This document shows, one piece after another, positions 1-64,000 of a stretch of 64,000 bases of DNA; the first letter of the stretch is position 1; each line of letters begins with the position of its first letter. Source of the DNA: an uncultured Acidimicrobiaceae bacterium (GTDB lineage: Bacteria > Actinomycetota > Acidimicrobiia > Acidimicrobiales > Ilumatobacteraceae). The notes beneath the pieces are model-generated. The model was not told the DNA's origin and ran no database searches. It saw nothing but the letters and a program-made list of their open reading frames with translations. The stretch covers positions 2,419-66,418 of the forward strand of contig CAIZMV010000034.1 in the NCBI GenBank assembly GCA_903934195.1, written 5' to 3'. Made by a program: the position numbers and the translations under genes.

Positions 1-1
1 A

Positions 2-1678
2 CCGGTTCGTGAATGGTCGCGTTGGCTTTCACTGCTGGCTGTTGCTGTTATCGGGAGTGCCGTTATTGCAATGCAGCCGGTGTTGCTTGAATCAAATGGA
101 CCTGAATCCGATGCGATCGTTGGGAATAAAGACATCACCGTTCTTCAGGTGATATTCGATGAGTTTCCTTTGTATTCACTTCTTGACAGCGATGGTCAAA
201 TCAATTCAGAGCGTTTCCCTGGGTTTGCCGAATTGGCAAAGGGTTCCACGTGGTACCGCAACGCTGTAGCCGAGTCGAACTTTACGCACCAAGCAGTGCC
301 TGCGGTGCTTGCGTCCCAAGTGCCGGATCAAGTTGGTGGTCCTTTTCTTGCTCAATACCCTAAGAACATCTTCACGCTATTTGCAGGCGCCTCGGATGTC
401 GGAGGAATTGAACCGGTAACTAGTTTGTGTCCACATTCAGTGTGTGGCGGAAAAGCGGGCGCTACGGCATCATTTAGCGCAGGCCGATTACAAACCTTTC
501 TACGAGATGCTGCGTATGTATACGGCCAACGCGTGTTCCCGCCAGTGTTGCGAAAGTATGTTCCCTCCATTGAAGGTACGTGGGGCGGTTTCGGAGCCGT
601 AGCTAATGAGTTCAAGGATCAGTTCGCTGTAGGCGCACTTTCGCAAGTAGATGCAATTGAACGTGGAGTAGACATCGTGTCAAAGTCCACGAGTCCACGA
701 GTACAAGTGGTGCATTCATTGTTGCCCCATGCGCCATGGCGAATCACTCCAGACCTTCGAGTCGATGAACTGTCTCCAACAATCTCAACACAGAATCCTG
801 ACGACGAAGAAGTGATTCGGGATATGTATCAGACCTTCTTGTATCAAGTCGGGGCTGCTGACCAAGTGATCACGAATCTGATAGCGAAACTAAAGCAGTC
901 AGGCAAATGGGACTCAACACTCTTGGTGGTAACTGCTGACCATGGCATCTCTTTTATACCCACAATGCCGCAGCGGCACACTGATTTCACCTACCCCGAA
1001 CAAGTCGCAGATATTTACAGAATTCCTACCTTTGTTAAGTACCCGAATCAGAAGGCGGGCGTTGCCAGCGATTGCGCCATCACTAACTTGGATCTATTGC
1101 CAACCATTATTGATGTCACTCAAACGAAGAGTTCTTGGACGTTTGCCGGGATGTCTCTTGCGAATGAATGTCCAACGGAAAGAACTCGCACCATTGTTTC
1201 GGCCACGGGTGAGTCGGCTGTACTTTCTGGCGGTTTCGAAGAAGTTCGTGAGCGAGCAGCGCACTACGCGCAGATTGTTTCCAATGTCGGTTCTATTCGT
1301 AAGGTCGCAGCCGTTGGCGAAAGTGCATCACTTATTGGCACCCGAATTGGTGACCACACTGTGGATAGTCGAATCTCTAGCTGGACCGCTAAGCAGAAGC
1401 GACTGTTTCAGAATGTGTCAGGTAAGCGAGGGGCAACTATTCCAGGAATGATTACAGGCAAAGTAACTCTGTCTCAGTCACTAGAGGACGGCACTGAGGG
1501 AATCATCACGGTCGACGGAGTTGCTGCGGGGGTCATCGGGGAATTGTCCGGTGCACGTTCAGTCGTCACATTTGCTTCTGTACTTGATTACACGCTGCTT
1601 ACGCCTGGGCCTCACACCATTGAGTTGTTCATCAGGAATCCTGATGGAACCATAACTTCAGTGGGCGCACCGAGTTAA
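2..1678 (+). CDS. Sulfatase-like (alkaline phosphatase superfamily) hydrolase/transferase, 5'-truncated by window edge
   Basis: The frame of ORF 71..1678 stays open back to nt 2. The first residues (WLSLLAVAVIGSAVIA) look like a TM helix. LLVVTADHGISF is a sulfatase/LTA-synthase-type catalytic motif. The C-terminus is beta-rich (TPGPHTIELFIRNPDGT). Confidence 0.7.
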   Translation, partial: PVREWSRWLSLLAVAVIGSAVIAMQPVLLESNGPESDAIVGNKDITVLQVIFDEFPLYSLLDSDGQINSERFPGFAELAKGSTWYRNAVAESNFTHQAVPAVLASQVPDQVGGPFLAQYPKNIFTLFAGASDVGGIEPVTSLCPHSVCGGKAGATASFSAGRLQTFLRDAAYVYGQRVFPPVLRKYVPSIEGTWGGFGAVANEFKDQFAVGALSQVDAIERGVDIVSKSTSPRVQVVHSLLPHAPWRITPDLRVDELSPTISTQNPDDEEVIRDMYQTFLYQVGAADQVITNLIAKLKQSGKWDSTLLVVTADHGISFIPTMPQRHTDFTYPEQVADIYRIPTFVKYPNQKAGVASDCAITNLDLLPTIIDVTQTKSSWTFAGMSLANECPTERTRTIVSATGESAVLSGGFEEVRERAAHYAQIVSNVGSIRKVAAVGESASLIGTRIGDHTVDSRISSWTAKQKRLFQNVSGKRGATIPGMITGKVTLSQSLEDGTEGIITVDGVAAGVIGELSGARSVVTFASVLDYTLLTPGPHTIELFIRNPDGTITSVGAPS

Positions 1679-3948
1679 TTGCGTCCGGTGATTTCTCGCC
1701 AATGATTCGGATCTTCTAAGAACTTGACGACGCGTGGAACGTCGTCGACATGAACGGGACGACTGAACAAATATCCCTGAGCTCTGTGGCATTCAAGAGA
1801 TAACAGTTGGTGTAGTTGTTCGGTGTTTTCTACGCCTTCTGCAACTATCTCAGCGCCCATTGCTGTAGCCATTGCAATAATCGTTCTTACTATGTTCTGC
1901 GTTGCCGCCTCAGCTACCACGTCATTGACAAATGCTCTGTCAATCTTGATGCATTGAATTGGGAAGCGTTGAAGAAGAGAGAGTGAGGAATAGCCAGTTC
2001 CGAAGTCGTCAATTGCAATGCGTACACCGAGGCCATGCAGTCGGTGCAGGGCCGCAAGGGCTTGGGTAGGTTCAGTAATCATCACGCTTTCGGTCACCTC
2101 AAGCCACAGTTGACCGGCGGGAATGCCAGAGGATGCGAGCGCCTCGGTGACGACTGTGACAAATTGCGGATCATGAAGTTGGCGTACTGAGACGTTGACG
2201 CTCATTGTTGTGCTTGGCGAACAGTGGCCAGCATCTATCCAGGATCGAAGTTGAGTGAGCGCATCGTTGATGGCCCACGAGCCAAGGGGGACAATGATGC
2301 CGGTTTCTTCTGCAATGGGGATGAATTCGTCCGGAGAAACAACTTGGGCTTGACCGCGATCCCAACGCATCAAAGCTTCGAAACCAACAACGAGTCCCAA
2401 ATCAATGTCAACTATCGGTTGATGTACCAGGTGTAATTCATTTCGCTCTAAGGCTCGGTACAAGGCGGTTTCGACATCGAGTCGCTTAGTCACGTTGTCG
2501 AGCATTGAGTCATCGAAGAGAGCTATGCAGTTCCTGCCAGCATTTTTTGCGCGGTACATGGCTGTATCGGCATGTCGCATTAGTTCGTTGGCGGATAACT
2601 CGACAGATGTAGGGGCATAGGCGACACCGATGCTTGCTGTTACAAACATGTCGCCGTCTCTTGTCTTGATCGGGCTGCGAAGTGAATCGAGTACTTGTTC
2701 TGCCAACAAAACCGATTGAGTCACAGTCTCGGTTGTTGCGTCTAAGACCACGAATTCATCTCCGGCAATTCGTGCGACTGTCGCATGGGCGGGCACTGCC
2801 GATGTAAGTCGACGCGAAACCTCTGTTAACACATCGTCTCCGATTGAGTGACCGAGGCTGTCGTTGATATTTTTGAATCTGTCAACATCAATGAAGAGCA
2901 CTGTGGGTTGGACGTGTGTTTTCCAAGAAGATCTCATTGCTGTTTCGATGTGTTGAAGCATGAGTACTCGGTTTGGCAATCCGGTGAGCGAATCCGTTAG
3001 TGCATTTCGAACAAGTTGGTCTTGTGTGGTGGCATTCAAGCGGACTGACTGCACGACTCGTGACATCACTACTGCAACAAGAATGCACACTGTAATGGTT
3101 CGAACAGTTGTGTCTTGTGTGTTGGCTGGTTTGTCGATTGCAAGAACAATGATGGGTGCAACAAGTGATGAAGTGGTGGTTAGGAGGCGCGTCATGAGCG
3201 CCGGCACGACCGTGTGGGAACCAGTTGCTGCAATATGACGAATAGCAGGGTGAGCGAACCCTGCGCCCGCTAACGCAATCGCCATCAGCAATGGTGCGTC
3301 AAGCGTGGCTGCCGAGAATGAGACGTCTCCACGAAACACGACAGCGCGCAAAATGAGGCCCGACAATGTAAGCGCAATGGCTATGCCAACAAATGCATTG
3401 GCAGGCGAGGGCACGGTCTGTGAAAAAAGCAGTGTGGCCAACAGAAAGAGAACGATCATTGCAACGCCAAGAGTGATGCTTCGAATTGTTGTGAATGTCG
3501 CAGAGTTGCCCGTTGCCCCCAGTGATGGCTGAACGAGATACACCCACACAACGAGCCAGGCTCCGATACCAACAATGAGTCCGTCGGCAAGAACATTTCC
3601 GGCTTGACCAATAAGGCGCCGCCGAATGATGAACACAAGACCGAGCACAATGAGAACCTGTGACGCGAGGAAAAGAGATTCTGGAACTAGCGAGTGCGGT
3701 GTATCCGCGTTGTCTTCAATGACTCGAGCGGCAATAAGGACTAGGCCTGTGATAGCCGTGATGAGGGAGACAGGAACAGGTGCTTTGTTGGTGGTAGCCC
3801 CGATGGCATAGCCGAGCAATGCGATTGCCATACAAACAACTGCGGGAACACTGCTGAAATTCTCAGCAATCAGAGCATGTGCTGCGCCGAGGCCTATGGC
3901 TGCGATTGCAAAGACCCAGGCAGTGGCTGAGAGGGCTTTACGTGTCAC
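1675..3948 (-). CDS. Membrane-anchored GGDEF/EAL domain protein (c-di-GMP diguanylate cyclase/phosphodiesterase)
   Basis: 757 aa. About 300 aa of hydrophobic N-terminal multi-TM region. GGDEF domain with an AGDEF variant (ARIAGDEFVVL). EAL domain motifs present: FEALMRW, DDFGTGYSSL, IKIDRAF, EGVE, QGY. Confidence 0.9.
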   Translation of the reverse strand: MTRKALSATAWVFAIAAIGLGAAHALIAENFSSVPAVVCMAIALLGYAIGATTNKAPVPVSLITAITGLVLIAARVIEDNADTPHSLVPESLFLASQVLIVLGLVFIIRRRLIGQAGNVLADGLIVGIGAWLVVWVYLVQPSLGATGNSATFTTIRSITLGVAMIVLFLLATLLFSQTVPSPANAFVGIAIALTLSGLILRAVVFRGDVSFSAATLDAPLLMAIALAGAGFAHPAIRHIAATGSHTVVPALMTRLLTTTSSLVAPIIVLAIDKPANTQDTTVRTITVCILVAVVMSRVVQSVRLNATTQDQLVRNALTDSLTGLPNRVLMLQHIETAMRSSWKTHVQPTVLFIDVDRFKNINDSLGHSIGDDVLTEVSRRLTSAVPAHATVARIAGDEFVVLDATTETVTQSVLLAEQVLDSLRSPIKTRDGDMFVTASIGVAYAPTSVELSANELMRHADTAMYRAKNAGRNCIALFDDSMLDNVTKRLDVETALYRALERNELHLVHQPIVDIDLGLVVGFEALMRWDRGQAQVVSPDEFIPIAEETGIIVPLGSWAINDALTQLRSWIDAGHCSPSTTMSVNVSVRQLHDPQFVTVVTEALASSGIPAGQLWLEVTESVMITEPTQALAALHRLHGLGVRIAIDDFGTGYSSLSLLQRFPIQCIKIDRAFVNDVVAEAATQNIVRTIIAMATAMGAEIVAEGVENTEQLHQLLSLECHRAQGYLFSRPVHVDDVPRVVKFLEDPNHWREITGRN

Positions 3949-4065
3949 TTTGTCTCGAAATCTGCATGTGGTGACCGCCCAATCGAACCCAAATGACGGT
4001 ACTACGAGTGGGGTTCACGGAAGGGGAGCCTGTATCTCAGTGTCAGAAAGATAGTCTGAAGGCAC

Positions 4066-5061
4066 ATGACCACCGTTGCTCCCACCGTCACGGTCGTTGT
4101 ACCAGGCGCCCATCTCATGGCTGAATTGCTTGGACAACGCGATGAACTATTGCGCCGAGTCGAAGATGCATTCCCCGATGTCGCAGTAGTGGTGAGAGGC
4201 AACGAGATTGGTTGCTCGGGTCCTCGAGCCCACCAAGTTGGTCGTTTGTTCGAAGAGATGGTTCTTCTCCTCCAAAGTGGCGAGCGACTCGATCAGTCGG
4301 TAATGGATCGCAGCATTGTGATGGTTCGTGCCGAACAACGTCCGAGCAGCGTTTTGACCGATGACATTTTGAAAGGCTCGAGAGGACGCATGGTGCGCCC
4401 AAAGACTGCTGGTCAGAAACGGTATGTCGATGCCATTCGGGAAAACACCATCACCTTCGGTGTTGGGCCAGCGGGAACAGGAAAGAGTTGGCTTGCCGTA
4501 GCAATGGCTGTGCAGGCTCTTCATGCCCGACAAGTTCAACGAATTGTGCTGACAAGACCGGCTGTAGAAGCTGGAGAGCGTCTTGGCTTCTTGCCAGGAG
4601 ACTTGATGGCAAAGATTGATCCGTACCTTCGGCCTCTATATGACGCTCTCTACGACATGATGGACCCTGAAGCAGCAGTGAAATTGATCGAGCGTCAAAC
4701 AATTGAAGTTGCTCCACTCGCGTTTATGCGAGGAAGAACACTGAATAATTCTTTCATCATTCTCGACGAAGCTCAGAACACAACTCCGGAACAAATGAAG
4801 ATGCTGTTGACAAGAGTGGGATTCGGCTCAAAGGTTGTCATCACAGGCGATGTTTCACAGATAGATGTTCCAGACGGACGTAGCGGATTAGTTGGCCTAG
4901 AGAAAAAACTGGGGCATATCGATTCACTGGCATTTGTGTATCTAGACGGTTCTGATGTGGTTCGCCATCGAATCGTTGCTGACATTGTTGCCGCGTACGA
5001 GCGATTTACTAATGCTGAGGCGCGGCGAAGTTCAGCGCGTAAGGCTGCCCGTGATGACTGA
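4066..5061 (+). CDS. phoH: PhoH-like ATPase
   Basis: Walker A GPAGTGKSWLAV. PhoH signature region LTRPAVEAGERLGFLPGD. Conserved position upstream of ybeY. Confidence 0.92.
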   Translation: MTTVAPTVTVVVPGAHLMAELLGQRDELLRRVEDAFPDVAVVVRGNEIGCSGPRAHQVGRLFEEMVLLLQSGERLDQSVMDRSIVMVRAEQRPSSVLTDDILKGSRGRMVRPKTAGQKRYVDAIRENTITFGVGPAGTGKSWLAVAMAVQALHARQVQRIVLTRPAVEAGERLGFLPGDLMAKIDPYLRPLYDALYDMMDPEAAVKLIERQTIEVAPLAFMRGRTLNNSFIILDEAQNTTPEQMKMLLTRVGFGSKVVITGDVSQIDVPDGRSGLVGLEKKLGHIDSLAFVYLDGSDVVRHRIVADIVAAYERFTNAEARRSSARKAARDD

Positions 5062-5647
5062 GTCTCGACCGAGAATTCATGTGCCTCGTCGCGCAGGTGG
5101 TGATGGAGTTCCTGAAGTGTTCTGTTCGGACGAACAATCTGGAAGCACGATTGATCTTGCACGCTGGCGCCAACTAGCGATTTCTGCACTTCTGCACGAA
5201 GGGGTGCACGGAGCATGTGAGTTGTCAGTGTTTTTCGTAGACGAACCAACAATGGCAGACCTGAACAAGGAACACATGGGCAAGGTTGGCCCTACTGATG
5301 TCTTGGCTTTCCCCTTAGATGCGGCCGACATGATTGAACAACAGGGTCCTGGTGCTCTCACGCGCGGACCAGCTAGACCGCATCCGGACAATGATGACGT
5401 GCCGACACTATTAGGAGATGTTGTTCTTTGCCCCGTTGTGGCTGAGCGCCAGGCTCCAACGCATGCTGGGACTTTTGACGATGAAGTTGCACTACTTTTG
5501 GTGCATGGAATCTTGCATGTCCTTGGTTTTGATCATCATGACGAAGAGACAAAGACGGTCATGCGGGCTCGAGAGTTGGCAATCTTGACCGAACATCATT
5601 GGGCGGGTCCTGCACCTGTCGAATTCAGACAGGAACAAGACGAATGA
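5054..5647 (+). CDS. ybeY: Endoribonuclease YbeY (rRNA maturation factor)
   Basis: HGILHVLGFDH zinc-binding motif. The ATG at 5054 overlaps the phoH stop (ATGA). The GTG at 5117 with an upstream GGAG is an alternative start. The ORF-track start at 4955 lies inside phoH and is not credible. Confidence 0.88.
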   Translation: MTESRPRIHVPRRAGGDGVPEVFCSDEQSGSTIDLARWRQLAISALLHEGVHGACELSVFFVDEPTMADLNKEHMGKVGPTDVLAFPLDAADMIEQQGPGALTRGPARPHPDNDDVPTLLGDVVLCPVVAERQAPTHAGTFDDEVALLLVHGILHVLGFDHHDEETKTVMRARELAILTEHHWAGPAPVEFRQEQDE

Positions 5648-6927
5648 TCGCAACTTCTCCAACCACAGTCGATTGGTGGATGCTGATCGGAATTCTGATT
5701 CTTTTAGGAATTTTGATGGTTCTTTCAATTGCGGAGATGGGTCTTTCGCGCGTGTCGAAGCCGAAGGCTCAGGCATTGGCTGATTCCGGTGCCCGCGGTG
5801 GTTCAGCACTCCTTGGCTTGGTTACTCATCCCGAGCGGTGGGTAAATCCGTTGTTGTTGTCTGTGAACGTGTGCCAAACGGTTCAGGCAACCTTGACCGG
5901 AGTAGTAGCAGGACGATTGTTTGGGCCCGCCGGAGTGGCCATAGGTGTTGTCCTCAACGTTGTTGTGTTCTTTGTCTTTGCAGAAGCAGTACCAAAGACG
6001 TATGCGATTTTGCATTCTGACAGGGCTGCTTTGTCGACATCTCGTTTGATTTCTCTTCTGGTGGGTTTTTATCCGTTGACAAAAATTTCCCAAGGTCTTA
6101 TCGGGTTGACGAACATCGTTGTAAAGGGCAAGGGGCTGGAACAGGGGCCATTCATTGGAGAACAAGAATTCCTAGGCATGGTGGAAGCTGCTGTTGAAGA
6201 TGAAGTAATCGAACATGAAGAACGTGCCTTGATCGAATCCATTATTGAATTCGGAGACACGATTGTGCGCGAGATTATGCGTCCTCGCCCTGACATTGTG
6301 AGTGTTGATTCTGGTGAAACGCTCGACATGGCCTTGGATGAGGCATTTGAACACGGCGTTAGTCGATTGCCAGTGATGCGAAATGACGAAGAAGATAACG
6401 AAGATGTTCTTGGAATTGTGTACGCGAAGGACATCATGAAGGCGGTTCGTTCCGGACTCGGGTCTGACCCAGTTGATTCGCTTGTCCGCACTGCTGTCGT
6501 TATTCCTGAGAACAAGCCAGTTGCGAAACTGATGCGTGAGATGCAACGCGATCACTTCCATATGGCCATCGTTGCTGACGAGTACGGCAGCATTACTGGT
6601 CTAGTTACGCTAGAAGATTGTCTTGAAGAACTGGTAGGTGAAATCGTGGACGAGCACGACGACGAAGTACCTGATGTTCGAAATCTGCCCAATGGTGAGT
6701 CATTGGTAGACGCTGGTATGTCCATTGAAGATTTCAACGAGCACTTCGATGTAGATCTACCTGACGCCGAATTTGACACTGTTGGAGGGTTCCTTTTCGG
6801 AGTTCTCGAACATGTTCCTGTAGTTGGCGAAACCCTTGAGATAGAGGGATGGCGCTTTGTCGTTGAGGCTCTCGAAGGGCGCCGCATCACCGAAGTTCGT
6901 TTGATGCCCACGATTGGTACCGAGTAA
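5644..6927 (+). CDS. CNNM/hemolysin-like membrane protein (DUF21 + CBS pair + CorC_HlyC)
   Basis: N-terminal TM region, tandem CBS region and a C-terminal CorC/HlyC-like segment. The ATG at 5644 overlaps the ybeY stop (ATGA). Canonical phoH-ybeY-CNNM order. Confidence 0.88.
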   Translation: MIATSPTTVDWWMLIGILILLGILMVLSIAEMGLSRVSKPKAQALADSGARGGSALLGLVTHPERWVNPLLLSVNVCQTVQATLTGVVAGRLFGPAGVAIGVVLNVVVFFVFAEAVPKTYAILHSDRAALSTSRLISLLVGFYPLTKISQGLIGLTNIVVKGKGLEQGPFIGEQEFLGMVEAAVEDEVIEHEERALIESIIEFGDTIVREIMRPRPDIVSVDSGETLDMALDEAFEHGVSRLPVMRNDEEDNEDVLGIVYAKDIMKAVRSGLGSDPVDSLVRTAVVIPENKPVAKLMREMQRDHFHMAIVADEYGSITGLVTLEDCLEELVGEIVDEHDDEVPDVRNLPNGESLVDAGMSIEDFNEHFDVDLPDAEFDTVGGFLFGVLEHVPVVGETLEIEGWRFVVEALEGRRITEVRLMPTIGTE

Positions 6928-6961
6928 CGCCTTCGCTCTCTAACTTCTGTAACTTGGCGAA

Positions 6962-7711
6962 ATGGAAGTTTCACTAAAAGGCAAAGTCGCACTCGTTACG
7001 GGAGCATCACGAGGAATTGGTCTGGCGATTGCCAAGACATTCGCAGAATCAGGCGCGAGCGTCATGATGGTCTCTCGCAAGATTGATGAATCAGCAATGG
7101 AAGGTATTGAAGGCGAAGTTGCTATTCGTCCGGCCAATGTTGGAGACCCAACTGCCGCTACTGATGTTGTTCGCGAAACTATTGCAAAGTTCGGGCGCCT
7201 TGACATTTTGGTCAACAACGCTGCAACCAACCCGTACTACGGACCAACAATGGGCGTCGATGAAGGTCGTTATGACAAGACTTTTCAAATCAACCTGAAG
7301 GCTCCATTGCAGTGGACACAAGCTGCATACGAGGCCGCATTCAAAGAGAACCCTGGCGTGATTATCAATATTGCATCGGTAGGTGGACTTCGAACCGATG
7401 GCGGCGGACTTGGCGTCTACAACTTGACCAAAGCTGCGTTGATTCACTTCACGCGTCAACTTGCCAGTGAGATTGGTCCGAACAGGGTCATTGGAATTGC
7501 GCCCGGATTAGTAAAGACAGATTTCGCAGGGTTCTTGGTTGAGAACTTTGGTGACAAGATTGCCGCAACTGTTCCTTTGAAGCGTCTAGGTGAACCAGAG
7601 GACATAGCCAACTTCGCTACGTTCCTTGCATCAGATTCCGCGAGTTGGATAACCGGAGAAACCTATGTCATTGACGGTGGCGCCGGGCTCAACACCTCGA
7701 ACGCCGGTTAA
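6962..7711 (+). CDS. Short-chain dehydrogenase/reductase (SDR) family oxidoreductase
   Basis: TGASRGIG cofactor motif near the N-terminus. NNAA motif. About 249 aa, the classical SDR length. Confidence 0.85.
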   Translation: MEVSLKGKVALVTGASRGIGLAIAKTFAESGASVMMVSRKIDESAMEGIEGEVAIRPANVGDPTAATDVVRETIAKFGRLDILVNNAATNPYYGPTMGVDEGRYDKTFQINLKAPLQWTQAAYEAAFKENPGVIINIASVGGLRTDGGGLGVYNLTKAALIHFTRQLASEIGPNRVIGIAPGLVKTDFAGFLVENFGDKIAATVPLKRLGEPEDIANFATFLASDSASWITGETYVIDGGAGLNTSNAG

Positions 7712-8874
7712 GGCTTCTTCAAACTCTCCACAAGTAACGAGCGCTGCGGTTTGCCAAGCGCGGTTCTAGGAATTTCACTGACGATATGAAGTTGTCGCGG
7801 AGCGCAATGTGCGGGAAGTGTCTGTTTGACATGAGCCCGAACTGCATTTAATGAGGGTTTGTCTGTGCTTGTCGTGACTAGCCACACGTGAACTGCGTGA
7901 CCCCATTCGGGGTCTGGAACGCCCGCAACACAGAGGTCGGTAACGTCTGGAAAATCACGTAGAGCATCCTCCACGTTGTCTGGCCAAATATTCTCGCCGC
8001 CAGAAATAATGAGGTCACTGTCGCGACCCTCTATCTGCAGCACTCCATCATCTGATATCGACCCTCTGTCGCCCGTGCGGAACCAACCATTGCTATCAAG
8101 AGGCACGGAGCCATCACGATACGCGCGCAGCAGCATTGGTGCTTTTATGTAGACGATGGAATCTCGAATTTCTAACTCAACACCCCGAAGTGCCTTGCCG
8201 TTGTACACAACGCCGCTACCTGATTCAGTTAACCCATAGGTGGTAACGCAATTTGCTGGCAACTGCGAAGCTTGACGCGACCCGCCCAAGACAATGGTGC
8301 GGAACAACGATGGGTCAATCCTTTGAAGCGCTGTAGAAACAAGTGACACAAGAGTGGCGCCTGATTTGGCTGCTTCTTCGTACGAGACTGGTGAAAAACT
8401 CGGCACGGGAATAAGGGAAGTACCCATAATGAGAGAACGTGTAATGACTGAAAGTCCGCCCACGTGCGAAGGTGGAAGGCAAGCGAGCCACGTATCGCGC
8501 AGGGAAACGTTCAGTCGTTCAGTGGTTGCTCGGGCGCTTGCTTCTACGGCTGACATGGTCAGCACTGCAGCCTTCGCAACGCCAGAGGTTCCACTGGTTG
8601 CTACAACGACGGCATCACCTGGTTCAACGGGTAGTCCATCAACGCGCGTGTCGCCGTCAATGGTGGCCATGATTGTCGGTTTGACCACGTTAAGTATGAG
8701 TTCACGAGCCGCGAGAGGCAGCCGTTGATCAAGTGGGAAGATGGCATCATCGTTGTCCCAGGCACGCGACAGACGGTCAACGAAAAGTTGGCTGTTTGCC
8801 ATATCAAGACATACCAACTCGTTCACGTATCTAGCGTACGACTCGTGCGACACTAGAGACATGACTTCTCCCAT
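7708..8874 (-). CDS. menE: o-succinylbenzoate-CoA ligase (AMP-binding enzyme)
   Basis: AMP-binding motif ATSGTSGVAKA. About 388 aa, short for an adenylate-forming enzyme but typical of MenE. Embedded in the men cluster. The start may be at 8862 (M5). Confidence 0.75.
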   Translation of the reverse strand: MGEVMSLVSHESYARYVNELVCLDMANSQLFVDRLSRAWDNDDAIFPLDQRLPLAARELILNVVKPTIMATIDGDTRVDGLPVEPGDAVVVATSGTSGVAKAAVLTMSAVEASARATTERLNVSLRDTWLACLPPSHVGGLSVITRSLIMGTSLIPVPSFSPVSYEEAAKSGATLVSLVSTALQRIDPSLFRTIVLGGSRQASQLPANCVTTYGLTESGSGVVYNGKALRGVELEIRDSIVYIKAPMLLRAYRDGSVPLDSNGWFRTGDRGSISDDGVLQIEGRDSDLIISGGENIWPDNVEDALRDFPDVTDLCVAGVPDPEWGHAVHVWLVTTSTDKPSLNAVRAHVKQTLPAHCAPRQLHIVSEIPRTALGKPQRSLLVESLKKP

Positions 8875-9766
8875 AAACCCTTCAAGCCTCGGATGGAAGA
8901 AATGGATTCTTGGCGCTCGACCACGTACGTTGCCGGCAGCGATCGTGCCTGTGCTTGTTGGTGTTGCATGCGCAAGTGGTGCGCCAACCCCCGTCTGGTG
9001 GCGTGGAGTCTTGGCGGGCGTGGTTAGTTTGGCTCTACAAGTGGGTGTTAATTACGCCAATGATTATTCAGACGGCGTGAAGGGGACTGATGCAGTTCGT
9101 GTTGGCCCTTTACGTCTGGTTGGGTCTGGCGCGGCAACCGCCTCGCACGTTAAAAGAGCTGCGTTCATAATGTTTGGAATTGCAGCATGTGCCGGACTGG
9201 CGCTTGCCCTAATGACATCACTTTGGTTGGTGTTGGTTGGTGCCTTAGCGATCGTTGCAGCGTGGACCTACACAGGCGGACCGCGACCATACGGCTATGC
9301 AGGATGGGGTGAAGTATTTGTCTTTATCTTTTTCGGAGTAGTGGCAACTACTGGGTCTGAGTTTGTAGTTTCAGAAAAGTTCACATGGGCCGGAGTTGTA
9401 GCCAGCGTTGCTGTCGGATGTATTGCATGTTCTTTACTTGTGATCAACAATCTGCGAGATATCCCCGGTGACACCGTTGCTGGTAAGAACACCCTTGCGG
9501 TGAAACTAGGCGACGCGAACACTCGCAAGTTCTTCGCGCTGTTAGTTGTTCTCGCGGCGTTATCCATTTGCGCGACCGCAGTTTTGTTGAGTGCCTACGC
9601 GCTATTTGGTCTTGTGGGAATAGTTGTACTTCGACCAGCGCTCGAAGCGCTCGCACGTGGCGCAAAAGGGAAAGATCTGATCATTGTTCTTGGCAATGTT
9701 GGTCGAGCGCAGTTGGTCTTGGGAATCACTTTTGGTGCAGGGATTGCACTTTCAATCGTTCCGTAG
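8861..9766 (+). CDS. menA: 1,4-dihydroxy-2-naphthoate polyprenyltransferase
   Basis: UbiA-family motif NYANDYSDGVKGTD. Polytopic membrane protein. The ATG at 8861 gives about 301 aa. The ORF-track start at 8741 lies inside menE. Confidence 0.85.
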   Translation: MTSPINPSSLGWKKWILGARPRTLPAAIVPVLVGVACASGAPTPVWWRGVLAGVVSLALQVGVNYANDYSDGVKGTDAVRVGPLRLVGSGAATASHVKRAAFIMFGIAACAGLALALMTSLWLVLVGALAIVAAWTYTGGPRPYGYAGWGEVFVFIFFGVVATTGSEFVVSEKFTWAGVVASVAVGCIACSLLVINNLRDIPGDTVAGKNTLAVKLGDANTRKFFALLVVLAALSICATAVLLSAYALFGLVGIVVLRPALEALARGAKGKDLIIVLGNVGRAQLVLGITFGAGIALSIVP

Positions 9767-10477
9767 AACTATCGAGTCAAGTAGCTTGCCGACAACTGTC
9801 GGGTTTTCTAAGTGAACGGTATGCCCGACATCTGGAACCACAGTTACATCTCCCGATTGAAGAAGTGGCTGCATGTCCTTCGCAATTGCAGTGAACTTCG
9901 CGTCCGTTTCGCCAACAATTAGATGAACCGGCATTGAAAGCTTGTGTAAGTGAGACCATTGAGATTCCTGAGTGCCTGTCCCTGCAAAGCGCAATGAGTC
10001 TGCAAGGCCCTTCGCGCTGTTTCGAAGCCGATTGTCTTTTTGGTTAGTGCTGTCGGTCAATCCTGCGAAAATGGGAAGCGCCAACCACTCATCAATGAAT
10101 GCATGTGTACCAATCTTTTCAATTCGTTCAGCTAGTTCGTTGTCGCTATTACGTCGTGCAATTCTTTCGGTCTCGGTTGCGAGTCCTGGAGTACCGCTAA
10201 TGAGCACCAACTGAGAAACCAAGTGAGGGTGCAGTAAAGCTACGTGTAGAGCCATGCGTGCCCCCATTGAGTATCCGACGAGAATGCCAGGTTGCATCGC
10301 TATGGCGATGTCGTCTGCACATTGAGGAAGGGAACGGGCGCCGTTGTGGTTAGTGCCATGACCAGGCGCATCTAGGCATAGTGGCGAGAAACCTGAATGC
10401 ATTGCCTGCAAAACAGGAGACCATGATTCACCTGTCTGTGTGAATCCGTGAAGAAAGGTTACGAAGGGCGTGGTCAA
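9752..10477 (-). CDS. menH: Alpha/beta hydrolase, probable SHCHC synthase
   Basis: N-terminal HGF oxyanion region (FLHGFTQTGESW). Nucleophile elbow GYSMGARM. 241 aa. Located in the men cluster. Confidence 0.7.
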   Translation of the reverse strand: MTTPFVTFLHGFTQTGESWSPVLQAMHSGFSPLCLDAPGHGTNHNGARSLPQCADDIAIAMQPGILVGYSMGARMALHVALLHPHLVSQLVLISGTPGLATETERIARRNSDNELAERIEKIGTHAFIDEWLALPIFAGLTDSTNQKDNRLRNSAKGLADSLRFAGTGTQESQWSHLHKLSMPVHLIVGETDAKFTAIAKDMQPLLQSGDVTVVPDVGHTVHLENPTVVGKLLDSIVLRND

Positions 10478-11142
10478 CGGGTCAACGCTCGCTCTAAGAC
10501 ATTGACAAACACGTCGACATCTTGCGCGCCGGGAATGAGAAAACGGTCGTCGATAACGAATGAAGGAACCGCAGTTATTTCGCGCATAGCTGCACCTTGT
10601 AAATCTTGTTGGACGGCATCAAAACCTTCGTCTGTGTCTAGCCAGGCTCGAATGGTTTCGCCATCTAGACCGACTTCAGTTGCGCATTGAGCAACGACAT
10701 CTGCATCGCCAACGTTGAGCCCATCGGAAAAGTACGCCTTCATGAGGCGCTCTTTGAAGATCGCTTGTGTGACAGCCCCGTGATGTTCAAGAACCCAGTG
10801 CAACGCACGGTGAGCCAGAATGGTGTTAGCCCGCAACGCGATATCCATCTTGAACTCAATATTGTCGGCGGCTGCGACATTGGTGACATGGTTCAAAATC
10901 TGTTCGGCTCGCTCACGCCCTCCAAACTTCTTGGCATAGCCCTCAACTACTGGAGTTGGTTGCCCAACTGGGGCTGAGGGATCCAGTTGGTACGCCTTGA
11001 AGACGACTTCAATTGGTTCGGTAATGCCCTTCTGTCTGAGGACTTCTATGGCGTTGTCAAACCGGCGCTTTCCTATGAAGCACCAAGGGCATACGACGTC
11101 GGACCAGATTTCTACACGCATAGGTGACACGATAGGTGACAT
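10474..11142 (-). CDS. DsbA/FrnE-like thiol:disulfide oxidoreductase (no signal peptide seen)
   Basis: CPWC active site in the IWSDVVCPWCFIGKRRF context. The more typical start is MRVEIWSD at 11121. The ORF-track start at 11142 overlaps the menD ATG by 2 nt. Confidence 0.8.
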   Translation of the reverse strand: MSPIVSPMRVEIWSDVVCPWCFIGKRRFDNAIEVLRQKGITEPIEVVFKAYQLDPSAPVGQPTPVVEGYAKKFGGRERAEQILNHVTNVAAADNIEFKMDIALRANTILAHRALHWVLEHHGAVTQAIFKERLMKAYFSDGLNVGDADVVAQCATEVGLDGETIRAWLDTDEGFDAVQQDLQGAAMREITAVPSFVIDDRFLIPGAQDVDVFVNVLERALTR

Positions 11143-11143
11143 G
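11120..11143. repeat. 12-nt tandem duplication (ataggtgacacg / ataggtgacatg) at the dsbA-like/menD head-to-head junction
   Basis: Read directly: two adjacent 12-mers differ at one position. The second copy contains the CATG shared by the two divergent start codons. Confidence 0.8.
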
Positions 11144-12823
11144 AGTTCTTATGGCGACACTGCAGCCACATTTAGCGCAACATTGGTCGACGAATGGGTG
11201 CGTCAAGGGGTGCGTCATGCAGTGGTTGCTCCCGGTAGCCGGAGCACTCCACTTGCAGTTGCCTTGGCGATGAACGATGCCATTGAGGTTCATATCTTTC
11301 ATGATGAGCGCAGTGCTTCTTTTGCTGCCCTAGGAATCGGAACAGCCTCCGGTGTTCCTGCTGTTCTGTTGTGCTCTTCTGGCACAGCTGGCACTCATTT
11401 TCATGCTGCAGTAGTTGAGGCTCATCAGAGCGATGTTCCCATGATTGTCTGTACGGCAGATCGTCCACCAGAGTTGCGAGACGTTGCAGCGGCGCAAACC
11501 ATTGACCAGACGCATCTATTTGGATCTGCAGTTCGTTGGTTTCATGACCCTGGCGTGCCAACGCGTGATGCTGCAATGACCTGGCGATCACTAGCTGCCC
11601 GCACCGTGCAAGCAGCAGTAGGACTGCATCCTGGTCCTGTTCATCTCAACCTTCCATTCCGTGAACCACTCACCGGCGACGTAGTCGACATGCCGCCACC
11701 TCGTGAAAAGAAATGGTCAGACGTCATTCACTTGGGACCATCTGAAAACCAAGATGTATCCGTCATTGTCTCTGCCATTAGTGGACGTAGAGGAGTCGTC
11801 GTTGCAGGTCGTGGGGCGAGCCGCGAGGTGTTGTCGTTGGCGCAGTCTCTTGGATGGCCAATCTTTGCAGATGCTGTGAGCGGAGTGCGGGAAACCAACA
11901 GTGCGGTAATCATCGGCTTTGATGCAATTCTTCGTTCAGAGAAGTTTGCATCGATGCATATTCCTGAAGTTGTGTTGCGAATAGGTGCACCACCGGCATC
12001 GAAAGTTTTGGCCCAGTGGGTGTCGAAAATTGATTGCCCGGTTATTCAAGTTCGTTCATCGAGCATGGTGATTGATCCTGATCACAAGGTTCAATTCACA
12101 CTCATTGGTGATGTTGACTCGGCGACTCGGACGCTCGCGTCTGTAGCAACTGCTTGCGATAAGTCTTGGCTGACAAGTTGGTCTAAAGCGGAAGTCGCTG
12201 CGCAACAAGTGATGTCGGATTGGACGTCTGAGAACTTCAGTGAACCATCGATAGCAAGAACTGTCACGTCGGCGATGACAGTCGGGTCCCATTTAGTTGT
12301 GTCGTCATCGATGCCGATTCGTGATGTTGAGTGGTTTGGCACCACAACCTCTGGCGTTACTGTGCATTCAAACCGAGGAACTAACGGTATTGATGGTGTT
12401 GTTAGTACGGCGGTTGGCGTTTCATTAGCTACCAAGGCTCGGGTAACGCTTCTGATTGGAGACATTGCGTGTCTTCATGATTCCAATGGTTTGTGGGCTC
12501 TTAATCGTCGCGATGTTGACCTCACAATCGTTGTCACTAACAACGATGGCGGAAGTATCTTCTCATTCCTTCCTCAAGCCCAGATAGTCAGTAACTCACA
12601 CTTCGAACTGTTGTACGGAACCCCGCACGGCGCATCTTTCGAACATTTAGCAGCCACCCATGGCATTGCCTTTGAACGTGTAACGACAGTGAGCGAACTA
12701 GCGGCGACATTGCAGCACGGCGGAACGCGTATCATCGAAGTTCCGTGTGACCGTTTCTCCAATGTCTCTCAACACGAAGCGTTACAGTCAGCAGTTGTCG
12801 CTGCTGTGGAAGCTACGGCCTGA
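11141..12823 (+). CDS. menD: SEPHCHC synthase (2-succinyl-5-enolpyruvyl-6-hydroxy-3-cyclohexene-1-carboxylate synthase)
   Basis: ThDP-enzyme motif GDIACLHDSNGL...NNDGGSIF. N-terminal FSATLVDEWVRQGVRHAVVAPGSRSTPL. The ATG at 11141 gives about 560 aa. Confidence 0.88.
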   Translation: MSSYGDTAATFSATLVDEWVRQGVRHAVVAPGSRSTPLAVALAMNDAIEVHIFHDERSASFAALGIGTASGVPAVLLCSSGTAGTHFHAAVVEAHQSDVPMIVCTADRPPELRDVAAAQTIDQTHLFGSAVRWFHDPGVPTRDAAMTWRSLAARTVQAAVGLHPGPVHLNLPFREPLTGDVVDMPPPREKKWSDVIHLGPSENQDVSVIVSAISGRRGVVVAGRGASREVLSLAQSLGWPIFADAVSGVRETNSAVIIGFDAILRSEKFASMHIPEVVLRIGAPPASKVLAQWVSKIDCPVIQVRSSSMVIDPDHKVQFTLIGDVDSATRTLASVATACDKSWLTSWSKAEVAAQQVMSDWTSENFSEPSIARTVTSAMTVGSHLVVSSSMPIRDVEWFGTTTSGVTVHSNRGTNGIDGVVSTAVGVSLATKARVTLLIGDIACLHDSNGLWALNRRDVDLTIVVTNNDGGSIFSFLPQAQIVSNSHFELLYGTPHGASFEHLAATHGIAFERVTTVSELAATLQHGGTRIIEVPCDRFSNVSQHEALQSAVVAAVEATA

Positions 12824-14036
12824 TAATTGCTGAAAGCATGGCCTGGAACTTGGCCTGTGTCTCTGCTAATTCCGCATACGGATCACTGTCTGCAACAATT
12901 CCACCACCGGCGAATAGCCGAGCAGTTCGCTTATCTGTTGACAATTCAGCACACCTGATAGTCACTGCGAATATTCCGTCACCACTGGCATCCATGTAAC
13001 CCACCGCACCTCCGTAGTACCCGCGATTAAGTCCTTCAGTCTTTTCTATAAACGCCAGTGCTTCTGTTGACGGATGACCACCTAACGCTGGTGTAGGGCA
13101 GAGAGCGCGCACGAGGGGAAACACATGCGATGGTGGTTCTGTCAGTGCGCCTTCAATTGCGGTGCCTAGGTGTTGAACATTTGCGACCGTAACCACAGAT
13201 GGTTCTGCTTCCCAATCGAGATAGGAGCAGAAAGGCAACAAGGTGTCATGCACCATGTCAATAACGATTCTGTGTTCAATTTGGTTCTTGGTGCTAGCCA
13301 CCAATTCTTCAGCGAGCCGAGTATCGGTTGTTTGGTCTCCAGTGCGTGGCGCTGTGCCAGCAAGCGGATGGCTCCTGACTGTTGACCCTTCTACGGATAC
13401 CAATAGTTCTGGCGAAGCACCAATGATGTTGTTAACGCAGTACCTGTAGCTAGATCCAAAAGATGCGCGAAGACGAAGAAGAATCGAATGGACATCAATA
13501 GGGTCATCTGCGTGCACTTCGATGTCGCGTGCGATAACAGCTTTCTGGATTGATCCGGCTCGCACAGCATCTCTTGCTTGTACGACGGCATCGAGATAAT
13601 GACCGACGGCAGTCTTAGGCGCAACGCGATAAGAGTTGCTGTTTGGACGCGGAGGCGGGGAAGTGATTGCTGAAGCAATTGCTTGATGAAACTTCTCGTC
13701 TGTGAGGTCATCTTCTGACTCACCAATCATGGTGACTGTTGGGTCTTGTCCGTCAGTTTTTCGAAGGATTATTCGGGGCAAAATGAATTCGGCTGGTTGG
13801 GAGGGGGAGAACGGCACCAGTGCAAAGAGAACCGGGCCCCGATTCATCAGGCGTGAATCAGAAAGTCGACTGGGACTTAGTGAGGTAAGGAAGGACATTG
13901 CGACTTTCTCAGAGACGCTCTGAATTGCTTCGCGTCCTGCAACCCCGATGCCATCGCGTACGAAAAGAAAACCATCGCCACGACACACTGTGTTTAGATC
14001 GAATTGTTCTGTCAGTGATGCAGATCGAAAAATCAT
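12813..14036 (-). CDS. menF: Isochorismate synthase
   Basis: Chorismate-binding C-terminal signature GGAVGY...GGGIVADSDPYAELAETQAKF. Located in the men cluster. Confidence 0.85.
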   Translation of the reverse strand: MIFRSASLTEQFDLNTVCRGDGFLFVRDGIGVAGREAIQSVSEKVAMSFLTSLSPSRLSDSRLMNRGPVLFALVPFSPSQPAEFILPRIILRKTDGQDPTVTMIGESEDDLTDEKFHQAIASAITSPPPRPNSNSYRVAPKTAVGHYLDAVVQARDAVRAGSIQKAVIARDIEVHADDPIDVHSILLRLRASFGSSYRYCVNNIIGASPELLVSVEGSTVRSHPLAGTAPRTGDQTTDTRLAEELVASTKNQIEHRIVIDMVHDTLLPFCSYLDWEAEPSVVTVANVQHLGTAIEGALTEPPSHVFPLVRALCPTPALGGHPSTEALAFIEKTEGLNRGYYGGAVGYMDASGDGIFAVTIRCAELSTDKRTARLFAGGGIVADSDPYAELAETQAKFQAMLSAIIRP

Positions 14037-14761
14037 GATTTGTTACGAGTGCCAACCATCAATTGAGTGAGGCCGCCAGACAATTGTGTGTGTACCGCGT
14101 CAGAGAAGCCGGCGCGCTGAAGTTGGGCTACGAGGACAGATCTATCGGGTAGGTAGGCAATGCTGCGTGGCAGATATCGATACGCAGCGGCGTCGCTGAG
14201 CAACGCTCCGATGCGTGGCACAATCTTGCCGAAGTAAATGTTGTTACCAAAGCGAATGATGGGGTTATGAGGAACTCCAACATCGAGAAGTGCGATTCGA
14301 CCACCAGGTCTGATCACTCGAGCGCATTCTGTGAAGAAGACTTCAAGGTCAACCAAGTTGCGAAGCGCAAAGCCACAAATGATTCCGTCAACAGAGTGAG
14401 ACGGAATTGGAAGACGCAAGATGTCTGCTTGGGTGCGTGGCGCATTGCTTCGGTCGTTTGCCAACATGCCAAACGAAAGATCGATTGCGATTGGACGAAG
14501 TTGCGCACGACGCAAGTCGATGCATAGGTCTCCGGTGCCAGCTGCCAAATCGAGCACTGTCGAGTTCGGCGGTAGCGCCAGATCTCTCACTGCTCTTCTG
14601 CGCCACCGAGTGTCGAGGCGAAAAGTCATGATGCGATTGACAAGGTCATAACGCGGTGCAATGGCGTCGAACATCTTGCGAACCATCTGCGATTTGTCTT
14701 CGCCCTGGGGCAAAGAGGACGTATCCCATGAGGACGGTGTCTGAGGTTCTGATGGGTTCAC
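14033..14761 (-). CDS. menG: Demethylmenaquinone methyltransferase (UbiE/MenG family)
   Basis: FDAIAPRYDLVN N-terminal signature. SAM motif VLDLAAGTGD. Its stop overlaps the menF start. Confidence 0.88.
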   Translation of the reverse strand: MNPSEPQTPSSWDTSSLPQGEDKSQMVRKMFDAIAPRYDLVNRIMTFRLDTRWRRRAVRDLALPPNSTVLDLAAGTGDLCIDLRRAQLRPIAIDLSFGMLANDRSNAPRTQADILRLPIPSHSVDGIICGFALRNLVDLEVFFTECARVIRPGGRIALLDVGVPHNPIIRFGNNIYFGKIVPRIGALLSDAAAYRYLPRSIAYLPDRSVLVAQLQRAGFSDAVHTQLSGGLTQLMVGTRNKS

Positions 14762-14866
14762 AATGCAAGGCTAAGGGTGGCAGGGGATTCACCCAAGTAC
14801 GACTCGCTGATTTTGGTCACGGCACAGCAGAATGGGCTTTCATCCGATCCACTGGGAGGACCCCTC

Positions 14867-16105
14867 ATGATTGATTTCACCCTTGCCCCTGAACACGAAG
14901 AGATTCGTAATCGAGTTCGTGACTTTGTAGACAATGTCATTAAGCCAGCTATGGAGCCATTTGGCCATCGTGATGACATGGCGCCTGAAAAGCACAGCGA
15001 GTATGTGCGTGAGTTGATTAATCTTCGCAAGAAAGCCGTCGAGGCTGGACTGTGGCTGCCGCACATGCCAAAAGAATGGGGCGGTATGGGGCTCGGCCAT
15101 GTGGCCTTGGCAATGGTGCAGGCTGAATCTGCCAAGACTCGCGTTGGACCATGGGTCTTCAACTGCTCGGCTCCGGACGAAGGCAACATGCACACTTTGC
15201 TTCATTGGGCAACAGATGAACAAAAAGAGAAGTACCTAAAGCCGCTTCTCAACGGTGTGTCCTCATCTTGTTTTGCAATGACAGAGCCTGAAGTTGCAGG
15301 ATCTGATCCGACATTGATTCGTACAAACGCAATTAAAGACGGTGATGAATGGATCATCAATGGTCATAAGTGGTTCATCTCTGGTGCGCGTCGTGCAAAA
15401 TTTGCAATCCTGATTGCTCGCACTGAGATGGATGTTCCGCCAGGTTCTCGCGGTGCAAATACAGCTTTCATCATCGACCTTCCCACTAAGGGATGGAACG
15501 ATGTCCGTGAAATTGAAACGATGCATGGAGCAACTGGCCACTCTGAGATCGTGATTGAAGATCTTCGTGTACACGATTCCCAAATCCTTGGTGGACGAGG
15601 CAATGGTCACCGTCTTGGTCAGTATCGACTCGGACCTGCTCGTTTGGCTCACTGCATGCGCTGGGTGGCTCAAGCCGAAACAGCTCTCGACATGATGGTT
15701 GCACGATCTCTCGAGCGTTATTCGCACGGATCTCTTCTTGCTGAGAAGCAGGGAATTCAATGGCTAATCGCAGACTCCGCTATGGAGATCTACCAGTGCA
15801 AATTGATGATTCTTCATGCTGCATCGAAGATTGATGCAGGAGAGGACTTCCGTCAGGAAGTTTCAATGTCAAAGCATTTTGTGGCTAACAGCCTGAACCG
15901 AATCATCGACAGAGCTATTCAGGTTCATGGTGCGCTCGGTTATTCAACTGATACTCCGCTTGCAGGCATGATGCAGAACGCACGTTGGGCCAGATTCGCA
16001 GACGGCGCAGATGAAATTCACCAGATGCGTATTGCTGAAATCACAATCAAGTCGTACACAGACACAGGTAGCACTCGCGGTGCTACAGGTAACTTGCCGC
16101 TCTAG
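14867..16105 (+). CDS. Acyl-CoA dehydrogenase family protein
   Basis: ACAD-like N-, middle and C-terminal regions (MTEPEVAGSDP, GALGYS). The ATG at 14867 is preceded by GGGAGG. The ORF-track start at 14777 is less likely. Confidence 0.85.
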   Translation: MIDFTLAPEHEEIRNRVRDFVDNVIKPAMEPFGHRDDMAPEKHSEYVRELINLRKKAVEAGLWLPHMPKEWGGMGLGHVALAMVQAESAKTRVGPWVFNCSAPDEGNMHTLLHWATDEQKEKYLKPLLNGVSSSCFAMTEPEVAGSDPTLIRTNAIKDGDEWIINGHKWFISGARRAKFAILIARTEMDVPPGSRGANTAFIIDLPTKGWNDVREIETMHGATGHSEIVIEDLRVHDSQILGGRGNGHRLGQYRLGPARLAHCMRWVAQAETALDMMVARSLERYSHGSLLAEKQGIQWLIADSAMEIYQCKLMILHAASKIDAGEDFRQEVSMSKHFVANSLNRIIDRAIQVHGALGYSTDTPLAGMMQNARWARFADGADEIHQMRIAEITIKSYTDTGSTRGATGNLPL

Positions 16106-17742
16106 TTAGCGGCTTCTATAGCTATCTGTTTTGCCCATCGGTAGTCGGCTTTGCCGGCTGGTGACCTAACAATCGTTTCTACAAACACGAATTGTTTCGG
16201 CAGTTTGAATCGGGCGATGTAATTCTGCGCGACTTCTAGTAGTGATGCCTCTGTGGTTGTGGCTCCAGCTTTGAGGCGTACAACCGCTACTACTTCGTTC
16301 CCCCAACGTTCGCTAGGGCGACCTGTAACAACACAGTCATACACATCAGGGTGAGCTTTAACTGCAGCCTCTACTTCTTCGGCAAAGATCTTTTCTCCAC
16401 CGGAATTGATGGTGACGGAGTCACGACCATGAACTTCGATGAACATGTCTGCTGTGAGACGCGCTCTGTCTCCCGGCACGACGTATCGAATTCCGCCAAC
16501 AATGGGGTACGTCTTCTTGGTCTTCGCTTCATCATTGAGGTACCCCAAAGCAAGGCGGCCGCTCTTGGCCAGCCATCCGAGTCCTTCGTGACCAGCTTGT
16601 AATTCACTGGTGAGGTCTTCAGAGAGAATGTGGTTCTGTGGAGCTAGCGGGAAACTTCCGGTGGTTGAACTATCACCGCTAGCTACTTGCGACAATTGCC
16701 CACCGGCTTCGGATGATCCGAGCCCGTCAACGAGGATGACCGATGGAAGATACTGGTGAAACTCAACCTTGAGGTGTGCTGACAGCGGTGCGCCACCAGA
16801 CAGAATTGAAAGTAGCGAAGACAAATCACGTTTCGATGTGGCCAAGCCATCGAGCAGTGGTCGGGCAAAGGCATCACCAACAATCAGAAGAAATGTTGCT
16901 CGTTCTTTCTCTATCAGACCCCAAATGTCGTCAGCATCAAGTCTGTCTGGCTGAGATTGCACGATGATTGTGCCTCCCGTTAGCCACGTACGCATTGCTA
17001 TCCAGTGACCTGCGCCATGCATAAAAGGAGGGCTAGGGAGTGCACGAAAGTTTCCTGTTGCTTCTGAAACAAATTCATCGATAGTGCGAGCGGTCTTTGA
17101 ACCGCCGAAGCACTCGACGACAGCATCTGCATTACGCCACAGAACTCCCTTCGGCATGCCAGTTGTGCCGCCTGTGTACAAGATGTACAAATCGTCGCCG
17201 TGGTATCCGGCCGCTGGTTTGTCCGTAGAAGAACGACTGAGTGCATCTTCGTACCAAACTGCACCTTCCATTAATGGATTGTCCGACGCATCAGGTACCT
17301 GCAGAATCACACGCAGGTTCGGTAGCCCTGAGGTGATCTCTGCTAGCAAAGGTGCAAAGCGTGAGTGAATAACGCATGCAGCTGCGTTCGAGTCGGACAA
17401 AAGGTATTGCAACTCTTCAGCTACATAGCGGTAATTCACATTGAATGGCGCAACACGAGCTTTAAAAGCACCGAGCATGGTCTCCATGTATTCATTTCCG
17501 TTATGAAGATAAATGGCCACATGGTCTTGCCCAGATTCCCATCCGTTCAACTTGTTTCGTTCGGTCGTGCAACCGAGACCTTGCGAGGCGAAGTAGTTAG
17601 CTAACTGTCGGGTTCGCTTCGTTACATCTGCCCACGTGAGACGCTTGTCGCGAAAGATGAGGCATTCGTCGTCTGGTCGAGTGGCTGCGATTGCTTCATG
17701 AATTTCAGCGATACCAATGAGGGCGGGTGGGAATTGCGACAT
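16102..17742 (-). CDS. Acyl-CoA synthetase / AMP-dependent ligase (FadD-like)
   Basis: AMP-binding motif YTGGTTGMPKG. 546 aa. Confidence 0.85.
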   Translation of the reverse strand: MSQFPPALIGIAEIHEAIAATRPDDECLIFRDKRLTWADVTKRTRQLANYFASQGLGCTTERNKLNGWESGQDHVAIYLHNGNEYMETMLGAFKARVAPFNVNYRYVAEELQYLLSDSNAAACVIHSRFAPLLAEITSGLPNLRVILQVPDASDNPLMEGAVWYEDALSRSSTDKPAAGYHGDDLYILYTGGTTGMPKGVLWRNADAVVECFGGSKTARTIDEFVSEATGNFRALPSPPFMHGAGHWIAMRTWLTGGTIIVQSQPDRLDADDIWGLIEKERATFLLIVGDAFARPLLDGLATSKRDLSSLLSILSGGAPLSAHLKVEFHQYLPSVILVDGLGSSEAGGQLSQVASGDSSTTGSFPLAPQNHILSEDLTSELQAGHEGLGWLAKSGRLALGYLNDEAKTKKTYPIVGGIRYVVPGDRARLTADMFIEVHGRDSVTINSGGEKIFAEEVEAAVKAHPDVYDCVVTGRPSERWGNEVVAVVRLKAGATTTEASLLEVAQNYIARFKLPKQFVFVETIVRSPAGKADYRWAKQIAIEAAN

Positions 17743-17777
17743 TGTTGAACGATAACCTCGTCACACAAGGAGGGACT

Positions 17778-18752
17778 ATGTCGAACGAATCCCACACACC
17801 CATATTTGGAGTCTTCATTCCTCAAGGATGGAAGATGGAACTGTCCGGCATTACTGGCGCCGCTGAGCAATGGAAGACGGCTGTCGACGTTGCTGTCCTT
17901 GCGGAGAATCTTGGCTATGACTCAATTTGGGTGTATGACCATTTCCATAACGTGCCAAAGCCTGCGCAAGAAGCCGTGTTTGAATGCTGGACCACCATTG
18001 CGGCGATGAGTCAGTTGACGTCTCGCATTCGTCTCGGACAGATGGTCGGATGCAACAGCTATCGCAACCCCGGATTGCTCGCAAAAATTACTTCTACCGT
18101 CGACGTGATCTCTGGTGGGCGCCTTGACTGGGGTATCGGTGCTGGTTGGTATGAAAGTGAATACAAAGGCTATGGATATGAGTTTGCTAAGCCTTCAGAC
18201 CGCATTGGGATGTTGCGTGAGACTGTAGAAATTGTTAAGTCCATGTGGACCAATGCCGAGACCACCTATGACGGCAAGTACTACAAGATGTTGCGGGCCA
18301 ACTGTGATCCGAAGCCTCTGCAAAAGCCGAATCCTCCTGTGTGGATCGGAGGCGGTGGAGAACAGCTCACACTCCGAGTGGTTGCTGAACATGCAGATGT
18401 TGCAAACTTCGGAAGTTCTGTAGACGAATTCATCAAGAAGCGTGCCATTTTGCAAAAACATTGCACCGTTGTTGGTCGTGATGAAGACTCGATCCGCAAA
18501 ACTATTTCTAGCGAAGTATTCATTCGTGAAACTGAAGAGGAAATCGTCAAGGCTGGAAGCTTGAATGTTTGGGGCAAGGATGCAACTGAATGGCGCAATG
18601 AGGCCTTGGTGGGCACGCCAGATCAGGTAAGCGAGAAGATTCAGAGATATCTCGATGCAGGTTGCACCGGTTTTATCCCATGGTGCTCTGACTACCCGTC
18701 TACGGAGACCTTGGAGCTATTCGCTAAAAAGGTGATTCCCAACTTTCGTTGA
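17778..18752 (+). CDS. Luciferase-like monooxygenase (LLM) class oxidoreductase, possibly F420-dependent
   Basis: LLM-type sequence (FGVFIPQGW..., LGYDSIWVYDH). The ATG at 17778 is preceded by a strong AAGGAGGG. Confidence 0.8.
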   Translation: MSNESHTPIFGVFIPQGWKMELSGITGAAEQWKTAVDVAVLAENLGYDSIWVYDHFHNVPKPAQEAVFECWTTIAAMSQLTSRIRLGQMVGCNSYRNPGLLAKITSTVDVISGGRLDWGIGAGWYESEYKGYGYEFAKPSDRIGMLRETVEIVKSMWTNAETTYDGKYYKMLRANCDPKPLQKPNPPVWIGGGGEQLTLRVVAEHADVANFGSSVDEFIKKRAILQKHCTVVGRDEDSIRKTISSEVFIRETEEEIVKAGSLNVWGKDATEWRNEALVGTPDQVSEKIQRYLDAGCTGFIPWCSDYPSTETLELFAKKVIPNFR

Positions 18753-18764
18753 GCCTTTCGCGAT

Positions 18765-19241
18765 TTAGAAGAAGTATTGAAAAATAACTTCTGCGATGCA
18801 AGAAGGCTTGGAAGCGCCTTTGCACTCAAATGTTGTCTCGAGTGTTACTCGAGCGCCTCCCGGGGTGTCATCAACTGCAAGCACCTTGAGACCGGCGCGT
18901 AGTTCTGCGCCTACGGGTACAGGGGATACGAAACGAACTTTGTTGGCTCCGTAGTTGACACCCATAGAGATTCCGCCGACCGAGAAGATCTGTGGAAGGA
19001 AAACTGGTCCGAGAGACAAGGTGAGATATCCATGGGCAATGGGGCCGCCGAATGGTCCTGCTTTTGCCTTCTCAACATCAACGTGGATCCACTGATGATC
19101 TCCGGTCGCCTCAGCGAATTGGTTAACTCGCTCTTGCGAGATGGTCATGTACTCGGAGTAGCCGAGATGTTCGCCGATAAGGCCCTTGAGGGCGTCGATG
19201 GATTCAATATGTCGTGGTGCCATGGTGAAAGTGTTGCACAC
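18765..19241 (-). CDS. MaoC-like (R)-specific enoyl-CoA hydratase/dehydratase
   Basis: Hot-dog fold MaoC signature (FAEATGDHQWIHVDVEKA...GPIAHGYL). The start is ambiguous: GTG at 19241 or ATG at 19223. Confidence 0.8.
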   Translation of the reverse strand: MCNTFTMAPRHIESIDALKGLIGEHLGYSEYMTISQERVNQFAEATGDHQWIHVDVEKAKAGPFGGPIAHGYLTLSLGPVFLPQIFSVGGISMGVNYGANKVRFVSPVPVGAELRAGLKVLAVDDTPGGARVTLETTFECKGASKPSCIAEVIFQYFF

Positions 19242-19257
19242 GAACGGTGTGTCTGGC

Positions 19258-19752
19258 TTAACGGAGCCAGGTGCGTGCGTATGACCGGCTCATAGGGTGA
19301 AGAAGCAGTGCTACAAGTGCTGCTTCGAACATGAAGCTGACAAGATTTCCACCCGTTATGCGATTCGTTAACGAGATGGAGAACCCATAGTCCTCTTGGT
19401 ATGCAGAAATTATGAATCGGGCCAACAAATGACTGAAGGAGGCTGCGATTCCTATGTACCAGCCAAGCAACTTTCCATTTGCCATCAGAAATCCGCTTCC
19501 AAACAAGCACAGGCACGAAACGAGACCGACCAGTCCGGTCATTGGACCAATAATTCGCAGGGCTCCGAACTCATTTGACTTGTCGAGAAAGCCCAGCGTT
19601 GAAAAAACAGCATCTATGTAGAGCAGCCACGTTCCAATCGCAAGAGTCTGTGGGTGCATTCTGTCGAACCATTTACGGAAATCGAGCTGAGAAAAAGCGC
19701 GGGAGAACATATTCATAGTGTGACAGGACGTGTCGTCAGATTCGGTGACCAT
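19258..19752 (-). CDS. Hypothetical small integral membrane protein (about 4 TM)
   Basis: Hydrophobic segments only; no recognisable motif. Start uncertain (19752 or 19716). The ORF-track start at 19971 would run into era. Confidence 0.5.
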   Translation of the reverse strand: MVTESDDTSCHTMNMFSRAFSQLDFRKWFDRMHPQTLAIGTWLLYIDAVFSTLGFLDKSNEFGALRIIGPMTGLVGLVSCLCLFGSGFLMANGKLLGWYIGIAASFSHLLARFIISAYQEDYGFSISLTNRITGGNLVSFMFEAALVALLLHPMSRSYARTWLR

Positions 19753-19800
19753 AGGAACTACGCAGTCTGAGAATTGTGTTTGAAAATTCTTTTTTGCACC

Positions 19801-20670
19801 ATGGGTCGTTTTTGTTACTACTCTGTAAGAGTGCGTAGCGGATTTGTAACCTTTGTTGGTCGACCCAACGTTGGCAAGTCGACGCTCGTAAACGCAATCT
19901 GCGGGGTCAAGATCTCGATTGTTTCCAATAAGCCGCAGACCACTCGAACTCGGATCCGTGGCATTCATCATGCGCCAGATTCACAAGTTGTGTTTGTTGA
20001 CACTCCTGGTTTGCACAAACCCGTCACATTGCTTGGTGAAAAGGTGAATGCAACTGCGCTAGAGAGCGCAAAGGACGTAGACGTTGTTTGTCTTCTCGTA
20101 GATGCAACGAAGCCGTTTGGCCGTGGTGATCAGTGGGTAGCAGATCACATCGATATTGCAAATGCATTCGTGATTGTTAACAAGACCGATAAAGCAACGA
20201 GAGAACAAGTCATTGCACAACTGCATGCTGTCTCGTCTCTGGGTGCCGCCGAGTACTTTCCAGTTTCTGCACGAACTGGTGAGGGTGTACCCGAATTGCT
20301 TGCCGCACTAAAAGCATTGATGCCTGAAGGGCCTGCGTATTATCCGGAAGACATGGTGACGGATACCGAAGACGCACAATGGATTGCCGAATTGGTGCGT
20401 GAACAGCTGCTTGCTGTGTTGAAAGATGAATTGCCGTATTCAGTTGCTACAAAAGTCACCGAATGGGAATGGCCACGTGTGCGTTGCGAGATCTACGTTG
20501 AGCGCGAAAGCCAAAAAGGCATGGTCATTGGCAAGGGCGGGGAACTGCTGAAACAAGTAGGTATTGCCGTCCGTGCTCAAATGCCTGAAGGTGCCTTCAT
20601 AGAACTGCATGTTGTTGTCGATAAAGACTGGCAACAGCAAGCTGACCGACTGGAAAGATTCGGCTACTAG
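19801..20670 (+). CDS. era: GTPase Era
   Basis: G1 GRPNVGKST, G3 DTPG, G4 NKTD, and a C-terminal KH domain. Start is ATG at 19801 or GTG at 19831. Confidence 0.92.
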   Translation: MGRFCYYSVRVRSGFVTFVGRPNVGKSTLVNAICGVKISIVSNKPQTTRTRIRGIHHAPDSQVVFVDTPGLHKPVTLLGEKVNATALESAKDVDVVCLLVDATKPFGRGDQWVADHIDIANAFVIVNKTDKATREQVIAQLHAVSSLGAAEYFPVSARTGEGVPELLAALKALMPEGPAYYPEDMVTDTEDAQWIAELVREQLLAVLKDELPYSVATKVTEWEWPRVRCEIYVERESQKGMVIGKGGELLKQVGIAVRAQMPEGAFIELHVVVDKDWQQQADRLERFGY

Positions 20671-20676
20671 TAGGGG

Positions 20677-22572
20677 CTATTGCGCTGAAGTGATGTCGCG
20701 CAAGAACTGTTCAATTTCAGCGCGATCACGTGTGCGGGTCATCGGCGGAAGAGCCGCGATAAGCGTTCTCCAATAACCGGCTGTTGCCAGGCGACGGTCA
20801 AGAACCGCTACAACACCTTTGTCTTCTGCAGTGCGAATCAGTCGACCAGCAGCTTGTGCAAGTGAAGTGGCTGCAATTGGTAAATCGATTTGGCCGAATG
20901 CAGTGTCGCGGCCGACTGCCTCGCGTCGAGCCTCAAGAAGTGGGTCGTCTGGACGTGGAAATGGAAGTTTGTCGAGAACTACAAGAGACAAGGTTCTTCC
21001 TGGAAGATCGATGCCTTGAAAAAAAGCCTGTGAAGCAAATATGCATGAACTTTCATCTGCCATGAACATTTCGATGAGTTTCTGTCTCGGATAATCGGCA
21101 GGGCTGAGGATGGGCACAGTAAGTCGTTCACGCATTGCGGCGGTGGCCGCGTACAACGCCTTGTTGCTTGTGAACAGCGCCAATGTGCGACCACCCGCTG
21201 CCGTAATCAGCGCTTCAAGTTCGTCGTGAACGAATTCGGTGAAGTTTGGAGCATTGCGATCGGGAAATGTGGGCGAGCAATACAGGCGCGAGTTGCGCTC
21301 GTAGTCAAACGGACTCTCAACCGACAGGATCTCTGTGCCTTCAAGTGGAAGCCCAACACGTTCGGGAAGAGAAGCAGGAATAGTGGCGCTAGTGAGCACT
21401 GCTGCAACGTTTCCCCACACTGAACCAGACATGACTTCACCCACGTGAAGGGGACTGATGCGTAATTGCGGACGATCGGGAGACCCCTCAACGTAGGCAA
21501 CGTAGCCCTGAATGGTGCCGAGTGCGAGGTCAAGTGCCTCTGCAAGTCGCGTTGCCTGAGTCTGTGCCCGGTAGCTCTTTTGTTGCGTTGACTCGTTGTC
21601 GGTTGTGATGCCGCGCAGTGCACCAAGGATGGTGTTGATTTCGATTCGGGCAAGTGCGAGTGGTTCCGTAACTGACGTGGGCATCGGATTGGATATTCGC
21701 TGACCGGACATTGGAGTCAGTGCCTGTGTGAGACGAATGCCCTGAGTTTCCAAGGCGCTAGTGACAGTGGGGTCTGCAATGACTTTTCGTACTGCTGACG
21801 CTAGGGAAGTGAAACGACCAGAGCCCAGTTGTACTCCGACGGTGTCGCTCATGACAGATTCCAATTGGTGCGCTTCGTCAAAAATGACTACTTCATGTTC
21901 GGGAAGGAGCGAACCACCACTAGCAATATGCAGGCCATAAATATGAAGATTGACAACAATTACGTCTGCAGCAGCTGCAGCGTCGCGAGCTTTTTCGGCA
22001 AAGCAGTCGTGTCCAACAGGACATTTTTGTTTTCCGGGACATTCGTCACTGCTGACTGAGACTGCGATGCGAGCGCGTTCACTTGGAACCTTTGGTAGTT
22101 CCTCAAAGTCGCCGGTACGCGTTTTGCCTGCCCATTTGACGATGGATTCAATTTCGCGTTTTGTAGGTCCTGAAACTTCTTCGAATTCCAACTGCCCTGC
22201 GGTTTCACTGAGTTCGTTGATTCGTTGACGACAGACATAGTTGTTGCGTCCCTTGATTACTGCCCACGAAAAATCAATGCCGAGATGCTTTGAAAGTAAG
22301 GGAAGGTCATTGCGGTTCAGCTGATCTTGCAGCGCCTTCGTGGCGGTGGCAACAACGGTCTTCTTGCCGTTGAGAAGAGCAGGAACGAGATACCCGAGCG
22401 ACTTGCCGGTACCTGTTCCCGCTTGAACAATGATGGATCGGCCAGCGGCGAGTGTCTCAGCAATGGCATGTGCCATGTCAATCTGGCCTTGTCGCTCTTC
22501 GGCGCCTTCGAAGGACGATGTGACGGTGCGTAGGGCCTCAATAGATGCGTCGCCAGCAATGGAACGACTCAT
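20677..22572 (-). CDS. dinG: ATP-dependent DNA helicase, DinG/XPD (Rad3-related) family
   Basis: Walker A QAGTGTGKSLGYL. DEAH box (VIFDEAHQLE). Cys cluster (CRQR...CPGKQKCPVGHDC) consistent with an Fe-S domain. Its start overlaps the uppS stop (ATGA). Confidence 0.85.
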   Translation of the reverse strand: MSRSIAGDASIEALRTVTSSFEGAEERQGQIDMAHAIAETLAAGRSIIVQAGTGTGKSLGYLVPALLNGKKTVVATATKALQDQLNRNDLPLLSKHLGIDFSWAVIKGRNNYVCRQRINELSETAGQLEFEEVSGPTKREIESIVKWAGKTRTGDFEELPKVPSERARIAVSVSSDECPGKQKCPVGHDCFAEKARDAAAAADVIVVNLHIYGLHIASGGSLLPEHEVVIFDEAHQLESVMSDTVGVQLGSGRFTSLASAVRKVIADPTVTSALETQGIRLTQALTPMSGQRISNPMPTSVTEPLALARIEINTILGALRGITTDNESTQQKSYRAQTQATRLAEALDLALGTIQGYVAYVEGSPDRPQLRISPLHVGEVMSGSVWGNVAAVLTSATIPASLPERVGLPLEGTEILSVESPFDYERNSRLYCSPTFPDRNAPNFTEFVHDELEALITAAGGRTLALFTSNKALYAATAAMRERLTVPILSPADYPRQKLIEMFMADESSCIFASQAFFQGIDLPGRTLSLVVLDKLPFPRPDDPLLEARREAVGRDTAFGQIDLPIAATSLAQAAGRLIRTAEDKGVVAVLDRRLATAGYWRTLIAALPPMTRTRDRAEIEQFLRDITSAQ

Positions 22573-23258
22573 GAAGTAACGCCAGTGGCGTATGCAGCAA
22601 GAGCGAGGTCGAGTTCGTCAGCATCGAAATCCGGCCAAGTACGTTCGGTGAAGAACACCTTGCTCCCAGTGATCTGCCACAGCATGAAGTTTGAAATTCG
22701 TGATTCTCCTGATGTGCGTACCAGAAGATCAACTGACGGCATCGAAGGGTCATACAGATTTTCAGAGATGCTGTCGGCGTTAACGGTTCCGGCGGTCATA
22801 GCGCGTTTTGTTGCACGAACTAATTCAGCGCGACTTCCGTAATCAAAAGCCACGGTGACCACAAGGCCTGAATTGTGTTCCGTATCGGCAATTGCCTTGC
22901 GAATGGCCTTTTGAACATACACAGGTGTTCTGGCACCAGGTTCAGCAAAAGGACGCCCGATCCATCGGGTGCGGGCATTGTTTTCGTTCATCTCATTGAT
23001 GCGGCCAAATAGTTTGCGATGGAGAGACAAAATATGGCGGACTTCGGTTCGCGGACGCACCCAATTTTCTGTGGAGAATCCGAACACAGTGAGCCAGCCG
23101 ACTGATCTGTGGGCACATGCCCTAACCACCCCAGCGAGGGCTTCTTCACCGGCTGTATGGCCGTCTGTGCGGGGCAGGCCCTTGCGACTTGCCCAACGGC
23201 CATTGCCATCCATAATGCAGGCCACGTGGATAGGAAGGGGCTTCGTAGACACATTCAT
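22569..23258 (-). CDS. uppS: cis-prenyl (undecaprenyl/decaprenyl) diphosphate synthase, catalytic, lacking the C-terminal RRFG tail
   Basis: HVACIMDGNGRWA, FSTENW and RTSGESRISNFMLWQ motifs are present. The protein ends ...LALAAYATGVTS*, immediately before where RxRRFG(G) normally follows. Confidence 0.9.
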   Translation of the reverse strand: MNVSTKPLPIHVACIMDGNGRWASRKGLPRTDGHTAGEEALAGVVRACAHRSVGWLTVFGFSTENWVRPRTEVRHILSLHRKLFGRINEMNENNARTRWIGRPFAEPGARTPVYVQKAIRKAIADTEHNSGLVVTVAFDYGSRAELVRATKRAMTAGTVNADSISENLYDPSMPSVDLLVRTSGESRISNFMLWQITGSKVFFTERTWPDFDADELDLALAAYATGVTS

Positions 23259-23321
23259 GGCATCTGCACCCTAGTTTCTCCGTGCGCCACATGGGAGAGC
23301 ATCGCGTTACGAGGTTGGTGC

Positions 23322-23957
23322 GTGGGAGACTATTGCGTGCCCCAAAGTGCTTTGCCAACATTCCCCGGACTTGACCACGTGGTCGTTGCAGGCGGCACCC
23401 CTGCTCAGTGGGCCGAGATGTCAACGTCAGATTGGACTCAACGTCTCGATGCTCTGGCTGCTGGCGTGAAGAGCAGTGGAGCTCACTGGGTGACCTTGTT
23501 GCCGCACCATGGGCAAGAGTTATCGACAGAAGAAGCTGTGAAATTCTCAGAAAAGTTGTTGAGTACCAGCAAAGTTGTGCTTGAAGACGTTGGACACTGT
23601 GAACGGTTTGTTTGGCATCGCACTGCGAAACAAAGCATCATCGTTGACCCTTCATCAGACGGACATCGCAGATTTGCCTCGGTAGTTGAGTCAATGCGTA
23701 AACAGGGAGTTGACCCGCAATCTGTAGACGAAGATTTATTGACAGAAGCGCTTCTGGCTCCTGCAAATCAAGATGCAGATTTGGTTCTGGTGCTTGGTCC
23801 GCCAGACCGCATGCCTGAATCAATGGTGTGGGAATTGGCGTATTGCGAAATTGTGTTTATCGATCTCGATTGGTCGGCTTTCACTGCTAATCATTTGGAA
23901 CTTGCTATTGACGACTTCAATCGGCGTCACAGGCGTTTTGGCGGGCTCGATTCGTGA
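23322..23957 (+). CDS. Degenerate UppS-like (cis-IPPS fold) paralog that retains the RRFGG C-terminal tail
   Basis: By-eye alignment to UppS: HVVVAGGTPAQWA vs HVACIMDGNGRWA; DLVLVLGPPDRMPESMVWELAYCEIVFIDLDWSAF vs DLLVRTSGESRISNFMLWQITGSKVFFTERTWPDF. The C-terminus is AIDDFNRRHRRFGGLDS. The GTG at 23322 is preceded by GAGG (7-nt spacer). GTG at 23337 is an alternative start. Confidence 0.7.
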   Translation: MGDYCVPQSALPTFPGLDHVVVAGGTPAQWAEMSTSDWTQRLDALAAGVKSSGAHWVTLLPHHGQELSTEEAVKFSEKLLSTSKVVLEDVGHCERFVWHRTAKQSIIVDPSSDGHRRFASVVESMRKQGVDPQSVDEDLLTEALLAPANQDADLVLVLGPPDRMPESMVWELAYCEIVFIDLDWSAFTANHLELAIDDFNRRHRRFGGLDS

Positions 23958-24673
23958 CCACGTATCGCGACAACGCTGTCGTTTTGGGCTCCTACAAGTT
24001 TGGCGAAGCTGATCGTGTTGTTGTTTTGTTGACACAAGAACACGGAAAAATTCGAGCGGTTGCAAAGGGTGTGCGCAAGACAAAGTCTTCAATCGGGGCC
24101 CGATTAGAGCCAATGAGTCATGTTGACGTTTCTCTGCGTTCGGGCAAGGACTTAGACACTGTCTCTGAAGTACGACTCGTTCACACACACTCGGCTCTGC
24201 GCACAGATTTTGATCGGCTTAATCAAGGCCTGTCCATGTTGGAAGCGATCAATAAGTTGACACCTGATCGCGAGCCAGTGCCGCATTTGTACGAAGTGTT
24301 GTCTCGGGCTCTGCATGCACTGAACGAGAGGCACTCGCCACTAATGCTCGGTGCTTTTTATTGGCGACTTCTCACGATTGAAGGCAACGGGCCACAAATT
24401 GACGAGTGTGTTCGATGTGGTGAGGCGGGAAACATCGTGTCCTTTGATGTGCTTGAAGGCGGCGGTCATTGTTCCGCATGCCGATCTGGGGTGCCCATCT
24501 CATCGCAGGCCCTTGAAATTTTGCGGATGGTGCTCGGCGGTCGAATGAATGAAGCGCTTGCACTGCCAGAATCAGGAGCAGTGCATGAAGTCAGTCAATT
24601 GGCGATGGAAGCAATGGAATCTCACCTTGAACGGCGCTTGCGAAGCCTCGGAGTGTTCGACCGCCACTTGTAG
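23954..24673 (+). CDS. recO: DNA repair protein RecO
   Basis: N-terminal OB-fold region (RDNAVVLGSYKFGEADRVV). Zn-finger CVRCG...HCSAC. Its start overlaps the upstream stop. Confidence 0.9.
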   Translation: MTTYRDNAVVLGSYKFGEADRVVVLLTQEHGKIRAVAKGVRKTKSSIGARLEPMSHVDVSLRSGKDLDTVSEVRLVHTHSALRTDFDRLNQGLSMLEAINKLTPDREPVPHLYEVLSRALHALNERHSPLMLGAFYWRLLTIEGNGPQIDECVRCGEAGNIVSFDVLEGGGHCSACRSGVPISSQALEILRMVLGGRMNEALALPESGAVHEVSQLAMEAMESHLERRLRSLGVFDRHL

Positions 24674-24684
24674 GCTGAGAGGCT

Positions 24685-25992
24685 ATGCCAGCAAAAGATC
24701 TCGATCAGATTGTCAATCTGTGTAAGCGCCGCGGATTCGTATTTCCCAGTGCCGAAATTTACGGAGGTTTCCGCTCGTCGTATGACTACGGCCCGCTCGG
24801 TTCATTGATGTTGCGCAATGTGAAGGAAGCGTGGGTTCGCACAATGGTGCAACAACGTGACGACACTGTTCTTATTGACGCAGCCATTCTTGGGCCACCA
24901 CAAGTTTTTGAAGCTTCTGGTCACCTTGAGAACTTTTCCGACCCCCTCGTCGACTGCACGGTCTGTAAGCGCCGCTTTCGCGAAGACCATATTGAGACCC
25001 GCGATTGTCCTCAGGGAATGAAGGGGTGCACGTTTACTGAATCGCGTGCATTCAACTTGATGTTCAAAACTACTGCCGGTCCTGTTGAAGGATCTGGTGC
25101 TGATGTGTACTTGCGCCCCGAGACTGCACAGGGAATGTTCTTGAACTTCTCCAATGTTTTGCAGACAAGTCGCAAGCGCCCGCCGTTTGGTATTGCTCAA
25201 GTCGGAAAAAGTTTCCGCAATGAGATCACTCCAGGAAACTTCATTTTTCGTACTCGCGAGTTCGAGCAAATGGAAATGGAATTCTTTGTTCCGCCAGCCG
25301 ACGGTCCGAAGTGGTACGAATACTGGTGCAAGGCTCGTCTTGACTGGTACATCGAACTAGGTATTCCTGCAGAGATGTTGCGCATTCGCGCACATGATGC
25401 TGATGAACTGTCGCACTATTCTGCAGGCACCAGCGATGTTGAATTCTTGTTCCCTTGGGGATGGGGAGAGCTTGAAGGTATTGCTCAACGCACTGACTTC
25501 GACCTCACTCAACACGCGAATGCTTCAGGCCAGAAACTCGATTTCTTCGACCAAGCTACGAATGAGCGCTACATCCCATATGTTGTAGAACCAGCTGCTG
25601 GCGCTAACCGCACTATGGCTGCTTTCTTGCTAGCCGCTTATGACGAAGACGTGGTGAACGACGAACCTCGTACAGTGCTTCGCTTGCACCCTCGTCTGGC
25701 GCCATACAAGGTGGCCATCTTGCCGCTATCAAAGAAGGACACTTTGACTCCGCTAGCCCGAGAGATCTACGGAACCTTGTCTCAGCGTTACATGTGTGAT
25801 TACGACGAGACTCAAGCAATTGGACGCCGCTATCGCCGGCAGGACGAAATCGGAACACCTTTATGTGTAACGGTGGACTTCGATTCTCTGGAAGACAATG
25901 CTGTCACCATTCGCCACCGTGACTCAACGGAACAGGTTCGCGTGCCTATCTCGAGTCTTCTCTCTGAAGTCACTTCAATTCTCGGCTTTTAA
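24685..25992 (+). CDS. glyQS: Glycine--tRNA ligase (dimeric class II type)
   Basis: N-terminus IVNLCKRRGFVFPSAEIYGG. Class II motifs (FRNEITPGNFIFRTREFEQME). 435 aa. Confidence 0.92.
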   Translation: MPAKDLDQIVNLCKRRGFVFPSAEIYGGFRSSYDYGPLGSLMLRNVKEAWVRTMVQQRDDTVLIDAAILGPPQVFEASGHLENFSDPLVDCTVCKRRFREDHIETRDCPQGMKGCTFTESRAFNLMFKTTAGPVEGSGADVYLRPETAQGMFLNFSNVLQTSRKRPPFGIAQVGKSFRNEITPGNFIFRTREFEQMEMEFFVPPADGPKWYEYWCKARLDWYIELGIPAEMLRIRAHDADELSHYSAGTSDVEFLFPWGWGELEGIAQRTDFDLTQHANASGQKLDFFDQATNERYIPYVVEPAAGANRTMAAFLLAAYDEDVVNDEPRTVLRLHPRLAPYKVAILPLSKKDTLTPLAREIYGTLSQRYMCDYDETQAIGRRYRRQDEIGTPLCVTVDFDSLEDNAVTIRHRDSTEQVRVPISSLLSEVTSILGF

Positions 25993-26057
25993 GCCTGGGA
26001 TGCTGGCGTGTAATATCGTCACATCAGATTGGCTAATGCCAGAAAGAATGGTTCATC

Positions 26058-26363
26058 ATGAGCACAGTTGCATTGTTGGCAAAACTTCCCGCCGCTGAAG
26101 GTAAAGGTGCTGAACTCGCTGAAGCATTCAAGGCAGCGTTTGAGCACGTAAACAAAGAAGCCGGAACTCGTATGTACGTGCTTCATGCAGATGCAACAAA
26201 CGCGGACATTTTGTGGATCTATGAGATCTACGAAAACCAGGATGCAATGAATGCGCACATGACTGCTGATTGGTTTGGTCCTTTCAGCCAGACTCTTGCA
26301 CCATTCATGGGTGGACGCCCAGAGATGTTCTTCCTTACGCCACTTGGCGGCAAGGGCCTCTAA
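26058..26363 (+). CDS. Antibiotic-biosynthesis-monooxygenase (ABM) fold small protein
   Basis: About 100 aa. Ferredoxin-like ABM pattern (YVLHAD...ILWIYEIYENQDAMNAH). Confidence 0.65.
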   Translation: MSTVALLAKLPAAEGKGAELAEAFKAAFEHVNKEAGTRMYVLHADATNADILWIYEIYENQDAMNAHMTADWFGPFSQTLAPFMGGRPEMFFLTPLGGKGL

Positions 26364-26390
26364 CCCGTCTCGTACGAGTGCCCATACAAC

Positions 26391-27182
26391 ATGACGCGCA
26401 CGTACTTAGATGACATCGTTGCTTGGCATCGCACACGTTCTCAGAACGACTCACGGTCGTTCGATGATTTGCTGAACCAGGCCAAGAGTTGCGTACCCAC
26501 TCGCGGATTCGCCTCAAGTATTCGTGAAACACCGCATTTGGCAGTGATTGCTGAAATCAAGCGTCGGTCGCCCTCGAAGGGTGACTTGAATGCAGGCCTA
26601 GATCCTTCTGCGTTGGCGCTGCAGTACCAACGCGGTGGAGCGTCTTGTTTATCCGTGTTAACGGACAGCAATCATTTCGGTGGGTCGGTGGCAGATCTTC
26701 AGCGGGCACGAAACGCTTGCACGGTTCCTGTGATTCGTAAAGATTTCACTGTTGATGCTCGCGATGTCTGCGATGCTCGAATTATGGGTGCTGATTGTGT
26801 GCTTCTGATTGCAGCTGTTCTGTCACCGAGTGAGTTATCGACTTTTCTAGAAGTGGCTCGCGAAGTAGATATTGATGCACTGGTTGAAGTGCATGATGAG
26901 GCTGAACTTGACGTTGCTATGCGTGCAGGAGCAACGTTGGTGGGCGTGAATCAGCGAGATCTAGTTACTTTTGCGGTTGACCAGGCACGGGCCGTACGAA
27001 TGGCCCCACTAATTCCAAACAATGTGGTGAAGGTTGCCGAATCTGGTGTGCGTGGCCGCGCTGACGCTATTGCTCTGCGGGCTGCTGGCTACGACGCAAT
27101 TCTGGTGGGGGAGCATCTGGTGACTTCACCGAACCCAGAAACAGCTCTTACTGAATTGTGCGTTGATAATGAGGCTCAGTAG
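26391..27182 (+). CDS. trpC: Indole-3-glycerol phosphate synthase
   Basis: IAEIKRRSPSKG motif. LSVLTD and IRKDF segments. Confidence 0.92.
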   Translation: MTRTYLDDIVAWHRTRSQNDSRSFDDLLNQAKSCVPTRGFASSIRETPHLAVIAEIKRRSPSKGDLNAGLDPSALALQYQRGGASCLSVLTDSNHFGGSVADLQRARNACTVPVIRKDFTVDARDVCDARIMGADCVLLIAAVLSPSELSTFLEVAREVDIDALVEVHDEAELDVAMRAGATLVGVNQRDLVTFAVDQARAVRMAPLIPNNVVKVAESGVRGRADAIALRAAGYDAILVGEHLVTSPNPETALTELCVDNEAQ

Positions 27183-27210
27183 GCCCTCGTAGCACGACTA
27201 CCGTTATGTC

Positions 27211-27864
27211 ATGTTCGTAAAGATATGTGGCATCACGAATGAGGACGATGCTCTTCTTGCTGTGGCATTAGGTGCTGACGCGATTGGTTTTGTGTTCGCG
27301 CCATCTGTTCGTCAAGTTGCGGTTCAGAAGGTCTACGACATCACTCGACGAATACCGCCAGAAATTCTGACAGTTGGGGTGTTTCGAGATGAGCATCCGA
27401 AAAGAGTCATCGAATTGGTGCAGTCAAGTGGTGTTAAGGCAGCGCAGCTTCATGGACATGAGAGCCCTGCAGACGTCGCCGCAGTTTCACAGCATGTGCG
27501 CACAGTTATCAAGGCTGTTTCTGCTGGCACGGTTGATGCAACCCGCGCCAAAGATTTCGAAACAAAAATGATTTTGGTTGATGCGCCGGAACCTGGATCT
27601 GGTGCCGTGTTCGACTGGAAGATGGCAGCTGAATTGCCAGAAGGTCTGCAGTTAATTCTGGCCGGGGGATTGTCGCCTGAGAATGTGGCCAGTGGAATTT
27701 CAATTGTTCGCCCGTGGGGAGTCGATGTCAGTAGTGGCGTTGAATCTGTACCCGGCCGCAAGGACCCCATACTCCTGAAGCGTTTTATAGAGAATGCACG
27801 AGCTGCGGCTCCGAAGGAATATGACGGTGGTGGTTTTGTGCCATACGACTGGCGTGACGAATGA
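27211..27864 (+). CDS. trpF: Phosphoribosylanthranilate isomerase
   Basis: MFVKICGIT N-terminus. GADAIGFVF and LHG motifs. Sits between trpC and trpB. Confidence 0.88.
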   Translation: MFVKICGITNEDDALLAVALGADAIGFVFAPSVRQVAVQKVYDITRRIPPEILTVGVFRDEHPKRVIELVQSSGVKAAQLHGHESPADVAAVSQHVRTVIKAVSAGTVDATRAKDFETKMILVDAPEPGSGAVFDWKMAAELPEGLQLILAGGLSPENVASGISIVRPWGVDVSSGVESVPGRKDPILLKRFIENARAAAPKEYDGGGFVPYDWRDE

Positions 27865-27918
27865 CATGTCTCACCAATTGGTGATGTAATTCCGACTAAT
27901 TCGTGGTGGAATAAGTAG

Positions 27919-29085
27919 ATGTCGATTTTGCAAACCCCCGGTTCAGACGGACGCTTTGGTGATTTCGGGGGCCGTTTTGTTCCCGAGACCTTGGTGCCAG
28001 CGTGTCAAGAATTGGAAGCAGCGTTTGCAGACGCTTGGAATGATCCGTTGTTTCGTACAGATCTTGACCAGTTGTTGCGTGAGTACGCGGGTCGTCCGAG
28101 CATGATCACTGAGTGTCATAACCTCAGCGAGCAATTGGGCATTCGTCTCTTCTTAAAGCGTGAGGATCTCAATCACACGGGCTCACACAAGATCAATAAT
28201 GTTCTTGGCCAAGTGTTGTTGGCCAAGCGCATGGGCAAGAAAAGAATTGTTGCCGAAACTGGTGCAGGGCAACATGGTGTTGCATCGGCAACCGCTGCAG
28301 CGTTGCTTGGACTCGAGTGCAAGGTGTACATGGGTGAAGTGGACGTTGCTCGCCAAGAACTCAACGTGTTTCGTATGCGCTTGTTGGGCTCAGAAGTTGA
28401 GGCAGTGACATCTGGTAGCAGAACTTTGAAGGACGCGGTCAACGAAGCAATGCGTGACTGGGTGGCGTCTGTAGAGACCACTCATTACTGCCTCGGATCT
28501 GTCATGGGTCCTCATCCGTACCCGTTCATGGTTCGTCAGTTTCATCGTGTGATCGGTGACGAAGCGTTCGTTCAAATGAATGATGCGATCGGCACTAACC
28601 CTGATTTTGTAGTTGCATGTGTCGGCGGTGGTTCTAACGCGATGGGAATCTTCTCTGGCTTCGTTGACACTCCCGCTCGATTGATTGGTGTTGAACCAGC
28701 TGGTGGCGCCGCGGTGTCACGCGGTCAACCTGGCGTTGTTCACGGAATGAAGAGCTATCTGATGCAGGACGAATATGGTCAGGTAGCAGAGGCTCACAGC
28801 ATCTCGGCTGGACTTGATTACCCCGGTGTCGGACCTGAACATTCGTACCTAGCATCCATTGGCCGAGCAGAGTATCCAACCGTTACAGATGACGAAGTAA
28901 TCGCAGGATTTCAACTGATGTCTCGTGCAGAAGGAATTATCCCGGCACTGGAATGCGCCCATGCAATGGCATGGATAAGTCGCGAAGCAAAGAACATGCA
29001 GGGTAAAACAGTTCTGATGAACCTTTCTGGTCGTGGAGACAAAGACGTGGGTCAAATGATGTCCATCCTGAAAGAGTTGATGTGA
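27919..29085 (+). CDS. trpB: Tryptophan synthase beta chain
   Basis: PLP-lysine motif HTGSHKINN, then GAGQHGVA. Confidence 0.95.
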
Positions 29086-29861
29086 CCGGTCGTCTCGAAT
29101 CTGCTCTACGGGCGCGTATTGATAGTGGCGGGAAATGTTTAGTTCCATACATCACGGGTGGATATCCGGGTTGGGTTGATTCTGTACGCGCGTGTGCGGC
29201 CAATGGCGCAGATGCGATCGAGATAGGAATCCCGTTTTCTGATCCGGTGATGGACGGCCCTGTGATTCAACAGGCCTCACAACTTGCTTTGGAAGCGGGA
29301 GCTACCCCCGTATCGATTTTTCAAGAGATACGCAATCTGGACGTAGGAATTCCAATAGCGGTGATGTGTTACTACAACACTGTGTTTCATGCTGGACATG
29401 AACGCTTTGCCAGTGACTTGATCGCTGCAGGTGTGTCAGCGGCAATTGTTCCCGACCTCCCATTGGAAGAAGCAGGGGATTGGTGCGCAGCCGCAGACGC
29501 AGCTGGTGTCGAAACTGTGATGCTTGCTGCGCCAACTGCGCCCGATGAGCGGCTTCCTCGCGTAGCGGAGCGTGCTAGAGGATTCGTTTACTCAGTTGGA
29601 TTGCTAGGAGTGACTGGCGAACGTGCTGAGTTAGCGCTGACCGCAACTGTGCTCGCTGCCAGGGTGAAGAAGATTACGAACAAGCCTGTACTAATCGGTG
29701 TCGGCGTCTCAAATGCGGCGCAAGCAGTTGAGGCAAGTCGTGTTGCTGACGGCGTCATCATGGGAGCCTCGGTTGTTCATCGCATGATCGATGGCGGTTC
29801 AGAGGCGGTCGGACTATTCATTGCAGAAGTCCGCAATGCACTTGATGGTGCAACTTGGTGA
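29082..29861 (+). CDS. trpA: Tryptophan synthase alpha chain
   Basis: The GTG start overlaps the trpB stop (GTGA). TrpA-like sequence ([26 protein letters not shown]). Confidence 0.92.
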
Positions 29862-30178
29862 ACATCTTCGGCGAAGGCGTGTGCGAGCTGTGTCAGGCCG
29901 CAAAGATGTCCGAGTGGTTCTACGAAGATGACGAATGCTGGATAGCTGAGTGCGAGAGTTGTTCTGTGCCGATGGTTGTGTGGCGTGAACACAACGCTTG
30001 TCCTAGTGAAGAAGTGAAAGCCCGCCTGCACGAGAGGTTGTCTGAGATTGTGTCTGAATTCTTCACTTTCGAGATGCGAATTGACGACGACATGCGCACC
30101 ATTCCAGATCATTATCATGCCCATGCGCGCCCAAAGAAGGGTTTCTTTGGACATGGAATGCGCAAAGCAGCGCAGTGA
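29855..30178 (+). CDS. Small Cys-rich hypothetical protein with an HxHxH motif
   Basis: 107 aa. CELC ... ECWIAECESC Cys cluster, then PDHYHAHARP. The start (TTG 29855 or GTG 29858) overlaps the trpA stop. Confidence 0.55.
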   Translation: MVNIFGEGVCELCQAAKMSEWFYEDDECWIAECESCSVPMVVWREHNACPSEEVKARLHERLSEIVSEFFTFEMRIDDDMRTIPDHYHAHARPKKGFFGHGMRKAAQ

Positions 30179-30196
30179 AGGAACTACCGTTGCAGC

Positions 30197-30646
30197 ATGT
30201 TGACTGACGGATCCAAAGCACCAAAGATTGAACTGCTCGATCAGAACGGCAAGAAGTTTTCTCTTGCTGCCTTAGGCAAGAAGAAGGTTCTTGTTTATTT
30301 CTACCCAAAGGCTGACACCCCAGGTTGCACCACACAGTCGTGCGGACTGCGTGACATAAAAGATGACATTGGTAGGACCGTGATTGTTGGAATTAGTCCT
30401 GACAAGCCTGAGAAACAGAAGAAGTTCGACGACAAGTATGAACTGGGTTTTACTCTGCTGGCTGACACCGAACACTCCGTCGCAGAAGCCTTTGACGTGT
30501 GGAAGGAAAAATCCATGTACGGAAAGAAGTACATGGGAATAGTGCGATCTGCTTTTCTCATTCAGGACGGTGTGGTTCTCAATGCGTGGTACAAGATTTC
30601 GCCTGCCGACACCCCAGCTAATCTGTTGAAAGCTCTGAAGAAGTGA
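30197..30646 (+). CDS. bcp: Thioredoxin-dependent peroxiredoxin (Bcp)
   Basis: Peroxidatic Cys motif YPKADTPGCTTQSC. 149 aa. Confidence 0.9.
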   Translation: MLTDGSKAPKIELLDQNGKKFSLAALGKKKVLVYFYPKADTPGCTTQSCGLRDIKDDIGRTVIVGISPDKPEKQKKFDDKYELGFTLLADTEHSVAEAFDVWKEKSMYGKKYMGIVRSAFLIQDGVVLNAWYKISPADTPANLLKALKK

Positions 30647-31071
30647 CGTCGTTTCCGCTTCCAATTGATGTGTTGCCGCATCGTCCTCCGTTTTTGTTCA
30701 TTGACCGGGTTACGTCTCTAGAAGTTGGCGTTACTGCTGTCGGTCATTGGAAGCTGACAGGCGATGAGTGGTTCTTCCCAGGACATTTCCCAGGTCGTCC
30801 TACGTTGCCTGGTGTGTTGATGTGTGAGGCCATTGCTCAGTTGGGTGCGTATGCGTTGTTGACGGATCCGGTTCATCAATCAAAGCTTCCGTTATTTGGT
30901 GGACTTGACGGAGCGCGTTTTCGTCGCCAGGTTGGTCCAGGAGATGAATTGGAACTGCAAGCGACTCTTGGACACATCAGTGTACGAGGTGGCAAGGGTT
31001 CAGGCAGGGCTCTGCTGAACGGAAAGGTCGCGTGCGAATGCGACCTGATGTTTGTTCTCGTCGATAGATAA
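30643..31071 (+). CDS. fabZ: 3-hydroxyacyl-ACP dehydratase
   Basis: LPHRPPFLFIDRV and HFPGRPTLPGVLMCEAIAQ motifs. The GTG start overlaps the bcp stop. Confidence 0.9.
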   Translation: MTSFPLPIDVLPHRPPFLFIDRVTSLEVGVTAVGHWKLTGDEWFFPGHFPGRPTLPGVLMCEAIAQLGAYALLTDPVHQSKLPLFGGLDGARFRRQVGPGDELELQATLGHISVRGGKGSGRALLNGKVACECDLMFVLVDR

Positions 31072-31075
31072 CAAC

Positions 31076-31630
31076 ATGAGGCGTATGTCGGTTGCTCCTA
31101 TTGCGCAGCACGTAGGTGAGTACATCGTTCGTAAGTACGAGCGCTCGGATGCTGAAGCCTTAGTGATTGCTGTTACCGAAAGTTGTGAACACTTACGACC
31201 ATGGATGCCATGGATCAAGTTTGAACCGCAGTCTGTTGTTCAGCGAGAAGAGTTGATCAAGACATGGAAAAACGCATGGGAAGATCGCACAGATTTCGTT
31301 ATGGGGATATTTCTTGGTGATCGAGTAGTAGGCGGAACGGGACTTCATCTGCGCGGGTCTGCCAATGAGGTAGAAATCGGTTATTGGGTTCATGAGAATT
31401 ACATCGGTCAAGGAATTGCATCACGGGTGGCGCAAGCGTTGACAACTGAAGCGTTCAGACTGTGGCGAGAGATTGACACCGTTGTGATAGTTCACGATGA
31501 AGCGAACACTGCTTCCGGGAAAGTGCCGGCTCGGTTGGGATTCGAACATGTCTTTACAGGGCAAAGAGAGCCGGAAGCGCCAGGCGAAAGCGGCGTGATG
31601 TATCGCTGGGAAAAGAAACGAGCGAACTAG
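31076..31630 (+). CDS. GNAT family N-acetyltransferase (RimJ/RimL-like)
   Basis: GNAT core (IGYWVHENYIGQGIASRV). The ATG at 31076 lies 4 nt after the fabZ stop. Confidence 0.8.
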   Translation: MRRMSVAPIAQHVGEYIVRKYERSDAEALVIAVTESCEHLRPWMPWIKFEPQSVVQREELIKTWKNAWEDRTDFVMGIFLGDRVVGGTGLHLRGSANEVEIGYWVHENYIGQGIASRVAQALTTEAFRLWREIDTVVIVHDEANTASGKVPARLGFEHVFTGQREPEAPGESGVMYRWEKKRAN

Positions 31631-32815
31631 TTATTCGGCTGGGCCGATAATGACGGAGCCGTTGTGCCCGCCGAAACCAAAGTTGTTGGAGATGGCTGGG
31701 CCCGGAACCCAAGGACGCGCTGCGCCCATTACTAAGTCAATATCCATTGTCGGATCAAGTTCTGTAGTGCCAGCTGTTGGCGGAATCAACTTGTGCTGCA
31801 TGGAGAGCACTACCTGGGCAGCTTCAAGAGCGCCAGCAGCGCCAAGTGCATGGCCTGTGACGCCTTTTCCGCTTGTGACTGCAACGCCACGAGCGCCGAA
31901 GACATGGGTCATGGCTGCAGCTTCTGCGGCATCGTTGAGGGGCGTAGAAGTTCCATGTGCATTAACTAACTTCACATCGCTCGCTGAGATGCCTGCATCG
32001 TCAAGTGCAAGATTCATACAAGCAATGGCACCGGTTCCGCCAGGAGCAGGCGCTGTGATGTGATGCGCATCAGCATTGCTTGCTGAGCCAAGAATTTCAC
32101 CAAGGATTGTTGCACCACGTGCAACAGCGAGGTCGTAGCGCTCGAGAACGAAAACCGCCGCACCTTCGCCCATCACAAAGCCATCGCGGGTTGTATCGAA
32201 AGGTTTGGATACGCCCGTAGAAGACAGGGCAGTCATGTTTCCGAAACCGGCGAGAGAGGTAAGGGTGGCTGCACATTCAGAGCCACCGGTAGCAACTGCA
32301 TCACAACGACCCCATGCAATCAGGCGGGCTGCATAACCGATGGCATGGGTGCCTGCTGCACACGCGGTGCAAATTGTTTCGTTCGGTCCTTGCAGTCCGT
32401 ACTTCATGGAAATGGCGGCACCAGAAGCGTTGGCCATCATCATGGGTACAAGGAATGGAGAGACTCGACGCTCACCTTTTTCAACACGAATAATGACTTG
32501 CTCTTCAAGTGTGTGAAGACCGCCAATACCGGTGGCGAAAATGGTTCCGAAACGAGAAGGGTCAACATTGAGCGTGCCAGCCTGAGCAAAAGCTTCAGAT
32601 GCCGCAGCGAGGGCAAGTTGTTCTACTCGATCTGCGCGACGGGCATCTTTGGGTGAATCAAAATACGGCTGCGGATCCCAGTCACTGATTTCCAGAGAAC
32701 GAGAATTGGTGATTCCTGGCCCCATGAGACCATTCCAATATGCATCTTTTCCAATTCCGCACGGAGCAACAACTCCGAGTCCGGTGATGGCAACGCGATG
32801 TCCGACGCCCTTCAT
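31631..32815 (-). CDS. fabF: Beta-ketoacyl-ACP synthase II
   Basis: Active-site Cys context ICTACAAGTHAIG. HGTSTPLND and GHALGAAG motifs. Confidence 0.92.
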   Translation of the reverse strand: MKGVGHRVAITGLGVVAPCGIGKDAYWNGLMGPGITNSRSLEISDWDPQPYFDSPKDARRADRVEQLALAAASEAFAQAGTLNVDPSRFGTIFATGIGGLHTLEEQVIIRVEKGERRVSPFLVPMMMANASGAAISMKYGLQGPNETICTACAAGTHAIGYAARLIAWGRCDAVATGGSECAATLTSLAGFGNMTALSSTGVSKPFDTTRDGFVMGEGAAVFVLERYDLAVARGATILGEILGSASNADAHHITAPAPGGTGAIACMNLALDDAGISASDVKLVNAHGTSTPLNDAAEAAAMTHVFGARGVAVTSGKGVTGHALGAAGALEAAQVVLSMQHKLIPPTAGTTELDPTMDIDLVMGAARPWVPGPAISNNFGFGGHNGSVIIGPAE

Positions 32816-32833
32816 GATGCGAGAAGTCTTTGG

Positions 32834-33070
32834 TTAGAGCTTTGCGACTATGACGTCGAAAGCTTGACCAACAGTCTTTACTTCTGCAAGGTCTTCTTCT
32901 GGCACTTCAATGCCGAATTCTTCTTCAAGAGCCATGACTAGCTCAACGACGTCAAGTGAGTCCGCATCAAGGTCGTCTGCGAAATTGGCGGTTGGCACAA
33001 CTTGTGATGCGTCAACTGAAAGGGTCTCTACTGCGCACTTGACAAAGCGGCTGAATAGTTCTTGATCCAT
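32834..33070 (-). CDS. acpP: Acyl carrier protein
   Basis: 78 aa. LDADSLDVVELV phosphopantetheine-attachment (DSL) motif. AAGGAG SD upstream. Confidence 0.95.
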   Translation of the reverse strand: MDQELFSRFVKCAVETLSVDASQVVPTANFADDLDADSLDVVELVMALEEEFGIEVPEEDLAEVKTVGQAFDVIVAKL

Positions 33071-33156
33071 GGGGTGTTTCTCCTTGTTTGGTTCTCTAGT
33101 TTCGCACAGCGAGCACTTCGAGTCCGCCTTTTGCAGATTCGGGGCGGGGCGGACGT

Positions 33157-33861
33157 CTAATGGCCCATGCCAAGGCCGCCATCAACGGGCAGAATTGCCC
33201 CAGTGATGTAGGCGGCATCTGGACCTGCGAGAAATACCACAGCGCCAGCAATTTCGTCGGCCGACGCCATGCGAGCTAGCGGTACGGAGCTTGTGATCTG
33301 ATCAAGTTTGTCTTGTCCGAGAGCCGCAGTCATGTCAGTTTCTACTGGGCCAGGAGCCACAACGTTCACAGTGATGCTTCGTGATCCAAGTTCTCGCGCA
33401 AGTGAACGCGCAAAACCAACTAAGCCAGCTTTTGACGCTGCGTAATTTGCCTGGCCAGCAGATCCGAGCATTCCAACAACCGAAGACATGAGAATTATGC
33501 GTCCTCTGCGGGCACGCAACATGCCTTGTGTTGCACGTTTAACCACGCGAAAAGTGCCAGTGAGGTTGGCGTCGATGACAGATGAAAAATCAGTCTCACT
33601 CATCCGTAGTAGCAAGGTGTCTTTGGTGACTCCCGCATTGGATACCAAAACCTCTACCGGTCCGAACTTCTCTTCAATGGCCGTAAAGGCTGCGTCAACT
33701 TGCGCTGTGTCAGTGATGTCGCACTTGACCCCGAAGAATTGAGATGGCGGGGCAGTCGTGTTGTACGTAATTGCAACTGTGTCTCCTAGAGAGGCAAAGC
33801 GCTCTGCGCATGCAAGGCCAATTCCTCGTGAGCCTCCTGTAATCAGAACAACTCTGCTCAT
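33157..33861 (-). CDS. fabG: 3-oxoacyl-ACP reductase
   Basis: MSRVVLITGGSRGIG. YAASKAG catalytic motif. The start at 33861 overlaps the fabH stop. The ORF-track N-terminal extension runs inside fabH and is an artifact. Confidence 0.9.
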   Translation of the reverse strand: MSRVVLITGGSRGIGLACAERFASLGDTVAITYNTTAPPSQFFGVKCDITDTAQVDAAFTAIEEKFGPVEVLVSNAGVTKDTLLLRMSETDFSSVIDANLTGTFRVVKRATQGMLRARRGRIILMSSVVGMLGSAGQANYAASKAGLVGFARSLARELGSRSITVNVVAPGPVETDMTAALGQDKLDQITSSVPLARMASADEIAGAVVFLAGPDAAYITGAILPVDGGLGMGH

Positions 33862-34808
33862 TGGGCGTTCCACCTGACGACAGCACTGGCTGCAGTCATT
33901 CCTGCACCAAATCCGACCATAAGAACAAGATCGCCATCCTTGGCTCTTACCTGACCGAAATCCCCGAACAAAGCAAGCGGTATTGACGCCGAAGAAGTAT
34001 TTCCAGTTTCGTGAACAACAACTGCAACCTTTTCCATAGGTACGCCAAGTTTGTCGCACGCTGAAGTGATGATGCGGATGTTGGCCTGGTGTGGAACAAC
34101 AACATTGAGTTGGTCCGCTGTTACACCTGCAGCAGCCATAGATTTTTGTGCGCTGTCAACCATGATGCGAACTGCTCGACGGAACACTTCCTTGCCGTCC
34201 ATATGTACAAAGCCGCCAACTTCGCTGTACAGAATTTCTTCTGCACTGCCATCTGCATCCAAGTCCCATCCGAGCAGTTGTCCAGCTCCGGAAGTGCGTT
34301 CAAGAATCGCTGCACCTGAGCCGTCTGCGAAGAGAATTGCGGTATTGCGATCTGTCCAGTCAACGATTCGCGAAAGGCTGTCGGTTCCGATGACGAGGAT
34401 TCGTTGAGAACCCATGGCGATTAAACCGTGAGCAGTGATCATTGCGTATACAAAACCGGAACACGCTGCGTTGATGTCGAATGCTCCGCAACGAAGGCCG
34501 AGTGCATGTTGCACCGTTGCCGATGTGGCAGGAACGGTGCGGTCTGGGGTTGTAGTAGCTAGTACGAGGCCATCAATGCTTAATGGGTCAATACCGGCCA
34601 TCTCAATAGCTGCACGGCCACTAGCGATACTCATCTCGGCTGTTGAACCACCAATGTGTCGACGGTGAATACCCGTGCGCTCGCGAATCCACTCGTCGTT
34701 TGTATCCATTGTCTTTGATAAATCATCATTAGTGACAGTTTTGCTGCCAAGTGATGTACCCCAACCGATGAAGCGGGCACCGCGAACGTTGTCTGGGATC
34801 TGAGGCAT
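33858..34808 (-). CDS. fabH: Beta-ketoacyl-ACP synthase III
   Basis: NAACSGFVYAM (active Cys). VPHQANIRI and GNTSSASIP motifs. Confidence 0.92.
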   Translation of the reverse strand: MPQIPDNVRGARFIGWGTSLGSKTVTNDDLSKTMDTNDEWIRERTGIHRRHIGGSTAEMSIASGRAAIEMAGIDPLSIDGLVLATTTPDRTVPATSATVQHALGLRCGAFDINAACSGFVYAMITAHGLIAMGSQRILVIGTDSLSRIVDWTDRNTAILFADGSGAAILERTSGAGQLLGWDLDADGSAEEILYSEVGGFVHMDGKEVFRRAVRIMVDSAQKSMAAAGVTADQLNVVVPHQANIRIITSACDKLGVPMEKVAVVVHETGNTSSASIPLALFGDFGQVRAKDGDLVLMVGFGAGMTAASAVVRWNAQ

Positions 34809-34831
34809 TTTGTTCTACGTTCTTCTCGTAC

Positions 34832-36007
34832 TTATTTGGTTCGCAGCCAGGCAATGGGTTGGCGAGACGTTACGCGCTCACCCTCAACTGCGATGTAACT
34901 CTGAACTATTCCTGCAAATGGTGAACGCACTTCGGTTTCGCCGACATGGCCAATGAGGCGGCCCACTTCGATGGTCGTGCCACTAGCAATGTTCCCGATG
35001 GGAGTGAAGACGCCGGCTGAAGGACTAACAACCAAGCGTTCGATTGCAAAGAGATGTTCGCCTTCATGTTGTCCAGCTGCCAATGGGGCAGATGCGTCGA
35101 CCCATTCGATGAGTTTGTCTAATTCGTCTGGTGTGGCAACGCTGATGGTCCTTGCGGATTGAACTGTTCGCTTGGCCATCCCCGTGAGTACGCCACCTGG
35201 TCCTAGTTCTACAAAACCTGAGACTCCCGCTTCAGAAAGAGTTAAGAGGCAATGCTTCCAGCGGACTGGGTTAGATAACTGTGCAGATAACAGTGACGAC
35301 CATTCGTCACCTGCGTCATGCAAGGCAGCATCAACATTGGAGACAACTGGAACTTCGGTGTCGCGTGGATTCGCCGCAGCGATTGCAATGCGAAGTCGAT
35401 CTCGTGCTGCTGTCATAAACGGCGTGTGAAAGGCACCTGACACTTGAAGCGGCATTGCTTTCTTTGCGCCTAGTTCTTTAGCAACTGCTCCGGCTGCAGC
35501 TACGCCTTCCGGAGATCCGGCAATAACAACTTGACCAGGAGCATTGAAGTTCGCAACCCACACGTCGCTATCTGCACGTCGACACGCAACTTCAACAAGA
35601 TCGTCATCAAGCCCGAGAATTGCTGCCATGGTTCCAGGTGATGCAATGCCAGCTTCGTGCATTGCATCTGCTCGTTCAACAACTAAACGAACGCCATCTT
35701 CAAATGACAGTGCACCTGTCGCTGTAAGGGCCGTGTATTCGCCGAGGCTATGACCAGCACAAAAGCTTGGCTCGATTCCTAATCGTTCAACGGCATCAAG
35801 AACCATGAGGCTTGAAACAAAAGTTGTGAGCTGCGCATTGCGGGTATCGCGAAGGGTCTCAGCGTCGGCGTCAAGCAAAAGTGAAGCAACGTCACGACCA
35901 GCGACCTCGGACGCTTCGTCAACGAGTTCCCAGCTTTCGGTTTCAATCCACGGGCGGCCCATACCGGGTCGTTGCGACCCTTGACCGGGAAATGTAAAGG
36001 CAAGCAC
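34832..36007 (-). CDS. fabD: Malonyl-CoA:ACP transacylase fused to a C-terminal biotinyl/lipoyl-like domain that lacks the modifiable Lys
   Basis: FPGQGSQ and GHSLGEY motifs in the first ~300 aa. An extra ~85 aa tail (VVSPSAGVF...IEVG...GETEVRSPFAGIVQSYIAVEGERV) resembles BCCP but has no AMKM. Confidence 0.85.
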   Translation of the reverse strand: MLAFTFPGQGSQRPGMGRPWIETESWELVDEASEVAGRDVASLLLDADAETLRDTRNAQLTTFVSSLMVLDAVERLGIEPSFCAGHSLGEYTALTATGALSFEDGVRLVVERADAMHEAGIASPGTMAAILGLDDDLVEVACRRADSDVWVANFNAPGQVVIAGSPEGVAAAGAVAKELGAKKAMPLQVSGAFHTPFMTAARDRLRIAIAAANPRDTEVPVVSNVDAALHDAGDEWSSLLSAQLSNPVRWKHCLLTLSEAGVSGFVELGPGGVLTGMAKRTVQSARTISVATPDELDKLIEWVDASAPLAAGQHEGEHLFAIERLVVSPSAGVFTPIGNIASGTTIEVGRLIGHVGETEVRSPFAGIVQSYIAVEGERVTSRQPIAWLRTK

Positions 36008-36097
36008 CTTGAAAACCTTAGACGGCTAGTTAGCGGCAAGGCGTGCTACTCGTTAGTAAGGCTCTGAAGGGATGTGCCGATACCATGGTCGATCCTG

Positions 36098-36180
36098 GCC
36101 CGAGTGGCGGAATGGCAGACGCGACGGACTCAAAATCCGTTGCTCGAAAGGGCGTGTGGGTTCGAGTCCCACCTCGGGCA
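36098..36180 (+). tRNA. tRNA-Leu (anticodon CAA), class II with long variable arm
   Basis: Manual fold: acceptor GCCCGAG/CTCGGGC, anticodon stem ACGGA/TCCGT, loop CTCAAAA, T-arm GTGGG-TTCGAGT-CCCAC, discriminator A. CCA is not encoded. Confidence 0.88.
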
Positions 36181-36207
36181 CCCAGGCAATCCATACACTG
36201 AAGATGT

Positions 36208-36501
36208 ATGGGACATCGACTAGTTCAACGCCGCTTGTCCCAAGTGTCGGCTCGGATGAGGGAACTCACCGAGGAACTTCGTGTCGTGCAAGACCAAATG
36301 AGTCACGTAGTCGACGATGCGGACGAAAAGTCCTTAAGAGCTCTCGTTTCGGAAACTCCCTCTGCTGCATTTGAGTATCGCGAGGCCAAGAAGCATGCCG
36401 ACGTTATTCAGAGGCACCATCAACAGATAGTTGCCGAACTAGCTGACCTTGAGCGCCGTATGAATAGTCTTCTAGACCGTATGAAGGAGCCGAGCGCATG
36501 A
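36208..36501 (+). CDS. Hypothetical charged coiled-coil protein, translationally coupled to pdtaR
   Basis: 97 aa. Heptad-like charged sequence (MRELTEELRVVQDQ..., IVAELADLERRMNSLLDRM). Its stop overlaps the pdtaR ATG (ATGA). Start uncertain (36208 or 36256). Confidence 0.5.
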   Translation: MGHRLVQRRLSQVSARMRELTEELRVVQDQMSHVVDDADEKSLRALVSETPSAAFEYREAKKHADVIQRHHQQIVAELADLERRMNSLLDRMKEPSA

Positions 36502-37076
36502 GTATTCGAGTAGTCATTGCTGAGGACGAGGCCATCATCCGACTTGACTTGAAAGAGACTCTTGAAGAAGAGGGCTATGAAGTTGTGGGTGAAACAGGAA
36601 GAGGCGACAAGGCTGTCGACTTAGTGCGCGAACTGCGCCCTGATCTTGCGATCCTTGATATCAAGATGCCAGGCATGGATGGAATTGAAGCTGCTCGATT
36701 GATAACCAAAGATCGCATCTGTGGCGTTTTGGTGTTGACGGCTTTTAGTCAGCGAGAAGTCATTGAACAGGCTCGTGATGCTGGTGCCCTTGCCTACCTA
36801 GTGAAGCCATTTCAGAAAACTGATCTCGTGCCAGCAATTGAAGTTGCCATTGCACGCTTTCGTGAAATGCAGGCTCTTAACGGCGAAGTTGATGCGTTAG
36901 AAGAACAACTTGAAACCCGTAAGTCAATTGACCGCGCCAAGGGCATTCTTATTGATCAATGTTCTATGACTGAATCCGACGCATATGGCTTTATTCAGCG
37001 CGGCGCAATGAATCACCGGGCCACCATGAAGGCAGTGGCCGACATGGTGATATCTGGCGAACTGCGTCCCGAATAG
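36498..37076 (+). CDS. pdtaR: Response regulator with ANTAR RNA-binding output domain (PdtaR-like)
   Basis: REC domain (IRVVIAEDE..., DLAILDIKMPGMDG), then an ANTAR segment (RKSIDRAKGILIDQCSMTESDAYGFIQRGAMNHR). Confidence 0.88.
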   Translation: MSIRVVIAEDEAIIRLDLKETLEEEGYEVVGETGRGDKAVDLVRELRPDLAILDIKMPGMDGIEAARLITKDRICGVLVLTAFSQREVIEQARDAGALAYLVKPFQKTDLVPAIEVAIARFREMQALNGEVDALEEQLETRKSIDRAKGILIDQCSMTESDAYGFIQRGAMNHRATMKAVADMVISGELRPE

Positions 37077-37092
37077 TGATGGAGACAACTCC

Positions 37093-39774
37093 ATGTTGAT
37101 CATGGCGCTTGATGGCAACTCTTTGGCATATCGCGCGTTCTATGCGTTACCCGAAGATATGGCCAATGCAAGTGGTCAGGTGACTAACGCCGTCTATGGC
37201 TTCACCACCATGTTGTTGACATTGATGAGAGATCACAAGCCAGATGGCGTGGTTGTGGTCTTTGATAGACCCGAGCCGACCTTTCGCCATGATGCAATCC
37301 CTGAATACAAGGCACAACGCGATAAAGCGCCCGAAATTTTGATTCAGCAGTTAGGAATGATTCGCGAACTGCTCGATGTTCTCGGAGTCGTGTGGTGGGA
37401 AAAAGCCGGCTTCGAAGGCGACGACCTTATTGCAACTGTCGCAGAACATGCTGAGAAAGCTGGCAATGATCTCATCGTTGTTACGGGTGATCGAGATAGT
37501 TACCAACTCGTGCGCGACCCTCATATTCGAGTGTTGTACAACAAACGAGGTGTCAGTGATTATGCGTTGTACAACGAAGCAGGAATCTTCGAGCGAACAG
37601 GTGTTACGCCTGCTCAATACGCGGACTATGCAGCATTGCGCGGAGACCCAAGCGACAACTTGTCCGGTATTCCTGGAGTAGGCGAGAAGACAGCAGCAAA
37701 GTTGATTAATCAATATGGAGATATTGATGGAGTGGTTGCCGCAGCAGAAGCTCAAACACCAAAGCTAAAAGCAGGACTACTCGAACATGGCGAGCGCGTG
37801 AAACGTAATGCAGAGATGATGATTCTGCGTCGTGATGTTCCACTGGAAGTGAACCTGAATGAACTGGCTCCTCACCCAGACCTAGCCGGAGCATCCCGCA
37901 TGTTTGAATTCCTGGAATTCAAGACAATGGCAAAACGATTGTCAGATACCGCGAAGTCCTTGAACTGGGAAACTCGGGGCGAAACAGCTCCAGTTGCTGC
38001 AGGCGTCGCCGTATCTGAGTCGAATGAAGTACTTGGTGAAGTTGTCGTTGCTGAGTCTGTTGAGGATGTGGTTTCTGCCATGAACAAACTCACGTCTTTT
38101 GTCATTGCATCTCACTTCGATGGCGAGCCCGGACGTTCTCGCGTATCTGGTGTTGCAGTAGTTACTGACAAGACAACTGGCTCGGTTTTGTACATTCCGC
38201 GTGAATTTTTACTTAATAGTGATGTTGTCTCGGTACTTAACTGCGGGAAACCAATCATTTGTCATGATGCAAAACCCCTCATGCGCATGTTGCTAGCGGA
38301 CTCGGTCGACCTTCAGCATTTATCGTTGGATACTGCTATCGCGTCGTATCTTGTGAATCCATCTCGATCTAGTTACTCACTAGCCGCTGTGTCAATCGAT
38401 GTTCTGGGACGCGAGCCATCAACTTCCTCAGAGTCAGACGGCCAGTTTGATTTCGGTGGTACAGATGATGCCGTGAGGGCGTGTGCAGAAGCTGCGTTTT
38501 TTACCTCTCTAATGGCTCCAGTTATCTCGCAGCAATTGGAAGCAATACATAACGAGTCGTTGTATGCCGACATCGAGAATCCACTAGTTCGTGTTTTGGC
38601 AAAGATGGAACATGTTGGCATCGCTGTCGACAGGAAAGAACTTGAAAGTATTCGTGACCGGTTAACAGCCGAGACGGTTGAACTGACGCAAAAATTGCAC
38701 GGTATCGCGGGGCGCACATTCAATCTGAATTCTCCAACGCAGTTGCGTGAGATTTTGTACACCGAACGTGGGCTTGCTCCTGGGAAGAAGACCAAGACAG
38801 GTTTCAGCACTGATGCGGCGACTTTGGAAAAGATTCGTGACCAGTGGCCAGAGTTCATTGACCCACTACTTCGTTACCGCGAAGTTGAGAAGTTGCGCTC
38901 CACGTATGGTGAAGGACTTCTTGGTGAAGTGGCGCAAGACAGCCGGATTCATGCAACCTTTAATCAGACCGTGGCTCGGACAGGTCGTCTCAGTAGCGAT
39001 AAGCCGAACCTTCACAACATTCCTGTGCGAACTGAAGAAGGGCGAGTATTCCGAACAGCGTTTGTTGCGAAGGCCGGAAGTTCACTTCTCGTCGCAGACT
39101 ACAACCAGATTGAATTGCGTTGTATTGCACATTTAGCGAACGACCCAGGCCTGGTTGGTGCCTTTGCAGCAGGGCAAGATATTCACCAAGCAACTGCAGC
39201 GCGAGTTTTTGGGGTGCGCGCTGAAGATGTAACTCATGATCAACGGTCGAAGGCGAAGATGGTTTCGTATGGCCTTGCCTATGGCATGGAGGCGTACGGG
39301 TTAAGCCAACGCCTTGCGATTGGGGTCGACGAGGCGGCAGGAATTTTGAATGCATATTTCGCAGCTTTCCCCAATGTGAAGCAATACATGGACGACGCAA
39401 TTCATACTGCTCGCCAAACCGGTTACACAGAAACCTTGTTTGGTCGTCGCAGGCAGATTCCTGAACTGTTGAGTGACAATTTCCGTGTTCGCCAAGCTGG
39501 CGAGCGTCAAGCAATGAACGCAGCTATTCAAGGTTTAGCAGCCGACATATTCAAGATTGCACTGGTTCGAATTGATGACCTTTTGGAAAAAGGAAAGTAT
39601 CAATCACGAATAGTTCTGCAAGTGCATGACGAAGTAATTGTTGAGGTTGTAGAGAGTGAACGTGATGTCGTTGGTCCTCTAGTGCTTGACACCATGCGTG
39701 CTGCGGCAAATTTGAGTGTTCCTTTTGAAGTTCATGCAGCGTGGGGCGACACGTGGGCTGCAGCAAAGGGTTAA
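37093..39774 (+). CDS. polA: DNA polymerase I
   Basis: 5'-nuclease N-terminus (DGNSLAYRAFYA). Family A polymerase motifs (ADYNQIELRCIAHLA, QVHDE). Confidence 0.95.
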   Translation: MLIMALDGNSLAYRAFYALPEDMANASGQVTNAVYGFTTMLLTLMRDHKPDGVVVVFDRPEPTFRHDAIPEYKAQRDKAPEILIQQLGMIRELLDVLGVVWWEKAGFEGDDLIATVAEHAEKAGNDLIVVTGDRDSYQLVRDPHIRVLYNKRGVSDYALYNEAGIFERTGVTPAQYADYAALRGDPSDNLSGIPGVGEKTAAKLINQYGDIDGVVAAAEAQTPKLKAGLLEHGERVKRNAEMMILRRDVPLEVNLNELAPHPDLAGASRMFEFLEFKTMAKRLSDTAKSLNWETRGETAPVAAGVAVSESNEVLGEVVVAESVEDVVSAMNKLTSFVIASHFDGEPGRSRVSGVAVVTDKTTGSVLYIPREFLLNSDVVSVLNCGKPIICHDAKPLMRMLLADSVDLQHLSLDTAIASYLVNPSRSSYSLAAVSIDVLGREPSTSSESDGQFDFGGTDDAVRACAEAAFFTSLMAPVISQQLEAIHNESLYADIENPLVRVLAKMEHVGIAVDRKELESIRDRLTAETVELTQKLHGIAGRTFNLNSPTQLREILYTERGLAPGKKTKTGFSTDAATLEKIRDQWPEFIDPLLRYREVEKLRSTYGEGLLGEVAQDSRIHATFNQTVARTGRLSSDKPNLHNIPVRTEEGRVFRTAFVAKAGSSLLVADYNQIELRCIAHLANDPGLVGAFAAGQDIHQATAARVFGVRAEDVTHDQRSKAKMVSYGLAYGMEAYGLSQRLAIGVDEAAGILNAYFAAFPNVKQYMDDAIHTARQTGYTETLFGRRRQIPELLSDNFRVRQAGERQAMNAAIQGLAADIFKIALVRIDDLLEKGKYQSRIVLQVHDEVIVEVVESERDVVGPLVLDTMRAAANLSVPFEVHAAWGDTWAAAKG

Positions 39775-39780
39775 GCCTTT

Positions 39781-40527
39781 ATGGCAAGTGAAGCGATCGG
39801 TGAGCATTGGTTTGAACCGCTGGCAGAACATATGGGCTCGGCGTATCTGCGGTACTCATTTACTAAAGGCACCGTAAACGAAATCGATTTCATTGTCTCG
39901 CAGTTACAGATCAAACCAGGTGCTCGAATCTTGGACGTTGGTTGTGGACCAGGACGACACTCGCATGAGCTGGCGCGTCGTGGGTTCACTGTTCACGGAA
40001 TTGATATCAGTCAACCTTTTGTTGATTTGGCCAAGGACAATGCCCCGCAGGGATGCTCCTTTGAGCGCATGGATGCCCGGGCAATGACATTTGAAAATGA
40101 GTTCGATGTTGTGATCTGTTTATGCCAAGGAGCATTTGGTCTGATGACTGCAGGCGGTCACGACATTGACGTCTTGACTGGCATTCGTAAAGCCCTGAAG
40201 CCGCACGGAAGCCTTGCTCTGTCAGCCTTCAATGCCTATTTTGCGGTGAAGTATTTCGAGGAAGCTCAATTCGATGCAGCTACCGGTGTCAACCATGAAA
40301 AGACAGAGGTTCGCAACCAGGATGGGGTGGTGCTCGGAGCAGACCTATGGACGGGTTGCTACACGCCCCGTGAACTGCGGTTAATGCTGGATAAAGCCCA
40401 AATGAACGTTCGGGATATCTTCAGCGTCGACCCTGGTTCCTATGTCGAAGCAACACCGTCCTTGGAGACTTCTGAGTATCTGGTGATAGCGTTTCCTTCG
40501 CCTTCCCAACCAGAAGGTGCCCGCTAA
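39781..40527 (+). CDS. Class I SAM-dependent methyltransferase
   Basis: Motif I ILDVGCGPGRH. About 248 aa. Confidence 0.8.
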   Translation: MASEAIGEHWFEPLAEHMGSAYLRYSFTKGTVNEIDFIVSQLQIKPGARILDVGCGPGRHSHELARRGFTVHGIDISQPFVDLAKDNAPQGCSFERMDARAMTFENEFDVVICLCQGAFGLMTAGGHDIDVLTGIRKALKPHGSLALSAFNAYFAVKYFEEAQFDAATGVNHEKTEVRNQDGVVLGADLWTGCYTPRELRLMLDKAQMNVRDIFSVDPGSYVEATPSLETSEYLVIAFPSPSQPEGAR

Positions 40528-40575
40528 CGCAGGCTCACCGATACAACTACCTATCCCTTTCGAAAGATCAATTCC

Positions 40576-41904
40576 TTGTCCGATACCAACATCACTTCCG
40601 CAGCCATGGGCACCTTTGACGCGGAAAACAATTACACACCTCGACAAATCACTGAACGTGATATCCCAAGTTTCGCCGAAGCCATCGAAGGCACAATGGT
40701 TGAACTGAAAGACGGACAACTCATTACCGGAACAGTTGTCAAGATTGATCGTGATGGCGTGTTGCTCGATGTTGGTTACAAGACCGAAGGTGTTATCCCA
40801 ACTCGCGAATTGGCAATCAAGAATGATGTCAACCCGCACGATGTTGTAAAGCTCGGCGAAAGCATTGAAGCTCTTATCCTCACGCTTGAAGACAAAGAGG
40901 GTCGCCTCGTACTTTCAAAGAAGCGCGCTCAATACGAAAAGGCTTGGGCCGACATTGAGAAGAAGAAGGAAGAAGACGGAGTCGTTCACGGAACCGTCAT
41001 CGAAGTTGTTAAGGGTGGACTTATCGTCGACATCGGACTTCGCGGTTTCCTTCCAGCTTCACTTGTAGAGCTTCGTCGTGTTCGCGATCTTGCCCCGTAC
41101 ATGGGTCAGCCAATCGATGCAAAGATCATCGAACTTGATCGCAATCGCAACAACGTTGTGCTTTCGCGTCGTGCCTTCCTTGAAGAGAATCAAAAAGAGA
41201 CTCGCGACGATTTCTTGACCAATTTGAAGCCTGGCGAAATCCGTACCGGAAAGATCTCTTCTGTTGTTGCATTTGGTGCATTCGTAGATCTGGGCGGCAT
41301 GGACGGCCTTATCCACGTTTCAGAACTTTCATGGAAGCACGTTGAGCACCCATCACAAGTTGTCAACATTGGTGACGAAGTAACAGTTCAAGTTCTCGAA
41401 GTGGACTTCAGCCGCGAGCGCATCAGCTTGTCGTTGAAGGCAACACAACAAGATCCATGGCAAGAGTTTGCCGGAAGCCACGAAGTTGGTCAGCTTGTTT
41501 ATGGCCGCATCACCAAAATCGTTCCATTCGGTGCATTCGTTCAAGTGGGCGACGGAATTGAAGGTCTTGTTCATATTTCAGAGTTGTCAACGCACCACGT
41601 TGAGTCAGCTGAGCAAGTTGTAACACCTGGTGAAGAGTTGTGGGTCAAGATCATTGATCTCGACCTTGCTCGTCGTCGTATCTCTATCTCTGTTAAGCAA
41701 GCAGCTGAGGGTGGCGAGCTTGCAGCTGAATACCAAGGCCAGTTCGAAGTTGACGAAAACGGCAACTGGATCGGTGGCGATGACACCGAGCGTGAAGCTG
41801 CATGGGCTGAGTACTACAAGGAATATGGCCAGCCAGGCGAAGAGGGTGCAGTTGCTGCAGCCGACGCACCTGCTGCTGCAGAGCCAGCTCCTGAGGCCGA
41901 CTAG
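40576..41904 (+). CDS. rpsA: 30S ribosomal protein S1
   Basis: Repeated S1 domains (GTVVKIDRDGVLLDVGYKTEGVIP, GTVIEVVKGGLIVDIGLRGFLP, and more). Start is TTG at 40576 or ATG at 40606. Confidence 0.92.
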   Translation: MSDTNITSAAMGTFDAENNYTPRQITERDIPSFAEAIEGTMVELKDGQLITGTVVKIDRDGVLLDVGYKTEGVIPTRELAIKNDVNPHDVVKLGESIEALILTLEDKEGRLVLSKKRAQYEKAWADIEKKKEEDGVVHGTVIEVVKGGLIVDIGLRGFLPASLVELRRVRDLAPYMGQPIDAKIIELDRNRNNVVLSRRAFLEENQKETRDDFLTNLKPGEIRTGKISSVVAFGAFVDLGGMDGLIHVSELSWKHVEHPSQVVNIGDEVTVQVLEVDFSRERISLSLKATQQDPWQEFAGSHEVGQLVYGRITKIVPFGAFVQVGDGIEGLVHISELSTHHVESAEQVVTPGEELWVKIIDLDLARRRISISVKQAAEGGELAAEYQGQFEVDENGNWIGGDDTEREAAWAEYYKEYGQPGEEGAVAAADAPAAAEPAPEAD

Positions 41905-41924
41905 GAACTTTCCTCGGTCATACG

Positions 41925-42557
41925 ATGATTCTGATTGGCCTCACAGGCGGAATTGGATCAGGTAAATCCACTGTGTCGGCTCTTCTGGCTGCGCGCGGTG
42001 CGGTCATTATTGATGCCGATGCGATTGCGCGCGAGCTTCAGGCACCTGGTGCTCCGTTGCTCTCGCTACTTGCAGAGAAGTTTGGTGACTCGATTATTGA
42101 CGCAAATGGAGCGCTTGATCGTGCTGCATTGGCTGCCATTGCCTTTTCAGACCCTGAAGCGTTGAAAGATCTCAACAAGATTGTTCACCCGGCTATTGCC
42201 AAAGAAATGGATGCTCGCCTCACGGCACAACGGTCTACAGACAACGTCGTGATATTGGACATTCCGCTTCTCACAGAGAATCCGCGGGCCGGTTTGAGTG
42301 GCGTCGTTGTCGTTGACATACCCGTGGAACTTGCAGTGTCACGTTTGGTGGAGTTTCGTTCGATGGCTGAAGATGACGCTCGTGCTCGGATTGCTAAACA
42401 GGCAACACGTGAAGAGCGTCGTGCAATAGCCGACAAGGTAATTGACAACTCGGGCGACATGACTTCTTTGAGTGGCCAGGTTGAAGATGTATGGCAGTGG
42501 GCTCTAGCTTTGCCACCTGCAGCCGAAGATGCAGGGGAACGCGTACCAGCCCCGTAA
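41925..42557 (+). CDS. coaE: Dephospho-CoA kinase (single-domain form)
   Basis: [17 protein letters not shown]-loop. 210 aa. Confidence 0.9.
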
Positions 42558-42580
42558 CACGTGGGAAGTACGATTCGTCT

Positions 42581-44602
42581 GTGCCAGATTTTCAGGTTGT
42601 TTCCGCTTTCCAGCCCGCCGGAGATCAGCCAAAGGCGATTGCAGGGCTCACTGAAGGTATCAACACTGGCGACAGATTTCAGACCCTTCTCGGAATCACC
42701 GGTTCAGGTAAATCGGCCACAATTGCGTGGACTATTGAAGCGACGCAACGACCAACTTTGATTCTTGCGCCGAACAAAAGTTTGGCAGCACAGTTAGCAC
42801 AAGAAATGCGTGAGTTCTTCCCACACAATCGTGTGGAGTTCTTTGTCAGTTATTACGACTACTACCAACCCGAGGCGTACATACCGTCTAGCGATACCTT
42901 CATTGAAAAGGACTCGTCTATCAATGATGAAATTGATCGGTTGCGTCACTCAGCAACCGCAGCACTATTGACGCGTCGAGACACAATTGTTGTGGCCAGT
43001 GTGTCGTGTATCTACGGAATGGGAGACCCCGAGGAGTATCGGGGCCAGTTGCTTGAATTGCATGTTGGAGTTGATTACGACCAACGCAGCATGTTGAGAC
43101 GTCTTGTTGACTTGCAGTACGGACGAAATGACATGACTCTCGGGCGCGGTAATTTCCGAGTTCGTGGCGACACGGTAGAAGTGCATGCTGCATATGAAGA
43201 ATCTGTAGCTCGTATCGAGATGTTCGGCGACACCATTGACCGAATCACCATGATTGACCCTCTGACGGGTGAGACATTGTCAGAGCCAAGTGAGATTGTT
43301 ATTTTCCCGGCGACTCACTACGTAACCGGTGATGCACGTATGCGTCGCGCGGTGCTGGGTATTGAAAAGGAACTGCAAGAGCAGTTGGCAATGTTCGAGT
43401 CGCAAGGCAAATTGCTTGAAGCCCAACGCTTACGAATGCGAACCAGTTACGACCTCGAGATGATGCAAGAGATGGGGTATTGCAATGGCATTGAGAACTA
43501 CTCGATGCATATTGATGATCGCCAGCCGGGTGAGCCCCCATTCACATTGCTTGATTACTTCCCAAAGGACTACTTACTCATTATTGATGAAAGCCACGTA
43601 GCGATTCCACAACTACACGCGCAGTACGCAGGCGATAGAAGCCGTAAGAACACTTTGGTTGAACACGGCTTTCGTTTACCTAGCGCCCGTGATAACAGAC
43701 CACTGCAATTTGAAGAAACAATGGAACGCATTAACCAGTGCATCTTTATGTCCGCCACTCCAGCGCCTTTCGAACTCAACCACAGCCAACGAGTTGTTGA
43801 TCAAATTGTTCGTCCTACTGGGCTAGTTGACCCGGAAGTAATTGTTCGCCCGACGAAGGGCCAGATCGATGACCTTATTGAGATGGTTCGCGGACGAATT
43901 GAGAATGGTGATCGCATTCTGGTGACCACGTTGACGAAGAAGATGTCTGAAGACCTAACGGACTACTTGTTAGAGCAAGGCCTACGGGTTCGCTATTTGC
44001 ATTCCAATATCGACACGATGCAACGAATTGAGATTCTTCGGTCCTTACGCCTTGGTGAGTTTGATGTGTTGATTGGCATCAACTTGTTGCGTGAAGGACT
44101 CGACCTGCCCGAAGTGTCGCTTGTGGCCATCCTTGATGCCGACAAGGAAGGCTTCCTTCGTAGTGAGACGGCACTGATTCAGATGATCGGTCGTGCTGCC
44201 CGAAACGTATCGGGACAAGTAATTATGTATGCGGACAAAATCACGCCGTCAATGGAGCGCGCAATTGGGGAAACGAAACGTCGCAGAGAGACGCAGATTG
44301 CGTACAACCTTGAAAACGGAATCGAGCCAAAGACAATTCGCAAGGCTGTTGGCGACATACTTTCTTTCCTCAACGGTTTCGGAGAAGATTCTGCGCTGCC
44401 AGGCAAAGGCGGCCGACGTCAGCACGAGCGCGACAAGGTCAAACATGATCTGAAGTCACTTCCGCAACAGGAACTTGGCCGTCTCATCCAAACCTTGGAA
44501 GAGGAGATGCATGAAGCCGCCACAGACCTCAAATTTGAGTATGCAGCTCGATTGCGCGATGAAATAAATGATTTGCGACGCGAACTTCGTGACGCGCGAT
44601 AG
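42581..44602 (+). CDS. uvrB: Excinuclease ABC subunit B
   Basis: [11 protein letters not shown] and GITGSGKS motifs. C-terminal UVR domain ([16 protein letters not shown]). The GTG at 42581 is the first in-frame start after the coaE stop and gives about 673 aa. Confidence 0.92.
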
Positions 44603-44622
44603 TCGTTCGGTAACCTTCCTAT

Positions 44623-47607
44623 ATGGCTGACCAAATAGTCGTACGCGGCGCTCGCGAACACAACCTCAAGAATGTCAGCATCGAACTACCGCGCGACAAA
44701 CTCATCGTATTCACGGGTCTGTCGGGTAGCGGGAAAAGCTCTCTGGCCTTTGACACCATTTATGCCGAAGGCCAACGCCGTTACGTTGAAAGTCTCTCTG
44801 CCTACGCGCGCCAGTTTTTGGGGCAAATGGATAAGCCCGATGTGGATCTGATTGAAGGATTGTCTCCTGCAATTTCCATTGACCAGAAATCAGCAAGCCG
44901 TAACCCGCGTTCGACGGTTGGCACAATCACAGAGATCTACGACTACCTGCGTCTTCTGTATGCACGAATTGGTATCCAACATTGTCCAGTTGATGGAACT
45001 CGTTTAGAGCGTCAGACTCCGCAACAAATTGTTGACCGCATCATGACTCTCGCCGAGGGCACTCGCTTTCAAGTCTTGGCCCCGGTGGTTCGCGGACGTA
45101 AGGGCGAATACGACACATTGCTGTCTGAACTGGCAGGCCAAGGCTATGTGCGTGCTCGTATCGACGGTGAAGTTCGCGATATCGCCGAGTTTCTGGCCTC
45201 TGGCGAAAAGCTGGCTCGCTACGAAAATCACTCGATTGACATCATTGTCGACCGCCTGGTTCGACGTGATGACATCACGCGCCGCCTTACTGACTCTTTG
45301 GAAACAGCCCTTCGTTTAGCGGATGGTGTTGCGGGTGTTGAACTAGTAGCAAAGGGCGATGAAGAGGGCGAGATTCTCACCTTCAGTCAGCACGTTGGAT
45401 GCCCAAAGTGTGGTGCTAGCTACGACGAACCAGCTCCGCGAAATTTCTCTTTCAACTCACCATTCGGGGCCTGTGACAACTGTGAAGGACTTGGCACGAA
45501 GTTTGAAGTAGACCCCGACTTGGTCATTCCTGATATGTCGATGTCACTTAATCAGGGTGCGTTGTCTCCATGGCGCACTTCTGACACGGGATATTTCCAT
45601 CGTCTTTTGGTTTCGCTTGCCGAGGATGAAGGAATTGATCTTGATAAGCCTTTCTCAAAGCTTTCTGCAAAGCATCAGAAACTGGTTCTGCATGGCAAAG
45701 AAGGCGCGATGCAGGTCAAGTTCAAGAACCGGTTTGGGAAGGTACGCCAGTACAGCACCTCATACGAAGGAATCATTCCGTGGGTAAAGCGTCGTCACCT
45801 AGAAACTGAAAGTGACTACCTTCGCGAGCAGATTGAAAGTTACATGAGGCAAGTTCCGTGCCCGGCGTGTAACGGTGCACGACTTCGCCCAGCAACTCTT
45901 GCAGTAACCATCAACGAGAAACATATTGCTGATGTTTGTGACATGTCGATTGCAGATTCATCTGAGTTTCTATCTGGGCTTGTTCTGAATAATCGCGATT
46001 CCATCATTGCGGAACGCATCACAAAGGAAATCAATGCTCGTCTCGGTTTTTTGCTTGACGTCGGTCTGAACTACCTCACATTGTCCCGACCTGCTGGCAC
46101 CTTGGCTGGTGGTGAGGCTCAACGTATTCGGTTGGCTAGTCAGATCGGTTCAGGTTTGGTTGGCACGCTCTATGTTCTCGACGAACCGAGCATTGGTTTG
46201 CATCAACGAGATAATCGTCGCCTTATAGACACACTCATCCGTCTTCGCGACTTGGGCAATACTGTTCTGGTTGTTGAGCATGATGAAGAGACAATTAAAG
46301 AGAGCGACTGGATTGTAGATATTGGACCCGGTGCTGGAGAACACGGTGGCTGGGTTGTGTACAGCGGTCCAGTAGCTGGAATTGGCTCTGCAACCGACTC
46401 CATTACAGGTAAATACTTAACCGGTAAAGCAAGTATTCCGGTACCAAAGAAAAGACGTGAACCGAGTGGTTACGAAATCACCATTCGCGGAGCTCGAGAA
46501 CACAACTTACAAAATCTGGACGTCGCAATTCCTTTGGGCTGTTTTGTCGCGGTAACTGGGGTGTCGGGAAGCGGAAAGAGCACATTGATTCGTGACATCT
46601 TGTTGCCGTCAATGATGCAGAAGATTTACAAGAGTAAAGATTCTCCAGGTAAGCACCGCACAGTTGAAGGTATCGAGGCAATAGACAAGGTGATTGACAT
46701 GGATCAATCTCCGATCGGCCGTACTCCTCGTTCGAATGCCGCTACCTATACAGGTGTATTCGATTCAATTCGTAAATTGTTCGCTGCTGCCCCTGAATCT
46801 AAAGTGCGCGGCTATCAACCTGGTCGCTTCAGTTTCAATGTGAAGGGCGGTCGCTGTGAAGCATGTTCGGGCGACGGAACAATAAAGATTGAGATGTTCT
46901 TTCTTCCAGATGTGTACGTGCCCTGTGAAGTCTGCAAAGGCGCCCGGTACAACCGCGACACGCTTGAGATTCAGTTCAAAGGCAAGAACATCGCCGAGAT
47001 TCTGGATATGCCCATTTCAGAAGCTGTTGAGTTCTTTTCGAATCAGCCAACTATTGCACGACATATGCAGACACTTGTTGATGTCGGACTTGGTTACGTG
47101 CGCCTTGGGCAATCTGCGCCTACTTTGTCTGGCGGTGAAGCACAAAGAGTGAAATTGGCAGCTGAGTTGGCCAAGCGATCAACCGGGCACACGATGTACT
47201 TGCTTGATGAGCCAACAACAGGTTTGCACTTCGAAGATGTGCGTCGTTTGCTTACCGTTCTGTCTCGTTTGGTTGACCAAGGGAATACTGTGCTTGTTAT
47301 CGAGCACAACTTGGATGTCATTAAGACTGCTGACTGGTTGATTGACTTAGGCCCTGAAGGTGGAAGCGGAGGCGGTCTTGTGATTGCTGAAGGAACTCCT
47401 GAAGCTGTAGCCGGTGTGCCAGGTAGTCATACCGGTTTCTATTTGGCGCCTATGTTGGGTTTGAAATCCATTCCAATGGACACAGCAAAGAAGACGGTTG
47501 TGAAAAAGGCAACCGTAAAGAAGCCTGCAGTCAAGAAAGCCGTGGCGAAGAAGACTGCAACGAAGCCAGCTACTGCGGCTAAACGTAAAACTCCTGCGAA
47601 GAAGTAA
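44623..47607 (+). CDS. uvrA: Excinuclease ABC subunit A with a Lys/Ala-rich C-terminal tail
   Basis: [23 protein letters not shown], two ABC modules and Zn-finger Cys pairs. The last 42 aa are [42 protein letters not shown]. Confidence 0.95.
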
Positions 47608-47609
47608 CT

Positions 47610-49484
47610 ATGACGGTTGAACGACCAACGGCGGGTTCGGTTCCAACGTCTCCAGGGTCATATCAATTCAAAGATGAGCTAGGCCGAGTGATCTATGTAG
47701 GCAAGGCATCGAATTTGCGTACACGAGTGTCCAATTATTTTCAGGATATTTCGCAGTTACACCCCCGAACCGCCGCCATGGTCACTGCTGCGCATTCTCT
47801 TGAGTGGATAGAGGTGCGTAATGAAGTTGAAGCATTGATTCTTGAGTACTCGCTTATTAAACAGCATCGACCTCGGTTCAATGTCCGGTTGCGCGATGAC
47901 AAGAGCTATCCGTTTTTGGCTGTGACGATGGATGAAGAGTGGCCACGTGCTGTTGTGATGCGAGGAGTTCGTAAGAAGGGCACACGCTATTTCGGGCCGT
48001 ATCCGCATGCTTGGGCAATTCGCGACACCCTTGACTTGCTGTTGCGCACCTTCCCGGTTCGTACGTGCAGTCAATCGAAATTCAATACCCACAACAAATT
48101 GGGTAAACCCTGTCTGCTGTTTCACATTGAGAAGTGCTCAGGGCCCTGCGTTGGAGAAGTTTCTGATACTGCGTACGCCGAATACGTAAAACAACTGTGT
48201 GCATTCCTAGATGGCGACACCGATTCAGTAGTCCTGCAGCTCCGTTCTGAAATGCTGGAAGCTTCCAAGAACATGGAATACGAAAAGGCTGGTCGAATTC
48301 GTGACCGACTCAGTGGCGTTGAACGTGCATTAGAGAAGCAACAAATGGTCGGGGAATGTGATGAAGATCTCGATGTGATTGGGCTTGTTGACGATGAACT
48401 GGAAGCTGCGGTGCAGGTGTTTTATGTGCGTAAGGGGCGAGTTGTTGGTCGAAAGGGTTTCATTCTTGACAAGGTGGAAGATTTGACGCCTGGTGGCTTG
48501 ATTGATCGAATACTTGAAGAGATGTACGGAGACGAGCCAGCACTGGGTATTCCGTCACAAGTTCTTGTTCCGGTAATTCCAGATGATGCATCAACATACA
48601 CGGAGTGGTTAACACACCTACGCGGTTCCAATGTTCAGATTCGTGTTCCGCAACGCGGAGATAAACGCGAGCTTCATGAAACAGTCACCGTTAATGCGAG
48701 AGAAGAATTCGCACGACATCGCTTACGTCGCGCGTCTGATCACAACTCTCGAAGTCAGGCATTGACGGAGCTGCAGCAGTTGCTAGATCTTCCAATAGCG
48801 CCATTGCGTATTGAGTGCTACGACATGGCCCACCTGCACGGAACTGACTATGTGGGCTCCATGGTGGTGCTTGAAGACGGTATTCCGAACAAGCGTGAGT
48901 ATCGCCGTTTCGGCGTAAAAGAAGTGATTGGGAATGATGATTACGCAGCGATGAGAGAAGTCCTCACGCGTCGCCTTCAGGCGTATCTGGATTCGCGGAA
49001 TGCACCGGCTCTGGAAGAAGGCGGGAAGCCCTCCAAATTCTCGTATCCACCACAATTGCTCTTGGTTGATGGTGGCAAGGGGCAGCTGGGTGTCGCAATC
49101 CAGGTGTTGGAAGAACTCGGACTAACAGATGAGATTCCTGTTGCGTCTCTTGCAAAGAAGTTCGAGGAGGTATTTGTACCTGGTCGTCAAGAACCAATCA
49201 TTATTCCTAGGGGCAGTGAAGCTCTTTTCATGTTGCAACGAGTGCGCGATGAAGCACATCGCTTTGCAAACACGTTTCACAGAGAACTGCGAGGCAAGCG
49301 AATGATCTCATCTCAGTTGGATGGCATTCCAGGACTTGGTGAGGTGCGAGCAAAACGTCTTGTGAAAGAAATGAAAGGTGTCAATGCTGTGAAGAATGCT
49401 TCACGCGAAGATTTAGCCTTGCTGTCGTGGCTGCCCGCTGCAGTTGCCGATGCCATTCACTCTCATTTTCATCCTGACATCTAG
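47610..49484 (+). CDS. uvrC: Excinuclease ABC subunit C
   Basis: GIY-YIG N-terminus (GSYQFKDELGRVIYVGKA). UVR domain (YEKAGRIRDRL). C-terminal HhH region. Starts 2 nt after the uvrA stop. Confidence 0.93.
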   Translation: MTVERPTAGSVPTSPGSYQFKDELGRVIYVGKASNLRTRVSNYFQDISQLHPRTAAMVTAAHSLEWIEVRNEVEALILEYSLIKQHRPRFNVRLRDDKSYPFLAVTMDEEWPRAVVMRGVRKKGTRYFGPYPHAWAIRDTLDLLLRTFPVRTCSQSKFNTHNKLGKPCLLFHIEKCSGPCVGEVSDTAYAEYVKQLCAFLDGDTDSVVLQLRSEMLEASKNMEYEKAGRIRDRLSGVERALEKQQMVGECDEDLDVIGLVDDELEAAVQVFYVRKGRVVGRKGFILDKVEDLTPGGLIDRILEEMYGDEPALGIPSQVLVPVIPDDASTYTEWLTHLRGSNVQIRVPQRGDKRELHETVTVNAREEFARHRLRRASDHNSRSQALTELQQLLDLPIAPLRIECYDMAHLHGTDYVGSMVVLEDGIPNKREYRRFGVKEVIGNDDYAAMREVLTRRLQAYLDSRNAPALEEGGKPSKFSYPPQLLLVDGGKGQLGVAIQVLEELGLTDEIPVASLAKKFEEVFVPGRQEPIIIPRGSEALFMLQRVRDEAHRFANTFHRELRGKRMISSQLDGIPGLGEVRAKRLVKEMKGVNAVKNASREDLALLSWLPAAVADAIHSHFHPDI

Positions 49485-49493
49485 TGTGTAGAG

Positions 49494-50219
49494 ATGAGTG
49501 ACAACGGTTTATGGGATGAACACGCCCAATGGTGGATCGATGGATTCACTGACGGCGCTGACCCTGAATATGTTGAGCAGATTATTCCGCTGGCCGTTGA
49601 AGAGTTGGCTGGTCGACACAAGGTTCTTGATCTTGGTTGCGGCGACGGACAAATAGCCCGTGCGTTGGCCGCCCAAGGATCTGATGTTCTTGGTGTCGAC
49701 CCTACGCAATTACATATAGATGTAGCAATCGAACGTGGCGGAGGGCCTCGATACGTTCTTGGTGGCGCTACAAAGATTCCTGCCGATGACGAGTCCTTTG
49801 ATGCAGTAGTTGCGTGTCTGGTGTTTGAGCACATTGACCAGATGGACGAAGCAATGACTGAAGTGGCACGAGTGTTGAAACCGCACGGCCAGTTCAGTTT
49901 CTTTCTGAATCATCCGTTGTTGCAGACTCCTGGAAGTGGCTGGATAGACGACCACATCATTGATCCGCCGGAACAGTATTGGCGAATAGGTCCATATCTC
50001 GTAGAGACAGAGTCGATAGAGGAAGTTGAAAAGGATGTGTACATCAGGTTCATCCATCGGCCTCTCAGCCGGTATGTCAATGCGCTTCTTGCTAATGGAA
50101 TGAATCTTGAACGCATGGTGGAACCGTCGCCACCTGCTGGTTTTCTAGCCCGAGCACCTGAGTATGCATTGGCTCATACCGTTCCCCGTTTGTTGTATCT
50201 GCGTTCAACCAAGCATTAA
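49494..50219 (+). CDS. Class I SAM-dependent methyltransferase
   Basis: Motif I VLDLGCGDGQ. FDAVVACLVFEHI post-I/II region. Confidence 0.8.
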   Translation: MSDNGLWDEHAQWWIDGFTDGADPEYVEQIIPLAVEELAGRHKVLDLGCGDGQIARALAAQGSDVLGVDPTQLHIDVAIERGGGPRYVLGGATKIPADDESFDAVVACLVFEHIDQMDEAMTEVARVLKPHGQFSFFLNHPLLQTPGSGWIDDHIIDPPEQYWRIGPYLVETESIEEVEKDVYIRFIHRPLSRYVNALLANGMNLERMVEPSPPAGFLARAPEYALAHTVPRLLYLRSTKH

Positions 50220-50242
50220 CTTTCAGCCTGTAGCCTTCGCAT

Positions 50243-51097
50243 ATGACTGACATCCTCGTTGTGACGGGACTCTCAGGTGGCGGGCGTTCGCAGGCCGCTG
50301 ACAGCCTGGAAGACATGGGCTGGTTTGTCGTCGACAACCTACCGGTGGTGTTGATCGACAAAGTTGTTGAACTTTCTGGGGAGGCCGGGGGCGAGATCAA
50401 CAAATTGTGTCTGGTGGTTGGTAACGCTCGCCAGCAAGCAGGCATTCTTGGCGCAATTGACACTCTGCGTGCGGAGGGCCACCGAGTAAGAATTGTCTTT
50501 CTAGAAGCAACTACTCGCGAATTGGTACGCCGCTACGAAGCGACTCGTCGTAAACATCCGTTAAGTGATGGAAGTCTCGGGCTGGAAGAAGTCATTGAGC
50601 GTGAGCGTGGTGCTATTGGTGAAGTGAAAGCAGCAGCCGACATCGTTATCGATACAACTGGTCTCAACGTTCATCAATTGAAGAGTCAATTGTCTTCGCT
50701 GTTTGGCACTGAGGACATCAAGGACTCCCTGCAAGTTTCAGTAACTTCATTTGGTTTCAAGCATGGTGTTCCGATTGACGTGGACATGATTCTGGATGTG
50801 CGATTCCTGCCAAACCCTCATTGGGATGAAGAACTGCGCCCTCTCAGCGGCCTCGACCAGCCAGTTAAGGACTATGTGTTGAAGTCGCCGTTGGCCTCTG
50901 ATTTTTCCGAGAGAGTAAACAGCCTCCTCGAATTGATTCTGCCGGCGTATGTGCAAGAGGGCAGGAGCTATCTGACCATCGGAATCGGATGTACTGGCGG
51001 TAGGCACAGATCTGTTGCTTTGGCTGGCCATATTGCCGAGCGAATTGCTCAGATGGGCTACAAATTGCGCGTCACCCACCGCGATATCAGCCTCTAG
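50243..51097 (+). CDS. rapZ: RNase adapter protein RapZ (YvcJ family P-loop NTPase)
   Basis: VTGLSGGGRS P-loop. C-terminal IGCTGGRHRSV motif. Confidence 0.9.
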   Translation: MTDILVVTGLSGGGRSQAADSLEDMGWFVVDNLPVVLIDKVVELSGEAGGEINKLCLVVGNARQQAGILGAIDTLRAEGHRVRIVFLEATTRELVRRYEATRRKHPLSDGSLGLEEVIERERGAIGEVKAAADIVIDTTGLNVHQLKSQLSSLFGTEDIKDSLQVSVTSFGFKHGVPIDVDMILDVRFLPNPHWDEELRPLSGLDQPVKDYVLKSPLASDFSERVNSLLELILPAYVQEGRSYLTIGIGCTGGRHRSVALAGHIAERIAQMGYKLRVTHRDISL

Positions 51098-51147
51098 AGG
51101 GTTCGCACATTGAGCGGGCACCCGTCGTGCGAGGGTGGCGAACTAAG

Positions 51148-51179
51148 GTGGGATGCGGTTCACCTTGCGTGAACCCCAC
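51148..51179 (+). promoter_or_regulatory. Stem-loop in the gap 5' leader (GGTTCAC-cttgc-GTGAACC core, flanked by GTGG/CCAC)
   Basis: Perfect 7-bp inverted repeat read directly at 51157..51175, extendable with a bulge. No U-tract follows. It ends ~25 nt upstream of the gap GTG. Confidence 0.35.
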
Positions 51180-51203
51180 GATTCTTGGTGAAAGGACCAC
51201 ATT

Positions 51204-52202
51204 GTGACTGTACGCGTTGGTATTAACGGATTTGGTCGTATCGGCCGTAACTTCTTTCGGGCAATTGCTGCTCGCGGTGCTGATATCGAGATTGTCGCAG
51301 TTAATGATCTCGGATCATTAAAGACAATGGCTCACCTTCTGAAGTACGACTCGGTGCTTGGTGTTCTGCCGAACACGATTGAAGCAGTCGACGGCGGAAT
51401 CAGCATTGACGGAAAAGTCTTGAAGGTACTTACTGAGCGTGACCCAAAGGCTCTTCCATGGGGTGCGTTAGGAGTTGACCTCGTTATTGAGTCAACGGGT
51501 ATCTTCACTGACCGCGACAAAGCAGCAATGCATCTTGAAGGTGGAGCTCCGTTGGTCATAGTCAGTGCACCGTCAAACGGCGCAGATGCCACCATCGTGT
51601 ACGGCGTTAACCAGAATGACTTCAAGCGCGGCACTCACAAAGTGATCTCAAATGCCAGCTGCACAACCAACTGTTTCGTGCCAATGGTAAAAGTCCTTGA
51701 CGATGCGTTCGGTGTGGAAAACGGATTGATGACCACAATTCATGCATACACCGGTGATCAATCTTTGGTCGATGGTCCTCACAGTGATCTTCGTCGTGCT
51801 CGCGGGGCTGCTATCAATATCGTGCCTACCAGCACCGGCGCAGCGCGGGCTACAAGCCTTGTTCTTGAATCAATGAAGGGCAAGCTTGACGGAACTTCAT
51901 TGCGCGTGCCTGTTCCCACCGGATCAATCACAGACTTCGTGGCGAACTTGAAGAAGCCAGCATCAGTCGAAGAAATCAACGCAGCCTTCAAGGCGGCAGC
52001 TTCTGGCCCGCTGAAGGGAATTCTGGAATACACCGATGCGCCAATCGTCTCGAGCGACATTGTGACTAACTCGCATTCGTGCATCTTCGATAGCGACCTG
52101 ACAATGAGCATGGGCTCCTTGGTGAAGGTTCTTGGTTGGTATGACAACGAGTGGGGTTATTCGAACCGCCTGGTCGACCTCACCTTGCACGTAACTAAGT
52201 AG
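51204..52202 (+). CDS. gap: Type I glyceraldehyde-3-phosphate dehydrogenase
   Basis: INGFGRIGRN and SNASCTTNC motifs. GTG start with an upstream GAAAGGA. Confidence 0.95.
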   Translation: MTVRVGINGFGRIGRNFFRAIAARGADIEIVAVNDLGSLKTMAHLLKYDSVLGVLPNTIEAVDGGISIDGKVLKVLTERDPKALPWGALGVDLVIESTGIFTDRDKAAMHLEGGAPLVIVSAPSNGADATIVYGVNQNDFKRGTHKVISNASCTTNCFVPMVKVLDDAFGVENGLMTTIHAYTGDQSLVDGPHSDLRRARGAAINIVPTSTGAARATSLVLESMKGKLDGTSLRVPVPTGSITDFVANLKKPASVEEINAAFKAAASGPLKGILEYTDAPIVSSDIVTNSHSCIFDSDLTMSMGSLVKVLGWYDNEWGYSNRLVDLTLHVTK

Positions 52203-52211
52203 GCACAGCAA

Positions 52212-53327
52212 ATGGCACGTGTCCCAGTACTTGAGGACCTCGGAGATGTCGCTGGAAAGCGGGTTCTCGTCCGTACGGATTTCAACGTTCCGATGAACGG
52301 CCCGGACAACGCACGCGAAATATCAGACGATTTTCGCATTCGCGCAGCTTTGCCAACTATTGAATGGTTGACAAGCAGGGGAGCCACTGTCGTTTGTGCA
52401 AGTCATCTCGGACGCCCGAAAGGTAGCCCAGAAGCCAAGTATTCAATGGAGCCCGTTAGGCGTCGCCTTGCGGAACTTGCACCGGGCGTTGAACTACAAG
52501 AGAATTTGCGTTTCAACACTGGCGAAGAAGGCAATTCCCCTGAGTTTGTTGCAAGCCTTGTGAAGGGTATTGACATGTATGTCAATGATGCATTTGGAGC
52601 AGCGCATCGCTCTCATGCATCAATCGTTGGGCCTCCACGCACTTTGCCGTCGGCTGCTGGACGACTACTTGAACGTGAAGTTGAGATCTTGGGTTCCCTA
52701 CGTGAATCTCCGAAGCGTCCGTTTGTTGCGGTACTCGGTGGTGCAAAAGTAAGCGACAAGATTGGTGTGATTGAAGCCCTTTTGCGTGTTGTTGATTCAC
52801 TAGTGATTGGTGGAGGAATGTGCTTTACATTTCTTGCTGCTAAGGGCTATCCAGTCGGTGATTCTCTATGCGAACTCGATCAGATTGCTACATGTAAGAA
52901 ATTGCTTGAGAATCCAAAACCTATTTACTTGCCAGAGGACATCAACGGACTCGATGCAAGTGGACAGTTTGCTTCGTACGGAGTTCGCCTGCCTGATGGG
53001 GCTAAGGGATTAGACATTGGGCCCGGAACTGCAGGGGCGTTTACTGACGTAATCATGGATGCTCGTACGGTTTTCTGGAATGGTCCGATGGGTATGTTCG
53101 AAGATGCTCGGTTTGCGGCCGGAACTCGCACTGTTGCAGAGGCCATGGCAGCTACGAAGGCTTTCACAGTGGTTGGTGGCGGTGACAGTGCCGCTGCACT
53201 AGCAACTTTTGATCTTGATGATCAGATCGATCATGTTTCCACCGGTGGTGGAGCATCATTAGAACTTCTTGAGTTGGGCGACTTGCCTGGCTTGGCTGCA
53301 CTGAGAGGCGCCCCGAATGTCAAATAA
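52212..53327 (+). CDS. pgk: Phosphoglycerate kinase (short, 371 aa)
   Basis: GKRVLVRTDFNVP N-terminus. STGGGASLE C-terminal motif. Confidence 0.93.
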   Translation: MARVPVLEDLGDVAGKRVLVRTDFNVPMNGPDNAREISDDFRIRAALPTIEWLTSRGATVVCASHLGRPKGSPEAKYSMEPVRRRLAELAPGVELQENLRFNTGEEGNSPEFVASLVKGIDMYVNDAFGAAHRSHASIVGPPRTLPSAAGRLLEREVEILGSLRESPKRPFVAVLGGAKVSDKIGVIEALLRVVDSLVIGGGMCFTFLAAKGYPVGDSLCELDQIATCKKLLENPKPIYLPEDINGLDASGQFASYGVRLPDGAKGLDIGPGTAGAFTDVIMDARTVFWNGPMGMFEDARFAAGTRTVAEAMAATKAFTVVGGGDSAAALATFDLDDQIDHVSTGGGASLELLELGDLPGLAALRGAPNVK

Positions 53328-54111
53328 CTCACGTAGACCGCTCATTAGCGGTAACTGGAAGATGAACCAGAATCATTACGAAGCAATCCAGTGTCTCCAG
53401 AAGTTGGCGTACTTGGTTGGCAAAGACGATTTCGCAACCGTGGACGTAAGCATTCATGCTCCGTTTACTGATATCCGAAGTGTCCAGACTTTGATAGACG
53501 CCGACGACTTGAAGTTCTTACTGGGGGCTCAACATTGTTATTTCGAGGACAAGGGAGCTTTTACGGGCGAAGTTGCTCCTGCCTTCCTCGCAAAGCTTGG
53601 GGTGAAGTATGTGATATGTGGTCACAGCGAGCGTCGGGAATTGTTTGCTGAAACCGATGAGCTTGTGCAGAAGAAAGTTTCAGCAATTCTTGCGAACAAG
53701 ATGATTCCGATTCTGTGTGTAGGTGAAACTTTGGCAGAACGAGAAGCGAAAGAGACTCTTACAAAGGTTCTTGGCCAGTTACGGGCAGGTCTTGCAAAGG
53801 TAACTCCGGAACAAGCTGCAACACTCGTCGTTGCGTACGAACCTATTTGGGCTATTGGTACAGGCAAGACTGCGACAACTGCCGACGCGCAAGAAGTGTG
53901 TCATGCCATTCGCCAGGAAATTGTTGTGTTGTTTGGTGCAGAGACTGCTGCTGCTATTCGTATTCAGTACGGCGGCTCAGTAAAGGCGGCTAACATCGCA
54001 GAGTTAATGAGGCAGACCGATATCGATGGTGCATTAGTGGGCGGTGCAAGCCTTGACCCTGATGAGTTCGCACGCATTGTTCAATACCGTCTGCACGAAG
54101 AGGCACAATGA
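53317..54111 (+). CDS. tpiA: Triosephosphate isomerase
   Basis: GNWKMN, CGHSERR and AYEPIWAIGTG motifs. Confidence 0.95.
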   Translation: MSNNSRRPLISGNWKMNQNHYEAIQCLQKLAYLVGKDDFATVDVSIHAPFTDIRSVQTLIDADDLKFLLGAQHCYFEDKGAFTGEVAPAFLAKLGVKYVICGHSERRELFAETDELVQKKVSAILANKMIPILCVGETLAEREAKETLTKVLGQLRAGLAKVTPEQAATLVVAYEPIWAIGTGKTATTADAQEVCHAIRQEIVVLFGAETAAAIRIQYGGSVKAANIAELMRQTDIDGALVGGASLDPDEFARIVQYRLHEEAQ

Positions 54112-55106
54112 CCTCAACAATCGATTCTGTTCGTGAAGATGGCGTATCGCCGACTTCTACAGAGTCGATCGTAGGTAAATCACCGCGTGAACTTGCGTGG
54201 GCAAGAATGTCACGAGACAAAGTGTCGTTGTTCGCTCTTGGCATAATCATCACGTATCTCTTGGTTGCCGCTCTTGCCCCTGTTATTTGCGCGGTCTTAG
54301 GAATCAGCCCGTACGCACTTGATGGAGATGCCCTCAATGACTATGGCTTACCAAAAGGTGCCTTCGGTGGAATTTCAACGGAGCACTGGCTCGGTGTGGA
54401 ACCAGGAACAGGCCGTGACATTTTCGCGAGGCTTATTTACGGAGCACGTGCATCACTGATGGTAGGAATTCTCGCCACTCTGTTGACTACCACGATTGGT
54501 CTTGTCATCGGCGTGGTGGCTGGTTACAAGCGAGGTTGGGTCGATTCCATCATCGGCAGATTCATGGATGTCACGCTCGCTTTTCCATCGTTCTTGTTGA
54601 TCATTGCTCTCACGAGGCCCTTTACCCAGCGTTTGGAGTCACTAGGAGTTCCCGAGGGTAACCCAGCGCGAATGACGTACATCATTTTGGTGCTCGGAAC
54701 ATTTGGTTGGGTGTACGTAGCTCGCGTTGTGCGTGGACAAACCCTGTCACTTCGTGAACGTGAGTTTGTAGAGGCAGCTAAAGCTAGTGGTGCGACAAAC
54801 CGACACATCATCTTCAAGCAACTATTGCCGAATCTTTGGGCACCAGTCATCGTGATTGTGTCACTGAGCCTTCCTGGTTATGTAGCCACAGAGTCGACCT
54901 TGTCATTCCTTGGCCTTGGACTCATGCAACCTGCTGCATCGTGGGGAGTCATGTTGGGGGACTCTGTTCGTTACTACAGGGCTGATCCCACCTATCTTTT
55001 TATTCCGGGCATCGCGTTAGTGCTGCTGGTAATGGCTTTTAATCTCGTCGGCGATGCTGTTAGGGATGCCTTAGACCCGAAGGCGGATCGACAGAATCTC
55101 CTGTAA
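54108..55106 (+). CDS. Peptide/nickel ABC transporter permease (DppC/OppC type)
   Basis: OppC-type N-terminal region, then a BPD-transporter core. Its ATG overlaps the tpiA stop (ATGA). Confidence 0.85.
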   Translation: MTSTIDSVREDGVSPTSTESIVGKSPRELAWARMSRDKVSLFALGIIITYLLVAALAPVICAVLGISPYALDGDALNDYGLPKGAFGGISTEHWLGVEPGTGRDIFARLIYGARASLMVGILATLLTTTIGLVIGVVAGYKRGWVDSIIGRFMDVTLAFPSFLLIIALTRPFTQRLESLGVPEGNPARMTYIILVLGTFGWVYVARVVRGQTLSLREREFVEAAKASGATNRHIIFKQLLPNLWAPVIVIVSLSLPGYVATESTLSFLGLGLMQPAASWGVMLGDSVRYYRADPTYLFIPGIALVLLVMAFNLVGDAVRDALDPKADRQNLL

Positions 55107-55221
55107 AAGCACGTGACTTTCCCTTGGGAATCAAGTTCATTCTTGAGTGTTCAGCCGCCGTTTGCTTTGGGGGTAGTGTTTTACATCTTGTTAAGACACA
55201 AGACATGAAGGGGAGAAAATC

Positions 55222-56940
55222 ATGAAACAGCGTCGTATTATCGCCGCAGTCGGTTTCGCTCTTGTTGCTTCAGTGGTCGCCGCAGCATGCGGTGGTAGCA
55301 GTGGTAGCGGAAGCGAAGGCGGCACGCCAACAAAGGGTGGAACTATCCACATTTTGTCAAGTGGTGAGCAGATTGCACACCTTGACCCGCAACGTAACTA
55401 CACAGGCGATGATCTCGCTTTTGCAGGTTCAACGATGCATCGCACACTCACTTCGTATGCGTACGCAGCCGGTGATGATGGTTCTGGCATAGTTCCAGAC
55501 CTTGCTACCGACCTTGGTACACATAATGAAGACGGAACAGTGTGGTCATTCACATTGCGTGATGGTGGAACCTTTGAAGATGGTTCTGAGATCACTTGTG
55601 CAGACGTGGCATATGGTGTGTCGCGTACCTGGGCCACAGACGTAATTACTGACGGACCTACATACGCATCGTCATATATTGATGCCGGTGATTACCCAGG
55701 CCCATACAAAGCAACTGCTGATCAGCAAGCTGCTTACGACAAAGCCGTTTCATGTGATGGAAAGACAATTACTTTCAATTTGAAAGTCCCTGTCGCAGAC
55801 TTTAACTACACCACAACTTTGCTTTCCTTTAGCCCAGTGCCAAAAGCAGCTGATACTGGTGAGAAGTACGACATGAAGCCTGTGTCATCTGGACCATACA
55901 AGATTGAGTCCTACACAATTGGTAAGTCTTTGGTTCTTGTTCGCAATGAAAATTGGAGCAAAGACTCAGACCCAGTGCGCAGTGCAAACCCAGATTCGTT
56001 TGTGTATGAATTCGGACTTGATGAAGCAGTCTTGGATGAGCGCATGATTAAGGATGCGGGCGATGATCAGTTCGCAGTTTCTGCTGGAATTCAGCCAGAG
56101 AACTTGCAAACAATCTTCGAAGACGATGCTTTCAAAGATCGCCGCGTTGACTATTACGATCCGTTCGTTACGTACACCAACTTGAACGTGAAGAACTTGT
56201 CTTGTGTCGAAATTCGTAAGGCCATTTATTTGGCTCTTGACCGAGACGCACTTCGTAAGGCCGGTGGCGGACCGTACACAGGTGACTTCGCAGACGGTTA
56301 CATCAAGCCAGCACTTGCGCTTGACTATAAGAAGTCAACATTGCCAGATGGCCTAAATGCTGATGGAACTGCAAACGTTGAAGCTGCTCAAGCAGCTATG
56401 ACAGCAGCAGAGACAGCATGTCCTGCAGTTGCAGCGCGCGCGAGAGATGGTCTGTCTTTCTACCGTCCAGCAACCCCAGTATGGGACAAGGCAGTAGCTA
56501 TCTGGATTGACTCACTTGGAAAAGTGGGAATCAAGTTGAAGGATGAGCCAGTAGAACCAAGTGTGTACTGGCCGACCGTTATGAACCCAGAAACTGACTA
56601 CGACATTGCTCGTGGTGGCTGGGCTCCTGACTGGGCAAATGCTTCAACAGTTATTCCAGAACTCTTCTCAACAGCTGGTGGCTTCAACCTCACCCGTAAC
56701 GCTGATGATCCTGACTATGCAGAATTCCAAGAAAAAGTGGATCTTGCTAAGAAGGAACTCGATCGCACGAAACAAGGTGTCATGTGGCAAGAGCTGAACC
56801 AGTATGTTGTTGATCGTTTGTGGGCGCTTCCTGGCACCTTTACAAAGGCTCAGAGCATTTGGGGTTCAAAGGTGGGCAATGCCTACCAATGGTCACCATT
56901 TGGGGCTTACAACTACGGAGATCTCTACGTTAAGTCGTAG
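55222..56940 (+). CDS. ABC transporter substrate-binding lipoprotein, family 5 (peptide/nickel)
   Basis: Signal peptide plus lipobox (VVAAACGGSSGSGSEGG). About 570 aa, typical of SBP family 5. Strong GAAGGGGAG SD. Confidence 0.85.
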   Translation: MKQRRIIAAVGFALVASVVAAACGGSSGSGSEGGTPTKGGTIHILSSGEQIAHLDPQRNYTGDDLAFAGSTMHRTLTSYAYAAGDDGSGIVPDLATDLGTHNEDGTVWSFTLRDGGTFEDGSEITCADVAYGVSRTWATDVITDGPTYASSYIDAGDYPGPYKATADQQAAYDKAVSCDGKTITFNLKVPVADFNYTTTLLSFSPVPKAADTGEKYDMKPVSSGPYKIESYTIGKSLVLVRNENWSKDSDPVRSANPDSFVYEFGLDEAVLDERMIKDAGDDQFAVSAGIQPENLQTIFEDDAFKDRRVDYYDPFVTYTNLNVKNLSCVEIRKAIYLALDRDALRKAGGGPYTGDFADGYIKPALALDYKKSTLPDGLNADGTANVEAAQAAMTAAETACPAVAARARDGLSFYRPATPVWDKAVAIWIDSLGKVGIKLKDEPVEPSVYWPTVMNPETDYDIARGGWAPDWANASTVIPELFSTAGGFNLTRNADDPDYAEFQEKVDLAKKELDRTKQGVMWQELNQYVVDRLWALPGTFTKAQSIWGSKVGNAYQWSPFGAYNYGDLYVKS

Positions 56941-56954
56941 GTAATTCACCTGGT

Positions 56955-56988
56955 AAAGGGGGTATCGGCTTTGGTCGGTGCCCCCTTT
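56955..56988 (+). promoter_or_regulatory. Intra-operon stem-loop after the SBP gene (AAAGGGGG...CCCCCTTT)
   Basis: 8-bp GC-rich perfect outer stem read directly, with an imperfect inner stem that includes G-U pairs. Followed by a weak T-containing tail (gctgtt). Lies between the SBP and permease genes. Confidence 0.45.
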
Positions 56989-57029
56989 GCTGTTGGTGTG
57001 TAGTTGAGAATTAGGGTGAAAGGGGTCTT

Positions 57030-58019
57030 ATGTTCTTGTTTATAGTGCGGCGTGTCTTTTTCGCCGTCGTTCTTCTTTTAGCAGTCTCGTTCTTTACGTA
57101 CATGCTCTTTGCCATGTTGCCATCAGACCCAGCAGCACTGACGTGTGGAAAGAACTGCAAACCAGATGTGATTGCAGCAAACAGAATCCGGTTGGGCTAT
57201 GACAAATCGCTGATGGAGCAATACTGGTTGTTCCTAAAGGGGATCTTTGCCGGGCGTGACTACGGAACCGGCGCAGCAGCGTTCAGTTGTGGTGCACCTT
57301 CTTTGGGTTATTCATTCGGACAACATGAGTGTGTTACTACTCTTATTGCACAAACCTTTCCCGTCACCGCGTATCTGTCTATCGGTGCGTTCATTTTGTG
57401 GATGTTTATCGGCATCAGTACTGGCGCCATCGCTGCCTTGAATAAGGGCAAATGGCAAGATCGTGCAGCATCAATCTTCACTTCAATCGGTGTCAGTCTT
57501 CCCACGTTCTACATCGGTCTATTGGTTCTCTTTTCCGTAGTGATCTGGTTGCGTATTCTTCCTTTTCCTTCGTATGAGTCACCTTTCGATAATTTCCCGG
57601 TCTTCCTGCGAACGATGATTCTTCCGTGGCTGGTTCTTGCTGTGTTGTCTGCTGCTAGCTACACGAGGCTTACGCGCAACGGAATGTTGGAAGCAATGAA
57701 TGAGGATTTCGTTCGCTTGGGTGTGGCGAAAGGTTTAACAAGGCGAATCATTCTTCGCCGCTACGTGATGCGTCAGGCTCTTGTGCCCATCGTGACAATT
57801 GCTGGCCTTGACTTTGCTGGGTTGCTTGGTGGAGCAATCATTACGGAAAGCGTGTTTTCGCTTCCCGGGATGGGAAAGATGAGTATTCGTGCAGTGGTGG
57901 AATCTGACCTGCCAGTTCTGGTGGGCACCACTATGGTTGCGGCAGTTTTCATTGTGTTGGCAAATGTTCTCGTTGACATTGCATACGGCTATCTAGATCC
58001 ACGTGTGCGGGTTAAATAG
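57030..58019 (+). CDS. Peptide/nickel ABC transporter permease (DppB/OppB type)
   Basis: N-terminus MFLFIVRRVFFAVVLLL is typical of DppB. Ends YLDPRVR. Confidence 0.88.
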   Translation: MFLFIVRRVFFAVVLLLAVSFFTYMLFAMLPSDPAALTCGKNCKPDVIAANRIRLGYDKSLMEQYWLFLKGIFAGRDYGTGAAAFSCGAPSLGYSFGQHECVTTLIAQTFPVTAYLSIGAFILWMFIGISTGAIAALNKGKWQDRAASIFTSIGVSLPTFYIGLLVLFSVVIWLRILPFPSYESPFDNFPVFLRTMILPWLVLAVLSAASYTRLTRNGMLEAMNEDFVRLGVAKGLTRRIILRRYVMRQALVPIVTIAGLDFAGLLGGAIITESVFSLPGMGKMSIRAVVESDLPVLVGTTMVAAVFIVLANVLVDIAYGYLDPRVRVK

Positions 58020-58021
58020 AC

Positions 58022-59038
58022 ATGTCAAACGAAGTAGTGCTATCTGTAAAGAACCTTTCAGTTGTATTCCACACTCCTGATGGAGACGTAGCAGCAGTAA
58101 GCAATGTTTCTTTTGATCTTCACAGTGGTGAGACTCTTGGCATTGTCGGAGAAAGTGGCTCTGGAAAATCAGTAACGGCCTCGTCAATCATGAGGTTAAA
58201 CAACTCGATAACGGCCACAACGACTGGATCGATCCTTATCTCCGGTGTGGACATCTTGACTGCAGACGAGAGTGAAGTGCGCCGAATACGCGGCAGTGAA
58301 GTTGCGATGATTTTCCAAGATCCACTGTCCGCTCTGAATCCGTACTACACAGTGGGCAAGCAAATCGCTGAGGCGTATCTTGTGCATCATCCTCAAGTGT
58401 CAAAAACTGACGCACGAGCAGTCACTCTTGAGATGTTGAAGAAGGTGGGGATTCCAAATCCTGAAAAGCGAATTGACGAATTTCCACATCAGTTCTCTGG
58501 AGGCATGAGGCAACGGATTGTTATTGCTATAGCGCTTATCAATAATCCAAAGGTGCTGATTGCAGATGAACCGACGACCGCGCTTGACGTAACAGTACAA
58601 GCGCAGATTCTTGATCTGATGAAGGATTTGCAGGCCGAGTTCAACATGGCGATTGTTTTGATTACCCATGACTTAGGGGTCATCGCTGAAGCAGCAAAAG
58701 AAGTTCTTGTTATGTACGGCGGCAGAGTTGTTGAACAATCAACCGTTGATGCATTGTTTTCTGAGCCAACACACCCGTATGCATGGGGCTTGCTAGGGGC
58801 TGTTAATAGTCTGAGCAGTAGCGGGCGTGGCGCGCTTGCCACCATTGCTGGTTCGCCGCCATCTCTCATCGCGTTGCCGAGGGGTTGCTCTTTTAATCCA
58901 CGTTGCACGTTCGCGTCAGAAATTTGTAGAAGTGAAGTCCCCGTGCTTCGAACGGTTGGCACCCAGGGATCTGTGGCTGCATGTCATCTTCCGGATAACG
59001 AAATTTTGACAATTGGTCGCGAGGTGGCGTCTCGATGA
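58022..59038 (+). CDS. Peptide ABC transporter ATP-binding protein (DppD/OppD type)
   Basis: Walker A GESGSGKS. Signature FSGGMRQR. C-terminal oligopeptide-type extension with Cys residues. Confidence 0.9.
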   Translation: MSNEVVLSVKNLSVVFHTPDGDVAAVSNVSFDLHSGETLGIVGESGSGKSVTASSIMRLNNSITATTTGSILISGVDILTADESEVRRIRGSEVAMIFQDPLSALNPYYTVGKQIAEAYLVHHPQVSKTDARAVTLEMLKKVGIPNPEKRIDEFPHQFSGGMRQRIVIAIALINNPKVLIADEPTTALDVTVQAQILDLMKDLQAEFNMAIVLITHDLGVIAEAAKEVLVMYGGRVVEQSTVDALFSEPTHPYAWGLLGAVNSLSSSGRGALATIAGSPPSLIALPRGCSFNPRCTFASEICRSEVPVLRTVGTQGSVAACHLPDNEILTIGREVASR

Positions 59039-60036
59039 GCACCGACATTGCACTTCAAGCCATTGACTTGGTAAAGCACTTCGCAACTGGTTCTACTGGC
59101 ATTCTTGGGCGCGCAACAAACATTGTGCAAGCTGTTGATGGCGTGTCATTCTCGTTGCCAAAAGGGAAAACCCTGGGGATCGTAGGGGAGTCTGGTTGTG
59201 GTAAATCTACACTTGCTCGTTTAGTGACTCGACTCATTGAACCTTCTTCTGGTTCTGTGGTACTCGATGGTGTTGACATCACAAAACTTTCTGGAAAAGC
59301 ACTTCGAGAAATGCGCAGAAAACTGCAGATCATTTTCCAAGACCCGTATTCATCATTGAATCCGAGGCACTCCATTGGTCAAATTATTGGTGACCCGATG
59401 CGCATTCAAGGAATTGTGTCCCGAACCAATGAAAAAGCCGAAGTGCAAGATTTGATGCAACGAGTCGGCTTAAACCCAGAGCATTACAACCGCTATCCAC
59501 ATGAGTTCTCTGGCGGTCAGAGACAACGAATCGGAATCGCTCGTGCGTTGTCGCTACAACCGTCAGTGATAGTGGCCGACGAACCGGTATCTGCACTTGA
59601 TGTTTCCATTCAGGCACAGATTCTGAATCTTCTTGAGAATCTTCAAAAGGATCTTGGTTTGTCTTTTGTTTTTATTGCTCACGATCTTTCAGTGGTGCGT
59701 CATATTGCCGATCAGGTTGCGGTGATGTACCTGGGCAGGATTGTTGAAGTCGGAGACGCAGCGACTGTGTACAGCAACCCTGCGCATCCGTACACGAAGG
59801 CACTGCTGTCGGCTGTGCCTGTGGCGAACCCTTCAATGCGTGGTTCAGGCAAGCGCATTCGCCTTGTGGGCGATGTGCCGTCTCCTATTGACCCTCCATC
59901 GGGATGCCGATTCCGCACTCGCTGCTGGAAGGCGACAAATCTCTGTTCGTCTGTTGAGCCCCCTCTGCAGGCTGATGGGGCCGGGAGAGTGGTGGCATGC
60001 CATTTCCCTGAAGAGACCCCAGTATCCGTGGGGTAG
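59035..60036 (+). CDS. Peptide ABC transporter ATP-binding protein (DppF/OppF type)
   Basis: Walker A GESGCGKST. Signature FSGGQRQR. Its start overlaps the upstream stop. Confidence 0.9.
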   Translation: MSTDIALQAIDLVKHFATGSTGILGRATNIVQAVDGVSFSLPKGKTLGIVGESGCGKSTLARLVTRLIEPSSGSVVLDGVDITKLSGKALREMRRKLQIIFQDPYSSLNPRHSIGQIIGDPMRIQGIVSRTNEKAEVQDLMQRVGLNPEHYNRYPHEFSGGQRQRIGIARALSLQPSVIVADEPVSALDVSIQAQILNLLENLQKDLGLSFVFIAHDLSVVRHIADQVAVMYLGRIVEVGDAATVYSNPAHPYTKALLSAVPVANPSMRGSGKRIRLVGDVPSPIDPPSGCRFRTRCWKATNLCSSVEPPLQADGAGRVVACHFPEETPVSVG

Positions 60037-60082
60037 AGCCCCAGATAGGGCGATAGGATTTCTCTTCGTGCGATCCATTGTT

Positions 60083-60304
60083 ATGTACATCACCCTCGTC
60101 TTGAACGTGGTTTCTATGTTGTCCCTCATTGTGGGCGTTTTGCTCCACAGTGGACAAGGTGGAGGGCTCTCAGACATGTTTGGTGGAGCCAGTGGAGCTG
60201 CGCTCGGTTCTGCAGCTGCTGAGCGCAACCTCAACCGCATCACAACGGTCTTTGCGACAATCTGGCTCTTCACAGTCATTGCGCTTTCTTTCTTGCTGAA
60301 TTAG
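60083..60304 (+). CDS. secG: Preprotein translocase subunit SecG
   Basis: 73 aa with two TM segments flanking a Gly-rich loop (LLHSGQGGGLSDMFGG). GTG at 60068 is an alternative start. The upstream part of ORF 59741..60304 overlaps dppF and is rejected. Confidence 0.85.
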   Translation: MYITLVLNVVSMLSLIVGVLLHSGQGGGLSDMFGGASGAALGSAAAERNLNRITTVFATIWLFTVIALSFLLN

Positions 60305-60346
60305 CTCGTCCGATTCTTAGATCAAACTAGGTATCCTGACACCCAC

Positions 60347-60433
60347 GTCGAAGTGGCGAAATAGGCAGACGCACCGGCTTAAGGGGCCGGCGCCCGCAAG
60401 GGCGTGGGGGTTCAAGTCCCCCCTTCGACACCA
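60347..60433 (+). tRNA. tRNA-Leu, class II, anticodon reads AAG in a manual fold; CCA encoded
   Basis: Acceptor GTCGAAG/CTTCGAC, D-stem GCG/CGC, anticodon stem CCGGC/GCCGG, loop TTAAGGG (anticodon at 60381..60383), long variable arm, T-arm GGGGG-TTCAAGT-CCCCC, discriminator A, CCA. Confidence 0.85.
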
Positions 60434-60437
60434 AATT

Positions 60438-60469
60438 AAAAAGCGGCGCTTCGGCGCCGCTTTTCTTTT
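60438..60469. terminator. Bidirectional rho-independent terminator
   Basis: AAGCGGCGC-ttcg-GCGCCGCTT perfect 9-bp stem. Flanked by an A-run on the left and TTTTCTTTT on the right, so there is a U-tract on both strands. Lies between the convergent tRNA-Leu/secG unit and the minus-strand deacetylase gene. Confidence 0.85.
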
Positions 60470-60472
60470 GTC

Positions 60473-61132
60473 CTATTTGAGATAGTCAGACAGGCGGGCG
60501 ACCGTGAGCCCTTGAGCCTTGAGTCGCTTCTCTAGTTGTCTGATGCTTTGTGCAAGAGACCCGACGTAATGGGCAATCACGATATTTCCCCGGTGAATCT
60601 TTCCGTCCCATGTGGTGATGGTGCGGCCATTGAGGCTCACCGTCCAGAGAACCACATGAGAGATGCCACATGCTGCAGCGGCTTGAAGAGTTCGCTTGTC
60701 CCATGAACCATATGGCGGTCTGAAATACCCAGTTGTAGAACCGAATTTCTCTTTGATTCTCCGTTCACCCTCACAGATCTCTTTCTTCTGTTTCTCGAAC
60801 GAAAGCCCCTTCAGTGCGATGTGGCGCGCAGTATGTGTGGCGATGTCATTGCGTGATCCCAAACCTGAAAACCAAGTTGCGAACGTGCCAACTTTTGTCG
60901 GCAATATGAAACTGGTGACTGGCCATTGCAGACGTTCCAGTTCTGCGGCTGCATCTGCAGGTTTGTCTGCGCCGTCATCGATTGTTAAGAAGACAACCTT
61001 GTCTGTTGTGTCGATCTTGTACAGCACTTTGGCCTGTGGTAATTCTGTTGCCGAAATCGATTGAGAACTCACTGAGATTACGGAACCGAGAGCGATTGAA
61101 GCTATGAAAACTCGACGAATCATGAAAGACAC
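60473..61132 (-). CDS. Secreted polysaccharide deacetylase (NodB homology domain)
   Basis: N-terminal signal-like segment (RRVFIASIALGSVISVSS). LTIDDGADK (TFDDG-type) motif and HTARH His motif. Confidence 0.8.
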   Translation of the reverse strand: MSFMIRRVFIASIALGSVISVSSQSISATELPQAKVLYKIDTTDKVVFLTIDDGADKPADAAAELERLQWPVTSFILPTKVGTFATWFSGLGSRNDIATHTARHIALKGLSFEKQKKEICEGERRIKEKFGSTTGYFRPPYGSWDKRTLQAAAACGISHVVLWTVSLNGRTITTWDGKIHRGNIVIAHYVGSLAQSIRQLEKRLKAQGLTVARLSDYLK

Positions 61133-61133
61133 T

Positions 61134-62363
61134 TTACGCCATGGGGCGCAGATGTTTCTTCGCTGCGACGAAGTACAGCGCGAGTAGCAACATCAGCGCG
61201 CCGGCACAAGAGAAGGTCACGGGGGCATTATCTATTTTGCGGGCAATTATTCCCACTAATAGTGCAGCCATGGGGGCAAGACCGCTCATAAGAAGTGAAT
61301 GGAACGCCATGACTCGACCCATTACTTGAGGGGGAGTGTTGTTCTGAATCAGTGTTTGACTGAGGTTCATATAGAAGCCGCCTCCCATTCCCCAGGCAAA
61401 GAGAAGGAATCCCATTCCGAATAGGGAGGTTGATTGACCAAGAAGTACTTGAATGCTTCCGCCCCAACACAAACCGCACATAAACCACAGCCCTTTTCGA
61501 ATCATCTTGTGGTTGTACCGCATGATGAGTGTTGATGTCAGAAGTTGTCCGACGCCAAGCATGGCAAACAGCACTGTGGTTTGACTGCCTGAGGCGCCAG
61601 CCTGTTCTTTAGCTATCTGTGGGCCAAGAACAATCCATGGCGCCATCATGAATACGACGGAGCCGGCCAAGAGGACAAAGAATGAACGCACTGCAGCATT
61701 GCTTTGGATGAAGGAGAGTCCTCCGAAAATCTCTTCTCGAAGTCTACGACGGTGTGTGTTGTGGCTAGGAGGTAGTTCGAGAGGTAGCAACACAAGTAGC
61801 CCAATTGCATAAAGGACTGCTTGGAGCCAGAACGCACCTTCAATTCCCCATTGGCTGATTGCGGGACCCGCTGCAATTGGCCCGATGATTAAGCCGAAGT
61901 TGTTTCCAATAGTGCTGATGGCAATGGCGCCAACCAATTTGTCGCTCGTAACCAAAGTTGGGACGATGGCTGAACGTACGGGTGTTCCGAGAGCAATGAA
62001 TATTCCAGCAACAAATGAACCAACGATTGCCCAGTTGATGGTCATTTGATCAAAGGTGATCATTGCTGCGATACCGATTGTGATTCCGAGTGCACCTATT
62101 TGGCTGACCATCAGAATGGCACGCCTGTTCATGTGGTCACTCATGACTCCGACGGGAAGGGATATGAGTAATGCCGGAACTCCCATGACGAAGAGAATGA
62201 ATCCGCTGATGTCGGACTTTGCGCCTAGTCCTAGTGCTAACCAAACGAAAGCAAATCGTTGAGTGCTCTGCACCAAAATGAAGACAAAACTGTTCAGCCA
62301 CAGCAAACGGAATGGTTTGATTCGAAGCAGATCAACTGGCCTGATTGCTTCATTGACGCTCAT
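61134..62363 (-). CDS. MFS transporter
   Basis: 409 aa with about 12 hydrophobic segments. Ends 1 nt before the deacetylase start. Confidence 0.8.
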   Translation of the reverse strand: MSVNEAIRPVDLLRIKPFRLLWLNSFVFILVQSTQRFAFVWLALGLGAKSDISGFILFVMGVPALLISLPVGVMSDHMNRRAILMVSQIGALGITIGIAAMITFDQMTINWAIVGSFVAGIFIALGTPVRSAIVPTLVTSDKLVGAIAISTIGNNFGLIIGPIAAGPAISQWGIEGAFWLQAVLYAIGLLVLLPLELPPSHNTHRRRLREEIFGGLSFIQSNAAVRSFFVLLAGSVVFMMAPWIVLGPQIAKEQAGASGSQTTVLFAMLGVGQLLTSTLIMRYNHKMIRKGLWFMCGLCWGGSIQVLLGQSTSLFGMGFLLFAWGMGGGFYMNLSQTLIQNNTPPQVMGRVMAFHSLLMSGLAPMAALLVGIIARKIDNAPVTFSCAGALMLLLALYFVAAKKHLRPMA

Positions 62364-62398
62364 GTATTCAATGGTGTCAGGTTGCTACAAGAATTGGG

Positions 62399-63550
62399 TT
62401 ACTGAAGAGACGAATACAACGACTCAATCAGTGCTCTGTTGCGTGGATTCTGCCATCGTGGACCCATTTGATTCATTACGTAGCCAAAACCAACTTTTGC
62501 CTTTGGATCACAGAAGCCCACTGATCCACCTGCACCAAAATGGCCGAACGACTCCGTGTTGGGGCCAAAACCGCGCTCCGGAATAGGCAATTGAAAACCG
62601 TGCGCAAACCGTGATGTTCGGTGGAGAATTCTGTCTTCACCGTTTGACACTTCTGATGAAGCAATGTCTAGTACTTCACGGGGGAGAACCGTACTGCCGT
62701 TATGTGTACCGCCGTAGGCAAGTGAAGTGTAGAGACGTGAAATAGCACGCGCCGACGCATGAACATTTGTACTTGGCATTTCAGCAACGCGCCATGGTGC
62801 GCTGTTCACTACACCTGCACCAGAAAGTCCAGACGGGTTGTAGTAGGTATTGAATTGAAGTAGTTGCTCTTCGTCGAGGCCCTCTGGTTGATGCTCTGGA
62901 AATGGATCATTGGGCCACTCGTAATCGGCTATTCGTGAATGCAGTTCTACAGGAGTACCCAAATAGATTTCAGCGTGTAAGGGCTTGGCAATGAATTCGG
63001 AGATCAATTCTCCGACTGTCTTTCCAGACGCGCGACGCAACACTTCACCAACCAGGAAACCGTACGTATTGACGTGGTATCCGTGTTCCTTCCCAGGGGT
63101 CCACCACGGCGTCTCTGTTGCCAAAGCTTCTGTTATTAGTTTCCAATCAAACATCGCGTTTGGTGCAAGGCGATTGCGTACTGCTGGCAACCCAGCCCTA
63201 TGGCCGAGTAGGTCTCGTAAGGTCAGATGCTCTTTGCCGTGTGCTGCGAACTCTGGCCACAAGGATGCGACGCGGGTGTCATACGTGATGAGACCCTTTG
63301 CGACGCATTGAGCTGCAACAACTGCGGTGACGCCCTTGCCGATAGAGAAAGCGTTAACAAGTTGGTCTTCTTGCCAGATGGCCGATTTCTGGGGGTTAGA
63401 GAATCCACCCCACAGGTCGACAACAGTGACCCCGTTAACGGTCACACAGACAGAAGCACCAATTTCTCCGTGCTCTATGAAGTTGTTCTGGAATGCATCA
63501 CGCACCGCGTGAAACGCCGCATCACATGATCCGTGAATCGGCGTCTGCAT
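62399..63550 (-). CDS. Serine hydrolase, beta-lactamase/esterase (class C-like) fold
   Basis: SxxK motif (FSIGKGVT). About 383 aa from the ATG at 63550, 2 nt after the upstream stop. Confidence 0.78.
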   Translation of the reverse strand: MQTPIHGSCDAAFHAVRDAFQNNFIEHGEIGASVCVTVNGVTVVDLWGGFSNPQKSAIWQEDQLVNAFSIGKGVTAVVAAQCVAKGLITYDTRVASLWPEFAAHGKEHLTLRDLLGHRAGLPAVRNRLAPNAMFDWKLITEALATETPWWTPGKEHGYHVNTYGFLVGEVLRRASGKTVGELISEFIAKPLHAEIYLGTPVELHSRIADYEWPNDPFPEHQPEGLDEEQLLQFNTYYNPSGLSGAGVVNSAPWRVAEMPSTNVHASARAISRLYTSLAYGGTHNGSTVLPREVLDIASSEVSNGEDRILHRTSRFAHGFQLPIPERGFGPNTESFGHFGAGGSVGFCDPKAKVGFGYVMNQMGPRWQNPRNRALIESLYSSLQ

Positions 63551-63552
63551 TG

Positions 63553-64000
63553 TTAGAGAGCTGACTTCTCCAGGATGTGGATACCACAAGCAGAACCAAG
63601 ACCAATGACGTGTGCAAGACCGACCTTGGCGCCTTCAATTTGACGAGGTCCGGCTTCTCCACGCAGGTGATGGCAGACTTCCCAAATATTTGCGATGCCT
63701 GTTGCTGCGATTGGGTGACCCTTTGATTCGAGGCCGCCAGACACGTTGACTGGCATTGATCCGTCTCGCCAGGTTGCACCTGAATTAAAGAAATCAACAG
63801 CTCCGCCTTCTTCGCAGAGCATGAGGTTGTCATAGTGAACAAGCTCGGCTGTCGCGAAGCAGTCATGAAGTTCTACAAGGTTGAGGTCTGACGGTGAGAC
63901 GCCAGCTTGCTCGTATGCCTGCTTGGCTGCAATGCGGGTCAATGTATTGACGTCTGGAAGAACTTGGCATGCCTCTTGGTATGGGTCGCTTGTCAAGATT
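63553..64000 (-). CDS. Thiolase-fold protein (SCP-x/nsLTP-type), C-terminal part only; N-terminus lies beyond the window end
   Basis: The frame is open to the window edge. C-terminal thiolase motifs are present (NVSGGLESKGHPIAATG, HVIGLGSACG). Confidence 0.75.
   Translation of the reverse strand, partial: ILTSDPYQEACQVLPDVNTLTRIAAKQAYEQAGVSPSDLNLVELHDCFATAELVHYDNLMLCEEGGAVDFFNSGATWRDGSMPVNVSGGLESKGHPIAATGIANIWEVCHHLRGEAGPRQIEGAKVGLAHVIGLGSACGIHILEKSAL

Follow-up and report, generated by a model that had tools for sequence, protein, structure and literature searches.

In a freshwater actinobacterium (Ilumatobacteraceae), the gene for a catalytic UppS that lacks the C-terminal RXG tail lies next to, and diverges from, the gene for a catalytically dead UppS paralog, an arrangement that raises the question of whether the two proteins make up a single enzyme. 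The acIV Ilumatobacteraceae are an abundant freshwater group. In every studied cis-prenyltransferase, the RXG tail crosses the dimer interface and binds the IPP diphosphate in the active site of the partner chain. Neither Region I nor RxG can be dispensed with, be they on a single chain or divided over two (10.1101/139675). Two-subunit cis-prenyltransferases are known from humans, yeast and some archaea and have not yet been described in bacteria; according to a 2026 review, the characterised bacterial CPTs are all homomeric.

Gene order and gene starts

The pair is flanked by two genes that we used as synteny anchors: a DinG-like helicase gene (20677..22572, minus strand; DEAD and Helicase_C_2 matches) and recO (23954..24673, plus strand; RecO_N and RecO_C matches). 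The dinG-like gene adjoins uppS across loci, and the fused stop and start reported in the original prediction is present, with the uppS TGA overlapping the ATG of the dinG-like gene (ATGA). On the other side, recO directly follows the paralog in essentially all loci, through a GTGA stop/start overlap (translational coupling) that is also conserved across loci.

The paralog gene had been placed from about 23322, leaving a gap of 63 bp to uppS. Although an open reading frame does open on the plus strand at GTG 23322, translation likely begins at GTG 23337: four relatives carry a stop codon after the VGD/VGE codons that lie upstream, GTG 23337 is preceded at 7 nt by a conserved GGGAGA, and database homologs of the paralog are mostly 206 aa long. 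With this start, the intergenic region measures 78 bp (23259..23336). It shows 82% column identity among relatives in which coding synonymous sites are saturated (dS>1), and presumably holds shared promoters and 5′ leaders; a scan for the sigma-70 consensus returned only weak matches, located within the flanking genes.

Catalytic motifs and RXG tail on separate chains

UppS (229 aa; 22569..23258, minus strand) matched PF01255 with an E-value of 7e-64 and 215.8 bits (cut-off 27), over profile positions 1–212 of 219 only, and scored 196.1 bits against the TIGR00055 uppS equivalog (cut-off 109.55). The catalytic motifs first read from its sequence are all there: the Region I catalytic P-loop DGNGRW (aa 17–22; 23193..23210, minus strand) and Region III FSTENWVR (aa 61–68; 23055..23078, minus strand), each found in 78/78 UppS proteins from paired loci, and the Region V IPP-binding motif RTSGESRISNF (aa 181–191; 22686..22718, minus strand), found in 77/78. 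The chain has a full active site, comprising the Region I Asp/P-loop, FSTENW and RTSGE, and no RXG tail. It ends in ...LALAAYATGVTS, 18 residues past WPDF, and the RFG of E. coli UPPS begins 18 residues past WPDF, so that the stop falls about where RXG normally starts, as had been claimed. This short C-terminal end, with its stop codon (22569..22625, minus strand), is variable: across the 78 pairs and 120 database orthologs the tail after WPDF runs to 13–24 aa of sequence that is not conserved, and R.G is absent from all of them.

The neighbour (206 aa; 23337..23957, plus strand) also lies above the PF01255 cut-off, with 47 bits (gathering score 27), restricted to profile positions 131–219, that is, the C-terminal half. 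HMMER aligned its ...VWELAYxEIVF...DDFNRRHRRFGG to the E. coli ...LWQIAYAELYF... segment, and a profile-profile comparison (hhalign) of the paralog family with UppS gave 99.65% probability and an E-value of 4.9e-25 over E. coli residues 47–247. An AF2 model (pLDDT 86.5, pTM 0.84) has a complete cis-IPPS fold, and the best 50 Foldseek matches in the PDB are all cis-prenyltransferases, mostly UPPS (probability 1.0, TM 0.53–0.62). By HMM and by fold, both proteins are cis-IPPS, in agreement with the proposal that the paralog derives from UppS. Clustered at 90% identity, the paralog family numbers 346 clusters with E<=0.001; at 50% identity and E<1e-30 there are 42.

The proposed loss of the catalytic motifs is equally clear. 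Region I has degenerated to HVVVAGGTPAQWA (aa 14–26; 23376..23414, plus strand), with the catalytic Asp, Asn and Arg replaced and G20 and W25 invariant in the family; PHHGQE stands in place of FSTENW and VLGPP in place of RTSGE. None of the 78 paired paralogs contains DGNxRW, SxEN or RTSGE. In neither UppS nor the paralog, then, does RXG occur on the chain that bears the catalytic motifs, as it does in a homodimeric UPPS.

The paralog ends in the RXG tail RRHRRFGGLDS (aa 196–206; 23922..23954, plus strand). Within its RxRRFGG, residues R197, R199, R200, F201, G202 and G203 do not vary among 40 sequences with identities as low as 29%. Of 23 sequences at 54–84% identity, 22 have the same last 20 aa, and the other differs by one I-to-L change. 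Every one of the 78 paired paralogs contains RR[FY]GG, and in 76 the chain ends exactly 3 aa later; in the monomer model, residues 203–206 have pLDDT <50. Such a tail, the most conserved part of a protein whose own site is dead, is sensible only if it serves the active site of another chain.

A second element is divided in the same manner. The paralog retains the segment VWELAYCEIVF (aa 164–174; 23826..23858, plus strand), which covers the betaE-betaF linker and betaF (betaE = 149–153 and betaF = 171–175 in the model), with W165, E166, Y169, E171 and V173 invariant down to 29% identity. The betaE-betaF linker belongs to the dimer interface of the human complex (PMC7573591). In UppS, the canonical WQIAYAELYF is altered to WQITGSKVFF (aa 194–203; 22650..22679, minus strand), with G198 at the position of E. 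coli UPPS Y211 and K200 at that of E213. In the catalytic chains of the 78 pairs, G occupies the Y211 position 65 times, and the E213 position has K, R or H in 68 cases and never E or D; the paralog keeps both Y and E (WELAYxE), and tail-bearing UppS proteins keep AYxE. With K, R or H on the catalytic chain where the partner has Glu, heterodimers may be favoured over homodimers.

Artefact or decay would be another account: an error of assembly or a frameshift would have created the UppS stop, and the neighbour would be a pseudogene decaying after a duplication. Nothing speaks for this account except that a bacterial UppS lacking RXG is odd a priori, and we regard it as refuted, with a negligible residual probability. 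The exact 229-aa UppS is indexed in 72 blocks of public, independent assemblies, the position of its end is shared by all orthologs and no relic of RRFGG occurs downstream of the stop in any frame, so the stop is genuine. UppS is under strong purifying selection (dN/dS 0.02–0.06 against relatives), as is the paralog (0.04–0.15), whose open reading frame is intact in all loci and whose fold is predicted with confidence.

Paired occurrence, origin and role

Our sample comprised 78 distinct complete gene pairs from Acidimicrobiia genome or MAG and metagenome loci, spanning 36–100% identity in the paralog and 64–100% in UppS. In all 78, gathered via the paralog and with the direction from tail-less UppS to partner checked for close relatives, a catalytic, tail-less UppS accompanies a dead, tail-bearing partner, and the layout is invariably dinG<-uppS<-|->paralog->recO, with the two genes adjacent and divergent. 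The co-occurrence anticipated in the original prediction is thus strict among these pairs. Adjacency is not universal, since in three Acidimicrobiales loci (L104, L108 and L023) a dead RXG-bearing homolog adjoins recO without an adjacent uppS.

These three loci mean that the dead homolog could have a role of its own, and they lend some weight to a reading in which the tail-less UppS is an autonomous, RXG-independent homodimer and the paralog a pseudoenzyme with another job, whether as regulator or scaffold, in lipid binding or linked to recO. The conserved stop/start overlap with recO points the same way, as does the finding that DHDDS homodimers without RXG retain some activity, albeit with a kcat about 400-fold below that of the heteromer (PMC7573591). 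However, the recO coupling is ancestral, being already present with a canonical UppS in a distant relative (L107), and EcUPPS G244A fails to complement and GlcisPT G238A is inactive (10.1101/139675). Autonomy would also leave unexplained both the invariance of RxRRFGG and the interface segment in a protein with a dead site and the joint presence of tail loss and a tail-bearing neighbour in 78/78 pairs. We therefore consider this reading unlikely.

With a probability of about 0.7, we instead favour the interpretation that UppS and the paralog are two subunits of one independently evolved bacterial heteromeric cis-prenyltransferase. The original prediction of a two-subunit enzyme is supported, at the level of sequence, by the HMM and fold assignments, the strict pairing and the genuine stop. 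The paralog would be a cis-IPPS-fold pseudoenzyme that has shed its substrate-binding and catalytic residues and kept the betaE-betaF segment and RxRRFGG. Both chains would pair through the canonical UPPS interface into a physical complex, in which the tail of the dead subunit would enter the UppS active site and complement it in trans, so that each heterodimer would have one functional site. The strict adjacency of the paired genes and their complementary motifs speak indirectly for such a complex.

The product would probably be a polyprenyl-diphosphate carrier lipid of medium or long chain, as judged from the closest solved relatives of UppS: the T. fusca dodecaprenyl-PP synthase 7CPN (E=4e-47), the B. 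subtilis and M. luteus UPPS and Rv2361c. The match to the short-chain Rv1086 reaches only 2e-25. A genuine heteromer might nevertheless make a specialised polyprenyl product, the housekeeping carrier lipid (Und-P/Dec-P) then coming from a canonical, full-length uppS at another place in the genome; a second, tail-bearing cis-prenyltransferase, if present, would mean that the pair need not be the sole or the housekeeping enzyme. Many Actinomycetota have two cis-prenyltransferases, such as Rv1086 and Rv2361c, and the T. fusca enzyme, the closest solved homolog, uses Z,E-FPP from a separate short-chain one. Furthermore, the DNA inspected amounts to 64 kb (the window, meaning the whole stretch analysed), in which no cis-prenyltransferase was found besides the pair. 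Against a specialised product, the pair sits in a conserved housekeeping locus, era-dinG-recO-glyS, where a distant relative has its canonical uppS; UppS scores above the uppS equivalog cut-off of TIGR00055, stands nearest to medium- and long-chain carrier-lipid synthases and far from Rv1086, and evolves very slowly (dN/dS about 0.03). A specialised role accordingly seems quite improbable to us, and a heteromer with a housekeeping role appears the better reading.

The same distant relative suggests how such a heteromer could have arisen. L107 has a canonical full-length UppS at the recO-linked position of the paralog, with the same GTGA coupling to recO, which suggests that a copy arose by inverted duplication and that the two then divided the work. 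In L107, L104 and L108, at most one gene separates dinG from the recO-linked cis-prenyltransferase gene that it faces, and there is no catalytic uppS in this interval. From this synteny, we infer that an ancestral uppS stood upstream of recO, as it still does in L107, that an inverted duplicate without its 3′ end was placed in front of dinG, and that the truncated copy retained catalysis while the original retained only tail and interface. The idea that the pair is a captured evolutionary intermediate gains no support, because the arrangement is old (paralogs down to 36% identity), stable and under purifying selection.

A more far-reaching proposal is tentative, and we rate it at somewhat less than an even chance: that across an entire Acidimicrobiia lineage, the acIV Ilumatobacteraceae included, the essential carrier lipid of the cell wall is made by an obligate heterodimeric cis-prenyltransferase; that this enzyme arose independently of the archaeal and eukaryotic DHDDS-NgBR system, by an inverted, 3′-truncated duplication of a recO-linked uppS and reciprocal degeneration, with RXG and the E213-equivalent Glu assigned convergently to the dead chain; and that the subunit genes are unlinked in related Acidimicrobiales.

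Relation to known cis-prenyltransferases

In homodimeric UPPS (E. coli, T. fusca 7CPN, M. tuberculosis Rv2361c), the fold and catalytic motifs are those of the 229-aa chain (E-values down to 4e-47), and the C-terminal half of the paralog aligns with them residue for residue, including RRFGG. There, however, each chain carries both Region I and RXG, whereas in Acidimicrobiia these lie on separate chains and AYxE is split as well.

The distribution of features follows the heteromeric class. As in human DHDDS/NgBR and yeast Rer2/Nus1, the catalytic chain has Regions I–V and no RXG, and, as with NgBR, the partner is a pseudoenzyme of cis-prenyltransferase fold in which Regions I–III have degenerated and the interface (Regions IV/V) and a conserved C-terminal RXG persist; the RXG of NgBR completes the active site of DHDDS. 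The likeness extends to EcUPPS E213, whose Glu only the accessory chain has retained: in the PDB sequences, the corresponding segment of human DHDDS (WQTSHSCLVF) shows the same loss as the tail-less UppS, and NgBR retains the equivalent Glu (...RLTEIV). The Acidimicrobiia pair differs in its apparently independent origin, as the nearest relatives of the paralog in sequence and structure are bacterial UPPS, and in its gene layout, two divergent neighbours within a bacterial housekeeping locus. The cis-prenyltransferase fold is predicted to fill residues 10–200 of the 206 in its accessory chain, which appears to lack an N-terminal membrane domain, and its catalytic chain simply ends, without the C-terminal helix-turn-helix extension of DHDDS.

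We also considered membership of the paralog in the NgBR/Nus1 family and rejected it, since both profile and Foldseek searches place the paralog nearer to UPPS. A PDB profile search with the paralog yielded, down to E=0.007, 27 sequences of catalytic cis-prenyltransferases, most of them from bacterial UPPS, and neither NgBR nor Nus1, although both are in the library; nor does either occur among the best 50 Foldseek matches, which are all catalytic enzymes.

Paramecium CPT1/POC1 offers a parallel in POC1, a very short (162 aa) and highly diverged accessory subunit that conserves the C-terminal RXG and in which G161A abolishes activity; this system differs in being eukaryotic, of NgBR lineage and encoded by unlinked genes. 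Heteromers had earlier been ascribed to eukaryotes and one archaeal example; the archaeal class stands, but its count has grown, to M. mazei MM_1083/MM_0618, M. acetovorans MA3723/MA4402 and A. fulgidus Af1219/Af0707. These are likewise soluble, prokaryotic two-subunit enzymes, in which RXG is missing from the UPPS-like catalytic chain and comes from a partner that resembles NgBR/Nus1, and they make glycosyl carrier lipids in the C50–60 range. They belong to another domain of life, and the literature treats them as the source lineage of the eukaryotic system, whereas the Acidimicrobiia pair, compared with them by description, appears to have been duplicated locally from a bacterial uppS at the recO locus. 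If our interpretation is right, the Acidimicrobiia heteromer represents a convergent partition of the same residues, RXG and the E213-equivalent Glu, as that in DHDDS-NgBR.

The uppS locus and its two chains

Motifs, profile matches and alignments confirm the observation at the centre of the original prediction: a catalytic UppS that ends before the RXG tail stands next to a dead UppS paralog that keeps RRFGG. We put the probability that the two work together by a heteromer mechanism at roughly 0.7. The genes lie in the 19.8–26 kb region of the window (G+C content 51%), which carries era (+), a DinG-like helicase gene (20677..22572, −), uppS (22569..23258, −), the PF01255-related paralog (ending at 23957, +), recO (23954..24673, +) and then glyS (+), with an ATGA overlap between the uppS stop and the dinG start. 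Among public sequences, MAGs of Ilumatobacteraceae (Acidimicrobiia, freshwater acIV group) come closest, the best of them 98% identical over the paralog.

The paralog had been predicted to start at about 23322, and its reading frame does open there; the most likely start is nevertheless the GTG at 23337, giving 206 aa: in four relatives the upstream VGD/VGE codons are followed by a stop codon, a GGGAGA precedes 23337 by 7 nt, and a length of 206 aa is also that of most homologs. The divergent intergenic region thus spans 78 bp (23259–23336) and shows 82% column identity, far above that of synonymous sites in the flanking genes, a level of sequence conservation that suggests shared regulatory or leader elements. 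It has no Rfam match, and a sigma-70 consensus scan gave only two weak matches, both within coding regions and not relied on. Across the window, Rfam and ARAGORN recovered as RNA genes only two tRNA-Leu genes (CAA and AAG; 36098–36182 and 60347–60433), neither related to this locus.

UppS matches only positions 1–212 of the 219 in the PF01255 profile, with E=7e-64, scores above the TIGR00055 uppS cut-off and carries DGNGRW, FSTENWVR and RTSGESRISNF. It ends 18 residues past WPDF, approximately where R242-F-G244 starts in E. coli UPPS. Its nearest relatives are medium- and long-chain carrier-lipid synthases (T. fusca 7CPN, the UPPS of B. subtilis and M. luteus, and Rv2361c), the short-chain Rv1086 being far removed, and the best 120 matches in a protein search were close tail-less orthologs only. 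Both in alignment A3 (a UppS alignment including tail-bearing sequences) and in the structural-relative alignment, the tail-less clade shares a conserved insertion of about five residues when compared with the UPPS of E. coli and T. fusca (IGRPFxExGARTP; here RPFAEPGART, residues 101–110, window 22930–22959); the accessory subunit might make contact here.

Grabinska et al. found that EcUPPS G244A fails to complement, that GlcisPT G238A is virtually inactive and that R242 of EcUPPS binds the IPP diphosphate (10.1101/139675); homodimers of human DHDDS, which lacks RXG, have a kcat some 400-fold below that of the heteromer (PMC7573591). A homodimer of the tail-less UppS would therefore be expected to be a poor enzyme. 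A second, tail-bearing cis-PT may be encoded elsewhere in the genome; with UppS, the paralog or E. coli UPPS as query, tblastn detected no other cis-PT within the 64-kb window. Were such an enzyme present, the heteromer reading would still hold, and the claim that this pair is the sole carrier-lipid synthase would be weaker.

The paralog proved to be a cis-IPPS match by profile and by structure, as its proposed descent from UppS implied. It passes the PF01255 gathering score over profile positions 131–219 only; HMMER aligns its last 90 residues, RRFGG among them, with residues 157–245 of E. coli UPPS, and hhalign matches its family to the UppS family with 99.65% probability over E. coli residues 47–247. 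Region I reads HVVVAGGTPAQWA, PHHGQE stands in place of FSTENW and VLGPP in place of RTSGE. An AlphaFold2 model built from a 23-sequence alignment has a mean pLDDT of 86.5 and a pTM of 0.84, with disorder only at residues 1–9 and 203–206, and its top 50 Foldseek matches in the PDB are all cis-prenyltransferases, mostly UPPS (probability 1.0, TM 0.53–0.62).

Conservation in this protein is highest in the tail. Its last 20 residues (HLELAIDDFNRRHRRFGGLDS) are identical, bar one I-to-L change, in 23 sequences of 54–84% identity. In a set of 40 sequences with identities as low as 29%, invariance is limited to G20, W25, D148, W165, E166, Y169, E171, V173, R197, R199, R200, F201, G202 and G203. These residues form two blocks, one being the RXG tail and the other the betaE-betaF linker/betaF segment (strands 149–153 and 171–175 in the model). 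In human DHDDS/NgBR, the interface consists of alpha5, alpha6 and the betaE-betaF linker, and the accessory tail reaches across it to the catalytic site, a ‘transverse’ interaction that tails in homodimeric enzymes make as well (PMC7573591). As a chain lacking an active site has no use for an IPP-binding tail, its invariance argues for service to another chain.

Pairing and reciprocal loss across relatives

Using the paralog as query, we retrieved 17 genome and 80 metagenome loci, and two very diverged ones came from a look-up of encoding contigs; the converse association, from tail-less UppS to partner, was checked for close relatives. Every locus with room upstream of the paralog holds a divergent UppS, a complete ORF without RXG, and the survey of relatives that the original prediction proposed returned the tail-less UppS with its dead, tail-bearing paralog in 78/78 distinct complete pairs. 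On the UppS side, DGNGRW and FSTENWxR occur in 78/78, RTSGExRxSNF in 77/78 and the RXG tail in 0/78. None of the 78 paralogs has the catalytic motifs and all end in RR[F/Y]GG, followed by exactly three residues in 76. Compared with the window proteins, the paralogs are 36–100% and the UppS proteins 64–100% identical.

A second split follows the same pattern. Canonical UPPS and the tail-bearing sequences of alignment A3 share WQ-x-AY-x-E-L-x-F (W207, Y211 and E213 in E. coli), whereas the tail-less clade reads WQITGSKVFF: of the 78 pairs, 65 have G in place of Y211 and 68 have K, R or H in place of E213, a position that is acidic in none. The paralog always retains WELAYxE. The human pair shows the same division when checked against PDB sequences, DHDDS having WQTSHSCLVF and NgBR PWHIRLTEIV, with the Glu kept. 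A literature search found nothing on the role of EcUPPS E213; we infer that opposite charges at this position on the two chains, basic on one and acidic on its partner, would favour heterodimers.

The UppS stop, for which assembly error had been raised as a possible cause, is real: public assemblies contain the exact protein in 72 indexed blocks, the contigs we read share gene order, and all orthologs stop at the same position. No relic of RRFGG lies downstream of the uppS stop in any frame. Pairwise dN/dS against the window is 0.02–0.06 for UppS and 0.04–0.15 for the paralog, with dS up to saturation. Recurrence in assemblies, the common stop, these ratios and the intact loci rule out both assembly error and a pseudogene.

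The paralog family comprises 346 clusters (90% identity) at E<=0.001 in a word-indexed search, and 42 clusters (50% identity) at E<1e-30 in an exhaustive one, the latter almost all 180–215 aa long, without catalytic motifs and ending in R-x-RRFGG. Where members are named, they appear as ‘undecaprenyl diphosphate synthase family protein [Ilumatobacteraceae bacterium]’ or as ‘hypothetical protein [Acidimicrobiia / Actinomycetota bacterium]’; if the heteromer reading holds, annotation is affected, dead subunits now being labelled as synthases or as hypothetical. Three MAG records titled ‘Bifidobacterium breve’ (L007, L013 and L020; CAMDLK01, CAMDVC01 and CAMDBY01) carry the Ilumatobacteraceae-type locus, the title evidently being a taxonomic mislabel. 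The representative-search matches also included two predicted RecO/UppS fusions (P0325 and P0338), one a RecO N-terminus with an ...RRRFGGLDQ end, the other a UppS C-terminal half joined to a RecO C-terminus; these are probably frameshifted or mis-called genes at uppS–recO junctions in other assemblies.

Origin of the pair

Synteny extends the original reading, as does the second reciprocal split. Locus L107, from a more distant organism (GlyS 65% and RecO 40% identical), has the order dinG <- (81 bp) -> uppS -> recO -> glyS. Its uppS (L107:1440-2177), divergent from dinG, encodes a canonical 245-aa UppS (P0347) with DGNGRW, RTSGE, AYSE and RRFGG, and its overlap with recO is the same GTGA as that of the dead paralog in the window. 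This arrangement seems ancestral for the locus, and a canonical uppS at the recO-linked site makes the paralog the positional descendant of the ancestral recO-linked uppS. On the same synteny, the catalytic tail-less gene would be an extra copy, inverted in front of dinG, at whose start codon it ends exactly in the window. We judged the relationship by positional orthology with L107 rather than by a tree, which the dead copy’s long branch would make unreliable. A 3′-truncated duplicate would work only when paired with a full-length copy lending its tail; the full-length copy’s own site would then receive no tail and be free to decay. So ancient and stable an arrangement does not support the alternative of a captured intermediate in such an evolution.

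Acidimicrobiales MAGs hold another group of dead cis-PT homologs (P0342, P0351 and P0330 at L104:8001-8735, L108:10001-10705 and L023:359-1042; GlyS 69–72% identical). These proteins are 227–244 aa long and more UPPS-like, lack DGNGRW and have an RRFGG or RRYGG tail. They occupy the same recO-linked site, followed by a 66–120-aa ORF, recO, a radical-SAM gene and glyS. No uppS adjoins them at these three loci, and any catalytic partner is unlinked. Extant Acidimicrobiia would include a canonical uppS in the ancestral state, split pairs lying side by side and dead copies without linkage. In an unrelated organism, a 246-aa protein (P0348, L109:8001-8741) lacks the Region I motif and has a canonical C-terminal half with an RRFGG tail; it lies in a polysaccharide-type cluster (epimerase, Bac_transf, glycosyltransferase, MACPF protein) and may be another, independent dead-UppS accessory protein.

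Comparison with known heteromeric enzymes

Bacterial CPTs are presented as homodimers in reviews of 2025 and 2026, the later one saying so of every characterised bacterial CPT; heteromeric cis-PTs are assigned there to eukaryotes and to some Euryarchaeota, and the eukaryotic system is traced back to the archaeal one. In our literature searches no bacterial heteromeric cis-PT came up, nor anything on UppS in Acidimicrobiia. Every comparative test run on these sequences supports the proposal that this pair may be such an enzyme. If so, it would be an independently evolved bacterial split enzyme, making the heteromeric design a recurrent outcome of a cis-PT dimer with its tail in trans, and a datable, synteny-resolved case of duplication followed by reciprocal loss. 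It would also offer a small, soluble, anchor-free model of how an accessory subunit activates a catalytic one, a question that bears on human DHDDS/NUS1 disease mutations.

The paralog does not belong to the NgBR/Nus1 family: its nearest relatives in sequence and structure are bacterial UPPS, no NgBR/Nus1 chain appears among its PDB matches and it has no membrane anchor. In sequence and fold, the pair shows the features that define the functional class of heteromeric cis-PTs, to which DHDDS/NgBR, Rer2/Nus1, the Methanosarcina and Archaeoglobus enzymes and Paramecium CPT1/POC1 belong.
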